Assembly: GCA_041687695.1 (NCBI GenBank) | Contig: JAWLBL010000026.1 | Location: forward strand, 1 to 64,000 | DNA: 64,000 nt | Direction of reading: 5' to 3' | Source of the DNA: Myxococcota bacterium | Lineage (GTDB): Bacteria; Myxococcota_A; UBA9042; PHBI01; JAWLBL01 | Part shown: positions 1 through 64,000 of the stretch, in pieces | Layout of the letters: each line of letters opens with the position of its first letter | Position numbering within the stretch: position 1 is the first letter of the stretch | Position numbers and translations under genes: made by a program | Notes under the pieces: generated by a model | What the model was told of the DNA's origin: nothing | The model's input: only the letters and a program-made list of their open reading frames with translations | The model's database searches: none

Positions 1-100
1 CCCAATCCCCACCCCCACCCCGGTCCGCTTGCGGTCCCATGCCTTGACGAATAGGCTTCCGCCATCGTTCGGGACACCGACCGTCAAGGGACCGGGGAAC

Positions 101-6811
<6,711 letters not shown>

Positions 6812-6812
6812 C

Positions 6813-8071
6813 ATGCGCCTGCTGCACACGTCCGACTGGCACCTCGGGCACACGCTGCACGCGGTGAGCCGTGACGAGGAGCACGCCCGGTTTCTGGGCT
6901 GGCTCCTCGACACGCTCGCGCGAGAGGCGGTCGACGCGCTGGTCGTGGCGGGGGACGTCTTCGAGACGGCGAACCCGCCGGCGTCGGCCCAGGGGGCGTG
7001 GTACGGCTTCCTGGCCGAGGTGCGGGCGCGCCTGCCGAACCTGGACGTGGTCGTCGTGGGCGGCAACCACGACTCGGCGGCCCGGCTGGACGCGCCGCAG
7101 CCGCTGCTGGACGCCTTCCGGGTGCACGTGGTCGGCGGGCTGCCGCGGTCCGACGGGCTGAAGGTGGATCTGCAGCGGCTGGTGGTGCCGCTGCGCGACG
7201 CGCGCGGGGACGTGGCGGCCTGGTGCGTGGCGATGCCGTACCTGCGGGTCGCCGACCTGCCCAGCGGCGGCGGGGAGGGCGGCGAGGACCCGCTGATCGC
7301 CGGGGTGCGCCAGGTCTACACGCTGGCGCTCGAGGCGGCGCGGGCCCTGCGGCAGCCGGGGCAGGCGCTGGTGGCGACCGGGCACTGCTACATGGTCGGC
7401 GGGGCGGTCAGCGAGCTGAGCGAGCGCAAGGTCCTGGGGGGCAACCAGCACGCGCTGCCGGTCGACGTGTTCCCCGACGACGTGGCGTACGTGGCGCTGG
7501 GGCACCTGCACCTGGCGCAGCGCGTCGGCGGGCGCGAGCACGTCCGCTACTCGGGCTCGCCGCTGCCGCTGTCGCTGGACGAGGCTGCCTACCCGCACCA
7601 GGTGCTGCTGGTCGAGCTGGAGGGCGAGCGGCTGCGCGAGGTGCGGCCGCTGCGGGTCCCGCGGACCGTCGAGGTGCTGCGGGTCCCGCAGGACGGGCCG
7701 GCGCCGCTGGAGGCGGTGATCGCGGCGTTGGGGGCGCTGCCGGCGGCCGGAGAGGTCGAGCCGGGGCGCGAGCCGTTCCTCGAGGTGCGGGTGGCCCTGG
7801 ACGGGCCCATGCCGGGGCTGCGGCGCGCGATCGAGGAGGCGCTGGTCGGCCGCGCGGCGCGGCTGGTGAAGCTGTCGGTGAGCTACGGCGGCGACGGACG
7901 GACGCTGGCCGAGGCGCGGCCTGCCGTCGAGCTGGGCGATCTCGCGCCCGAGGACGTGTTCCGGCGGCGGTACGCGCACTTGCACGGCGAGGCCCCGCCC
8001 GCGCCCGAGCTGCTGGCGGCGTTCCACGAGCTGATCGAGCGCGTCGCGACACAGGGCGAGGGAGGCGCGCC

Positions 8072-8075
<4 letters not shown>
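6813..8075 (+). CDS. sbcD: Exonuclease SbcCD subunit D
   Basis: HTSDWHLG, AGDVF, GNHDS and ALGHLH metallophosphoesterase motifs; upstream of sbcC. Confidence 0.95.
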
Positions 8076-11797
<3,722 letters not shown>

Positions 11798-11804
11798 GGG
11801 AGGG

Positions 11805-11834
11805 TTGACCCCGGCGCGGGAGGGGCGTTAGCCT
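11805..11834 (+). promoter_or_regulatory. Putative sigma70-type promoter for the YG-repeat precursor/rSAM operon
   Basis: TTGACC-N18-TAGCCT in the short intergenic gap ahead of ATG 11866. Confidence 0.4.
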
Positions 11835-11865
11835 GGAGTTTCCTACCGCGCGTTCAAGATTCATA

Positions 11866-12549
11866 ATGGTCAACAAACTCCACGTGTCCCGGCATGGCCT
11901 AACACCATGCCCCACCTGCAAGACCCACATCCAGGTCGCCGCCGCGCCGGCCGAGACCCGCTGCGTGTTCTGCGGGACCGCGGTCGCGCCCGGCGCTTCG
12001 GGCGACGCCACGTCGGGGCTCGGCCGCTTCCTCAGCCAGGGGCGCAGCAGCCTCCTCGCCGCCTCGATGCTAGGCCTGGGCACCATCGCGGCTTGCGACA
12101 CCGAGGAGGGCGCGGCGGTCGCCGAGGACGGCTTCGTCTCCGACGCCCCGGTCGGCGACGTCTACGGCTTGCCGCCGGACGCGTTCGAGGGCGACCTGAA
12201 GCAGCCGGACGACTCCGAAGCCGAGACTTCCGAGCCCGACGCGTCCCAGCCCGACGCCGCGAAGCAGCCGGACGTCCCTGACGCCCCGATGTACGGGCTG
12301 CCGCCCGACGTCTACGGGCCCGACGCCGACCAGCCGGACGCGTCCAGCGCCGACGCCATCGAGGACGTCGCCGTCGCCGACGAAGGGCCGCTGCCGCAGC
12401 CGCTGTACGGCCTGCCGCCGATCGAGGACGCCGGCCCGACCCACGACGTGCGCGACGACGCCGACGAGGACGCCGCCGAAGACGCCACGCAGGGCAAGGA
12501 CGACATCGTCTTCATGCCGCTGTACGGCCTGCCCCCCGGGGCCGAGTGA
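11866..12549 (+). CDS. Putative multi-site RiPP/spliceotide-type precursor: N-terminal CxxC..CxxC, lipobox-like segment, acidic region with five X-Y-G motifs
   Basis: CPTC...CVFC; LLAASMLGLGTIAAC; VYGLPP, MYGLPP, VYGP, LYGLPP, LYGLPP; stop overlaps the rSAM start (GTGA). Confidence 0.8.
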   Translation: MVNKLHVSRHGLTPCPTCKTHIQVAAAPAETRCVFCGTAVAPGASGDATSGLGRFLSQGRSSLLAASMLGLGTIAACDTEEGAAVAEDGFVSDAPVGDVYGLPPDAFEGDLKQPDDSEAETSEPDASQPDAAKQPDVPDAPMYGLPPDVYGPDADQPDASSADAIEDVAVADEGPLPQPLYGLPPIEDAGPTHDVRDDADEDAAEDATQGKDDIVFMPLYGLPPGAE

Positions 12550-13949
12550 CCGCGGGCCGCCCGCCCATCGGCGCCGCCCCCGAGGGACCGGAGGGGCTCG
12601 GCGCGAGCAGCGAGGGAGGGCAGCGCAAGCTCCTGTTCGACGGCGATCCCGGCAAGCTCGTCCGGAGCGCCCGGGCCGAGGACCAGGCGCGGCCGCACCC
12701 GCTGTACTGCGTCTGGGAGATCACGCTCGCCTGTGACCTCGGCTGCCGCCACTGCGGCTCGCGCGCCGGCAAGGCGCGCCCCAGCGAGCTGACCACCGAC
12801 GAGTGCCTCGACGTCGTGCACCAGCTCGCCGAGCTGGGCATCCGAGAGGTCACCCTCATCGGCGGCGAGGCCTACCTGCGCCCCGACTGGCACGTCATCG
12901 CCCGCGAGATCCAAGAGCTCGGGATGGTCTGCGGCATGACCACGGGCGCCCGCAACCTGACGCAGGAGCGCCTCGAGCAGGCCGTCGACGCCGGCCTGCG
13001 GGTCATCTCCATCAGCCTCGACGGCCTCGAGGCCACCCACGACGCCGTCCGGGGCGCCCGCGGCTCGTGGCGCGCCGCCGTCGCCGCCGCCCGCCGCGTC
13101 GCCGCCAGCCCGATTCGCCTCGCCTGCAACACCCAGATCAACCGCCTGTCGCTGCCCGAGCTCCCCGGCCTCGCCGATCTCCTCGGCGACCTCGGCGTCA
13201 CCGCCTGGCAGATCCAGCTCACCGTGCCCATGGGCAACGGCGCCGACCGCCCCGAGCTCCTGCTGCAGCCCTACGAGCTGCTCGAGCTCTTCCCGCTGCT
13301 CGCCTGGCTCAAGCGCGACAAGCTGGCCCCGCGCGGCGTGCAGCTCTTCCCGGGCAACAACATCGGCTACTTCACGCCCTACGAGTCTCTCCTGCGCTAC
13401 GGCGGCGACCGCGGCGCCCACTGGGCCAGCTGCTCGGCCGGCAAGTGGTCCCTCGGCCTCGAGGCGGACGGCAAGATCAAGGGCTGCCCCTCGCTGCCGT
13501 CCAACGCCTACACCGGCGGCAACATCCGCGACGTCAGCATCCGCCATGCCGTCGAAAATGCTCCCGAAATCAACCACATCCAGCGCCGCACCCGCGACGA
13601 CCTGTGGGGCTTCTGCCAGGGCTGCTACTACGCCGACGTCTGCAAGGCCGGCTGCTCGTGGACCTCGCACGTCTTCTTCGGCCGCACCGGCAACAACCCG
13701 TACTGCATCCACCGCGCCATGGAGCACGAGCGGCAGGGCGTGCGCGAGCGCCTGGTCCAGGTCGAGCGCGCGCCGGGCGAGCCCTTCGACAATGGCCGCT
13801 TCGACATCGTGGTCGAGCCCATCCCCGAGGGGGACGACGCGGCCGCGCCCACCATCGGCGGGCTGCCCCTGGACGAGGTGATGGCCGTCACGCGCGAGCG
13901 CGGCTCCGTCTGGAGCAAGGCCCAGCTGGTCGAGAAGCTGAAGGCCTGA
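12546..13949 (+). CDS. Radical SAM/SPASM peptide maturase, splicease (PlpX)-like
   Basis: VWEITLACDLGCRHCGSRAG (CxxxCxxC), LIGGEAYLR, SPASM cysteines CSAG..GCP..CQGCYYADVCKAGC..NNPYC. Confidence 0.88.
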   Translation: MTAGRPPIGAAPEGPEGLGASSEGGQRKLLFDGDPGKLVRSARAEDQARPHPLYCVWEITLACDLGCRHCGSRAGKARPSELTTDECLDVVHQLAELGIREVTLIGGEAYLRPDWHVIAREIQELGMVCGMTTGARNLTQERLEQAVDAGLRVISISLDGLEATHDAVRGARGSWRAAVAAARRVAASPIRLACNTQINRLSLPELPGLADLLGDLGVTAWQIQLTVPMGNGADRPELLLQPYELLELFPLLAWLKRDKLAPRGVQLFPGNNIGYFTPYESLLRYGGDRGAHWASCSAGKWSLGLEADGKIKGCPSLPSNAYTGGNIRDVSIRHAVENAPEINHIQRRTRDDLWGFCQGCYYADVCKAGCSWTSHVFFGRTGNNPYCIHRAMEHERQGVRERLVQVERAPGEPFDNGRFDIVVEPIPEGDDAAAPTIGGLPLDEVMAVTRERGSVWSKAQLVEKLKA

Positions 13950-13958
13950 CCGCGCCGC

Positions 13959-14711
13959 TCAGTGGCTGGCGATGGCGGCCTGGAAGACCAGCTCGCCGTC
14001 TCCCAGCGGCAGCGTCGCGCCGAAGGTGAAGGCGTCCGCGCCGCGCCGGTAGTGGCGGTCGTACTCGTAGCGCACGTTGGCCGGCTCGGCCGGGCGCACC
14101 AGCGACACGAGCGCCGCGGTGCGTCCGTTGAAGTAGACGAGCTCGTCGCCGCACCGGGCGAGCACGCGCCCCTTGGCCGCCCGGCCGCCGCAGGCCGACA
14201 CGCCCGCGCGGCCGAAGGTGTAGCGCGCCGTGTCGAAGGTCAGCGGGCGCGGCCCGGCGCTGCCCGCGTTGGGGTCGGTCCAGTCGACCAGCGTCTGTCC
14301 GCTCTTCGCTTCCAACACCAGCAGGCCCGCCGGGTCCGCGACGACGATGAGGTCCTCGAGCTGCACGACCCCGGTGATGGCGTCCTCGACCGGCCAGACG
14401 AGCCACGGCGACTGCTCGTGCGTGCCCCGCGCCACGGCGTCCATGACGACCTCGTGGTCGGCGAAGCGCTTGGGCAGCTTGACCTTCCACAGCGTCTTGC
14501 CGCTACGGTCGACCAGGCGGACGCCGTCGACCCGGAAGACCTTGGCCTTCTTGTCGGGCGACCGGGCCCCGCGGGCTGCGGCGACGCTGAAGTGCAGGCG
14601 CGGGCCCTCGGCGGCCTCGGCCATGACGGGGCCGGTCTGCGCCGCGGCGCTGCCGGAGAGCGCGGCGGCGAACGTCACGGTGACAGCGATGACCCAGGCG
14701 CGAATCGGCAT
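13959..14711 (-). CDS. Hypothetical secreted protein (possible beta-propeller fragment)
   Basis: Signal peptide ending in AAA-Q; GKTLWKVKL/GQTLVDW motifs resemble PQQ-type blades; GGAGG RBS upstream. Confidence 0.6.
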   Translation of the reverse strand: MPIRAWVIAVTVTFAAALSGSAAAQTGPVMAEAAEGPRLHFSVAAARGARSPDKKAKVFRVDGVRLVDRSGKTLWKVKLPKRFADHEVVMDAVARGTHEQSPWLVWPVEDAITGVVQLEDLIVVADPAGLLVLEAKSGQTLVDWTDPNAGSAGPRPLTFDTARYTFGRAGVSACGGRAAKGRVLARCGDELVYFNGRTAALVSLVRPAEPANVRYEYDRHYRRGADAFTFGATLPLGDGELVFQAAIASH

Positions 14712-14755
14712 GGCGTAACCTCCCCCAAAGGCGGAGGAACCTTACCAGCGGCGCG

Positions 14756-15745
14756 TCAGCGAAGCCAGCCAGCGTCGCGGTACCACCGCGCCGTGTGGGC
14801 CGCGCCCTCGTCGAACCGCAGCGTCGGCCGCCAGCCCAGCTCGTCCCGCAGCGGGCTCGCGTCGCAGACCCAGTGGCTCTGAGTCACGTCGCGCGCCTTG
14901 TCGCGGTTGAGCACCGAGTCGCGCCCCAGCGCCCGCGCCACCAGCTCGTTGACCGCCCCCACCGCCTTGACGGCCGCCGCGGGGACCGTGACGCGCCGCA
15001 CCGGTCGCCCCACCGCCTTCGAGAAGTGCTCGACCAGCTCGGTCCAGGCGTACGGGCGCCCGTCTTCGACGAAGTAGGTGCGCCCCGACGGGTGCGGCAC
15101 CTCGAGGGCCCGCGCCACGGCCTGCGCGCAGTCCGGCCCATACACCAGCGACGTCTGCCGCGCCGAGCGGACCAGCGGCAGCACCCCGCGGGCGGCCCAC
15201 TTGAACAGGGGCGCCATGCGCGTGTCGCGCGGCCCGTAGATGGCCGGCGGCCGCAGGATGGTCACGGGCAGCCGGTCGGCCACCTCGATCACCAGCCGCT
15301 CGGCCTCGAGCTTGCTGCGCCCGTAGGCGGTCACCGGCCGCGCCGGCTCGTCCGCGGCCCGCGCGTGGCCGTCCAGGCTGGGGCCGTGCGCCGACAGGCT
15401 GGACAGCAGCACGAAGCGCCGCAGCGGCGGCCCCGGCCGTCGCACGTCGAGCGCCGCGTCCAAAAGGGTCCGGGTCGGCAGGACGTTGTTGCGGTGCATG
15501 TCGGCCGGGGTGCGCACCTTGCCGCCGCCGGCGCAATGCACGATGGCGTCCACCTCGGCGACCGCGCGCAAGAGCCCCTCTCCGGTCGCCAGATCGGCGC
15601 GCACCAGCTCGACCCCCAGCTTGTCCAGGTGACCGGTGTCGCTGCTGGCGCGCACCGTCGCCCGCAGCTGGTGCCCCTGCGCGGCCAGCGCCTCGACGAT
15701 GTGTGATCCGACGAAGCCCGTCGCCCCGGTCACCAGGACCTTCAC
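14756..15745 (-). CDS. NAD-dependent epimerase/dehydratase family (extended SDR)
   Basis: GTG at 15745 (VKVLVTGATGFVG), YGRSK catalytic motif, LRPPAIYGP; start overlaps the stop of the upstream gene. Confidence 0.9.
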   Translation of the reverse strand: MKVLVTGATGFVGSHIVEALAAQGHQLRATVRASSDTGHLDKLGVELVRADLATGEGLLRAVAEVDAIVHCAGGGKVRTPADMHRNNVLPTRTLLDAALDVRRPGPPLRRFVLLSSLSAHGPSLDGHARAADEPARPVTAYGRSKLEAERLVIEVADRLPVTILRPPAIYGPRDTRMAPLFKWAARGVLPLVRSARQTSLVYGPDCAQAVARALEVPHPSGRTYFVEDGRPYAWTELVEHFSKAVGRPVRRVTVPAAAVKAVGAVNELVARALGRDSVLNRDKARDVTQSHWVCDASPLRDELGWRPTLRFDEGAAHTARWYRDAGWLR

Positions 15746-16458
15746 GCCCGCGCCTCGTGCGCGAAGCGGCGCGTCATCAACCGGCCGATCTGCAGCGCCA
15801 GCCGATGGGGCGGCACCCCGCGCGGGCTCTCGGGGAAGGTGCGGGCGCAATAGTTGATGAAGCCGGTCAGGCTGCAGAACTCGGGGCGCAGGAAGCCGGG
15901 CAGGTCCTCGGCGCGGGGGTAGTCGAAGGCCGCGGCGCGGTCGATGAAGCCGCCCGGCGTCAGGAAGGCCTGCCGGTACTCGCTGGCGCGCGGGATCACC
16001 AGATCGATGAGCCGCCGCTGGCGCGCGTAGGTCGGGTGGGTCGCCGCCTCGAGCGCCTCGAAGTACTCGCGCAGCAGCGACAGGCCGTCGGGCACCGTCT
16101 GGACGAGCTGGACGTCGTAGGTCGGCATGCCCTCGTGATAGACGAACGCCAGGTGCTTGAGCAGCGCGCCGGGCGTCGAGTGCAGCCCGTGGCCGACGCG
16201 GAAGTGCTCCCAGCCGATCTGCGACAGCACGACGGGCGTGCGCATCAGCGGGTGGCCCAGCGGCGCCCCGGCGTAGCGGCCCTGATCGCCCGCGTCCGGG
16301 GTGACCACGTAGGGCATCATCTCGGCCTGGCCCTGCAGCAGCTGCCAGGTCGTCGGGATCTGATCGACGAGCCCCGCGTCGCGGAAGACGGCGAGGCGCT
16401 CGTGGAGGTTGCGGGACGGGCGCTGCTGCATCGCGCGCGCGAGCGAGTTCGAGGCCAT
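15742..16458 (-). CDS. Hypothetical protein
   Basis: 238-aa ORF with normal composition and codon bias; coupled to the downstream SDR gene. Confidence 0.75.
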   Translation of the reverse strand: MASNSLARAMQQRPSRNLHERLAVFRDAGLVDQIPTTWQLLQGQAEMMPYVVTPDAGDQGRYAGAPLGHPLMRTPVVLSQIGWEHFRVGHGLHSTPGALLKHLAFVYHEGMPTYDVQLVQTVPDGLSLLREYFEALEAATHPTYARQRRLIDLVIPRASEYRQAFLTPGGFIDRAAAFDYPRAEDLPGFLRPEFCSLTGFINYCARTFPESPRGVPPHRLALQIGRLMTRRFAHEARA

Positions 16459-16552
16459 GAGGGCACCTTGCGTGTGGCGTGTGTGGCGGAGAGGGGCGCG
16501 TTGTAGCCACCCGCAGACTCGGATGCAAGGCCGCGGCGGATTTCAAGTCCTT

Positions 16553-17692
16553 TCAGCCGGCGGCGGCGGCGCGCCCCAACGCCTGCTCCAGATCGGCCCA
16601 CAGCGGCTCGACGGGCTCCAGCCCGAACGCCAGCCTCAGCAGCCGTCCCGAGACGCCCGATCGCGCCCGCTCGTCGGCCGTCAGCCCGATGTGCGACACG
16701 CCCGCCGGCCAGCTGACGAGCGACCGGGTGCCGCCCAGGCTGGGCGCCCTGTGGAAGCGCTCGAGCGCGTTGGCCACCCGCGCGGCGGCCTCGTCGCCGG
16801 CCGCGACCTCGAAGGACAGCACGCCGCCCGCGCCCGCCAGCAGCCGCGCCGCCCGCGCGTGGTCGGGGTGCCCCGGCAGCCCCGGGTGGTGGACCCGCGC
16901 CACCGCCGGATGCCCCGCCAGCCGCCGCGCCAGCTCGGCGCAGGTCTCGCTCTGCCGCAGGACGCGCAGCTCCAGCGTCTCGAGCCCCCGCCAGACGCGG
17001 TAGGCGGCGTCGGGGTCCAGCACGGGCCCGAGCAGCTTGCGCAGCCGCCAGACCTCCTCCATCACCGGCCCGCCGCCCGCGACGACCCCCGCCAACACGT
17101 CGTGGTGCCCGGCCAGGTACTTGGTCGCCGAGTGGACCACCAGGTGCGCGCCGTGCGCCAGCGGCCTGAGCAGCACGGGCGTCGCGAAGGTCGCGTCGAC
17201 GACGACCAGCGCGTCGGCCGGCGCCGCCGCCGCGACGGCCGGCAGGTCCGGGACGCGCAGCGTCGGGTTGGTCGGGACCTCGAGGTAGACGGTCGCGCCC
17301 TCGGGGAGCGCCCGCGCCGCGTCGACCAGCCCGTCGAGGGGCACCCGCACGAGGTCCAGCCCCAGCCCTCGCAGGACCGTCTCGGCCAGCTCGTGCGTGC
17401 CGCCGTAGACCTCGTCCTGCATCAGGACCGGGCCGCCCCGCCGCGAGGCGGCCAGCAGGGCCAGGCTGACGGCCGCCATGCCGGAGCCGGTCGCGATCGC
17501 GCGCTCGGCGCCCTCGAGCGCGGCCAGGCGCGCCTCGAGCGCGGCCACCGTCGGGTTCGACCACCGCGAGTACAGGTAGTCGTCGCGCTGGCTGGCGGCG
17601 AGCGCCTCGCCTTCGGTGTCGTCGAAGGTGAAGGTGGACGCGAGGACGACGGGCGGGACGGCGGGCACGGACGGGCGGCGCGGTGTGTTCAT
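16553..17692 (-). CDS. PLP-dependent trans-sulfuration enzyme (cystathionine gamma-synthase/lyase family)
   Basis: YSRWSNPT, SGMAA, EVPTNPTL, DATFATP, HSATKYLAGHHD (PLP lysine), SLGG. Confidence 0.92.
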   Translation of the reverse strand: MNTPRRPSVPAVPPVVLASTFTFDDTEGEALAASQRDDYLYSRWSNPTVAALEARLAALEGAERAIATGSGMAAVSLALLAASRRGGPVLMQDEVYGGTHELAETVLRGLGLDLVRVPLDGLVDAARALPEGATVYLEVPTNPTLRVPDLPAVAAAAPADALVVVDATFATPVLLRPLAHGAHLVVHSATKYLAGHHDVLAGVVAGGGPVMEEVWRLRKLLGPVLDPDAAYRVWRGLETLELRVLRQSETCAELARRLAGHPAVARVHHPGLPGHPDHARAARLLAGAGGVLSFEVAAGDEAAARVANALERFHRAPSLGGTRSLVSWPAGVSHIGLTADERARSGVSGRLLRLAFGLEPVEPLWADLEQALGRAAAAG

Positions 17693-17871
17693 GGCCTGGG
17701 ACGCTATACGATCGGTAGGGCGTCCGCCACGGTCACCGCGCCGAGGGCGCCCCGGGCGCGGGGGAGGCGCTCCGGGGGGCCGCGTCGGCCATGCTTTGGG
17801 TTGGCGCGCGTGGCGCGGATCGGTTAGACGGACCCGCGGGCCGCGGTGAGCGGCGCGTGGCGAGGTGATGG

Positions 17872-19212
17872 ATGAGCGCGAAGGGCAGGACCAACGCGGG
17901 GCGGGCCATGATGGCCTACGCGGACGCCGACGGCCGCATCTACGACCACCCCGAGCTCGAGCTGCTGGGCTGGGACGGCGAGTGCTGGCGGCCGCTCGAG
18001 GACGACGAGATCGTGCCGCTGCCCGAGGGCAGCGACCTCTTCATGCTGCCGGGGCGCCGGCCGGCCGGGCTCGATCGGGCCACCGACTCGCCGGCCATCT
18101 TCGACGAGCCGGGCGCCTTCGCGGTCAGCTGCTTCATCGCGCCCGCCTACATGCGCGTGCTGCTCCCCGCGTACGAGACGCTCGAGGACGCGCCGGCCCT
18201 GCCGCTGTTCGCCTACAGCGCCGTCGGCCTCCGCGACGGCGAGTTCGTCACCTCGTGCATCCGCGTGGACGAGGACATCCGCCAGGACCCCTTCCGCTTC
18301 GACATCGACCAGGTGGCCGCCGGCGTCGCCAAGCGCCTGTCGGCCGAGCCGGACAACCGCCTGGTCAAGCACCTCGAGCGCTGCGCCCTCGAGTACCACT
18401 GCCGCGCCGCGCAGAACTACTTCCTCGAGCGCTTCGAGGCGCCGATGCCGGCCGCCCCGACCTGCAACGCCTTCTGCGTGGGCTGCATCTCGCTGCAGCC
18501 CAAGGGCGGCGACGAGCAATACTCGGCCGCCCACGACCGCATCACCTTCCCCCCGAGCCCGGAAGAGATCGCCGGCGTCGCCCTGGGCCACATCGAGCGC
18601 GTCGGCGACGAGGCCGTCGTCAGCTTCGGCCAGGGCTGCGAGGGCGAGCCGCTCAACCAGGCCCAGAACCTCATCGACGCCGTGGCGCTCATCCGCCGAG
18701 CCACCGACCGCGGCGTGGTCAACCTCAACTCCAACGCCTCGCGCCCGCAGGCCGTCCGCCGCCTGCGCGAGGTGGGCCTGGACAGCCTGCGCATCTCGAC
18801 CAACAGCGCCCGGCCCGACGTCTACGCCGCCTACTACCGTCCCAAGGGGTACTCCTTCCAGGACGTGCGCGCCTCGGCGCGCGTCATGCGCGAGCTGGGC
18901 GGCTACGTGATGCTCAACTATTTCGTCTTCCCGGGCGTCACCGACACCCAGCCCGAGCTCGACGCCCTCAGCGCGTGGATCGACGAGGCGGGCATCGACA
19001 TGATCCAGCTGCGCAACCTCAACATCGACCCCGAGGTCTACCTGAACCTCGTGGCCGACGCCGGCGGCGCCGCCGAGCCCATGGGCCTGCTGCCCTGGCT
19101 CGACCTGCTCAAGCAGCGCCACCCGCGCCTGTCCTTCGGCTACTTCAACCCGCCTCGACGCCGCTTCACGGCCTCCGACGCCGCCCCGGCGAGGGGCGAC
19201 ACGCTCGCTTGA
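17872..19212 (+). CDS. Radical SAM protein of unknown function
   Basis: CNAFCVGC (CxxxCxxC), [17 protein letters not shown]; no SPASM domain. Confidence 0.88.
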
Positions 19213-19236
19213 CGGTCGCGGGCGAGTGTCTACCGT
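19209..19236 (+). promoter_or_regulatory. Putative sigma70-type promoter for the FmdB gene
   Basis: TTGACG-N16-TACCGT upstream of ATG 19268. Confidence 0.35.
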
Positions 19237-19267
19237 AGCGCCGGGCTTTTCCCGAACGGAGTCAGCG

Positions 19268-19558
19268 ATGCCTATCTACGAGTACCAGTGCGAACGCTGC
19301 GGCCACGCCCTCGAGGCGATGCAGCGGATGGCCGATCCTGCGCTTCGGACGTGCCCGAAGTGCGGTGAGGACGAGCTGCGCCGGCTCATCAGCAACACCA
19401 GCTTCGTCTTGAAGGGCTCGGGCTGGTACGTGACCGACTACAAGAGCGGCGGCGGCTCGGCCAGCAGCAGCTCGAAGTCGGACACCTCCGGCGCCTCGTC
19501 CGACACGGGCGCCAGCAAGGGCGAGAGCAAGAGCGAGCCCAAGGCCGCCGCCTCCTGA
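19268..19558 (+). CDS. FmdB-family zinc-ribbon protein
   Basis: [12 protein letters not shown]...CPKCG...[20 protein letters not shown] before ATG 19268. Confidence 0.93.
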
Positions 19559-19566
19559 CCCGCGCG

Positions 19567-19597
19567 GGACGGGCCCTCGACGCGCGAGGGCTCGTCC
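19567..19597. terminator. GC-rich hairpin between convergent genes (possible terminator, no U-tract)
   Basis: GGACGGGCCCTCG-acgcg-CGAGGGCTCGTCC. Confidence 0.4.
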
Positions 19598-19666
19598 GCC
19601 TCCCGCCGACGCCGCAGGGCCCGTCGGTCTCCCGCCGTACCCGCAGGGCTCGTCCGTCTCCCGCTG
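19583..19666. repeat. Three degenerate ~29-bp direct repeats
   Basis: cgcgagggctcgtccgcctcccgccg (19583), cgcagggcccgtcggtctcccgccg (19613), cgcagggctcgtccgtctcccgctg (19642). Confidence 0.6.
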
Positions 19667-19765
19667 CGGGCGCCGATCCTGCGTTCGAAACGGCGAAGGC
19701 TGACCGCGACGCCCCGCGTCGTGACCAGCCTTCGCCGTGTGTGTGGTGTCGTCCAGGGGCCCCGG

Positions 19766-20515
19766 TCAGACTTCCTTCTTGATGCGCAGGACGCTGACCA
19801 GGTAGTAGCTCTCGGAGTCCGTGTCCTCGACCCGCTCCATGTCCAGGCGGACGCGGTAGTCGGTGTTGCGCAGGGCCTCGAAGAAGCTGCTGGCCACCGG
19901 GCGGCCGGGCTCGGCCAGGAAGGCCGTTCGGCCGGGGGCCAGGTTGTCGCGCAGCAGGCGGAACACGTGGTCGAAGTGCGCCTCGTCGTACAGGACGTCG
20001 GCCATGATGAGGCTGCCGACGTGGCCGTCGAAGCGGTCGTTCTTCCAGTCGAACTCGAGCGTCGTGACGTGCGTGAAGTTGTTCTGGAGCGCGTTGTAGC
20101 GGGCGAACTTGAGCGCTTCGGGGTTCGAGTCGGCGAGGCGGACCCGCGCGCCCTTGGCGGCGGCGCCGAGCCCGGCGGTCCCGAGGCCGCAGTTGATCTC
20201 GATGGCATCCACGCTGCGCATGCGCACGCAGTGGCCGAAGTACGCGGCCATCGCCTTGGAGCAGGGCCAGAGCTCGGACCAGCGCGGCGCGCCCGACGTG
20301 GCGGACTCCGGGGAGGGCGCGAGGCCGTCGCGACCGTGGAGGAGCTCGGCGGAGCCGCGGCGCTGCACGTCGGTGTGCTTGACGGCGGAGTCGAGGCTGG
20401 ACGACTCGGGCACCGGCGCCGTGATGCGCAGCATCTTGGGGCCCGCGTCGACCTCGTAATCCCGAAGCTGGTAGTCCGTCATCATGTCAGAACGCAGGCG
20501 CAACAGCTCCTGCAT
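19766..20515 (-). CDS. Class I SAM-dependent methyltransferase (lysine methyltransferase/METTL21-like family)
   Basis: WSELWPCS, IEINCGLG, ADVLYD, AEPGR motifs; start uncertain (ORF extends to 20635). Confidence 0.8.
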   Translation of the reverse strand: MQELLRLRSDMMTDYQLRDYEVDAGPKMLRITAPVPESSSLDSAVKHTDVQRRGSAELLHGRDGLAPSPESATSGAPRWSELWPCSKAMAAYFGHCVRMRSVDAIEINCGLGTAGLGAAAKGARVRLADSNPEALKFARYNALQNNFTHVTTLEFDWKNDRFDGHVGSLIMADVLYDEAHFDHVFRLLRDNLAPGRTAFLAEPGRPVASSFFEALRNTDYRVRLDMERVEDTDSESYYLVSVLRIKKEV

Positions 20516-20843
20516 CGATACCGATCGTCTTCTCATCCTATCTCCTGGACGGCTCATGACGCTCCGCTTCGGCGGTTCCCCGTGCCTCTTCCGGGCAATA
20601 CGCTGACCCTCCAACAGGGGGCTGTCGGAGTTCATTTCAGCGCAGGCCGCGAAATCGGACGGACAAAGCCGTGCCGGGCGCCGTGAGGCGTCGGTTTGTT
20701 CCCTGAAGCTGCGTGTGGGGGGGATGAGAGCGACCCTAACACACCGCCCCAGGGGTCTAAAGACCCTGGATGGGCCCCCGACCCGAAACCCTCGTGAGTC
20801 AGCGACGTTGACGCGATCGGCGCGCCTCTGTCAGAGTCCCCCC

Positions 20844-21668
20844 GTGATCGACTTAGCGACCAGCATGGGTCCGCGCGTCCGCCTGTCACGCGCGATCGCG
20901 GAGGGGGCGGGGAGAATTTCGAACGCGCGCTTCGGCCAGCTGCGCGAAAGCGCACACATCACCCGAAAGGGTGAGGTCGATTTCGCGACCGAGGCCGACC
21001 GGCTGTCGGAGGCCCACATCGTGCAGGCGATTCGCCAGAGCTTCCCCCACGACGCCATCGTCGGCGAGGAGGGCGGAGAGATGGGCCCGGCGCCCGCCGA
21101 GGCGGCCTGGACCTGGTACGTCGACCCGCTCGACGGCACGACCAACTTCATGCACGGCGTCCGCCGCTTCGCGGTCAGCATCGGGCTGGCGTGCGAGGGG
21201 CGCCTGGTCGCCGGCGTCGTGCACGACCCCATCCACCGCGAGACCTGGTACGCCTGGGAGGGCGGCGGCGCCTTCTGCGACGGCCCCGACGGCGAGCGAC
21301 GCGTGCACGTCTCGAGCACCACCGACGTCGGCGACGCGCTGGTCGCCACGGGCTTCCCCTATGATCGCCGCCAGACCGCCCCGCGGCTGCTCCCTGCGGT
21401 GCAGCGCGTCATGCAGGCGGCGCGCGGCGTGCGCCGCCAGGGCGCGGCGGCGCTGGACTTCGTCGACGTGGCCGCGGGCGTCTTCGACGGCTTCTGGGAG
21501 CCGCGCCTGAAGCCCTGGGACATGGCCGCCGGCGTGGTGCTGGTCCGCGAGGCCGGCGGCACCGTGACGGCCTATGGCGGCGCGCCGTTCGATCTGCACG
21601 GCGACTCGATGGTCTGCTCGAACGGCCTCGTCCATGAGGCGCTGGTGGCGCTCGTCGGAGATGCGTAG
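20844..21668 (+). CDS. suhB: Inositol monophosphatase family protein
   Basis: WYVDPLDGTTNF, TGFPYD, WDMAAG; start estimated at GTG 20844. Confidence 0.9.
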   Translation: MIDLATSMGPRVRLSRAIAEGAGRISNARFGQLRESAHITRKGEVDFATEADRLSEAHIVQAIRQSFPHDAIVGEEGGEMGPAPAEAAWTWYVDPLDGTTNFMHGVRRFAVSIGLACEGRLVAGVVHDPIHRETWYAWEGGGAFCDGPDGERRVHVSSTTDVGDALVATGFPYDRRQTAPRLLPAVQRVMQAARGVRRQGAAALDFVDVAAGVFDGFWEPRLKPWDMAAGVVLVREAGGTVTAYGGAPFDLHGDSMVCSNGLVHEALVALVGDA

Positions 21669-22755
21669 CGCCGCCCTCATCGCCCTCGCCCTCGCGCTCG
21701 CCGCCTGCGCGCGCGACCCGGCGATGCTCGCCTGGGAGGCCGACCTCCGCCAGGCCGATCGGACCCTCGCCCGGGGCGACCTCGAGGCCGGCCTCGAGCG
21801 CCTCCGCGCCCTCGAGCGCACGGCGCCGCGCCCGTCGGACGCCACCTCGACCCGCTTCTCCCAGGCCCGCGCGCTCGAGGCCCTCGGGCGCCTGCCCGAC
21901 GCCGTCCGCCTGTACCTCGACCTCGCCCGCGGCGCCTCGCGCCAGGAGGACCGCGCCCGCGCCCGCTACGAGGTCGCCCGCATCGCCGAGGAGCAGGGCC
22001 ACACCGAGCGCGCCATGGCGATGTACCGCGCCCTCGTCCTGACCTACCCCGACCTGATGCCCGGCCTGCGCTCGTTCCAGCGCCTCCGCATGCTCCACGA
22101 GGAGCAGGGCGAGCCCGGCGTCCGCGACTGGCTGACCTGGACGCTCGAGGCCTATCCCAAGCTCGAGCACACCCGCCTCGCCGACAACCTCGTCTACGAC
22201 GCCGGCGTCCGCGCCTACCGCCAGTGGCAGCGCACCCGCAGCCTCGCCGCCGCCCAGTCGGCCGAGCGCCTGTTCCTGCGCCTGCAGCGCGACCATTGGC
22301 AGACCGGCTCCTGGGACGAGGGCCTGTGGCACCTGTCCTGGCTCTATCACGGCCTCGGTCGCCACCACGACGAGGTGGTCACCCTGCGCAAGCTCCAGCA
22401 GACCCGCCAGAAGACCAACTTCATCGGCAACTACGAGCACACCTACTACTGGGTGGGCCAGATGCGCATCGCCCGCCTGCAGCTGCTCGCCTTCGGCGAC
22501 CCGGCCGCCGCCGCCGACAGCTACGCCTGGTTCCTGGCCGAGTACCCCAAGAGCCGCTGGCGCGACGACGCCCTGTTCTGGCAGGGTTGCGCCTGGCTGC
22601 GCGCCGGCGAGCCCGCGCGGGCCGAGGCCTCGTTCGCCCGGATCCCCGAGGCCTACGAGCACTCCAAGTACCTCGAGCGCCTCGACGCCGCCCGCAGCGA
22701 CCCGGCCGGCGCCGTCTGCGACCCGGCCCCCTTCACCGAGGACGACTGGCCGTGA
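21661..22755 (+). CDS. TPR-repeat lipoprotein
   Basis: MRSAALIALALALAAC lipobox; TPR-like helices such as FLAEYPKSRWRDDALFW. Confidence 0.82.
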   Translation: MRSAALIALALALAACARDPAMLAWEADLRQADRTLARGDLEAGLERLRALERTAPRPSDATSTRFSQARALEALGRLPDAVRLYLDLARGASRQEDRARARYEVARIAEEQGHTERAMAMYRALVLTYPDLMPGLRSFQRLRMLHEEQGEPGVRDWLTWTLEAYPKLEHTRLADNLVYDAGVRAYRQWQRTRSLAAAQSAERLFLRLQRDHWQTGSWDEGLWHLSWLYHGLGRHHDEVVTLRKLQQTRQKTNFIGNYEHTYYWVGQMRIARLQLLAFGDPAAAADSYAWFLAEYPKSRWRDDALFWQGCAWLRAGEPARAEASFARIPEAYEHSKYLERLDAARSDPAGAVCDPAPFTEDDWP

Positions 22756-23519
22756 GCGACAAGCCTCCCATCATCATCTGCGAAGGGGTGGGCAAGCGCT
22801 TCGGCGGCGTCTGGGTGCTGCGCGACGTCTCCCTGGTCGTCCGCCGCGACGAGGTCCTCGGGCTCATCGGCCCCGGCGGCCACGGCAAGTCCGTCCTCCT
22901 CAAGGTGATGACCGGCCTGCTCGCCCCCGACGCCGGCCGCGTCCTCGTCGACGGCCAGGACCTCGCCCGCATGCGGCCGACCGAGCTGGCCCGCGTCCGG
23001 GACGGCATGGGCTACGTCTTCCAGAACTACGCCCTGTTCGACTTCATGACCGTCTACGACAACGTCGCCTTCCCGCTGCGCCAGCAGGGCGGCCACGACG
23101 AGGCCGCCATCGACGCCGCCATCAAGCGCCGCCTGGGCGAGGTCGGCCTCGGCCACGCGCTGCAGCTCTTCCCGCGCGAGCTGTCGGGCGGCATGAAAAA
23201 GCGCGTCAGCCTGGTCCGCGCCACCATCAGCCAGCCCTCCATCGCCCTGTACGACGACCCGACCGCCGGCCTCGACCCGGTCACCTCGTCCAAGATCTTC
23301 CAGCTCATCGACCGCGAGCACCGGTCCATCCCCGGCTGCGCCAGCGTCGTCGTCAGCCACGACATCGACCGCATGAAGGTCGTCTGCGACCGCTACGCGA
23401 TGATCTACCAAGGCCGCGTCCTCTTCGACGGCCCCGAAGCCCGCATCGCCTCGGCCGACCCGCTGGTCGGCGAGTACTTCTATGGGGCGGTCGACAAGCA
23501 CGCCGCGGTGGCCCTGTGA
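22752..23519 (+). CDS. mlaF: Mla/Mce-type ABC ATPase 1 (Walker B Glu replaced by Asp)
   Basis: GPGGHGKS, FQNYALFD, LSGGMKKR, LYDDPTAGLDP, SHD. Confidence 0.88.
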   Translation: MSDKPPIIICEGVGKRFGGVWVLRDVSLVVRRDEVLGLIGPGGHGKSVLLKVMTGLLAPDAGRVLVDGQDLARMRPTELARVRDGMGYVFQNYALFDFMTVYDNVAFPLRQQGGHDEAAIDAAIKRRLGEVGLGHALQLFPRELSGGMKKRVSLVRATISQPSIALYDDPTAGLDPVTSSKIFQLIDREHRSIPGCASVVVSHDIDRMKVVCDRYAMIYQGRVLFDGPEARIASADPLVGEYFYGAVDKHAAVAL

Positions 23520-24297
23520 CCGGCGCGGTCACCGCCGTCTTCGGCCGCCTCGGCGCGGCCTACCTGGGCCTCGCCGCGACCCTCGGCGGCGCCTTCGTCC
23601 TGCTCTTCCGCATCCTGCGCGCGCTCGCCCCGCCGAAGTTCGACGTCCCCGAGACCTGGCGCAACCTCTACAAGGTCGGCGTCAAGAGCTACCCCATCGT
23701 CGTCATGACGGCCCTGTTCACGGGCGCCATCATGGTCGTCCAGACGGCCTTCTACGTGACCAAGACCGGCGCCACCAGCCTCATCGGCTTCGGCGTCGGC
23801 TTCAGCGTCTTCGCCGAGATCGGCCCCATCCTCATCGGCCTCATGTTTTCGGGGCGGGTCGGCGCCAACAACACGGCCGAGCTCGGCACCATGGTCGTCA
23901 CCGAGCAGGTCGACGCCCTGCGCGCCCTGGCCATCGACCCGCTGCGCTACCTGGTCGTCCCGCGCTTCATCGCCATGATGGTCATGCTGACCCTGCTGAT
24001 GGTGCTCGGCGACCTCTTTGCCATCGTCGGCGCCGCCATCACCAGCCAGGCGATGATCGGCCTCGACTGGCGCGTCCTCGTCGCCGATCTGCTGGCCAGC
24101 CACCTGCTCGACGAGTTCCTGATGGGCATCGTCAAGGCCGCCTGCTTCGGCGTGTCCATCTCCATCCTGTCCTGCTGGTTCGGCCTCACCGTCAAGGGCG
24201 GCGCCACCGGCGTCGGCCAGGCCGTCAACAACTCCGTCGTCGCCAACGCCACGGGCATCTTCGCCCTCGACTTCCTCGTGGGCTACCTCTACTCGCT

Positions 24298-24301
<4 letters not shown>
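23516..24301 (+). CDS. mlaE: MlaE-family ABC permease 1
   Basis: EIGP...GRVGA...AELGTMVVTEQVDAL...PR, GGATGVG. Confidence 0.92.
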
Positions 24302-25085
<784 letters not shown>

Positions 25086-25089
<4 letters not shown>

Positions 25090-25829
25090 TCGAGTTCATC
25101 GACATCCACAAGTCCTTCGGGCCCAAGCAGATCCTCAAGGGCGTCACCATCACGGTCGACACCGGCTCGGTGCTGTACATCGTCGGCACCTCGGGCGCCG
25201 GCAAGTCCGTGCTGGTCAAGCACCTCGTCGGCCTGCTCAAGCCCGACTCGGGCCGCATCGTGCTGGACGGGCAGGACATCACCTGGCTCGACGAGCGCGG
25301 CTTCTATCCCATCCGCATGAAGTGCGCGATGGTCTTCCAGCACTCGACCCTGTTCGACTCGATGTCGCTCGTCGACAACGTCGCGCTGCCCCTCAGAAAG
25401 CACCAGGGCCTGTCCACCAGGGCCGCCCGCACGGCCGCCCTCGCCAAGCTGGCCCTGGTCCAGATGGAGCGCGACGCCGACCTCTTCCCGGCCGACATCG
25501 GCGACGGCCTGCGCAAGCGCGTCGCCATCGCCCGCGCGCTGACGCTCGACCCTCAGTTCGTCATCTTCGACGAGCCGACGACCGGCCTCGACCCGATGGC
25601 CGCGATGAACGTCGACAACCTCATCCGCTCGCTACGCGCCGACGCCGGCGTGACCTCGATCGTGGTCAGCCACGATCTGCGCAGCATCTTCACCGTCGCG
25701 GACCGCATCGCGATGCTCTACAAGGGCCACATCCGCCTGGACGGCCCGCCCCAGACCTTCCGCGACAGCGACGACCCCATCATCCACCAGTTCTTCAACG
25801 GCCTGCCCGAGGGGCCGCTCGAGATCTAG
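25086..25829 (+). CDS. mlaF: Mla/Mce-type ABC ATPase 2 (degenerate signature motif)
   Basis: GTG at 25086; GTSGAGKS, FQHSTLFD, IGDGLRKR in place of LSGG, FDEPTTGLDP, SHD. Confidence 0.88.
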
Positions 25830-25849
25830 CGGTAGCGGGGGCCGTGTGC

Positions 25850-26081
25850 CGTGGCGGAAGCCGTGAGCCCTGGCGGTGGCCGTGTGAGCCGTGGCCGTGA
25901 GCCGTGGCCGTGAGCCGTGGCGGTGGCCGTGAGCCGTGGCCGTGGCCGTGAGCCGTGGCCGTGAGCCGTGGCCGTGAGCCGTGGCGGTGTCCGTGAGCCG
26001 TGAGCCGTGGCCGTGAGCCGTGGCCGTGAGCCGTGGCGGTGGCCGTGAGCCGTGGCGGTGGCCGTGAGCCGTGGCCGTGGC
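25850..26081. repeat. Low-complexity tandem repeat of GCCGTG/GCCGTGA/GCGGTG units
   Basis: About 230 bp of mixed 6- and 7-mer units between convergent mlaF and mlaD. Confidence 0.92.
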
Positions 26082-26106
26082 CTCGGCCGGCCTGGCTACC
26101 CCCAGG

Positions 26107-27132
26107 CTACTCCTTCCAGAGGAACTTCCAGGGGTGGCGCTTCATGTCCTTCATCATCTCGCGGATGTCGTCGTACATCTCCTTGTCCGCGAGCAGGGCG
26201 CCGATGGTCCCCTTGCCGCTGGCGATGCGCTCCGTCAGGCCCTTGGCGTCGCCCATGACCTTCTCGGCGCTGCCCAGCAGCCCCGTGATCTGCACCTTGG
26301 CGTCGTCGACGGCGACCTTGCCCGTGTCGGCCAGCGCCGCGTACTTGTCCAGGGTCTTGCGCGCGTCGCCGACCACGCCGGGCAGGTAGCCGCGCACGTC
26401 GCGCGTCAGGGCCTCGGCGTTGCCGACCGTCTTCGCCAGCGTCGTCCCGTCGCCCAGCGCCACGTTGGCCGCCGCCAGCAGCGTGTTCGCCTTGGCCTCG
26501 ATGGCCAGCAGCTCGTCCAGGACCTGCCCGACCTTGGGCTCGTTGGCCGCGACCAGCCCCTCGACCCGCTCGACCGCGCGCTTGACCGACTTCACGGTCG
26601 CGCTGGCGTCCACGATGATCTCGTTGAGGTGCGCCTCGTTCTCGCGGATGAGCTTGGTCAGCGTCGCCAGCAGGTGGTTGGCGTTCATCGCCATGATCTC
26701 GAGCCGCAGCGGCGGCAGCCCCTCGGCGACGTCTCCGGGCTGGTAGGCCTTCTTCAGCGGGTCGCCCGGGTCGATCTCGACGTACTTCTCGCCCAGCACG
26801 CCCTGGGTCGTGATGTAGAAGAGGGCGTCCTCGCGGATCGTCACCAGCTTCTTCTCGTCGATCTCGAGCCGCACGCGCACGGACACGCGCCGTCCGGTCT
26901 TCGGGTCGAGCTCGCCGCCGAGGTACGCGACCTCCTTGACCTTGCCGGCCGGCACGCCCGCGATCTTCACCGGCGCGCCCGGCTTGAGGTCTGCGCTGGT
27001 CGGCACGTCCAGGAACAGCTCGGCGCCGCCGGCCACCTTGAAGTCACCCAGCAGCATCACGAAGGCGACGAGGAGGCCGACACAGACCGTGATGAGGATG
27101 CCGACCTTGACCTCGATGCCACGCTCGTTCAT
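26107..27132 (-). CDS. mlaD: MlaD/MCE-domain protein with a long helical C-terminus
   Basis: EVKVG TM anchor, LKPGAPVKIAGVPAGKV, QGVLGEKYVEIDPG, GKGTIGALL..HPWKFLWKE. Confidence 0.92.
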   Translation of the reverse strand: MNERGIEVKVGILITVCVGLLVAFVMLLGDFKVAGGAELFLDVPTSADLKPGAPVKIAGVPAGKVKEVAYLGGELDPKTGRRVSVRVRLEIDEKKLVTIREDALFYITTQGVLGEKYVEIDPGDPLKKAYQPGDVAEGLPPLRLEIMAMNANHLLATLTKLIRENEAHLNEIIVDASATVKSVKRAVERVEGLVAANEPKVGQVLDELLAIEAKANTLLAAANVALGDGTTLAKTVGNAEALTRDVRGYLPGVVGDARKTLDKYAALADTGKVAVDDAKVQITGLLGSAEKVMGDAKGLTERIASGKGTIGALLADKEMYDDIREMMKDMKRHPWKFLWKE

Positions 27133-27230
27133 GCGCTCGCCGCCTCCGATGCACGCGCCGCCGGTCCGGCGGACACGGATCTATCGCGCATCGGGGCGGC
27201 CAACGCAAACCTTCGCGGCCCCTGCAAGTC

Positions 27231-27977
27231 TCAGCGGCGCTTCGGGATCTTCTCGTGCCCCGGGTTGTTGGGCACGACCGTGGTCTTCTCCTGGACCGTG
27301 ACGGTCTTCTTCTCCTCGGTCTGCTCGGTCGGCAGCTCGGTGTAGCGGATCTCACGGACCAGCCCGTCGACCACGCCCGCCTTCTGCGCCTCGTCGGCCA
27401 GCAGCCACCAGGCGTCGCGGATGCGCGCGCGGTACTTGTCGTGCGGCATCTTCAGGCGCTGGGCGATCTCGACGTGCAGGCCGTCGAGGTACTTGGTCAG
27501 GAAGTCCAGGCGCGAGCGGTTCGACGGATCCTCGCCCATCGTGCCGTACGAGGCCTCGTGCAGCATGATGGTCGCGTGCGGCAGCGCGTACTTCTTGTCG
27601 CAGAAGACCAGCGTGATGGCCGCCATCGAGTAGGCCTTGCTCTCGACCAGGCAGTGCACCGGGCTCTTGAGCGCCTTGAACGTGTCGATGAGGATGAGCC
27701 CCGCCTCGACCGAGCCGCCGCCCGAGTTGATCGTGATCCAGATGGGGTCCTTGCTCTGGCTGTCGAGCGCGAGGACCTTCTCCTGGGCCTTTTTGATCAT
27801 GCCGTGGGAGATGGTCCCGTCGAGGTCGACCACGCGGTTGGTCAGCTCGATGTAGTCGAGCGTCTTGGCCCCCCGCTCGGCGGCGTGAGCGGTCGCGCCG
27901 CCACAGGCGGCCGCGGCGAGGGCGACGGTCGACAGCGCGGCGAGCGCTCGGGCTTGGGAGGACAGGCGACGCAACAT
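27231..27977 (-). CDS. ClpP-fold serine protease with an N-terminal signal peptide/lipobox
   Basis: INSGGGSV, AYSMAA (Ser), IMLHEAS (His), RDAWWLLADEA (Asp region), GVVD; N-terminus MLRR...ALAAAAC. Confidence 0.85.
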   Translation of the reverse strand: MLRRLSSQARALAALSTVALAAAACGGATAHAAERGAKTLDYIELTNRVVDLDGTISHGMIKKAQEKVLALDSQSKDPIWITINSGGGSVEAGLILIDTFKALKSPVHCLVESKAYSMAAITLVFCDKKYALPHATIMLHEASYGTMGEDPSNRSRLDFLTKYLDGLHVEIAQRLKMPHDKYRARIRDAWWLLADEAQKAGVVDGLVREIRYTELPTEQTEEKKTVTVQEKTTVVPNNPGHEKIPKRR

Positions 27978-28112
27978 GTGGGACCCCGTGCAGTGGCGTG
28001 TACGGATTGAGTAAGCGAACGGGGGCGTGGTGGCAAGGTCGCCGCTCGTCGCTCGTGCAGGGCGGAAATGACGTGCCCGAACGTTCTATTCCGGCGCGCG
28101 GGCGGCGTCAGC

Positions 28113-28829
28113 CTACTGGTCCTGCAGCTCACCGGGCCGGGGCACGCGCGCCCAGCTCAGATCGTGCCAGCGCCAGCCCAGCGTCAGCAGCGCCGTGTGC
28201 TCGGTGAAGTCGCTGACGCCCGGGACGCCGGTGTCCAGGGTCAGCAGCTTGAGCTGGTATGCGGCGCCCAGCCACAGGCCCTGCGGGCGGTGGCGATCGG
28301 TCAGCGGCAGGTCGAGGCCGGCCCCGAGGTGCAGGCCCAGCCCGACGCGGGTGCGGCCCGCCCCGTCGGCGTCCACCGAGACCACGTCCAGGTCCGCGCC
28401 GCCCGAGACGTAGAAGCTCGACAGGAGCAGGGCCAGCCAGTCCCCGCGCAGCAGGACGATGAACAGCGGGTGGCCCTTGATCTCGGGACCCACGCTGAGC
28501 CGGGTGACCGCCGCCACGCGTCCGTCGCTCGCCGTCGCGTCGTAGGTCGAGGCGAGCAGGCGCGCCTGGACGTCCGCCAGCGACAGGATCGACGCGAGGC
28601 GCGCCGAGACGCCGAGCGCCGGGCCCGGGGTGTCGCCCTCGGCCGCATCGGCTCGCACGACCAGACCCGTGTGCGCCTGCAGGCCCCAGTAGCCCCCGAA
28701 GTACGGTTTGCGCTGCGCGGGCTCGTCCGGTTCCTGCGCCTGGGCGAGCGGGGCCGCCAGCGCGACCGCCGCCAGCGCCGTGACCAGGATTTGACAGCAG
28801 AGCCGGGCCAGCGATGCTTGCGTCCGCAT
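28113..28829 (-). CDS. Putative outer-membrane beta-barrel protein
   Basis: Signal peptide ending AQA; alternating beta-strands (GLGLHLGAGLDLPL, LWLGAAYQ, LLTLGWRW). Confidence 0.65.
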   Translation of the reverse strand: MRTQASLARLCCQILVTALAAVALAAPLAQAQEPDEPAQRKPYFGGYWGLQAHTGLVVRADAAEGDTPGPALGVSARLASILSLADVQARLLASTYDATASDGRVAAVTRLSVGPEIKGHPLFIVLLRGDWLALLLSSFYVSGGADLDVVSVDADGAGRTRVGLGLHLGAGLDLPLTDRHRPQGLWLGAAYQLKLLTLDTGVPGVSDFTEHTALLTLGWRWHDLSWARVPRPGELQDQ

Positions 28830-29556
28830 GGCGCCCTCCATACCACGAACGCCGCCGCCGCGGTGGCCCATCGTCATCGTCCTCCTGCTGGGGCTCGTCG
28901 TCCCCGGCCTCGCGCGGGCCCAGGCCGCGCCGCCGCAGGACGCCGCGACCCGCGCCCTCGCCCTGGTCACCCAGGGCGTCGAGGCGCGCCGGCAGGGGAG
29001 GCTGGTCGAGGCCTGCGACCGCTTCCGAGAGGCGGTCGCCCTGACGCCCACCTGGGGCATGGCCCGCCTCGAGCTCGGCCGCTGCCTGCGCGTCCTGGGC
29101 GACCCGAGCGGCGACGCCGCCGAGCACCTGAGGGTCGCGGCCCAGTACATGCCGGACCGCGCGGCGGTCCCCATGGAGCAGGCGCAGCTCGCCCAGGACG
29201 CTGGAGACGCCGCGGCCGCGCGCGCGCACTGGGAGGCCGCCGCGCGCCTGACGCCCGCCGACGTGCGCGTCATCGGCGCCCTGGCCCTGAGCCCGCCACC
29301 GGCCGAGGGCGCGGCCGCCACATTGGCCCGCCTGCGCCAGCTCGTCGCGCGCTCGCCGGTCAACCTGGCTGCGTGGCGGCGGCTCGCCGAGGTAGCCGAG
29401 GCCGCCGGGGCGCTCGACGAGGCCGAGGCCGCCCTGCGCGCCGTGCTCGAGCGCAGCGCCAACCGGCGCGCCGCCGCCGCCGCCCTGGGCCGCTTCGGGA
29501 CGCGCCATGGCCGGGCCGCCGCCGTCGAGGCGGCGACCCGCGCGCTGGGTCGCTGA
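28828..29556 (+). CDS. Secreted TPR-repeat protein
   Basis: Hydrophobic N-terminus ending ARA-Q; TPR patterns (FREAVALTP, WEAAARLTP); start uncertain. Confidence 0.7.
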   Translation: MAPSIPRTPPPRWPIVIVLLLGLVVPGLARAQAAPPQDAATRALALVTQGVEARRQGRLVEACDRFREAVALTPTWGMARLELGRCLRVLGDPSGDAAEHLRVAAQYMPDRAAVPMEQAQLAQDAGDAAAARAHWEAAARLTPADVRVIGALALSPPPAEGAAATLARLRQLVARSPVNLAAWRRLAEVAEAAGALDEAEAALRAVLERSANRRAAAAALGRFGTRHGRAAAVEAATRALGR

Positions 29557-29702
29557 CCGGCCACCCGCGTCCCGGGCCGTCGAGGGGCGCGTCGCGGCGG
29601 GTCGCGTCACTTTTTTCGAACCTGCGGGAACCCGCGCCCGGGGCCGGTGTCACCAGGGCCGAACGAGCCTTCCCGCCGGGGGCCGGAGCGCCGGCTACGT
29701 CC

Positions 29703-29732
29703 TTGACGCGGAAACGAAATCGGACCTATCGT
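29703..29732 (+). promoter_or_regulatory. Putative sigma70-type promoter for gltG-like gene 1
   Basis: TTGACG-N18-TATCGT upstream of ATG 29784. Confidence 0.45.
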
Positions 29733-29783
29733 TCCGGCCGCGTTGGACGCGACCGGGCGCTCGCAGCACAGAGGTGACGACGA

Positions 29784-31520
29784 ATGAAGCTGGGCCACAT
29801 ACTCGCACTCATCGGCGCTGCGTTGGCGCTAGTCGGCGGCACGGTTCTCCCGTGGCAGTACTTCCAGCTCGCCGACGTCTACGCGCTCGGCTACCAGGTC
29901 CCGCCGGCCGGGCAGATCGTCCTGGGCCTCGCCGGGCTCATCGTCCTGACCAGCCTCCTCGGCCTGGTCACGCGCAAGCGCAAGCAGTTCGCGACGGCGA
30001 CCCTCATCGTCTCGGTCTTCACGATCGGCTGGACGATCTGGGCGCACATCTCGCGCGCCTCCATCTTCGAGCTGCAGCTCTTCGAAGTCGTCGAGATGCA
30101 GCTGGGCTACACGCTCGCCGCGTGGGGCGCCTTCCTGATGTTCTTCGGGCCGCTGGTCGTGCTCGCGTCCGAGCCGGCGATGGACCCCAAGGCCGAGTTC
30201 CTGCGCGTCGCGCTCATCTGGAACGGCACGGTCATCCAGGAGAAGCTGCTCCAGGAGCCGCAGACGTTCACCATCGGCGAGGACATCCGCAACGACTTCA
30301 TCATCCCGGCCGAGAAGCTGCAGCGGAAGTTCCCGCTGTTCCGCGCCGGCCGCAAGGGTGAGTACGCCATCGGCCTCAGCCAGGAGCTGCAGGGCCAGAT
30401 CACGGTCAACCGCGACACGCAGCCCATCAGCGAGTTCGTCAAGCGCTCGACCGAGAACAAGAGCGGCGTGAACTACGTCCCCATCGCCTCCGGCGACTGG
30501 GGCATGCTGCACCTGGACGAGCTGCAGGTCTTCTTCCAGTTCGTGCAGCCCGACGGCCGCATGGCGCGCAAGGGCTTCCTCGCCTTCGACGAGTACGTCG
30601 CCGCGGCGGTGGCCTTCAGCTTCTTCATCCAGATCGGCCTCATCCTGATGGCGGTCTTCCTGTGGGAGGAGACGGCGACGCGCGTCGTGAAGAAGAACGA
30701 GCGCAAGCCGCTGACCGTCGAGGTCGTCATCAACGAGCAGAAGGAAGAGGAGCCGCTCGAGGAGGACGCCGAGGACGACTCGAGCTCCAAGAAGGCCGAG
30801 GGCGAGGAGGGCAAGTTCGGCGATCCCGACGAGGATCCGCTGAAGGAGACCAAGGTGCCCAAGAACGAGGGCAAGATGGTCGACAAGATCGACCCGAAGA
30901 AGGTCGGTCTGAACGACCTGCTCTCGACCAACAAGCTGGGCGGCTCGGGCGCCATCGCCAACATCCTCAGCTCCAACACCGAGGGCTTCTCGAACAAGAT
31001 CGCCGTCGCCATGGCCGGCAGCGGCTCCGAGTTCGTCATGGGCCACGGCGCGGGCGGCCTGGGCTTCGCCGGCACCGGCACCGGCGGCGGCGGCGAGGGT
31101 GGCTACGGCCGCATCCATGGCATGGGCAAGATCGACACCGGCGGCGGCATGGGCGTCAAGGCGGGCCTCGGCAAGAAGGCCGCCAAGCGCGTCGGCAAGA
31201 TGAGCATCGGCTCGGGCGCCGCGCAGGGCTTCTGCAAGCAGAGCCACATCCAGAGCGTCGTGAAGCGCCGCGCCAGCGCCATCCGCGCCTGCTACGAGCA
31301 GCGCCTGCAGGTCAAGCCCAAGCTCCAGGGCAAGCTGACCGCCCGCTGGACCATCGGCGTCGACGGCTCGGTGACCAACGCCAGCGCCACCGCGAACACG
31401 GTCGGTGACGCCGAGGTCACCAACTGCGTGCTGCGCGTGCTCCGCCGCATGCGCTTCCAGAAGCCCGAGGGCGGCATCTGCGTCGTCCAGTGGCCGTTCG
31501 TCTTCTCCGCGGGCGGCTGA
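29784..31520 (+). CDS. GltG/AgmX-like membrane protein with a C-terminal TonB_C-like (AgmX/PglI) domain, paralog 1
   Basis: N-terminal TM bundle, LRVALIWNG domain, single TM, KKAEGEEGKFG, Gly-rich linker, IRACYE...W.I...C......F..P.GG...V.WPFVF. Confidence 0.82.
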   Translation: MKLGHILALIGAALALVGGTVLPWQYFQLADVYALGYQVPPAGQIVLGLAGLIVLTSLLGLVTRKRKQFATATLIVSVFTIGWTIWAHISRASIFELQLFEVVEMQLGYTLAAWGAFLMFFGPLVVLASEPAMDPKAEFLRVALIWNGTVIQEKLLQEPQTFTIGEDIRNDFIIPAEKLQRKFPLFRAGRKGEYAIGLSQELQGQITVNRDTQPISEFVKRSTENKSGVNYVPIASGDWGMLHLDELQVFFQFVQPDGRMARKGFLAFDEYVAAAVAFSFFIQIGLILMAVFLWEETATRVVKKNERKPLTVEVVINEQKEEEPLEEDAEDDSSSKKAEGEEGKFGDPDEDPLKETKVPKNEGKMVDKIDPKKVGLNDLLSTNKLGGSGAIANILSSNTEGFSNKIAVAMAGSGSEFVMGHGAGGLGFAGTGTGGGGEGGYGRIHGMGKIDTGGGMGVKAGLGKKAAKRVGKMSIGSGAAQGFCKQSHIQSVVKRRASAIRACYEQRLQVKPKLQGKLTARWTIGVDGSVTNASATANTVGDAEVTNCVLRVLRRMRFQKPEGGICVVQWPFVFSAGG

Positions 31521-31540
31521 TCTCCGACCCGGCTCGTTCC

Positions 31541-31584
31541 CGAGAGGGGGCCCCACCTCGTGTGCGGCCCCCTCTCGCTTTTTC
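31541..31584 (+). terminator. Rho-independent terminator
   Basis: CGAGAGGGGGCC...GGCCCCCTCTCG stem followed by CTTTTT. Confidence 0.75.
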
Positions 31585-31689
31585 GAAGCGCCCGGCGTCG
31601 CGCGTCGGTGGAGCCAGTGTCGCGATCTTCTTGGGAACCTGACCCCCGCCCCGGTGTCGGTCCTCTCGTCCACAACACGAGGGGATCCG

Positions 31690-33414
31690 ATGAGGATGGG
31701 GCACGTGATGGCGCTCGTGGGCGCCAGCCTGACGCTGCTCGGCGGCTTCGTGCTGCCTTGGCACACGTTCGAACTCGCCGGGGTCTCGGCCATGGCCGTC
31801 GAGGTCGCGCCGGCCGGCCAGCTGGTCCTGGGGTTGGCCGCCCTGGCGCTCGTGACGAGCGGGTTGGGTCTCCGCCTCGGCGGTGAACGTCGGCGGCGCG
31901 CGCTCGCGACGGCGACCCTGGCCGTCGCGCTCTTCGCGCTGGCCTGGGCCCTGCTGTCCCACATGGGGCGGACCAGCTTCTTCGAACTGCAGCCCGGCGA
32001 GCAGGTCACGATGGGGGCCGGCTACACGCTCGCCCTCTGGGGCCTGGCCCTGGCCCTGGTCGGCCCGCTGGTCGTGCTCGCGTCCGAGGAGCGGCTCGAC
32101 CCGGACAGACCGCTGCTCAGGGCCGCCGTCCTGTGGAACGGCACCGTGTTGAGCGAGCGGCTGGTGCGGACGGGCGAGCGCTTCTCCGCGGGCGACCTCG
32201 ACCGCAGACCGCTCTTTCAGGTGGACGAGCAAGGCGAGAGCTCGCTGCTCGTCTATGGGGGACTACGCGGCGAGCTGAACCAGGGGCCGGTGACCCGGGC
32301 CATCGCCGAGCTGGCGCCAGCGGGCGACGAGCCCCGGCGCGTGCCCCTGGCGATGGGTGACTGGGGCCTGGTCGAGGTGGAGGCGGTCCAGGTCTTCTTC
32401 CAGCTCGTGCGCCCGGAGGGGCGTGTCCCGCGTCGCCCGTTCCTGGCCTTCGACGAAGTGGTCACGAGCGCGGTGGCGGTGAGCTTCCTGCTCCAGATCG
32501 GCTTCATCCTGCTCGCGCTCTTTCTGTGGGAGGAGCGTGCCGAGCGCGCCGTCAAGACGGCCGAGCGCAAGACGTTGAGCGTCGACGTCGTCCTGACGCC
32601 GCCGCCCCGGGACGACGAGCCGCTGGAGGAGCCGGTCGACGACGCGCAGCACCGCGAGGGCGAGGCGGGCAAGCGCGCCGAGGGTGAGGAGGGGCGGTTC
32701 GGTGACCACGAGGCGCCGCCCGAGCAGGAGTCGAAGGTGCCCCGGCGAGACGCGCCGATGGTGAACCAGGTCGACCCGCACGACCTCGACCCCGCCGAGA
32801 CTGGCCTGAACGAGCTGCTGCGCCAACAAAAGCAACTGGGCCAAGGGCCCATCGCCGAGATCCTTGGCCAGGACGAGGGCTTCGAGCGCAAGCTGGTGGT
32901 GGCGATGAACGGCGAGGGCGACGAGCTCGTCATCGGGCCGGGTTCGGACGGCCTGGGGTTCCACGACGGAGGCCGAGGCGGCGGCGGAGACGACGGGCCG
33001 GGCCGCATCCATGGAACCGCGCGCTTCGACACTGGCGGCGGGCCCAGCGTCATCGCCCGCGTGGGCCCGAAGCCCAAGCGGCGGGTCGCCGCGATGAACC
33101 TCGGCGTCGGAGCGGCCGAAGGCTTCTGCCGCGAGTCGAACCTGCGCAGCGTCGTCCGCCGCCGCGCCGGCGCCATCCGGGCCTGTTACGAGAAGCGCCT
33201 GCAGGTCCGCGCCGGCCTCGCCGGCAAGATGACGGCCCGCTGGACCATCGGCCTCGACGGCGCCGTCGCTTCGGCCACGACGGTGTCGAGCAACCTCGGC
33301 GATGCCGAGGTCGAGACCTGTGTCCTGCGCGCCATCCGCCGCATGCGCTTTGGAGCGCCCGAGGGCGGCGTCTGCGTCGTCCAGTGGCCCTTCGTCTTCT
33401 CGTCGGGCCAGTGA
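31690..33414 (+). CDS. GltG/AgmX-like membrane protein, paralog 2 (tandem duplicate)
   Basis: ATG 31690; collinear similarity to 29784..31520 throughout (PAGQxVLGLA, GDWG, VFFQ, FLAFDE, AIRACYE, CVVQWPFVFS). Confidence 0.82.
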   Translation: MRMGHVMALVGASLTLLGGFVLPWHTFELAGVSAMAVEVAPAGQLVLGLAALALVTSGLGLRLGGERRRRALATATLAVALFALAWALLSHMGRTSFFELQPGEQVTMGAGYTLALWGLALALVGPLVVLASEERLDPDRPLLRAAVLWNGTVLSERLVRTGERFSAGDLDRRPLFQVDEQGESSLLVYGGLRGELNQGPVTRAIAELAPAGDEPRRVPLAMGDWGLVEVEAVQVFFQLVRPEGRVPRRPFLAFDEVVTSAVAVSFLLQIGFILLALFLWEERAERAVKTAERKTLSVDVVLTPPPRDDEPLEEPVDDAQHREGEAGKRAEGEEGRFGDHEAPPEQESKVPRRDAPMVNQVDPHDLDPAETGLNELLRQQKQLGQGPIAEILGQDEGFERKLVVAMNGEGDELVIGPGSDGLGFHDGGRGGGGDDGPGRIHGTARFDTGGGPSVIARVGPKPKRRVAAMNLGVGAAEGFCRESNLRSVVRRRAGAIRACYEKRLQVRAGLAGKMTARWTIGLDGAVASATTVSSNLGDAEVETCVLRAIRRMRFGAPEGGVCVVQWPFVFSSGQ

Positions 33415-33426
33415 CCCGGGGGCCGG

Positions 33427-34188
<762 letters not shown>

Positions 34189-34251
34189 AGAACGTGCTCC
34201 TCGAGTGCTTCGGACGTGTCGGCGACGCCCTTCGACGGCCCTGGCCCGGCC

Positions 34252-35607
34252 CTATTCACGGGCGCCACCGACCTTGTCGGACAACCGCCGCAATCGCGCC
34301 TGCCAACGGTCTCCAGCGCCCTCCTCGGCCACCAAAGACGCCAGCCGCTCGCGCGCCAGATCCCACGCGCCCAGCCGCTCGTAGGCATCGGCGAGCCGCG
34401 CCAGCAGCGCCCGGCGATCCCCGTGGCCCGCAGCCAGCGCCTGCTCGGCCGCGGCCGCCGCCTCCTGCCACAGCCCCGCGGCCATCAAGGCTTCGCTGGG
34501 CTCGTCCTCGCGCGTGGCCCGCCAGCTGGCGTCGCCTTCGCCCGCCTTGACCAGCGTCCACAGCTCCACGGCCCGCTCTCGCAGGTGGGGCGCCCGCTCA
34601 CGCGCCGCGGTCACGAGGCGCCCCAGCCCGTCGATCAGCGCCGTCCGCACCCGGGCCGGCACCCTGGGGCGCGCCATCACAGCCAGCGCGACCCCCTCGA
34701 TGGCCTCTGGCGCCCGTCGCAGCAGCCGCTCCAGCATCCGCTCCAGCACCTGCGGCTCCGGCCACTCGTGGCGACAACGCGCTGCGAACGCCTCGACCAC
34801 GTCGTCGGCCAGGGCGCGCAGGGTCGCGTCCGGCGCCCGCTCGGCCCCCGTGAGCAGCGCGTCGACCAGCTCGGGCCAGCGGGCGACCTCGACCGCCTCG
34901 AGCACGTGCGCCACCCACGCCTCGGAGGTCGTCGCCGCCGCCCCCGGCAGGGGCCGCCCCTCGACCCGGTGCAGCCACCACGCCCGCAGGGACGGCGGGA
35001 GCCCCTCCATCACCTCGACGCGCGCGTCCTCGGCCGTGCGCCGCGCCTCCCGCGCTTCGGCCACGGCGAACAGCGGCGCCAACATGGGCAGGGCGTCCGC
35101 GCCACCGCGCTCGACCGCCAGCATGCGCCGCTTGAGCGGCAGCCCGGCCGAGAAGCCGCCCAGCCCGCCGCCGCTGGCGACCACCCGGTGGCACGGCACC
35201 AGCGCCAGGGTCGGATTACGGCCGCACGCGTTCGCCACCGCCCGGAAGGCCGACGGCTGCCCGATGCGCGCGGCGACCTCGGCGTACGTGGCCGTCTGTC
35301 CGTACGGGATGCGCCGCAAGACCTCCCAGACGCGCCGCTGAAACGGCGTCCCGCGCAGATCGAGCGGCACCGAGAAGCCCTGCCTGCGGCCCGTGGCCCA
35401 CGCGGTCAGCTGCCGCGCGGCCTGCCGCAGGTGAGGGTGGGGGTCGTCGACCAGGCTGGCCCCGAGCTGCGCGGCGAGGGCGGCCCGGGCGGCGTCGGGG
35501 TCCTGATCGCCGATGGCGTGGAGGGCGACCACGCCCGCCTCGGACGCGACGCCCCAGAGCGCCCCGATGGGCGTGTCGAAGCGTTGGCTGGCCAGGAGCT
35601 CCCGCAA
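34252..35607 (-). CDS. ogt: Methylated-DNA--protein-cysteine methyltransferase with a long helical/TPR-like C-terminal extension
   Basis: GTPFQRRVW, IPYGQTATY, PCHRV active site, GLGGFS; about 280 additional residues. Confidence 0.85.
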   Translation of the reverse strand: MRELLASQRFDTPIGALWGVASEAGVVALHAIGDQDPDAARAALAAQLGASLVDDPHPHLRQAARQLTAWATGRRQGFSVPLDLRGTPFQRRVWEVLRRIPYGQTATYAEVAARIGQPSAFRAVANACGRNPTLALVPCHRVVASGGGLGGFSAGLPLKRRMLAVERGGADALPMLAPLFAVAEAREARRTAEDARVEVMEGLPPSLRAWWLHRVEGRPLPGAAATTSEAWVAHVLEAVEVARWPELVDALLTGAERAPDATLRALADDVVEAFAARCRHEWPEPQVLERMLERLLRRAPEAIEGVALAVMARPRVPARVRTALIDGLGRLVTAARERAPHLRERAVELWTLVKAGEGDASWRATREDEPSEALMAAGLWQEAAAAAEQALAAGHGDRRALLARLADAYERLGAWDLARERLASLVAEEGAGDRWQARLRRLSDKVGGARE

Positions 35608-35616
35608 GGCGGGACG

Positions 35617-35883
35617 TCAGGCCTTCTGCTGGTCTTGCTGCGGCTCGACCTCGACGGTCGCCGCGGTCGCCTTCTGCGTCTCGAGCTTCTTCGGCGTCAC
35701 GTCGACGGCGTCGTCGCCGCCCGAGGAGGCCTTCTTGAAGTTCCGGATGCTCTGCCCCAGCGCGCCGCCGATCTGCGGCAGCTTGCCCGCCCCGAAGATG
35801 AGCAGGACGATGACCAGGATGATGATGAGCTCGGTGGCCCCCAGGCCGCCGAGGGCGAGCACGATGGGGTGAAGGTTCGTCAT
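35617..35883 (-). CDS. tatA: Twin-arginine translocase TatA/E
   Basis: [34 protein letters not shown]. Confidence 0.95.
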
Positions 35884-35966
35884 GGCTCCACTCGGGTGAG
35901 GACGCGTCCGCGCCCCCTCGACGCTCTGTCGCGGGCTCGGTCGCCAAATAATTTACCTGATTTCGC

Positions 35967-37235
35967 CTACTTGAAAAGCTTCTCGAGCTTCTTGCCCGTC
36001 TTCTCGATCTTGTCGATCGTCTTGCCGGGCGCGTCGGTGATCTTGTCGACCTTCTTCTCGATGCGGTCGGGCGTCTCGAGCGTGTGGTCGACCTTGCGCG
36101 TGACCTCCTCGGGCTTGCGCAGCGCCTCGTCCTGCTTGCGCGCGATGGCGTCGAGGCTCTTCTCGGCGTCGTCGGGATCCGGCACGTAGACACGCGGCGC
36201 GTCGCCCTTTTTGACCTTGTCGTCCCACAGGATGACCACGTCGTGCTCGCCCTCGTCGAGCGGCACCATCTTGGTCTCGGGGTGCCGCACCACGTCCTTC
36301 ATGATCATCGCCTGCACGCGCGCGTGGTGCTGGTACCAGATGATCGGGTAGCCCTCCTTGGGGCCGGCGGGGACCACCTCGATGTCGTAGCCCAGCTTCT
36401 CGAGGGTCATCTCCAGGTTGTCGACGTTCTCCTCGCCCAGCTCGCCCAGGCCGTTGCCGACCTTGACGCGCACGTAGCCGGTGACCTCCTTGAAGCCCTT
36501 GCTGTCGCCCTTGATGCCGTCGAAGTCCTTGTCGGTCTTGGCCTTCTTCAAATAGGTGACGGCCTCGTCGTCGCCGATGTCCTGCATGCACCGCAGGTGC
36601 TCGACCGCCTTGGCCTCGTCGTCCGTCATGGCGTACATGGCCGCCGCGTTGTAGTGCGACCGCGCGTACCCGGGCGCCGCCTCGACCGCCTTCAAGAACT
36701 GCGCGAGCGCGGCCTCGTACTTCTTCTTCTTGTACTGGCCGAGGCCCGCCTTGATGGCCTTCTCGGCGGCCTTGATGTCCTTGTCCGACGGCTTGGGCAC
36801 GTCGCACTTCTTGCGCCCGGACGCCGGCGCCTCGACCTGAGCGCTGGGCGCGTCGCCGGCCTTGTCCGCCCGTTTGGGCTTGCTCGCCGACGGGTCGGGC
36901 CGCTCGGGCAGCTCCGTGACCTTCAGTCGCTGCAGGGCCAGCTTCGACACGTGCGCGTCGGTGTCGCTGCCCTCGACGTACAGCCGCTTCATGGCCGACA
37001 CGACGCGGTCGCGCTCGTCGCCCTTGACCTTGGAGACGTCCTTGTAGGCCTCCCACAGGCGAACGCACTTGGCCAGTTCGTCCACCGTCGCCTGCTGCGG
37101 GCTCTTGAACGTGGTCTTGTCGCACGTCGCGCCGTACTGCTTCCACTGATCGGCGGCGAAGACGGTCGGCGCGGCGACCAGGGCGGCCGCGAAGGCGGTC
37201 AGCGCGGCGGCTAGGGCGGGGCGGGACATGCGCAT
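35967..37235 (-). CDS. Secreted TPR protein with a possible LytR_C-like C-terminal domain
   Basis: AAGGAG RBS, signal peptide ending VFA, TPR (SHYNAAAMYA), VKVGNGLG...IIWY...DVVILW. Confidence 0.75.
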   Translation of the reverse strand: MRMSRPALAAALTAFAAALVAAPTVFAADQWKQYGATCDKTTFKSPQQATVDELAKCVRLWEAYKDVSKVKGDERDRVVSAMKRLYVEGSDTDAHVSKLALQRLKVTELPERPDPSASKPKRADKAGDAPSAQVEAPASGRKKCDVPKPSDKDIKAAEKAIKAGLGQYKKKKYEAALAQFLKAVEAAPGYARSHYNAAAMYAMTDDEAKAVEHLRCMQDIGDDEAVTYLKKAKTDKDFDGIKGDSKGFKEVTGYVRVKVGNGLGELGEENVDNLEMTLEKLGYDIEVVPAGPKEGYPIIWYQHHARVQAMIMKDVVRHPETKMVPLDEGEHDVVILWDDKVKKGDAPRVYVPDPDDAEKSLDAIARKQDEALRKPEEVTRKVDHTLETPDRIEKKVDKITDAPGKTIDKIEKTGKKLEKLFK

Positions 37236-37356
37236 GGCTCCTTGTCGTGGCTCGTCAAACGGGCGGGCGGATGCTACCATTCCGCCCTCGAAAGTCGCAA
37301 CGCGCGCGCTCGTCGCGCCTCCGTCGCCGTCCTGTCCGCAGCGCCCCGAGGGCCCC

Positions 37357-37764
37357 TTGGCCGCACCCCGTCACCTCCGCTCCCGCCGGCTCGTCGCCCC
37401 GCTCGCGCTCCTGCTGGGCGCGCTCTCCGTCGCCTGCGAGACCGCCCCCTTCGTCGCCGACGAGGTCCCCTGCCGCTGCGACGTCGAGACCTGCGGCCCG
37501 ACGACCTGCGGCTACGAGTTGACCCTGCACGCCAACTGCCGCGACGACGTCGCGCTGGTCGAGGTCGTCATCGACGGCCACCTCGAGGCCCAGGCCCTGC
37601 GCCCCGGGCAGCCCGTCACCCCGTGCACGCGCGTCGAGCCGGGCGAGACCGGCCAGCTGCTCGCCCGCGGCGGCAAGTGGATCTGGGGCCCCATCCTGTC
37701 GCCCTGCGACGAGCCCGGCGCCGTCCACAGCCTGGTGCTCGAGTGCGCGGCCGCGACGCCCTGA
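37357..37764 (+). CDS. Small Cys-containing lipoprotein
   Basis: LLGALSVAC lipobox; start estimated (ORF 37228..37764). Confidence 0.65.
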   Translation: MAAPRHLRSRRLVAPLALLLGALSVACETAPFVADEVPCRCDVETCGPTTCGYELTLHANCRDDVALVEVVIDGHLEAQALRPGQPVTPCTRVEPGETGQLLARGGKWIWGPILSPCDEPGAVHSLVLECAAATP

Positions 37765-37792
37765 GCCCGCGACGCCCTGAGCCCGCGCCGCC

Positions 37793-38194
37793 TCAGCGCT
37801 CGCGCAGCTCGCGCGCCCGCTGCCACCCGCGAGAGACGTCCTCGTCGCGCAGCTCCAGCGCCTCGGCGAGCTGCTCGAGGTGCCGCCGCTCCGAGTCCTC
37901 GATGACGTCGTCCTCGTAGGCCAGCATCAAGGCCTGCTGGAACAGGTACATCCGATGCTCGTAGGAGGGCAGCTCGTCCGGCCGCGGCAGCGGCGGCGCC
38001 TCGGGCGCCTCCAGCATGGCCTCGACCTCCGCCCTGGCCTCGGGCCCGAGCCGCACGAAGTCGATGAGCTGCTCGATCCGCTCGCGCTCGACCTCGGCGA
38101 AGTCCCCATCGGCCTTGGCGACCGCGATCATCGTCTGCAGCAGCAGGACCTTCGAGCCCCGCCGCGTCGTGTTGGTGTCCGTCATGCCCGCCAT
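37793..38194 (-). CDS. TerB-like (tellurite resistance B fold) protein
   Basis: VAKADGDFAEVER...LAYEDDVIEDSER duplicated ADG-x4-E pattern. Confidence 0.8.
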   Translation of the reverse strand: MAGMTDTNTTRRGSKVLLLQTMIAVAKADGDFAEVERERIEQLIDFVRLGPEARAEVEAMLEAPEAPPLPRPDELPSYEHRMYLFQQALMLAYEDDVIEDSERRHLEQLAEALELRDEDVSRGWQRARELRER

Positions 38195-38301
38195 TGGAGG
38201 GTCAGGCCCTCCGGGTGTCAACCAGCCTTTGACCAGGAGCGGGGACGGGGGCGGACGCCGCGGCGGCCACCCCCGTCTGCTCTAGTCCTCGGCGTCCGCG
38301 T

Positions 38302-40782
38302 CTACAGGAGCGTGCACTTGCCGTTGCCGTTGCACGACAGCAGCCCGTTGCAGGCGTTGCCGCACTGTCCACAGTGCTGGTCGCTGGTCTGCGTGTTCAC
38401 GCACGCGTCGCCGCAGCGGGTGAGGCCCGCGTTGCAGGTGAAGTCGCACGAGCCGTCGCCGCAGAAGGCCGAGGCGTTGGCGGGGGCGGTGCACGACTCG
38501 CCGCAGGCGCCGCAGTTGGCCGCGTCGGTCTTCGGGTCGATGCAGGCGTCGCCGCACTCGAGGTAGCCCTGCTCGCAGGTGAAGGTGCAGCTGCCGCTGG
38601 CGCAGGCGGGGCTGCCGTTGGCCGGGGCGGTGCACGGCTGGTCGCACTGGCCGCAGTGGTCGACGTTGCTGCCGGTCAGGACGCAGGAGCTGCCGCACTG
38701 GGTCGTGCCGTTGGGGCAGGACAGGATGCAGTCGCCGCCCGAGCACAGCTCGTTGGCCTCGCAGGTGACGCCGCAGCCGCCGCAGTTGTCGGGGTCGCTC
38801 TGCACGCTGGTGCAGGTCGCGCCGTCGCAGGACGTGTAGCCCGAGCCGCAGCTGAAGTCGCACACGCCGGCCGAGCAGAAGCCCGCGCCGTTGGCCGGCG
38901 ACTCGCAGGTGAGGTCGCACTCGCCGCAGTTGAACTTGTCGCTGGCCGGGTTCACGCAGACGCCGCCGCAGGCGATGAGGCCCTCGTCGCACTCGAACCC
39001 GCAGGCGCCGCCCTCGCAGGTCGGCGAGGCGTTCGCCGGCGCCGAGCACGCGAAGCCGCAAGTGTCGCAGTGGCTCGGGTTGGTGGCCGTGTCGACGCAC
39101 TGGCCGCCGCAGTTGGTCGTGCCCTCGGGGCAGCTCGTCGTGCAGACCCCGCCCGTGCAGACCTCGTTGTCGCCGCAGACCTTCCCGCAGTCACCGCAGT
39201 GGAGCGGGCTGGTCTTGGTGTTGACGCACTGCTCTCCGCAGGCCGTGAAGCCGGTCGTGCAGCTGATGGCGCACTCACCCGCCATGCAGACCGCCTTGCC
39301 GAAGCTGGGCGCCGGGCACTTGGTGCCGCACTCGCCGCAGTTGTTGACGTCGCTGCCGGCGTCGACGCAGCTCTGGCCGCACTGGGTCAGCCCCTCGTCG
39401 CAGGCGATGCCGCACGCGCCCGCCTCGCACACCGGCAGCCCCGCCTCGGGCGAGAAGCACTGGGTGCCGCACCCGCCGCAGTGCGCCGGGCTGCTGTCCA
39501 GGTCGACGCAGCTGCCGTTGCAGTTCGTCGTCCCGCTCGGGCACCCGTCGACGCACTCGCCGCCCGCGCACACGTCCGCCAGGCTGCAGTAGGTCCCGCA
39601 CTCGCCGCAGTTCAGGAAGCTGCCCTGCGTGTCGACGCACGCGCCGTCGCACAGCTCGAAGCCCTCGACGCACTGCACGTCGCACTCACCCTCGACGCAC
39701 ACGGCCTTGCCGTTGACCGCGCCCTGGCAGGTCGTGCCGCACTCGCCGCAGTGCTTGACGCTGGTCTTCACGTCCACGCACGCGCCGCCGCACCGGATGA
39801 AGCCCGACAGGCACTCGAAGTCGCAGGCCCCCGCCTCGCACACCGCCACAGCGTTCGCCGGCGCCGCGCACGCCTGCCCGCACTCGCCGCAGTGCGCCGG
39901 GCTCGTCTGCACGTCGAAGCAGGTGCCGCCGCACGCCGTCAGGCCCTCCTCGCAGCCCGCCTCGCACTGGCCCGCCACGCAGACCTCCTCGTCGTCGCAC
40001 GCCGTCTCGCAGTCGCCGCAGCGCGCCGGGTCCGTCGTCACGTCGAAGCACCCGTACCCGCACGCCTCGAGCCCCTCGTCGCACTGCGCGACGCACTCGC
40101 TCTCCACGCAGGCCGGCGTCCCGCCCTCGAGGGCCTCGCACCCCTCGTCGCAGCCGCCGCAGTGCGCGACGTCGCTGGTCGTGTCGACGCACGCGTCCCC
40201 GCACGCCGTCAGCGCCTCGTCGCACGCCTCCACGCAGGCGCCCTCGACGCAGGCCGCCGTCGCCCCCGCAGGCGGCACGCACGCCTCGTCGCACCCGCCG
40301 CAGTGGTCGACGTTCTCGTCGAGGTCCACGCACCCGCCGTCGCAGTTGGTCAGCCCGCTCGGGCACCCCACCGAGCACGCGCCCGCGTGGCACACCTCCG
40401 CCTCGCCGCAGGTCGCGAAGCACTCGCCGCAGTGCGTGTGGTCGGCCTGCAGATCCACGCACGCGAGGCCGCACAGGACCTTGGGCGCCTCGCACTCGGG
40501 CGGCTCGACCGTCTCGCCGTCCTCCTCCACGTCGGCCGCGGCGTCGGTCCCCGCGTCGGTGTCGGCCGCCGCGTCCTCGGCGGAGTCCGCCCCGACGTCC
40601 TCGATCACGTCCTCGCCGTTCACGTCGCCCGTGCCCGTGTCGCTCGACACCTCGAGGCCGGCGTCCGCCACCGCGTCGATGGCCGGCGTCGTCTCCGCGT
40701 CGCCGCAACCGATCGACAGCGCGGCCGTGGCCAGCGCCAACCCTGCCCATCCGCCAGTCCAGCGAATCGTTCGACAGCTCAT
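38302..40782 (-). CDS. Cysteine-rich repeat lipoprotein (MXAN_6577/Stig1-like CVD..D..HCGxC repeats)
   Basis: ATG 40782, LSIGC lipobox, acidic linker, 16 (H/N/R)C(G/D)xC repeats. Confidence 0.88.
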   Translation of the reverse strand: MSCRTIRWTGGWAGLALATAALSIGCGDAETTPAIDAVADAGLEVSSDTGTGDVNGEDVIEDVGADSAEDAAADTDAGTDAAADVEEDGETVEPPECEAPKVLCGLACVDLQADHTHCGECFATCGEAEVCHAGACSVGCPSGLTNCDGGCVDLDENVDHCGGCDEACVPPAGATAACVEGACVEACDEALTACGDACVDTTSDVAHCGGCDEGCEALEGGTPACVESECVAQCDEGLEACGYGCFDVTTDPARCGDCETACDDEEVCVAGQCEAGCEEGLTACGGTCFDVQTSPAHCGECGQACAAPANAVAVCEAGACDFECLSGFIRCGGACVDVKTSVKHCGECGTTCQGAVNGKAVCVEGECDVQCVEGFELCDGACVDTQGSFLNCGECGTYCSLADVCAGGECVDGCPSGTTNCNGSCVDLDSSPAHCGGCGTQCFSPEAGLPVCEAGACGIACDEGLTQCGQSCVDAGSDVNNCGECGTKCPAPSFGKAVCMAGECAISCTTGFTACGEQCVNTKTSPLHCGDCGKVCGDNEVCTGGVCTTSCPEGTTNCGGQCVDTATNPSHCDTCGFACSAPANASPTCEGGACGFECDEGLIACGGVCVNPASDKFNCGECDLTCESPANGAGFCSAGVCDFSCGSGYTSCDGATCTSVQSDPDNCGGCGVTCEANELCSGGDCILSCPNGTTQCGSSCVLTGSNVDHCGQCDQPCTAPANGSPACASGSCTFTCEQGYLECGDACIDPKTDAANCGACGESCTAPANASAFCGDGSCDFTCNAGLTRCGDACVNTQTSDQHCGQCGNACNGLLSCNGNGKCTLL

Positions 40783-41061
40783 GTTCTCTCGCTCCCATCC
40801 GTGACCCGCGTGGCGAGCGCCTCCCCTCGAGGCCTCCCCAGACTTCCCTGCGCGAGCTTCGGTCCATGACGATTCCACGAACTGTGCCAATTCGCCCCAT
40901 CCAGCCATTACGAGCAGTTGCGCTTGTCTGCTGCGCAACGAAGTGCGAGCGCGTGTGAACGAAGCGGTCGCATTTCCGACGCGCTGGCCCCTTTGACCGG
41001 TCGACTTTACCGGGCCCTGCGTTTCTGGCGCCCGCTCCACCGGGTGTTACCCTCGCCGGCC

Positions 41062-42924
41062 GTGAGCCCCCGCGCCGCCAAGCCCGCCCGTCGCCCCCCA
41101 CGCCGCAGCCTGGCCGGCCGCATCGTGCGCGGCCTCCTGCTGCTCGGCGTCGTCGCCATGGCGCTGGGCCTGCTCGCCTTCTGGCTGGCCGGCGTCGTGC
41201 TCGACCCGATGCTCCCGCCGGTCCAGTCGGTCGCCGAGTACCGCAAGAGCGCCGTCCAGACCTCGCGCGTGTACGCCGCGGACGGCTCGCTGCTGGCCGA
41301 GTTCCACCTCGAGCGCCGCACCCTGGTCGGGCCGGGCGACCTTCCGCGCCACGTCCGCCTCGCCGCGGTCGCCGCCGAGGACGGCGACTTCTACACCCAC
41401 GAGGGGCTCGACTTCTTCGGGATGATCCGCGCCTTCATCGTCAACGTGCGCGACGGCCGCTTCTCGCAGGGCGCCTCGACCATCACGCAGCAGGTCGCGC
41501 GGACCTTCTACCTGTCGGCCGACAAGACCCTCACCCGCAAGCTCCTCGAGGTCTTCCTCGCCCGAAAGCTCGAGCGGCACCTGTCCAAGGACGAGATCCT
41601 CGAGCTGTACCTGAACCAGATATACTTCGGCCACGGGCGCTACGGCATCGCCGAGGCCGCCTCCTACTACCTGGCCAAGGAGGTGCGCGCGCTGACGGTC
41701 GCCGACGCCGCCCTGCTGATGGCCCTGGTGCCGGCCCCCGAGCGCCTCAACCCCTTCACCGACCTCACCGCGTGCCTGACCCGCCGTGATCGCATCATCA
41801 ACGCGATGCTCAGCCGCGGCTATGTGGCGCGCGACGAGGCGCGGGCCGCCTTGGCCGAGGTCCCCGCCCTGGCCCGCGCCCGCCCTCCGCCGCTGGCCCA
41901 CGCCCCGTGGTTCGTCGACGTCGTGCGCCGCCGCGTCGAGGCCGGGCTCGGCCGCAAGGCCCTGCTCGCGGGCGGCCTGCACATCCACACCAGCCTGCAG
42001 CCCGCCGCCCAGGAGGCGGTCGACGCCGCCGTCGCCCGCCTCGTCCAGGCCCAGCCCGACGGCCCCGAGGTCGCCGTCGTCGTCATGGACCCGCACACCC
42101 GAGAGGTCCTGGCCCTCGCCGGCGGCCGCGACCCGGCGCGCTCGTCCTTCAACCGCGCCATCCAGGCCCGCCGCCAGGCCGGCAGCACCTTCAAGACCTT
42201 CATCTACGGCGCCGGCCTCGAGGCGGGCCGCCTCACCCCCGAGACCTCCTACGACAACCGCCGCATCTCGCTGCGCGGCCGCGCCGGCGCCTGGCGGCCC
42301 GCCAACTACGACGGCGTCTACGACGGCCGCCCGACCCCCCTGGGCGAGGCCCTCGCCCGCTCGATCAACGTCATCGCCGTCCAGGCCCTGCGCGACGTCG
42401 GAGTCGCCCGCGTGACCGATTTCGCCCGCCGCCTCGGCGTGCGCGCCACGATGCCCGCCGACCTGTCCATCGCCCTGGGCAGCCCCGAGGTCACCCCGCT
42501 CGAGCTCGTCAACGCCTACGCCACGCTCGCCGCCAGCGGCCGGCAGGGCCAGCCCGTCTTCGTGCGCCGGGTCGAAGACGCCGAGGGGCGCGTCCTGTAC
42601 GGCGACGACCCTCAGTGGTCCAACGGCACCACGCCCGCGGTCGCCCACGCCTTGACGGCCATGCTCCGGGAGGTCGTCGCCAGCGGGACCGGCAAGAAGG
42701 CGGCCGTGCCCGGGGTCGAGGTCGCCGGCAAGACCGGGACCACCAACGATCAGGTCGACGCCTGGTTCGTAGGTTACACGCCGGACCTCGCGGCGGTCGT
42801 GTGGTTGGGCCACGACCGGCAGCGCTCCATGGAGGGCGGCACCGGCGGCGGGCTCGCCGCCCCGCTGTGGGCCGAAGTCGTCGGAACCATGATGGGTTCC
42901 TACTCTCCCCCTCACGGAGGGTGA
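41062..42924 (+). CDS. Class A penicillin-binding protein (PBP1A family)
   Basis: EDGDFYTHEG, QGASTITQQ, RKLLE, LELYLN; transpeptidase motifs STFK, SIN, KTGT. Confidence 0.93.
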   Translation: MSPRAAKPARRPPRRSLAGRIVRGLLLLGVVAMALGLLAFWLAGVVLDPMLPPVQSVAEYRKSAVQTSRVYAADGSLLAEFHLERRTLVGPGDLPRHVRLAAVAAEDGDFYTHEGLDFFGMIRAFIVNVRDGRFSQGASTITQQVARTFYLSADKTLTRKLLEVFLARKLERHLSKDEILELYLNQIYFGHGRYGIAEAASYYLAKEVRALTVADAALLMALVPAPERLNPFTDLTACLTRRDRIINAMLSRGYVARDEARAALAEVPALARARPPPLAHAPWFVDVVRRRVEAGLGRKALLAGGLHIHTSLQPAAQEAVDAAVARLVQAQPDGPEVAVVVMDPHTREVLALAGGRDPARSSFNRAIQARRQAGSTFKTFIYGAGLEAGRLTPETSYDNRRISLRGRAGAWRPANYDGVYDGRPTPLGEALARSINVIAVQALRDVGVARVTDFARRLGVRATMPADLSIALGSPEVTPLELVNAYATLAASGRQGQPVFVRRVEDAEGRVLYGDDPQWSNGTTPAVAHALTAMLREVVASGTGKKAAVPGVEVAGKTGTTNDQVDAWFVGYTPDLAAVVWLGHDRQRSMEGGTGGGLAAPLWAEVVGTMMGSYSPPHGG

Positions 42925-42936
42925 CCGGGAGGGTCG

Positions 42937-43620
42937 GTGTCCGCTCAGCATGATTCCTCGAGTCGCTACGCTGCCTTGCGGCGTGCGCTGGTGACCACGC
43001 GCGTCATGGACCGGGGGGTCAGCGACCCGCGCGTCCTGCGGGCGCTCATGGCCGTGCCGCGTCACGAGTTCGTGCCGCCCGAGTACCGCGAGCTTGCCTA
43101 TGTCGACCGCCCGCTGCCGCTCGGGCAGGGGCAGACCATCTCGCAGCCCTCCATCGTCGGGCTCATGACCGAGCTGGCGCTGAGCGGTCGGCCGCGCCGC
43201 GCGTTGGACGTCGGCACCGGCTCGGGGTACCAGGCCGCCGTGCTCGCCGAGCTGGGCTGCGAGGTCTACAGCCTCGAGATCCGGCGCGCCCTGGCCCAGG
43301 CCGCGCAGGCGCGCCTCGCCCTCCTGGGGTACGGCGAGCGGGTCCGGGTACGCTGCGACGACGGCGCTCACGGCTGGCCCGAGCACGCACCCTTCGATCT
43401 CATCGTGGTCGCCGCGGCCCCCGAGCGCGTGCCGGAGGCGCTCGTCGAACAGCTCGCGCCCGGCGGAAGGCTCGTGCTGCCGGTCGGGCGCCATCGGCAG
43501 GACCTGGTCCTGGTGCTGCGCGAGGCCAGCGGCCGCTTGCGGCAGCGCCTGGTCGAGCCCGTCCGCTTCGTCCCGCTGGTCGGCCCCGACGCGGCCGGCT
43601 CGTCCCCAGACGCGCGCTGA
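42937..43620 (+). CDS. pcm: Protein-L-isoaspartate(D-aspartate) O-methyltransferase
   Basis: VPRHEFVP, GQTISQP, VGTGSGYQAA, APFDLIVVAAA, QLAPGGRLVLPVG, VRFVPL. Confidence 0.95.
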   Translation: MSAQHDSSSRYAALRRALVTTRVMDRGVSDPRVLRALMAVPRHEFVPPEYRELAYVDRPLPLGQGQTISQPSIVGLMTELALSGRPRRALDVGTGSGYQAAVLAELGCEVYSLEIRRALAQAAQARLALLGYGERVRVRCDDGAHGWPEHAPFDLIVVAAAPERVPEALVEQLAPGGRLVLPVGRHRQDLVLVLREASGRLRQRLVEPVRFVPLVGPDAAGSSPDAR

Positions 43621-43629
43621 GAGGGCGCC

Positions 43630-44031
43630 ATGTTGCACTGCTTCGATCACGGCGTCGGCCCCGGGCCGGGCCGTCCGGGTGACCCCGAGGCCCAGGGACG
43701 CGACGAGGCCGCTGCGCGGCGCGATCGCTGGCTGGTCTGCGCCGACTGCGGGTACCCGATCACCCGCGAGGAGCACCGGACCGAGCGGGATGGCCAGCAC
43801 CAGCACACGCAGATGAACCCGCACGGGGTCATCCACCGCGTCGCGCTGTACACCCAGGCGCCCGGCTGCGTGCCCCAGAGCGACCCCGAGGCCTACTGGA
43901 GCTGGTTCACGGGATACGCCTGGACCATCGTGGGCTGCGGCGGGTGCGCCCAGCACCTGGGATGGCGGTTCGACGCTCCCTCGGACCAGTTCTACGGCCT
44001 GCTGCCCGAGCGACTGGCCGAGCGCGTCTGA
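43630..44031 (+). CDS. Bacterial cereblon-family (CULT domain) protein
   Basis: CADC...NPHG...SWFTGYAW...CGGC..HLGWRF: two zinc CxxC pairs and the tri-tryptophan pocket. Confidence 0.9.
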   Translation: MLHCFDHGVGPGPGRPGDPEAQGRDEAAARRDRWLVCADCGYPITREEHRTERDGQHQHTQMNPHGVIHRVALYTQAPGCVPQSDPEAYWSWFTGYAWTIVGCGGCAQHLGWRFDAPSDQFYGLLPERLAERV

Positions 44032-44071
44032 CGCTCCGACCGCACGCGGCCCGTACGGCGTGGACGTCCGC

Positions 44072-44734
44072 TCAGGCGGCCTTGTCGACGTCGTCGACCT
44101 TGAGCGTGTTGAGCAGCGTCTGCATCTTGGCCTCGACGCGGCTGATGAACGGGACGTTGTCCAGCACGATGGCGCGGCTCTCGCGCGCCGGCATCAGCAC
44201 GAGGCGCCCCGCGCGGCACAGGGCGTACTCCATGACGTCCTTGATCTCCTTGGTGATCCGCATCTCCGGGGCGGGCCAGCGCTCGACGTCGCCCAAAAAG
44301 CCGTGGTGGTGCAGCAGCTCGTTGTTGCGGATCTCCCAGTAGTCGAAGCGCGCCTTGACCAGCACGGCCAGCAGGATGACCGCGAAGCCGGCCGCCCAGA
44401 ACCAGTAGAAGGTCGCGTTCATGAACATCGGCTGGTCCAGGACGGACTGGATGGCGCCCCAGATCTGCGGATACAGCGCGCTGAGCAGGCCGACGATGAC
44501 CATCGCCATGACGATGACGACGCTGGCGAGGCGCGTGAAGTCGAACGCCACGACCGCCAGGTTGAAGAAGAAGGTCAGGGTGAAGAGCAGGCCCGTGATG
44601 CCCGGCTCGGCGGGCGTCGCCGGCGACCAGGTCATGACCAGCCCCGCGATGACCGCCGCGAGCATCGAGGGATAGAAGTAGATCACGCTCGAGAGCGGGC
44701 GGATCACCACACGATCGATCGTCTTGCCGGCCAT
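44072..44734 (-). CDS. Membrane protein (about 4 TM) with a soluble C-terminal domain
   Basis: AAGGAGG RBS before ATG 44734; hydrophobic segments. Confidence 0.78.
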   Translation of the reverse strand: MAGKTIDRVVIRPLSSVIYFYPSMLAAVIAGLVMTWSPATPAEPGITGLLFTLTFFFNLAVVAFDFTRLASVVIVMAMVIVGLLSALYPQIWGAIQSVLDQPMFMNATFYWFWAAGFAVILLAVLVKARFDYWEIRNNELLHHHGFLGDVERWPAPEMRITKEIKDVMEYALCRAGRLVLMPARESRAIVLDNVPFISRVEAKMQTLLNTLKVDDVDKAA

Positions 44735-44824
44735 CTGGACCTCCTTGATCTCTGCCTTGTGACATCGGCGCCGCCCGGCGGTCAAGCCGGGGCCGGGCGG
44801 CGCCGCGTCATCGGACGCCCCGGA

Positions 44825-47224
44825 TCAGATGGGGCGGTAGACCTGGCCGCCGGCGACCATCCAGCAGCCGGACGTCTTCTCGCAGAAGAAGCGAGCGTCC
44901 TGGCCGTAGAACGAGTCGATGAGCGTCCAGTCGTCCTTGCCCTGACCGACCAGGAAGACGCGGTCCTTGGAGCGGTACGAGCCGTAGTGGACCAGGCGCA
45001 GGCCCGAGCCGTCGGCGACGTCGACCGCGCCGGGCCAGTAGGCCGCCTGGGACTGGGTCCAGGTGGCGCCGAAGTCGCTCGAGACGCGGTCGCGGTAGCG
45101 CAGCGTGCCCTCGGCGAGCGTGAACTCCTCGACCCGGCCCTGGTGGCTGATCTCGCGCTGGACGAAGAAGTGCCGGCCGCCGTCGTTCGAGCGCAGCAGC
45201 AGGTTGCCGCCATTGCGCGACTCGTAGGTCACCGCCAGGACGGTGTTGCCCTCGCCGGTCATCCTCTGGATGGGCGACGGGGTGCCGGTCGCGACGGGCC
45301 ACCAGGTCGAGCCCTCGTTGTCCGAGCGATACAGCTCGCCGCGCGCGCCCGCCGCGTACAGGACCCCGCCCACCTCGTGCAGGCCGATGAAGGCGGTCTT
45401 GTTCTTGGGCCCGGTGTCCAGCTGCAGCCACAGATCCAGGTTGCCCTGCGCCTTCAGGATCGTCCCGCCGCCGCCGGCCGCGTAGACCGAGCCGTCGGAC
45501 GCGATGAAGGTGTCGACGATCTTGCCGGCCTTCTTGGGCAGCTGCGCCTCCTTGAAGGCCTTGCCGCCGTCGACCGAGACGACCACCTTGCCGCCGCCGA
45601 TGGCCACGATGCGCTCGCCGCGCGTGTCGAAGCCGCTCAGGCCGCGCAGCTCGAAGCCCGAGCGGGCCTTCCAGCTGGCGCCGCCGTCGGTCGTGAAGGC
45701 GACGAGGCCGGCCGCGCCCACCGCGAGGCCGATGTCGCCCTCGAAGCTGAAGCTGGCCACGTTGGGCAGCCCCATCGGCGTGGTCACGGTGCGCGTGAGC
45801 TTGCAGACCTCGCTGCGCCCCGGCAGCCCGTCGCAGTCGCCCGGCTTGCCCACCAGCGCGAGGCTCGCCAGCTCGGTCGGGTCGGCCACCTCGGTCCAGG
45901 TCACGCCGCCGTCCGCGCTCTCGATGCCGCTCTTGCCGTTGGGGATGACGTAGCGCCCGCCGACCTTGAAGATGGCCTTGAACGACCCGTTCGCCGGCGC
46001 CGGCAGCACGGCGAACGACTCGCCACCGTCGGCCGAGCGCACGATGGTGCCGCCGTCGCCCACGATGAGGATGGTGGCGCCGTCGACCAGCCCCGCGTTG
46101 AGGGTCTTGGTCGTGTTCAGCGGGCGCTCGGCCCACGCCGCGCCGTCGCGCGTGACCGCGAGGCCGCCCTTGGCGCCCAGCGCGTAGTACGGTCCGCTGG
46201 GGCTGCCGATGACCGCCTTGAGGCCCTTGAAGGGCAGGGTGGCCATGACCCAGTTGCCGCCGTTGTCGTTCGTGAAGGCGACGTGCTTGGCGGCCTCGAC
46301 GACCGCGACGCCCTTGGACAGGCCGTGGGCCAGGCCCTTGACCTCGCACACGATGCCGGTGCCCTTGCCGACGCGCCCCTTGGCGCACAGGCCCTTGCTG
46401 GTCGCCGCCGTCTTGCCGTCGGGCAGCGCCGGCAGCTCGTCGAGCTTCATCCACGCGCTGCCGTTGGTGGTCGCGTAGCCGTTCTTGCCCGCGAAGGCGA
46501 TCGCCTTGCCGCCCGCCGTGATGACGGTCTTGGCCTTGAACTTGTCGGGCAGCATGCCCGCGACGCCCACGTTGCCCGCCTTGTCGTAGCGGACGTACGA
46601 GCCGGTCTTGCCGACCGCCACGACGCCGGCCTCGCCGACCGTGACGCTGACCAGCTCGTCGTTGGTGAAGCGCGGCAGGTCGCTCCAGCTGCGCCCGTCC
46701 TTGCTCATCGCCATGTAGCCGTTCTTGCCGACGGCCACGTACGGCCCGCCCGGCGCGCCCGCGACGGCCACCACGGTGCCGTTGGTGTGGCGCTGAAAGC
46801 CCCAGGAGGCGCCTGCGTCGGTCGTGACGCCGACGTGGTTGTCCTTGGTCAGGGCGATGCCCTCGGTGGCGCTGATGACGTGGCCCAGCGTCACCTGCGA
46901 GCCCAGGAAGGCGTGCACCACGCCCCAGGCCTTGAACTTGTCGGCCGCCGCGGTCCCGACGCCCTGCCGAGGCGCGATCTCGGCCTCGACCGTCCCCACG
47001 GGCGCGCGCGGCTCGGCCTTCGGCGCGTTCGCCTCGGCCTCCGTCGGCGCCTCTCCTTCGCCCTTCGGGCCTCGCTCGGCCGCCGCGCTCCCCTCGGGCG
47101 CCGGGCTCACCCGCGCCTCGGGCCGCTCGGCCTCGCCCCGATCCTGTGACGCGCACCCGCCGCCCAGCGCCAACAGCGCCACGGCGCCGAGGCGGACGGT
47201 CCACCCCCGGTTCCAAACCTGCAT
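44825..47224 (-). CDS. BNR/Asp-box (Ycf48-like) beta-propeller lipoprotein
   Basis: LGGGC lipobox; many T/S-x-D-G-G-x-S/T-W/F motifs; GGAGG RBS. Confidence 0.85.
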   Translation of the reverse strand: MQVWNRGWTVRLGAVALLALGGGCASQDRGEAERPEARVSPAPEGSAAAERGPKGEGEAPTEAEANAPKAEPRAPVGTVEAEIAPRQGVGTAAADKFKAWGVVHAFLGSQVTLGHVISATEGIALTKDNHVGVTTDAGASWGFQRHTNGTVVAVAGAPGGPYVAVGKNGYMAMSKDGRSWSDLPRFTNDELVSVTVGEAGVVAVGKTGSYVRYDKAGNVGVAGMLPDKFKAKTVITAGGKAIAFAGKNGYATTNGSAWMKLDELPALPDGKTAATSKGLCAKGRVGKGTGIVCEVKGLAHGLSKGVAVVEAAKHVAFTNDNGGNWVMATLPFKGLKAVIGSPSGPYYALGAKGGLAVTRDGAAWAERPLNTTKTLNAGLVDGATILIVGDGGTIVRSADGGESFAVLPAPANGSFKAIFKVGGRYVIPNGKSGIESADGGVTWTEVADPTELASLALVGKPGDCDGLPGRSEVCKLTRTVTTPMGLPNVASFSFEGDIGLAVGAAGLVAFTTDGGASWKARSGFELRGLSGFDTRGERIVAIGGGKVVVSVDGGKAFKEAQLPKKAGKIVDTFIASDGSVYAAGGGGTILKAQGNLDLWLQLDTGPKNKTAFIGLHEVGGVLYAAGARGELYRSDNEGSTWWPVATGTPSPIQRMTGEGNTVLAVTYESRNGGNLLLRSNDGGRHFFVQREISHQGRVEEFTLAEGTLRYRDRVSSDFGATWTQSQAAYWPGAVDVADGSGLRLVHYGSYRSKDRVFLVGQGKDDWTLIDSFYGQDARFFCEKTSGCWMVAGGQVYRPI

Positions 47225-47337
47225 CGCTCTTCCTCCTGTGGATGAGGGCGCGGACCATGACAAGCCCGCCCGAAAAGCGCAAGTCCACCGCGGCATATGC
47301 GAACCCATCCCGCGGATCGCCGGCGGGGACCCTGGCC

Positions 47338-48039
47338 TCACTCCACCGGAGGCGCCAACTCGAGCCGCCACGGGCCGAGCCGCGTGGGCGCCGCGAGCGC
47401 CTCGTCCAGCGCCTCGAGGAAGCGCGACCGCCGCCACTCCGTGGCCCCGAAGCGCGCCAGGTGGTCCGTGTAGACCTGGCAGTCGACGAGCGGCATGCCC
47501 CAGGCCTGCAGCTGCCTGACCAGCGTCACGAACGCGATCTTCGACGCGTCGGGGGCGCGCGCGAACATCGACTCGCCGAAGTAGGCCGCCCCCAGCGACA
47601 CCCCGTACAGGCCGCCGACCAGCTCGTCACCCAGCCACGCCTCGGCCGAGTGTGCCAGGCCGGCCTCGTGCAGATCGCAATAGGCCTCGATCATCTCGCC
47701 GGTGATCCAGGTCCCGCGCTGGCCCGGCCGCCGGGTCTGCGCGCAGGCCTCGATGACCTGGCGGAAGGCCGTGTCCAGGCGCACCTCGTACGGCTGCTTG
47801 CGGATGACCTTGCGCAGGCTGCGCCCCACGACCAGCTCGTCGGCCCGCAGCACCATGCGCGGGTCGGGCGAGTGCCACAGGATGGGCAGCCCCTCCTCGT
47901 ACCAGGGGAAGATCCCGGACCGATAGGCCAGCACCAGCCGCTCGCGGCTCAGATCTCCGCCCACCGCCAGCAGGCCCGACCGCTCGGCGCGCTGAGGCGG
48001 CGGGAAGACCAGCTCTCGACCCAACGCGTAGACCGGCAT
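47338..48039 (-). CDS. aat: Leucyl/phenylalanyl-tRNA--protein transferase
   Basis: GLLAVGGDLS, YRSGIFPW, TWIT, AHSAEAW, GGLYG, FGESMF, DASKIA, DCQ. Confidence 0.95.
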   Translation of the reverse strand: MPVYALGRELVFPPPQRAERSGLLAVGGDLSRERLVLAYRSGIFPWYEEGLPILWHSPDPRMVLRADELVVGRSLRKVIRKQPYEVRLDTAFRQVIEACAQTRRPGQRGTWITGEMIEAYCDLHEAGLAHSAEAWLGDELVGGLYGVSLGAAYFGESMFARAPDASKIAFVTLVRQLQAWGMPLVDCQVYTDHLARFGATEWRRSRFLEALDEALAAPTRLGPWRLELAPPVE

Positions 48040-48134
48040 GCGTTTGCGCCTCCTCCTCGTCCACCGCACCCGCCGACTCCCCAGGGTATCCCAAACTTGC
48101 GCGCGCCCCGCGCGGGGAAGTAGACAACCCGCCG

Positions 48135-49793
48135 ATGCGCGACGAGCACCCAGCCCGCGACCCGGAGTCCGGCCCCTCGTGGCTCGGCCGACTCACGCGC
48201 GCCGAGGCCGAGGTCGCGTGGTACCACGTCCTGTTCGCGCTGTGCACCGTCGCGACGGCCCTGCCGATCTGGGCCGGCCCCGTGCTGCCCTTCCAGGACT
48301 TCGCCGGGAACATGACCTACGCGGTCATCCTGGCCGACAGCGCCGTCGACGGGTCGCTCTATCAGCGGGTCTACGAGACCGGCGGCCCCCTGCTGCCCAA
48401 CGGCCTCGCCTTCTTCACCTGGGCGTGGCTCGGCCCGCTGCTCGGCTTCGTCACGGCCGGCAAGCTCATCCTGACCGCCTACGCGGTCGCCCTGCCGCTG
48501 TCGGTCGACCGCCTCCTCGTCGCCGCCGGCCGCGAGCGCCGCTTCGCCCTGCTCGCCTTCCCGGCCGTCTACAACCTCAGCGCCGTCATGGGCTTCGTCA
48601 GCTACGTGACCGCCCTGCCGCTGGCCCTGTTCGCGGTCGGCCAGGCCATGCGCTTCCACGCCCGCCCCACCTGGCAGCGCGGCGCCCTGGTCGCCGTGTT
48701 GTCGATGCTGACCTTCCTGGGCCACGCCCAGGGTTACCTCGTCCTCGGCGTCATGGCCCTGGCCCTGGTCCTGACCCTGCCGCGCACGTGGCGCCAGTTC
48801 CTGCTCCTGTGCGCCCCCTTCGCCGCCTCGTTGCTGCTGTTTGTGCCCTGGGCCTTCGAGCAGTTCGTCGCCCCGCCCGACCCCTCGGCCCTCGGCGGCG
48901 CCGACCTGCGGCCCTACTACCACCGCCCGGTCGAGCTCTTCGCCCTCCTGGCCAAGTACACCTTCGTCCTGTGGGGCGGCGTCGTCGACGACTGGGTCTT
49001 CCTCGGCTGCGTCGCCGTCGCCCTGGTCGGCTTCGCCTGCCGCCGCGTCGAGCGCCTGCCTGCTTTGGGGCGCAGCCGCTTCGCCATCGAGGCCGTGACC
49101 CTGGCGCTGGTCCTCACCTACCTCGTCGTCCCCGAGCACACCTACGTCCAGGCCGTCATCGGCTCGCGCCTGGTCGTGCTGGCCTTCCTCGTCGGCCTGG
49201 GCTGGCTGGCCCTGCCACGCGCCCCCGCCGCGCGGCTGGGGCTGATGACCGCCATGGCCGCGCTGTCGCTGACCTACGGTCTGAGCGCCGCCTCCGGCGT
49301 CGCCCGCTACAACCGCACCGAGTCCGGCCCCGAGGTCCTCTCCCTGGTCGACTCCGTCCCCGAAGGCGCGCGCCTCGCCGTCTTCCTGCCCTATCGCTCG
49401 AGCGAGGTGACCGACGTCAACGCCCACGAGCACGTCTACGGCTACCACTTCGCCTTCAACCGCGGCCTGGCCTATACGGGCTTCCACAGCTACTACGGCC
49501 GCCACGCCCGCTGGCGCGACGATCGCCGCGTCCCCGGCCACGGCCACGATCCGCTGGGCTTCCTGGGCAGCCCCACCGCCTGCTGGTACGAGTTCGCCCT
49601 GCTGCGCTCCGCCACGCTGCCGCGCTGGCACAAATACGACGACGCCGTGACCTATATGGGCTCGACGCTGAACTACTCGCTGTGGAAGCTCGATCACGCG
49701 CAGCTGCCGGCGTGCCGGCCCCCGTCGACCGACGAACCCATCGAGGACGCGCCGGACGTTGACGCGACCGCCCGCCACGTCACGGGGACCTAG
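48135..49793 (+). CDS. Polytopic membrane protein (possibly GT-C-type glycosyltransferase-like)
   Basis: About 11-13 TM segments, PFQD motif after TM1, C-terminal soluble domain. Confidence 0.7.
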   Translation: MRDEHPARDPESGPSWLGRLTRAEAEVAWYHVLFALCTVATALPIWAGPVLPFQDFAGNMTYAVILADSAVDGSLYQRVYETGGPLLPNGLAFFTWAWLGPLLGFVTAGKLILTAYAVALPLSVDRLLVAAGRERRFALLAFPAVYNLSAVMGFVSYVTALPLALFAVGQAMRFHARPTWQRGALVAVLSMLTFLGHAQGYLVLGVMALALVLTLPRTWRQFLLLCAPFAASLLLFVPWAFEQFVAPPDPSALGGADLRPYYHRPVELFALLAKYTFVLWGGVVDDWVFLGCVAVALVGFACRRVERLPALGRSRFAIEAVTLALVLTYLVVPEHTYVQAVIGSRLVVLAFLVGLGWLALPRAPAARLGLMTAMAALSLTYGLSAASGVARYNRTESGPEVLSLVDSVPEGARLAVFLPYRSSEVTDVNAHEHVYGYHFAFNRGLAYTGFHSYYGRHARWRDDRRVPGHGHDPLGFLGSPTACWYEFALLRSATLPRWHKYDDAVTYMGSTLNYSLWKLDHAQLPACRPPSTDEPIEDAPDVDATARHVTGT

Positions 49794-49829
49794 TCGCCTC
49801 GGGCCGCTACACCGGCTACAGTGCCGTGC

Positions 49830-51626
49830 ATGCCGTACCGCGCCGCTCGCTTCATCCTGGCAGCCCTGCTCACGCTCGGCGCCTGCGCCCAGGACCCCGC
49901 CACCGGGCCCGCCTTGGTCCCGCTCGACGCCGCCGACTTCGACGGGGGCCCGCGGGACGACGGGGCCTCCACCGAGGTCGCCTCGTCCGACGTTGCCAGC
50001 GAAGGCGACGGTGCGGCCGCGCCCGCCGATCCCGCAGCGGCGTTGTACGCGCGCGACCGGATCGTCCAGGTCGCCATCGAGCTGGCGCCCGCGGCCTGGG
50101 ACACCTTGCGCGCCCAGGGCCGCACCCTCTTCGACATCCTGGGGCCCGGCTGCCTGGACGCGCCGCAGGCCTCGCCGTTCACCTGGTTCTCCGCCACCGT
50201 CACGGTCGACGGCCAGACCCTGACGCACGTCGGCGTCCGCAAGAAGGGGTTCCTCGGCTCGCTCGACGAGCAGCGGCCTTCGCTCAAGATCGAGTTCGAC
50301 GAGCTCGTCGAGGGTCAGAAGCTGGGCGGCGTCGAGCGGCTGACGCTCAACAACGGCCGCCAGGACCCGAGCCGCCTCGCGACCTGCCTCAGCTACGACG
50401 TGTTCGCGGCGGCCGGCGTGCCCGCGCCCCGCTGCAACTTCGCGCGCGTGACCGTGAACGGGACCGACCTGGGCGTGTACGTCAACGTCGAGCCGGTCAA
50501 AAAGCCGTTGCTACGCCGGCACTTCGGCGAGGACGACGGCGTGCTGTACGAGGGCGCCCTCAGCGACTTCCGCCCCGAGTGGCGTCACACCTTCGATCTG
50601 AAGCAGCCCAAGCCCGCGCCGTCGCCGCCGCCGCTCGACCCGCTGCTCGAGGCGCTGGCCGCGCCCGACGAGGAGCTGCTCGGCGCCCTCGACGCGGTGC
50701 TCGATCTCGACGCCTTCCTCAGCTTCTGGGCCGCCGAGGTCCTCGTCGGCCACTGGGACGGCTACGCCGGCAACGCCAACAACTTCTATGTCTATCGCGC
50801 CACCTCCGACGGTCGGTGGCGATTTCTGCCCTGGGGCGCCGACGCCACGTTCGTCACCCACGAGGATCGCCTCGACGCGCCCGCCAGCGTCATGGCGACC
50901 GGCGCCGTGGCCCACCGGCTGTACCAGCACCCCGAGGGGCGCGCCCTGTACCTGGCTCGTCTCGAGGCGCTGCTCGAGACCGCCTGGCGGCCCGACGAGC
51001 GGGTCGCCGAGATCGACCGCCTCGAGGCGGAGCTGGTCGCCCACGTGCCGGCCGATCGCCGCGCCGAGTTCGCCGTCGCCGTCGCCGCGCGCCGCGCCTG
51101 GGTCCTGGCCCAGCAGGGGCGGGTGCGCGCCGAGCTCGACGCCGGCGGCGTCGCGGGGCCGGCCTCGCTGCGTCCGGCCATCTGCATGCAAGAGGCCGGC
51201 GAGGTCGCCGTGACCTTCGAGACGACCTGGGGCACCGCCCTCGTCGACAACCTCTTCACGACCGGCTCTGGCTCCATGTCGGTCGCGGTCGCCGGCCAGA
51301 GCTGGCCCGTCGCAATGGTCGGCGCCAAGGCCGGGCCGCACCCCGACAAGCCCGGCGTCGGCCTCATCGCCGTGGCCGGTCAGCTCCCCGGCGGCAACGG
51401 GTTCGCCTTCGTCTGGGTCGAGTTTCCCCTCGCCGCCGTCGCCCCCGGCGCAGAAATCCCCTTGGACGGGACCGCGATCCAGGCCGTGTTGATGCACGTC
51501 CTGCCGGGGCAGGAGCCCAAGCTGGTCGGCCTATGTGCCACCGGCAGTCTGTCACTGTCCCAAGTTGGCCTCGGCGACGGCGACCCCATCGTGGGCGCGC
51601 TGGACAGCCCGGTGTGGACCTTCTAG
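49830..51626 (+). CDS. CotH-family kinase lipoprotein
   Basis: LGAC lipobox, VGVRKKG, SLKIEFD, LTLNN..QDPS, GVYVNVE, HWDGY..NANNFYVY, FLPWGAD. Confidence 0.88.
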   Translation: MPYRAARFILAALLTLGACAQDPATGPALVPLDAADFDGGPRDDGASTEVASSDVASEGDGAAAPADPAAALYARDRIVQVAIELAPAAWDTLRAQGRTLFDILGPGCLDAPQASPFTWFSATVTVDGQTLTHVGVRKKGFLGSLDEQRPSLKIEFDELVEGQKLGGVERLTLNNGRQDPSRLATCLSYDVFAAAGVPAPRCNFARVTVNGTDLGVYVNVEPVKKPLLRRHFGEDDGVLYEGALSDFRPEWRHTFDLKQPKPAPSPPPLDPLLEALAAPDEELLGALDAVLDLDAFLSFWAAEVLVGHWDGYAGNANNFYVYRATSDGRWRFLPWGADATFVTHEDRLDAPASVMATGAVAHRLYQHPEGRALYLARLEALLETAWRPDERVAEIDRLEAELVAHVPADRRAEFAVAVAARRAWVLAQQGRVRAELDAGGVAGPASLRPAICMQEAGEVAVTFETTWGTALVDNLFTTGSGSMSVAVAGQSWPVAMVGAKAGPHPDKPGVGLIAVAGQLPGGNGFAFVWVEFPLAAVAPGAEIPLDGTAIQAVLMHVLPGQEPKLVGLCATGSLSLSQVGLGDGDPIVGALDSPVWTF

Positions 51627-51814
51627 CCGGGTCACGTCTGGGGCCGCGCGGTTCCTCTGGGAATGCCCGGTGGCGCCGACCGCTTGTAGACCATTGAGAC
51701 GCCTGGACTTCTGACCGCCCGCGCGCCCCGGCTCGCCCTCCCGGCCACGTCGCGCGCCGCTGGTCCCTCCGCCGGCCTCTCCCCCCTCCCCCCGCTGACC
51801 GAGAGAGTGACGCC

Positions 51815-53752
51815 GTGACGCCGACGGACCGCAACGGACCGCGCGATTCGTCCCCGCAGAGCCCTCAGCAGGGCGGCCCGCGCCGAAGCCGCTGGTCGAC
51901 GCTGATGTGGCTCGCGCTGGGGATCCTGCTATTGGCCTGGGTCTGGGGGCCGCTCAGCGGCGCCCGCGAAGGCGCCCGAATCAGCTACACCGAGTTCCGC
52001 CAACAGCTCGAGCGCGGAAACGTGCAAGAGGTCGTCATCTCGGGCGAGGAGATCGTCGGCGAGCTCGAGACGCCCGCCAATCTGCCCGCCCAGGGCCGCG
52101 CGGCCGACGACCGTCGCTTCGTGACGTATGTGCCCTCCATCGGTGACGAGCAGCTGATGGCGGATCTGCGCGCCCAGAACGTCGAGGTCCACACCGAGCC
52201 CGAGCGCGGCATGAGCTGGCTCTTCCTGCTGCTCAACGTCCTGCCGTTCCTGCTGCTCATCTGGCTGGGCTTTCTGCTCATGAGCCGCATGCGCTCGCAG
52301 GGCCAGAACGTCTTCTCGATGGGCAAGAGCCGCGCCAAGACCTATCAGCCGTCGGCCGAGCGGACCGTGTTCTCGGATGTGGCCGGGTCCGCCGGGGCCA
52401 AGGGCGAGCTCGAGGAGGTCGTCGAGTTCCTGCGCAGCCCGCAGCGATTCCAGAAGCTCGGCGGCGAGATCCCGCGCGGCATCCTGCTGGTCGGCCCGCC
52501 GGGCACCGGCAAGACGCTGCTCGCCCGCGCCGTCGCTGGCGAGGCGAACGTGCCCTTCTACTCCATCACCGGCTCGGACTTCATGGAGATGCTGGTCGGC
52601 GTCGGCGCCTCACGCGTCCGCGACCTCTTCCGCGAGGCCAAGCAGAACGCGCCGGGCATCATCTTCATCGACGAGCTCGACTCCATCGGCCGGCGTCGCG
52701 GCGCCGGCCTCGGCGGCGGCCACGACGAGCGCGAGCAGACGCTCAACCAGCTGCTGAGCGAGATGGACGGCTTCGACACGACCCACGGCGTGCTGGTGAT
52801 GGCGGCGACCAACCGGCCCGACATCCTGGACCCGGCGCTGCTGCGCCCCGGCCGCTTCGACCGCCAGGTCGTCGTGGACCTGCCGACCATGGCCGACCGC
52901 GCGAAGATCCTGGCCATCCACGCGCGCAACAAGCCCATGGCCCCCGACGTGGAGCTCGAGGAGGTCGCGCGCTCGACCCCGGGTTTTTCGGGCGCCGCCC
53001 TGAAGAACCTGCTCAACGAGGCGGCGCTCCTGGCGGCGCGCGGGCACAAGGACATGATCGCTCGCCGCGACATCGACGACGCCCGAGACAAGATCCTGAT
53101 GGGCCTCGAGCGCGAGAACCTCGCCCTGACCGACGAGGAGATCCGCATGCTGGCCTACCACGAGGGCGGCCACGCCCTGCTGGCGGCCATCCTCCCCGAG
53201 GCCGATCCGCTGCACAAGGTGACCATCGTCCCGCGTGGCCGCGCGATGGGCGTCACCGAGCAGCTGCCCGAGCGCGACAAGTACGTCTACTCGCGGGCCT
53301 ACATGCTCGACCGGCTCGCCGTGATGATGGGCGGGCGCGCCGCCGAGGACCTGGTCTTCGACCAGTCGACCAGCGGCGCCGAGAACGATCTGAAGCAGGC
53401 GACCCGCCTCGCCCGCAAGATGGTGATGGACTGGGGCATGTCCGAGCGCCTCGGCCACATGGCGGTGTCGGGCAACACCGAGCACGTCTTCCTCGGCGAG
53501 GATCTCGGCCACACGCGCGAGTACTCCGAGGCGACGGCCCGCGAGATCGACACCGAGGTCAAGGTCATCCTCGAGCAGGCCTACGACCGCGCGCTCCGCC
53601 TGCTCGACCAGCACCGCGTGGGCCTCGACGCCATCGCGGACGCCCTCGTCGAGAGCGAAGTCATCTCTGGAACCAAGGTCTTCGAGCTCCTGGGTCTCGG
53701 TGGCAACGGTGGACGCCCCGAGCCCAGGGAAGCAGCCAGGCGCCTTCAATAG
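51815..53752 (+). CDS. ftsH: ATP-dependent zinc metalloprotease FtsH
   Basis: Two TMs, [31 protein letters not shown]. Confidence 0.97.
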
Positions 53753-53777
53753 ACCGCGTCTGGAGCGAAGTGGGTCC

Positions 53778-53820
53778 GACCCCGGCCGCCCCCCTCGGGA
53801 CGGCGGCCGGGGTCCTTTTC
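53778..53820 (+). terminator. Rho-independent terminator after ftsH
   Basis: GACCCCGGCCGCC...GGCGGCCGGGGTC stem followed by CTTTT. Confidence 0.8.
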
Positions 53821-53882
53821 CGCTTTCGAAAACCGTCCGGTCCCGTGAACCCCGCGCCCCGTTCGCGCGTTGAGGCGCACCG

Positions 53883-54950
53883 ATGACGACGACCATCCTC
53901 ATGTTCGTGGCGGGCCTGGTGCTGCTGGTCGGCGGGGCCGAGGTGCTCATCCGCGGCGCCTCGCGCCTGGCCGGCCGCTTCGGCGTCTCGCCGCTGGTCG
54001 TAGGCCTGACCGTGGTCGCCTTCGGCACCAGCGCGCCCGAGATGGCGGTCACCGTCGGCGCGGCGGCCACCGGGGCGAGCCAGCTGGCCCTGGGCAACGT
54101 GGTCGGCAGCAACATCTTCAACATCTTGTTCGTGCTGGGCCTCGCCGCCCTGTTCGCGCCGCTGATCGTGGCCCGACAGGTGGTGTGGCGAGAGGTCCCC
54201 CTGCTCATCGGGCTGTCCGTGGTCCTCATGGTGATGAGCCTGGACGGCCACATCGGCCGCCTCGAGGGCGCGCTGCTGTTCGGGGGCCTGCTGGTCTACA
54301 CGGCCTGGACGGTGTGGGCCAGCCGCAAGGCGACCGCCGCCGCCGCCGACGACGCCCTGCCGCCTCCCACCGGCAACCCGGCCGTGGACGCCGTCTTCAT
54401 CGTGGTCGGTCTGGCGCTGCTGGTGCTCGGCGCCAAGTGGCTGGTCGACAGCTCCGTCACCTTCGCCCGCGCGCTGGGCGTCAGCGAGCTGGTCATCGGC
54501 CTGACCATCGTCGCCGCCGGCACCTCCCTGCCCGAGGTCGCCGCCTCCGTGGTCGCGACCCTCAAGGGCGAGCGCGACCTGGCCGTCGGCAACGCGGTCG
54601 GCAGCTGCATCTTCAACATCGCCGGCGTGATGGGCCTCGCCGGCCTCGCCTCGCCGGGCGGCGTCCTGGCCCCGGCCGCGACGATCGCCTTCGACCTGCC
54701 GGTGATGCTCGCCACCGCGGTCGCGACCCTGCCCATCATCGCCACCGGCCACCGCATCAACCGCTGGGAGGGCCTGGTCTTTCTGGGCTACTACGCCGCC
54801 TACCTGGCCTACACGGTCCTCGCCGCCCAGCAGCACGACGCCCTGCACGGCTTCACCGACGTGATGCTGTGGTACGTCATGCCCCTGACCGCCCTGACCC
54901 TGGTCGTCGTCCTGCTCGCCGAGGCCCGCAAGTCCCGCATGCGGAGTTGA
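53883..54950 (+). CDS. Calcium/sodium antiporter (YrbG family)
   Basis: GTSAPE...GNVVGSNIFN and GTSLPE...GNAVGSCIFN alpha repeats. Confidence 0.93.
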   Translation: MTTTILMFVAGLVLLVGGAEVLIRGASRLAGRFGVSPLVVGLTVVAFGTSAPEMAVTVGAAATGASQLALGNVVGSNIFNILFVLGLAALFAPLIVARQVVWREVPLLIGLSVVLMVMSLDGHIGRLEGALLFGGLLVYTAWTVWASRKATAAAADDALPPPTGNPAVDAVFIVVGLALLVLGAKWLVDSSVTFARALGVSELVIGLTIVAAGTSLPEVAASVVATLKGERDLAVGNAVGSCIFNIAGVMGLAGLASPGGVLAPAATIAFDLPVMLATAVATLPIIATGHRINRWEGLVFLGYYAAYLAYTVLAAQQHDALHGFTDVMLWYVMPLTALTLVVVLLAEARKSRMRS

Positions 54951-54997
54951 GCTCGCCGCGGAGCTCGTCTGGTGGCGTCGCCTTGGACCGTCCGGTG

Positions 54998-55269
54998 GCG
55001 TCGCCGTGGAGAGCCCCCGCTAGCGGGGGCTCGTTGGATCGGCGCCGCTGGCGGCGCCTGCCATTCCCGCACCTCTGCGAGAGTTCGCGTTCGTGTCTGC
55101 GGAGCGCCCGCGCTCGCGCGGCTCGCTGGTTTGCGGTGCTCGCGTCGCCGTGGAGTGCCCCCGCTGGCGGGGGCTCGTTGGATCGGCGCCGCTGGCGGCG
55201 CCTGCCATTCCCGCACCTCTGCGAGAGTTCGCGTTCGTGTCTACGGAGCGCCCGCGCTCGCGCGGGCTC
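54998..55269 (+). repeat. REP cluster: two ~144-bp direct repeats, each holding two GGAG-footed palindromes
   Basis: REPs start at 55008, 55101, 55152 and 55245; consensus GGAG-nGCCCnCGCTnGCGnGGGCTC. Confidence 0.85.
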
Positions 55270-55271
55270 GG

Positions 55272-55820
55272 TCAGGCGACCCGAAGCGACCCGAAGTCGT
55301 CGGGCACGGCCACATCCTCGATCTTCAACTCGCGCACGATCTTGACCAACTCGGGCCTGGCGCGGTCCAGGAACTCTCTGGCCGAACACCACGGGTACTG
55401 TGCCGCATCCGCCACCAGGCCGTGCCGCACCGGATTGCGCAAGACGTAGGCGAGCCGCGTCAGGAACGCCCGCTCGTCGGCCAGGTAGCGGTCCCAGTAT
55501 TGGTGCCAGACCTGGCGCTTGTCTGCACCGTCGAGCCGGTTGACGTGTCGAGCCGTGACCCCATGCAGGTGATTGATGAAGCGGGCGAGCGTCTTCGGAT
55601 TCTCAGGCGAGTGGCCCACGAAGTGGTAGTGGTCTGGCATGACCGCCCATGCCTCGAGCCGCCAACCGTAGCGGTCGGCGAGCGCTCGGAGCTGCTCGAC
55701 CAGAAACGTTCGTCGGTCGGGGGCCTCGAAGAGCGGCAAGTGGCGATATGTGGCCGAGGTCACGATGTAGGGACCCGGCTGCTCGAGATGGTGGATGGGT
55801 TTGTGCGGCCAGCGGTGCAT
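55272..55820 (-). mobile_element. REP-associated tyrosine transposase (RAYT, HUH Y1 family)
   Basis: YIVT, WAVMPDHYH (HUH), WHQYWDR, YVLRNPVRHGLV..YPWCS; flanked by REPs on both sides. Confidence 0.9.
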
Positions 55821-55901
55821 CTCGGTCCTCCGTGGTGGGTTCGCGCGGAGGGACTGCAGGGAACGGGCCAAGTCGCCATGGCCGTCGTGGTCGGCGCTGC
55901 C

Positions 55902-56116
55902 AGCTTTGCCAACCAGCGAGCCCTCGCGAGCGAGGGCACTCCCGTTGGCCCCGCGAGCTTTGTCCGACAGCGAGCCCTCGCGAGCGAGGGCACTCCGGTT
56001 GGCCCCGCGAGCTTTGCCCGCGAGCGTGCCGTGGCGAGCGAGGGCGCTCCGCGTGCGCCGCGAGCTTTGCCGACCAGCGAGCCCTCGCGAGCGAGGGCAC
56101 TCCGGTTGCCCCCGCG
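55902..56116 (-). repeat. REP cluster: four ~54-bp tandem units, each with one GGAG-footed palindrome on the minus strand
   Basis: AGCTTTG at 55902, 55956, 56010 and 56063; GAGCCCTCGCGAGCGAGGGCACTCC at 55918, 55972 and 56079, degenerate copy near 56026. Confidence 0.88.
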
Positions 56117-56169
56117 ACCACCTCGGAGGGCGCGGAGGCGGGGTTCGAGGACCCCAGAGGATGGGGTCG

Positions 56170-57450
56170 TCAGGCCAGGGCGCGGAGGGCAGCGAGGGCG
56201 AAGTCGACGTCGGCGGGGGTGTTGAGGACGCCGGGGGTCAGGCGGGCGTGGGAGCGCAGGTAGGGGGTGGTCGAGGCGATGACGTTGCGCTCGCGCAGGC
56301 GCGCGACGGTGGCGTCGGCCGACAGGCCGTCGACGTCGAAGCAGACGATGCCCGCGGACAGGCGCGGGTTCATGGGGGTGTGGAGGCGGACATGGCCCAT
56401 CTTGGACAGGCCCTCCTTGAGCTGGGTCGCCAGGGATCGGATGTGGGCGGCGACGTCTGCCTTGCCCAGCTCGCGTTGGAGGTCGAAGGCCTGGGCGAGG
56501 GCCCAGCGGTGCTCGAAGGCGTGGAAGCCGCCGGGGGTCATGCGCCCGCCCCAGCCGTCCCAGAAGGTGAAGGTCGGGATGATGGGCTCGAGCTGGCCGT
56601 GGGCGCGCGGGTGACCCCACAGGATGCCGGTGCCGCGGGGGCCCAGCAGCCACTTGTGGGTGCCGGCCATCAGGAAGTCGACGCCGAGGTCGGTGACGTC
56701 GAAGTCCTCGACCCCGACGGCATGCACGGCGTCCAGGGCGATGATCGGCGCGCCGCCCGAGCTGCGCAGCGCCTCGGTGATCTCGCGGATGGGCAGCTTG
56801 AGGCCGGTGTCCGACTGGACCCAGGTCAGCGCGAGGACGCGGGTGGCGGGGCGGATCTCGCGCCGGAGCCCGTCGACCAGCTCGCCCGCGGACACCCGCG
56901 ACAGGTCGGCGTAGTGCGGCACCCGGCGCACCGTCGCGCCCGAGCGGGCGGCGCGCAGCTTCAGCGCCTCGTGGGTCGAGTAGTAGTCGTGGTCGGTCGT
57001 CAGCAGCTCGTCGCCCGGACCGACCTTCAGGCCGCCATACACCAGGCCGATGCCCATCGTCGTGCTGTCGGTCAGCGCGTACTGCTCGGGCGCGCCGCCG
57101 AGGTAGCGCGCGGCGGCCCGGCGCACGGCCTGGTCGGCCTCTCGGTTCGTCCCGTTGACGTAGCCGGCCGGGTTGCGGTCCAGCCCGTCGCGGTGCTCGG
57201 CGATGGCCTGGGCCACCGGGTCGGGGTGGGTCGCGATGAGCAGCCCGGCCATGTGGACCACGTCCGGGTCCTGCCGCGTCAGCCGCCGCGCCCGCGCGGC
57301 CGGCCCGCCGTTACGGGAGGCCGGAGCGTCGGTCGACGGGTCGGGCGGCTCGGGGGCGGGCTCGGCGCCGTCGTCGTCTCGACGGCATCCGGCCAGGGCG
57401 CCGGCCGTCAGCAGGGCGCTGGCGCGGGTCAGGAAGTCGCGGCGGTGCAT
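56170..57450 (-). CDS. Tat-exported class V PLP-dependent enzyme (PvdN-like), probable lipoprotein
   Basis: MHRRDFL Tat motif with LAGC lipobox; DAVH, GTHKWLLGPRGTG (PLP lysine). Confidence 0.85.
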   Translation of the reverse strand: MHRRDFLTRASALLTAGALAGCRRDDDGAEPAPEPPDPSTDAPASRNGGPAARARRLTRQDPDVVHMAGLLIATHPDPVAQAIAEHRDGLDRNPAGYVNGTNREADQAVRRAAARYLGGAPEQYALTDSTTMGIGLVYGGLKVGPGDELLTTDHDYYSTHEALKLRAARSGATVRRVPHYADLSRVSAGELVDGLRREIRPATRVLALTWVQSDTGLKLPIREITEALRSSGGAPIIALDAVHAVGVEDFDVTDLGVDFLMAGTHKWLLGPRGTGILWGHPRAHGQLEPIIPTFTFWDGWGGRMTPGGFHAFEHRWALAQAFDLQRELGKADVAAHIRSLATQLKEGLSKMGHVRLHTPMNPRLSAGIVCFDVDGLSADATVARLRERNVIASTTPYLRSHARLTPGVLNTPADVDFALAALRALA

Positions 57451-57526
57451 GCCTTCAGTCTGCGGCCGGCGCGCCGGAGTGGCCAGCGGCAGGCTGGCAC
57501 GGCGATCGGGCAGACGCCGCGAGCCG

Positions 57527-58348
57527 TCAGGCGGCGAGGGCCTCGCGGTCGGCGTCGTGCTCGGCGGCCGGGTCGATGCGCAAGAACCGCGAGAGGTAGT
57601 GGACGCCCAGATAGAACAGGGGCGTGTCGAGGAGGGCGAAGGCGAGCTTGAAGAGGTAGGACGACAGGATGAACGTCACCAGCTGGCCGGCGAGCGGGGC
57701 CGCGGGGTCGATGGGCAGCGCGCCGGCGAAGTAGTGGGTGATGAGGATGACGGCCGTCGAGTCGACCAGCTGCGAGGCGAGGGTCGAGGCGTTGTTGCGC
57801 AGCCACAGGTGGCGGCCGCGGGTCAGACGCTTCCAGAAGTGGAAGAGATAGACGTCGCAGAACTGCGCGGCGAGGTAGGCCATCATCGAGGCCGTGACGG
57901 CGCCGAAGGCCAGGGCGCGGACCTCGAAGAAGACCGGCGGGCGGCCGGCGGCGTCGAGGACCAGCGCGCCGGTGGCGGGGTCGACGGCCTCGAAGCCGGG
58001 CAGGGCGCCGCCGAGCCACATGACGAACATCACCCAGACGTTGAGCATCAGCCCGACCCAGACGACCGCGTTGGCGCGGGCGCGGCCGTACAGCTCGCTG
58101 ATGAAGTCGGTGCACAGGAAGGTGATCGGATAGGGCAGGACCCCGATCGCCACGACCATCGGGATCTCGAGCCCGAACAGCGAGAACGACAGGTCGACGA
58201 AGCGGCTGATGCCCAGGATGTTGAGCATCGTCAGGCTGCCCAGGAACAGCCCGGCCAGCACCAGGAAGACGCGCTCGCGGCGCGCGTGCAGGTGGGAGGC
58301 CTCGATGGGGTGCAGGGCGGGGGGCGGGCGGCGATCGGGCGATGACAT
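57527..58348 (-). CDS. Queuosine precursor transporter (YhhQ/VUT family)
   Basis: YPITFLCTDFISELYG, AYLAAQFCDV, HLWLRNNASTLASQLVDS, LLDTP. Confidence 0.92.
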   Translation of the reverse strand: MSSPDRRPPPALHPIEASHLHARRERVFLVLAGLFLGSLTMLNILGISRFVDLSFSLFGLEIPMVVAIGVLPYPITFLCTDFISELYGRARANAVVWVGLMLNVWVMFVMWLGGALPGFEAVDPATGALVLDAAGRPPVFFEVRALAFGAVTASMMAYLAAQFCDVYLFHFWKRLTRGRHLWLRNNASTLASQLVDSTAVILITHYFAGALPIDPAAPLAGQLVTFILSSYLFKLAFALLDTPLFYLGVHYLSRFLRIDPAAEHDADREALAA

Positions 58349-58486
58349 GGGCCGCAGATTAGGTGCAAACCCGCGATTTTCGAAAAGAGAACGACCCCCA
58401 CGCGCGGCCAGGAGGCGGGAGCCGGCGTGGGGGTCGTGGGGGGTCGCGCCGCGGGGACGGCGCGGGGGGAGGCGCCGTGAGGGGGA

Positions 58487-59143
58487 TCAGGGCGCGCGGA
58501 GGCTCCGGACGACGTTGTCGAGGGTCTGGCGATCCTGGCTCGACAGCTGCTCGGAGCCGAGGGGGACGATGCCGACGAGGACGAAGGTGTCGTCCTCACA
58601 GACGAGGTAGGCGGCCATGGAGCGGTAGGGCATGTCCTGGCTGGCCTCGATGGCGCTGCGCGAGCGCATCTCGCCGTACAGGGCCTGGGCGGTGCCCACG
58701 CGGCGCATGTCGACCTGCTGCACCTGGTAGATGGGCAGCATGTCGGGATCCGGGTTGCCGAAGTCGCGCTGCATCTGGGCCCACTCGGCCTCGAGGGCGG
58801 GCTGGCAGGACTGGCCCTCGTAGCGGGGCTCGGTCACGATGATGACCGAGTTCGGCAGGGTGCTCGGGGCGCGGTAGATGCGGCTCGAGTACAGGTTCTC
58901 GGGGACCGGCTGGCCCGCGTTGTCGAGCGTGGCGTCCATCGGCAGCTGCAGCGTCGCGCCCGTTCGAAGGTCGATGACCATGCCCTGGGAGGGCTGGACC
59001 TGCGTCTGCGTCGCCGTCGTGGCGGGTGGCGTCTGGGTCGTGGTGGCCGGTCGATCGGCTCGGTCGGTCGCGCACGCGACGACGAGCATGGGCGCGACGA
59101 GGAGCGCGGCGAGCCGGCCAGCGAATCGAAAGGTGAGCTTCAT
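58487..59143 (-). CDS. Hypothetical lipoprotein
   Basis: ATG 59143, MLVVAC lipobox, Thr/Gln-rich linker. Confidence 0.75.
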   Translation of the reverse strand: MKLTFRFAGRLAALLVAPMLVVACATDRADRPATTTQTPPATTATQTQVQPSQGMVIDLRTGATLQLPMDATLDNAGQPVPENLYSSRIYRAPSTLPNSVIIVTEPRYEGQSCQPALEAEWAQMQRDFGNPDPDMLPIYQVQQVDMRRVGTAQALYGEMRSRSAIEASQDMPYRSMAAYLVCEDDTFVLVGIVPLGSEQLSSQDRQTLDNVVRSLRAP

Positions 59144-59459
59144 CGGAGTTCTCCCGGGGGGAACGGAGCCGCTCCGGCGCCACCTGGCGGGGAGGGGGCC
59201 GGCGCTTGGGGAGGCGATTCGGTGGGGAGCGATGGGGGGGGGGCGCGGGTCGGGGGACTCGGGTCTCCCCAAGGGCGGGGAGGAGGCCGGACACCGGACG
59301 GGAGCGACGAGACGCCCCATCAAAGACAAGGTTGGATCAGGGGCGGCGCGATGCCAACGAAGGGGGCGCGAAAGGACGCGGGCGGCGCGCGGCGGTGTGG
59401 CGCGCAGGTGTTGCCACGCCGGTTCGGGGCGCATAAAGCAAGGACCGACAGGAGGTCGC

Positions 59460-59885
59460 ATGCCGTTTCAGCACACCGTCACCGTCCGCTTCCACGAGGT
59501 CGACCGGGCGGGCATCACATTCTTCGGGCGGGTCTTCGAGTACTGCCACGAGACCTTCGAGGAGGTGCTCAAGGCCTCGGACGACAGCCTGGAGGCCTGC
59601 TTCGACGAGGAGGGCTGGAGCATGCCGCTGGTGCACGCCGAGGCCGACTACCGGCGGCCGATGCGGATGGGCGAGCGGCTGTCGGTGCGGCTGACCGTCG
59701 AGCGCGTCGGCAAACGCTCGATGACCTTCGCGTACACCGTGGCCGGCCCGGACGGCGAGGAGCGGGCGCGGGTGAAGCTGGTGCACGCCTTCATCCGGCT
59801 GAGCGACTTCGGGCCGCACCCGGTGCCGGAGCGGGTGCTGCGGGCGCTGGCCGGGGCCGGCGTCGCGCTGCCGGCGGACGACTAG
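59460..59885 (+). CDS. Acyl-CoA thioesterase (4HBT/hotdog fold)
   Basis: GGAGG RBS; VRFHEVDRAGITFF, PLVHAEADY. Confidence 0.9.
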   Translation: MPFQHTVTVRFHEVDRAGITFFGRVFEYCHETFEEVLKASDDSLEACFDEEGWSMPLVHAEADYRRPMRMGERLSVRLTVERVGKRSMTFAYTVAGPDGEERARVKLVHAFIRLSDFGPHPVPERVLRALAGAGVALPADD

Positions 59886-60709
59886 CGGCCGCGCAGCTCG
59901 CCGGCGAGGCGGGTCAGCGCCTGCTGCATGGTCGCGGTGACGCGCTGGTAGCCCTGCGCGACGGCGACCGGGTCGTCGGGGTCGCCGTCGAGGTGGATGG
60001 GCTCGAGGGCCTCGATGAGCATGCGCTCGGGCGCCGGGACGTGCAGGGTCAGCGGCCCCAGGACCAGGCCGAAGGGCAGGGCGAGCGCGATCGGGAAGAT
60101 CTTGACCCGGAGCAGGCGATCGAGCCGGGTCACGCGGGCGAGGCGATCGCCGCGGGTGAGGACGAACCAGCCGTCGTGGGCGCCGGCGGTGACGAGCGGG
60201 ACGATGGGGACGCCCTGGCGCATGGCCAGGCGGACGAAGCCCTGGCGGCCGCCGAAGCAGACGACGTCCCGGGCGCCGCGGGGGCGGGCGGCCTCGAAGT
60301 CGCCGCCGGGGTAGAGCAGGACCTTGTGGCCGCGCGAGAAGGCCTGCGCGGCGCCGCCGGCGCGGGCGGGGACGCAGCCGAGGTAGCGCACGACGGTCTC
60401 GAGGCCCGGGACGCGGAACAGGGCGTCGTGGGCCAGGATGACGACCGGCTCGCGCCAGCCGGTGCGGCGGTAGTACTCGAGCAGGAAGAAGAAGGAGTCG
60501 GGGGTGACCATGCCGGCGCTGTGGTTGCCGACGAGGAGGGCCGCGCCGGACGGGACGCGCTCGAGGCCGCGGACCTCGGGGCGGAACCACGGGCGCAGGC
60601 GCGCCACGACGGCGGCGGCGGGCTGCAGGCGGCGTGGGTCGAAGGCGCCGGGCTCGGCGCCGGCGTGGGGCTCGGCGGTCGCGTGGCGGGTGTGCTGTCG
60701 CGTGGTCAT
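59882..60709 (-). CDS. Lysophospholipid/diacylglycerol acyltransferase family protein
   Basis: LLVGNHS, LYPGG..EA, GFVRLA...VPIVP. Confidence 0.9.
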   Translation of the reverse strand: MTTRQHTRHATAEPHAGAEPGAFDPRRLQPAAAVVARLRPWFRPEVRGLERVPSGAALLVGNHSAGMVTPDSFFFLLEYYRRTGWREPVVILAHDALFRVPGLETVVRYLGCVPARAGGAAQAFSRGHKVLLYPGGDFEAARPRGARDVVCFGGRQGFVRLAMRQGVPIVPLVTAGAHDGWFVLTRGDRLARVTRLDRLLRVKIFPIALALPFGLVLGPLTLHVPAPERMLIEALEPIHLDGDPDDPVAVAQGYQRVTATMQQALTRLAGELRGR

Positions 60710-60817
60710 CGCGGCGCATGGTGCCCCAAGCGGACCGCCGCGGGAAGCCGGCCGGGCGTGGCGAGGGAACCGGGGCTCATCTATGGTGTCGGACGCGAGC
60801 GGACCGAGGAGGGGGCG

Positions 60818-63800
60818 ATGAGGGGCGTGAGCGCGAGGCTGACGGCGGCTTGGGTCGTGGCGCTGCTGCTGTGTGGCGGGGCGGCGCGGGCGGCCGAGGC
60901 GGCGGCGGACGATCGGCAGAGCTACCTGGCGGCCGGGCACGTGGTCGCGGTCGAGGCGGACGGGGTGGTGGTCGTCAGCCGCGGGACGGCCGACGGGCTG
61001 GTCGTCGGGCAGGACGACCTGTACTTCTGCCCGATGCGGCAGGCGACCGGGCAGAGCAGCGCGTCGGTCGACTTCTCGATCCGGCTCGCCTACGGCCAGG
61101 TGCTGTCGGCCGAGGCGCACGCCGCGCGGGTGAAGCTGCGCGCCGTGACCGAGGCCGTCGAGGTGGGCGACTACGTGGCCTACGCCATGCGGGTGCCGCC
61201 GGCCCTGGTGACCGACTCGCTGTTCCTCGTCGCGGCGTTGGACGTGGGGCTGCGGGCCCTGGACGCCACGGCGCCGCTGTTCACCTTGAAGGAGCTGCTG
61301 GCGGATCCGGGGCCGGGGACGCGGGCGGCCATCCTGCAGCGCTTGACCGCCGAGGTGCACCAGCAGGCCGAGCGGGCCAAAGACGTCCTGACGCGCCGCA
61401 TCGACGGCGGGCGCTTCCACGGCAAGACCCTGGCCGAGGCGTTCGTCGCGACGACGCCCGCGGATCTCGAGGCCTTCGTCGACTTCGTGGCCGCCTACCC
61501 GGGCCGCTACATCGGACACACCTGGAAGCTGGTCGAGGTCTACGCGACCTGGCTCATCAACCACTCGCCGTCGGGCGAGCCCGAGCGGCTCGAGCGCCAG
61601 CTGGCGCCCGATCTGGAGGCCGCGCGGGCGGCGGCGGCGCGCGGTGAGCTGGGCGAGGCCGAGCAGCGGTTGAGGCGCATCCTGGAGGCGCACCCCAAGC
61701 ACGCCGAGGCGGCGGCCGACCTCGCGAACATGGACCGCCTGGACGCCGCGACCCGCAAGCTGGCGAGCGACCCGGACGACACGGCGGCGCGCCACGAGGC
61801 GGCGCGGTCGCTGCTGGCCCTGGGCGCCCTGGCGCGCGCCGAGGCCGAGCTCGAGCGGCTGGAGCGGGCCGGCTACTCGCCGCGCGCGTGCGAGAGGCTG
61901 CGGGTGGATCTACTGGTCAAGCAGGGGCGCTTCGGGGCGGCGGCCGACGTGATCGAGGCGGCCAGGCAGGTCGAACCGACGGCCTGGAGCGAGCGCGTCG
62001 CGACCACGATGCGGGCTCGGGCGACGGTCGAGGCGGCGCCCGAGTCGGCGCAGGCGCAGCTGGCGACGGCGCGCGTGTTCGAGCAGACCGGATCGCTCGA
62101 CGCGGCGCTCGTCCGGTACCAGCGGGCGCAGCGGGTCGCGAGCAGCTCGGCCGAGCTGCTCGAGGCGGCGGCGGGGCAGCAGCGGATCGCGGCGCGCAAG
62201 GAGCTCGACGAGCGGGTGCGCTTCGCCGAGGACAGCATCCGCAAGCACGACGTTGCGACCGCGCGCAAGCGGGTCGGCATCATCGAGCTGCTGGCGGACC
62301 GCGTGGGGGACCAGGCGCTGGTCGATCGGGCGCTGAAGCGGCTGGCCGAGGCGGCGCGCGACAGCTGGGAGACCGAGCTGGAGCTGGAGCTGCTGCGCGC
62401 GTGGGCGGCGCGCTCGCCGAAGGACCCCGAGCGGCACGCCGCGGTGGCCTGGGCGGCGATGCACGCGGGGCGGATGGACGAGAGCGCGGCCGCGGTCGAG
62501 GCGGCGCTGAAGCTCGATCGGGATCACGGGTACTCGCGGCTCATCCGGGCCTACCACGAGGTGGCCGCGGGGCGCTGGGCGAAGGCGCGCAAGGAAGCCA
62601 CGGCGGCGGCGAAGTCGAAGACGTACGTGTGGCCGCGGGTGCTGCTGGCGCGGATCGCCGCGGCCGAGGGCCGCTGGGGCGAGGCCGTGAAGCGGGCCGA
62701 GGAGGCCTTCGCGCTGGCGCCGGGCAACTCGGAGGTGCGGGCGGTCCGGCACGCGGCGCTGCGGGGGGCCGAGGCGGCGCGAGGCAAGGGCGCGCGCGAG
62801 CGGCTGGCGCTGGTGCGGGCGCTGGTGGATCTCGAGCTGGGGCGGCCGGCGCTGGCGCAGGTCGACAAGCTGGCCGGGACGGAGCTGCACGACGAGGCGA
62901 GCTGGGCCGTGGCGGCCAGCGGGTCGGCGGCGATCCCGGCCGCGATCAAGCTGGAGGCGGGGCGGCGGGCGGGGACGCTGTCGCCGTGGCAGGCCAGGAT
63001 CGTGGCCCTGCGCGAGGCCGAAGCGGCGCGCGCGGCGCGGCCGGACGACGGCGAGGCGCGCGTGACGGCGGCGCGGGCGTACGCGGAGCAGGGCAGCTGG
63101 TCGCGGGCGCTGGCGGCGCTGGGGCCGCGGCTGGGCCAGGACACGCCCGAGGTGCTGGCGGTGGCGCAGGCCGCGCGAGACGGCCAGCGCGCCGACGGGC
63201 TGATGGCGGACGCGGCCGTGGCGTCCGAGCGCGGGGACGCGCGGCTGTCGCTGAAGCTGTACCAGCAGGCGGGCGAGGTGTTCCAGAGCATCGGATACGG
63301 GGGCGGCGCGGCGCGGGCGGCCTTCGGGCAGGCGTGGGCGCTGGCGAGCCTGGGGCAGCCGCGCGAGGGGTTGGCGCTGCTGGAGCAGGCGCTGGCCGAG
63401 GTGCGGCTGGACGGGGACGCGGCGCTGGCGTGGGCGGGCGAGCGGCAGCGGGCGCGGCTGGCGTCGAGCCTGGGTACGCTGGACGCGATGGCCACGGCGC
63501 TGGCGCGCATCGGGGCCGAGTGCGCGGCCGCCGACGACGAGTGGTGCCTGATGGGGGTGGCGCAGGACCTGGCGTCGCTGGCGTCGAGCGAGGGGCGGCT
63601 GGGCGAGGCGCGGCGCGAGATCGAGCGGGCGCTGGGGCTGGCGCGGCGGCAGGGGCTGGCCGACGCGGAGCGCGAGGCGATGATCACGCAGGCCGACATC
63701 CTGCAGCGGCGGGGCGAGCTGGTGGCGGCGCACGAGGTGGCGACGAAGCTGCTGGCGCTGACGCGCAAGGTCGACGACCGGTGGCGCGAGCGAGCGGCGC

Positions 63801-64000
63801 TGCTGCTGCTGGGTGTGGTCGAGATGCAGCGGGGCGAGGTGGACAAGGCGCGGGCGCGCTTCGCGGACGTCTACCGGCTGGGCGAGCGGATGGGCGTGAC
63901 CTGGATGCGGGCGCAGGCGCGGTACTTCGACGGCCTGGCGGCGCTGCGCGGGGCGCACGACGCTGCGGGGGCGGCGGCGTCGCTGGCGCAGGCGGCGGCG
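60818..64000 (+). CDS. Large secreted TPR-repeat protein, truncated by the window end (absent from the ORF track)
   Basis: GAGGAGG RBS; ATG 60818 reads MRGVSARLTAAWVVALLLCGGAARA..., then FVDFVAAYPGRYIGHTWKLVEVYATWL and many TPR-like helices; no stop seen. Confidence 0.8.
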   Translation, partial: MRGVSARLTAAWVVALLLCGGAARAAEAAADDRQSYLAAGHVVAVEADGVVVVSRGTADGLVVGQDDLYFCPMRQATGQSSASVDFSIRLAYGQVLSAEAHAARVKLRAVTEAVEVGDYVAYAMRVPPALVTDSLFLVAALDVGLRALDATAPLFTLKELLADPGPGTRAAILQRLTAEVHQQAERAKDVLTRRIDGGRFHGKTLAEAFVATTPADLEAFVDFVAAYPGRYIGHTWKLVEVYATWLINHSPSGEPERLERQLAPDLEAARAAAARGELGEAEQRLRRILEAHPKHAEAAADLANMDRLDAATRKLASDPDDTAARHEAARSLLALGALARAEAELERLERAGYSPRACERLRVDLLVKQGRFGAAADVIEAARQVEPTAWSERVATTMRARATVEAAPESAQAQLATARVFEQTGSLDAALVRYQRAQRVASSSAELLEAAAGQQRIAARKELDERVRFAEDSIRKHDVATARKRVGIIELLADRVGDQALVDRALKRLAEAARDSWETELELELLRAWAARSPKDPERHAAVAWAAMHAGRMDESAAAVEAALKLDRDHGYSRLIRAYHEVAAGRWAKARKEATAAAKSKTYVWPRVLLARIAAAEGRWGEAVKRAEEAFALAPGNSEVRAVRHAALRGAEAARGKGARERLALVRALVDLELGRPALAQVDKLAGTELHDEASWAVAASGSAAIPAAIKLEAGRRAGTLSPWQARIVALREAEAARAARPDDGEARVTAARAYAEQGSWSRALAALGPRLGQDTPEVLAVAQAARDGQRADGLMADAAVASERGDARLSLKLYQQAGEVFQSIGYGGGAARAAFGQAWALASLGQPREGLALLEQALAEVRLDGDAALAWAGERQRARLASSLGTLDAMATALARIGAECAAADDEWCLMGVAQDLASLASSEGRLGEARREIERALGLARRQGLADAEREAMITQADILQRRGELVAAHEVATKLLALTRKVDDRWRERAALLLLGVVEMQRGEVDKARARFADVYRLGERMGVTWMRAQARYFDGLAALRGAHDAAGAAASLAQAAA

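Follow-up and report, generated by a model that had tools for sequence, protein, structure and literature searches.

The splicease systems closest to the locus described here are the type I systems PlpX/PlpY/PlpA and PcpXYA of Pleurocapsa (TIGR04103, IPR026482; PMC11414181, PMC11002830), the GDL-motif/DUF1843 systems (TIGR03913) and the binary type II pair RhaX/RhaA of Rheinheimera (PMC11414181, PMC11626197). PlpX has been assigned to IPR026482 (PMC11002830). An activating helix can be carried by PlpY, by a leader or, as a fusion, by the enzyme itself (PMC11414181). Described spliceases pass over some YG sites, and one DYG of RcsA was left unmodified (PMC11626197); for PcpA, two MYG splice sites are described, and the printed core also holds an IYGP (PMC11414181). 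Protease inhibition is the only spliceotide activity reported in the parts of the sources used here (PMC11626197, PMC10849128), and native spliceotide products and roles are called still elusive (PMC9811515). According to PMC10849128, Scott et al. 2022 (Chem 8:2659) found YG-rich proteins by PlpX-like enzymes in 189 genera. A further group for comparison are DAG-RiPPs such as DybA and NedA, modified RiPP precursors that are lipidated via the Lgt/LspA/Lnt route, NedA having repeated cores (PMC13056109).

We analyzed a window of 64,000 nucleotides from a Myxococcota bacterium and compared one two-gene unit within it with these systems. As in type I, one precursor has several XYG sites in which X can be Met or Leu, and the enzyme is ~54% identical to type I members. 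Unlike type I, it scores 514 bits on TIGR04103 against a cut-off of 725, the leader is of a zinc-ribbon lipoprotein type without Nif11/NHLP, and there is no room for a Y-protein gene, the next gene, a hypothetical one, beginning 10 bp past the pair on the opposite strand. We take IPR026482 to be the same family as TIGR04103. No Nif11 or NHLP family matched the window substrate, whereas the precursors of two type I enzymes (L036 and L038) match them; the YGLPP motif also occurs in a Nif11 precursor next to a type I enzyme. The GDL-type systems form the sister clade (SH-aLRT 89 and 91 in two trees) and have a related ribbon and helix, but the window enzyme reaches 485 bits on TIGR03913 against a cut-off of 591.75, and no DUF1843 match was found on its substrate. 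In the GDL type the ribbon lies on the enzyme C-terminus and the precursors are helical and ~60 aa long, whereas here the ribbon lies on the substrate N-terminus. The system has the testable features of the broad splicease class and is neither type I nor GDL type.

With RhaX/RhaA the locus shares the two-gene make-up and, as proposed for the window, an activating element in the leader; RhaA has a double-glycine leader and yields a released peptide, whereas the window substrate has a ribbon, a lipobox-like Cys and a long acidic tether. The DAG-RiPPs would resemble it in the lipidated, modified precursor; as described, they are made by MNIO enzymes only and carry a normal N-terminal signal, whereas here the proposed signal lies behind a folded ribbon, and the main text of that source holds no instance of ‘splice’, ‘rSAM’ or ‘radical S’ (PMC13056109). 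The literature searched, which covered few subscription papers and did not extend to Scott et al. 2022, contained no account of a splicease precursor with a ribbon or of the lipoprotein type. Because the enzyme is so common in Myxococcota, it is plausible, and we consider it rather probable, that this substrate/enzyme type is already listed among the splicease types of Scott et al. 2022.

The two-gene locus and its YG sites

The unit consists of a substrate ORF and a radical SAM (rSAM) ORF, in a host genome of 7.97 Mb and 73% GC. Its features are as follows.

11866..12549, plus strand: substrate (precursor) gene, 227 aa, encoding a zinc ribbon followed by a signal-like helix, then Cys77 and an acidic tether that carries five YG sites
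11908..11973, plus strand: C4 zinc ribbon (C15, C18, H21, C33, C36), proposed splicease-docking module, from alignment and structure model
12040..12096, plus strand: Arg, hydrophobic helix and lipobox-like IAAC (residues 59-77), Cys77 being the proposed lipidation site
12160..12168, plus strand: site 1, V99-Y100-G101 (VYGLPP), from sequence
12289..12297, plus strand: site 2, M142-Y143-G144 (MYGLPP), from sequence
12310..12318, plus strand: site 3, V149-Y150-G151 (VYGPD), off-consensus, predicted to be unmodified or poorly modified
12403..12411, plus strand: site 4, L180-Y181-G182 (LYGLPP), from sequence
12520..12528, plus strand: site 5, L219-Y220-G221 (LYGLPP), from sequence, near the C-terminus, the end position usual in the family
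12546..13949, plus strand: splicease-type radical SAM/SPASM enzyme, 467 aa, from TIGR04103/TIGR03913 scores, trees and structure model
12732..12755, plus strand: CxxxCxxC radical SAM cluster motif (C63, C67, C70), PF04055 at 71.8 bits
13431..13706, plus strand: SPASM region (C296, C314, C357, C360, C366, C370, C387), from Cys pattern and alignment

The two genes are coupled: as an initial annotation of this DNA had stated, the substrate stop overlaps the GTG start of the rSAM ORF in a GTGA. Their GC3 values of 0.94 (substrate) and 0.97 (enzyme) are expected of real genes at 73% GC. Upstream lie SbcD and SbcC-like genes, and no protease or transporter gene was found among the flanking genes checked, again in line with the initial annotation. 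Since neither SbcC/SbcD nor the downstream gene gave a tblastn match in the 64 loci, we place them outside the system. Among recurring ORFs, the largest clusters looked like antisense enzyme frames or Polyangiaceae synteny. A sigma-70 promoter search at the locus returned zero matches; a terminator search gave a single terminator-like sequence, which lies on the minus strand and does not exceed the chance expectation. Elsewhere in the same genome we found a second enzyme and substrate pair (contig C14), whose enzyme is 64% identical to that of the window, and two orphan substrates (contigs C15 and C25). None of the further tblastn matches of the substrate, on contigs C23, C5 and C7, came back as a ribbon substrate; those on C23 and C5 are lipoprotein-like tethers.

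The ORF translation bears out the earlier description of the substrate. It contains exactly five Tyr residues (100, 143, 150, 181, 220), all followed by Gly, four of them in (V/M/L)YGLPP and Y150 in VYGPD. At a Gly frequency of 0.086, the chance of five out of five is p ~5e-6, a value that treats duplicated repeats as if they were independent, which they are not. The spacers, called acidic and of low complexity before, indeed belong to a low-complexity region with 27% Asp+Glu and 2.6% Lys+Arg beyond Cys77. There are five Cys residues (15, 18, 33, 36, 77). No Pfam or NCBIfam family matched the protein at cut-off, and an ESM Atlas search returned three Myxococcota clusters with a recognition score below threshold. 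Modification at up to five sites had been proposed. The four YGLPP sites remain candidates, and Y150 is predicted to be unmodified or poorly modified: it has Pro at +2 from the Tyr, outside the seven commonest residues of the family at that position, and lies only seven residues from Y143. Because Y150 is off-consensus, four spliced sites are probably the better prediction than five.

The enzyme among splicease families

TIGR04103 and TIGR03913 are the top-scoring models for the window enzyme, both below their curated cut-offs. The next-best model after these two splicease-related ones reached 151 bits, and models for cofactor maturation (PqqE, NirJ, AhbC/D, MftC), the competing family assignment raised earlier, scored 83-125 bits vs 485-514. 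The enzyme shares 53-55% identity with the three type I enzymes compared, all cyanobacterial (L036, L038, L073), and 49% with one GDL-type enzyme (L069). Its identity to three further SPASM-like paralogues in the window genome is 24-30%. Of the reference enzymes, L036 and L038 score above the TIGR04103 cut-off and have NHLP or Nif11 precursors next to them, L073 carries the annotation of this family, and L069 exceeds the TIGR03913 cut-off.

In a tree of 73 rows, the enzyme fell into a mostly myxobacterial clade of 44 rows (SH-aLRT 97), which lies beside Mesorhizobium and then the GDL clade (SH-aLRT 89); together with the type I enzymes these clades formed one group (SH-aLRT 99). This was a quick tree with long outgroup branches, in which the frameshifted L057 was left out and L007 trimmed. 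The same grouping appeared in a tree of 39 rows (SH-aLRT 95 for the whole group and 91 for the GDL sister relationship). Grouping with PlpX had been suggested before; in both trees L036, L038 and L073 stand in for PlpX itself, and it is with these type I family members that the enzyme groups, apart from the SPASM enzymes of cofactor maturation. The window enzyme is therefore in the splicease clade, nested between the type I and GDL-type families. We know of no characterised member of its own clade.

The alignment of 59 enzymes, type I members among them, showed the cluster and SPASM Cys residues to be invariant, and PF13186 matched the window enzyme with 19.6 bits, under its cut-off of 21.5. 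The structure model (pLDDT 93) has PqqE, SkfB and SuiB as nearest folds; neither sequence nor fold search returned a solved structure of a close relative. The closest relatives come mostly from Myxococcota bins. The resemblance to the PlpX group that had been suggested from motifs was recovered by eye: the start, middle and SPASM motifs of PlpX, PcpX and RhaX, as given in the supplement of PMC11414181, are also present in the window enzyme.

Ribbon-bearing substrates in Myxococcota

A leader profile, built on 82 seeds defined by the ribbon pattern and at least one downstream YG, identified 89 ORFs with a ribbon, spread over 50 of 65 loci. The 15 loci lacking one include cyanobacterial, Mesorhizobium and Acidobacteria systems, which have other precursors, and truncated contigs. 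The family layout is a zinc ribbon, a hydrophobic helix, a lipobox-like Cys, an acidic tether and P-x-Y-G-x-P-P cores, with the core consensus (V/Q)-P-x-Y-G-(G/A/I/L/V)-P-P at one to five sites per protein. Beyond the Cys, 194 of 209 Tyr residues are part of a YG, vs 11% Gly overall; after subtraction of one YG per seed (82), this is still the case for ~112 of 127. The leaders contain 3 Tyr in 4,436 residues. Conservation of YG next to homologous enzymes, which had been named as a check, is thus well borne out. Four ORFs have zero YG, namely one enzyme, one doubtful frame and two with YA; YA replaces YG in some relatives, e.g. in L053. The last YG lies at most 15 residues from the C-terminal end in 62 of 83 members. 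None of ten ribbon or TM-type substrates scanned matched a Pfam or NCBIfam family at cut-off, and five relatives end in PF11617 repeats (putative metal-binding). A search for longer proteins bearing the leader returned zero, which is weak evidence.

Among 31 related genomes, a strong enzyme match and a strong leader match occurred in the same six, two of which are records already counted as L009 and L010. Across 151 genomes of the phylum, the enzyme was found in 40 and the leader in 25 (E 1e-7), and 24 of these 25 also hold the enzyme, vs a base rate of 40/151, in counts that include kin and hence genomes that are not independent. A survey of homologous gene pairs in Myxococcota had been proposed, and this is its outcome. 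We inspected 12 of 16 enzyme-only neighbourhoods and found six sub-threshold ribbon substrates, two other YG proteins and, in four, none by our filters. The substrate type with ribbon and lipoprotein-like leader is common in Myxococcota and not peculiar to the window genome, and the two-gene unit is one case of a widespread variation on a system already known.

The leader begins with the ribbon, which, like the far-in position of Cys77, was absent from the initial annotation. Its four Cys residues (CxxC...CxxC) are invariant in all 57 aligned rows, and residues 11-40 are modelled at pLDDT >90. For a name of the fold only RanBP2/NZF-like fingers matched, with Z <=3.2, too low to adopt.

Because two substrates weakly matched the C-terminal end of TIGR03913, we tested the ribbon profile of the substrates on the enzymes. 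In all four GDL/DUF1843-type enzymes (L063, L069, L070, L071) the match fell on the C-terminus. A Tropicibacter enzyme (L072) was matched at its N-terminus instead; it sits inside the clade of the window enzyme and has ribbon and helix without lipobox or YG. The other enzymes of the 66 gave no match except the frameshifted L057; the Nostoc type I enzyme and the window's own enzyme had none. When 70,162 sequences were searched with this profile, the top nine were four substrates of the window's own genome and those five enzymes (17.5-39.7 bits; next sequence 14.3). The reverse search placed two own-genome substrates first (E 0.006 and 0.5), with the window's substrate outside the top 20. A substrate-type ribbon common to GDL/DUF1843-type and Tropicibacter enzymes is what is new here. 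Because the same ribbon is fused to enzymes of both kinds, it is probably an enzyme-docking module. By analogy, we infer that ribbon and helix form a predicted activating module like PlpY or a leader helix.

Proposed lipidation and product, and alternative readings

The initial annotation's prediction of a lipoprotein is well supported at the sequence level. Cys77 is invariant in alignment A2. Throughout the family, a Cys preceded by a hydrophobic stretch is present in 85 of 87 members, two having no Cys; A/G/S stands at -1 in 81 of the 85, the ten preceding residues are uncharged in 79, and a lipobox fits in 76 by a loose and in 24 by a strict pattern. Its position is unusually far from the start, at residue 77 in the window substrate and 37-76 residues past the first ribbon Cys in the family, far beyond a normal signal peptide. 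The helix is modelled at pLDDT <60. The part of the profile covering helix, Cys and tether retrieves ordinary lipoprotein-like N-termini of the same genome; all ten inspected consist of Met, a short basic stretch, a hydrophobic helix, A/P-A-C and the same acidic tether. The substrate thus resembles the usual lipoprotein N-terminus of this genome, preceded by an extra ribbon and with YG cores inserted into the tether. The host has lspA and lnt above cut-offs and lgt with E 1e-18, below its cut-off. Residues +2 and +7 after the Cys, named as sorting signals (PMC3222651), are variable across the family. A Tat signal was not adopted, the family having one conserved Arg and no twin pair.

An internal helix and Cys also occur in a second setting. 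One more distant enzyme (L104; the two splicease-related models give it 266 and 253 bits) runs at its C-terminus into a hydrophobic helix, a lipobox-like Cys and YG cores. A search with its tail, a query that selects for such tails, returned 40 proteins, 39 of which show the order SPASM, helix with Cys, and YG cores; in the tails, 195 of 227 Tyr precede a Gly, mostly as (D/E)YG in Cys-rich units. Eleven fusions formed a separate clade (support 100) outside the splicease group in the 39-row tree, so their chemistry is less certain. Of 201 genomes from the phylum, 21 contain close enzymes of this kind, the window genome not among them. The main objection to lipidation thus loses weight, since a helix and Cys placed internally, behind a large folded domain, are seen a second time.

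On balance we favour a two-gene spliceotide system with a lipoprotein product, in which splicing and lipidation would be combined. In the cytoplasm, the precursor ribbon and following helix would dock on the enzyme and activate it, as PlpY or the RhaA leader helix do, a step we consider somewhat probable. The enzyme would very probably excise tyramine (C8H9NO, 135.07 Da) at X-Y-G, most likely at the four YGLPP sites, leaving alpha-keto-beta-amides that would derive from Val, Met, Leu and Leu. The same helix would then probably serve as a type II signal within the chain, which would be exported unfolded; Lgt would lipidate Cys77, followed by cleavage by LspA and acylation by Lnt. On this route, housekeeping enzymes would replace a dedicated protease and transporter. 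The cell would likely display a membrane-tethered string of reactive keto-amide groups. Somewhat short of an even chance, in our view, the 151-residue acidic, disordered, tethered chain would present several keto-amide warheads that inhibit envelope serine/cysteine proteases.

Two alternatives concern the steps themselves. The substrate could be spliced and not lipidated, the helix being only an activating leader or an uncleaved anchor and the product cytoplasmic, inner-membrane-anchored or released by a general protease. This would fit the distance of Cys77 from the N-terminus, the two members without Cys, the low number of strict lipoboxes and the Tropicibacter enzyme, where ribbon and helix occur without a lipobox, so that the helix can be kept without export; it appears improbable given the nearly invariant Cys with A/G/S before it, the ordinary lipoprotein-like N-termini pulled by the helix-Cys-tether profile and the recurrence of helix and Cys inside 39 of the 40 single-chain fusions. 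Still less probable is a different radical chemistry on these Tyr residues, cross-linking or cleavage, by an enzyme diverged from the characterised spliceases. The enzyme is bracketed by type I and GDL enzymes in the trees, its cluster and SPASM Cys are invariant, and the target motif matches PcpA and a Nif11 precursor; for such a divergence speak the scores below both curated cut-offs, the YA variants and a clade that, to our knowledge, has no characterised member.

If both splicing and lipidation take place, the keto-amides could be envelope or matrix cross-linkers or metal ligands and not protease inhibitors. The multivalent sites on a long acidic tether, the PF11617 repeats of five relatives, the Cys-rich cores of the fusion clade and a keto group described as uniquely electrophilic (PMC9811515) point this way. 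We consider it unlikely, since all tested spliceotides in the parts of the sources used here inhibit proteases and need the keto-amide for it (PMC11626197, PMC10849128), and the P-x-[keto]-G-x-P-P context would suit a protease active site.

A lipid-anchored product of the favoured kind, combining splicing with lipidation, would have to be looked for in membrane and vesicle fractions and not in culture supernatant; the enzyme is present in 40 of the 151 genomes sampled from the phylum. Such a product would also extend RiPP-lipoprotein hybrids from MNIO to radical SAM enzymes, and enzymes that modify several sites of a disordered tether may be of use in protein labelling. More tentatively, Myxococcota spliceases may make a class of keto-amide lipoproteins with a folded cytoplasmic module before an internal lipoprotein signal, in two arrangements that we propose jointly. 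In one, a portable enzyme-activating ribbon would have moved among the enzyme C-terminus, the enzyme N-terminus and the substrate N-terminus; in the other, a single chain would splice its own tail and export it, LspA cutting the enzyme off. Our literature look-ups gave no description of the fusion clade, of an enzyme-borne ribbon, or of a mobile-ribbon or self-splicing single-chain arrangement. The mobile ribbon would be a natural counterpart to engineered leader-enzyme fusions (PMC11414181), and in the single-chain relatives one gene is enough for a direct test of cis-splicing.

Enzyme and putative substrate in one chain

L104:1477-3066 (G002): splicease-like radical SAM (rSAM) fusion enzyme

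Within a single chain, the splicease-like rSAM enzyme continues into a hydrophobic helix and a lipobox-like Cys, and then into (D/E)YG repeats rich in Cys. A search with the L104 tail matched 40 proteins (P0019-P0058), 39 of which have the same architecture. The L104 and P0019-P0058 enzymes form a clade of their own. These proteins are candidate self-modifying lipoproteins.

Zinc ribbons carried by enzymes

An enzyme of the window's clade is encoded on a Tropicibacter oceani plasmid.

L072:2180-3802 (NZ_CP124618.1): enzyme bearing an N-terminal fusion of ribbon and helix

Further rSAM genes surround it, as do genes for a phosphotransferase and for two peptidases, and no YG precursor was evident at this locus. 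The GDL/DUF1843-type enzymes of loci L063, L069, L070 and L071 end in a zinc ribbon and helix related to the substrate leader.

Further copies and neighboring genes in the window's genome

Elsewhere in this genome (G000) we identified a second pair and two orphan substrates.

C14:22927-24464, (-): second enzyme-substrate pair
C25:43262-43606, (-): orphan substrate
C15:195161-195763, (+): orphan substrate

In the C15 orphan, which has an additional C-terminal domain, Tyr immediately follows the lipobox Cys (CYG). The window itself contains the following other genes.

29-6811, (+): protein of 2260 aa, rich in Cys and Asp and carrying numerous PF11617 repeats
6813-11797, (+): SbcD and SbcC-like genes, directly upstream of the substrate-enzyme pair
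17872-19212, (+): additional radical SAM gene (PF04055), from a separate family that has no name

The PF11617 repeat is common to the 2260-aa protein and some substrates. SbcD/SbcC-like genes had no match adjoining the 64 related loci.

Precursor variants at related loci

At four Acidobacteria loci (L045, L047, L049 and L055), enzymes close to type I (PlpX-family) accompany another kind of precursor, with a charged N-terminal helix, an Arg-rich membrane segment, PVYGGP repeats and, in some, an added domain. Three ribbon substrates lie downstream of a long-branch enzyme at L053:6305-8034, two of them with YA replacing YG. In Polyangiaceae (L046, L048), arrays of up to ~10 short ribbon substrates surround one enzyme.
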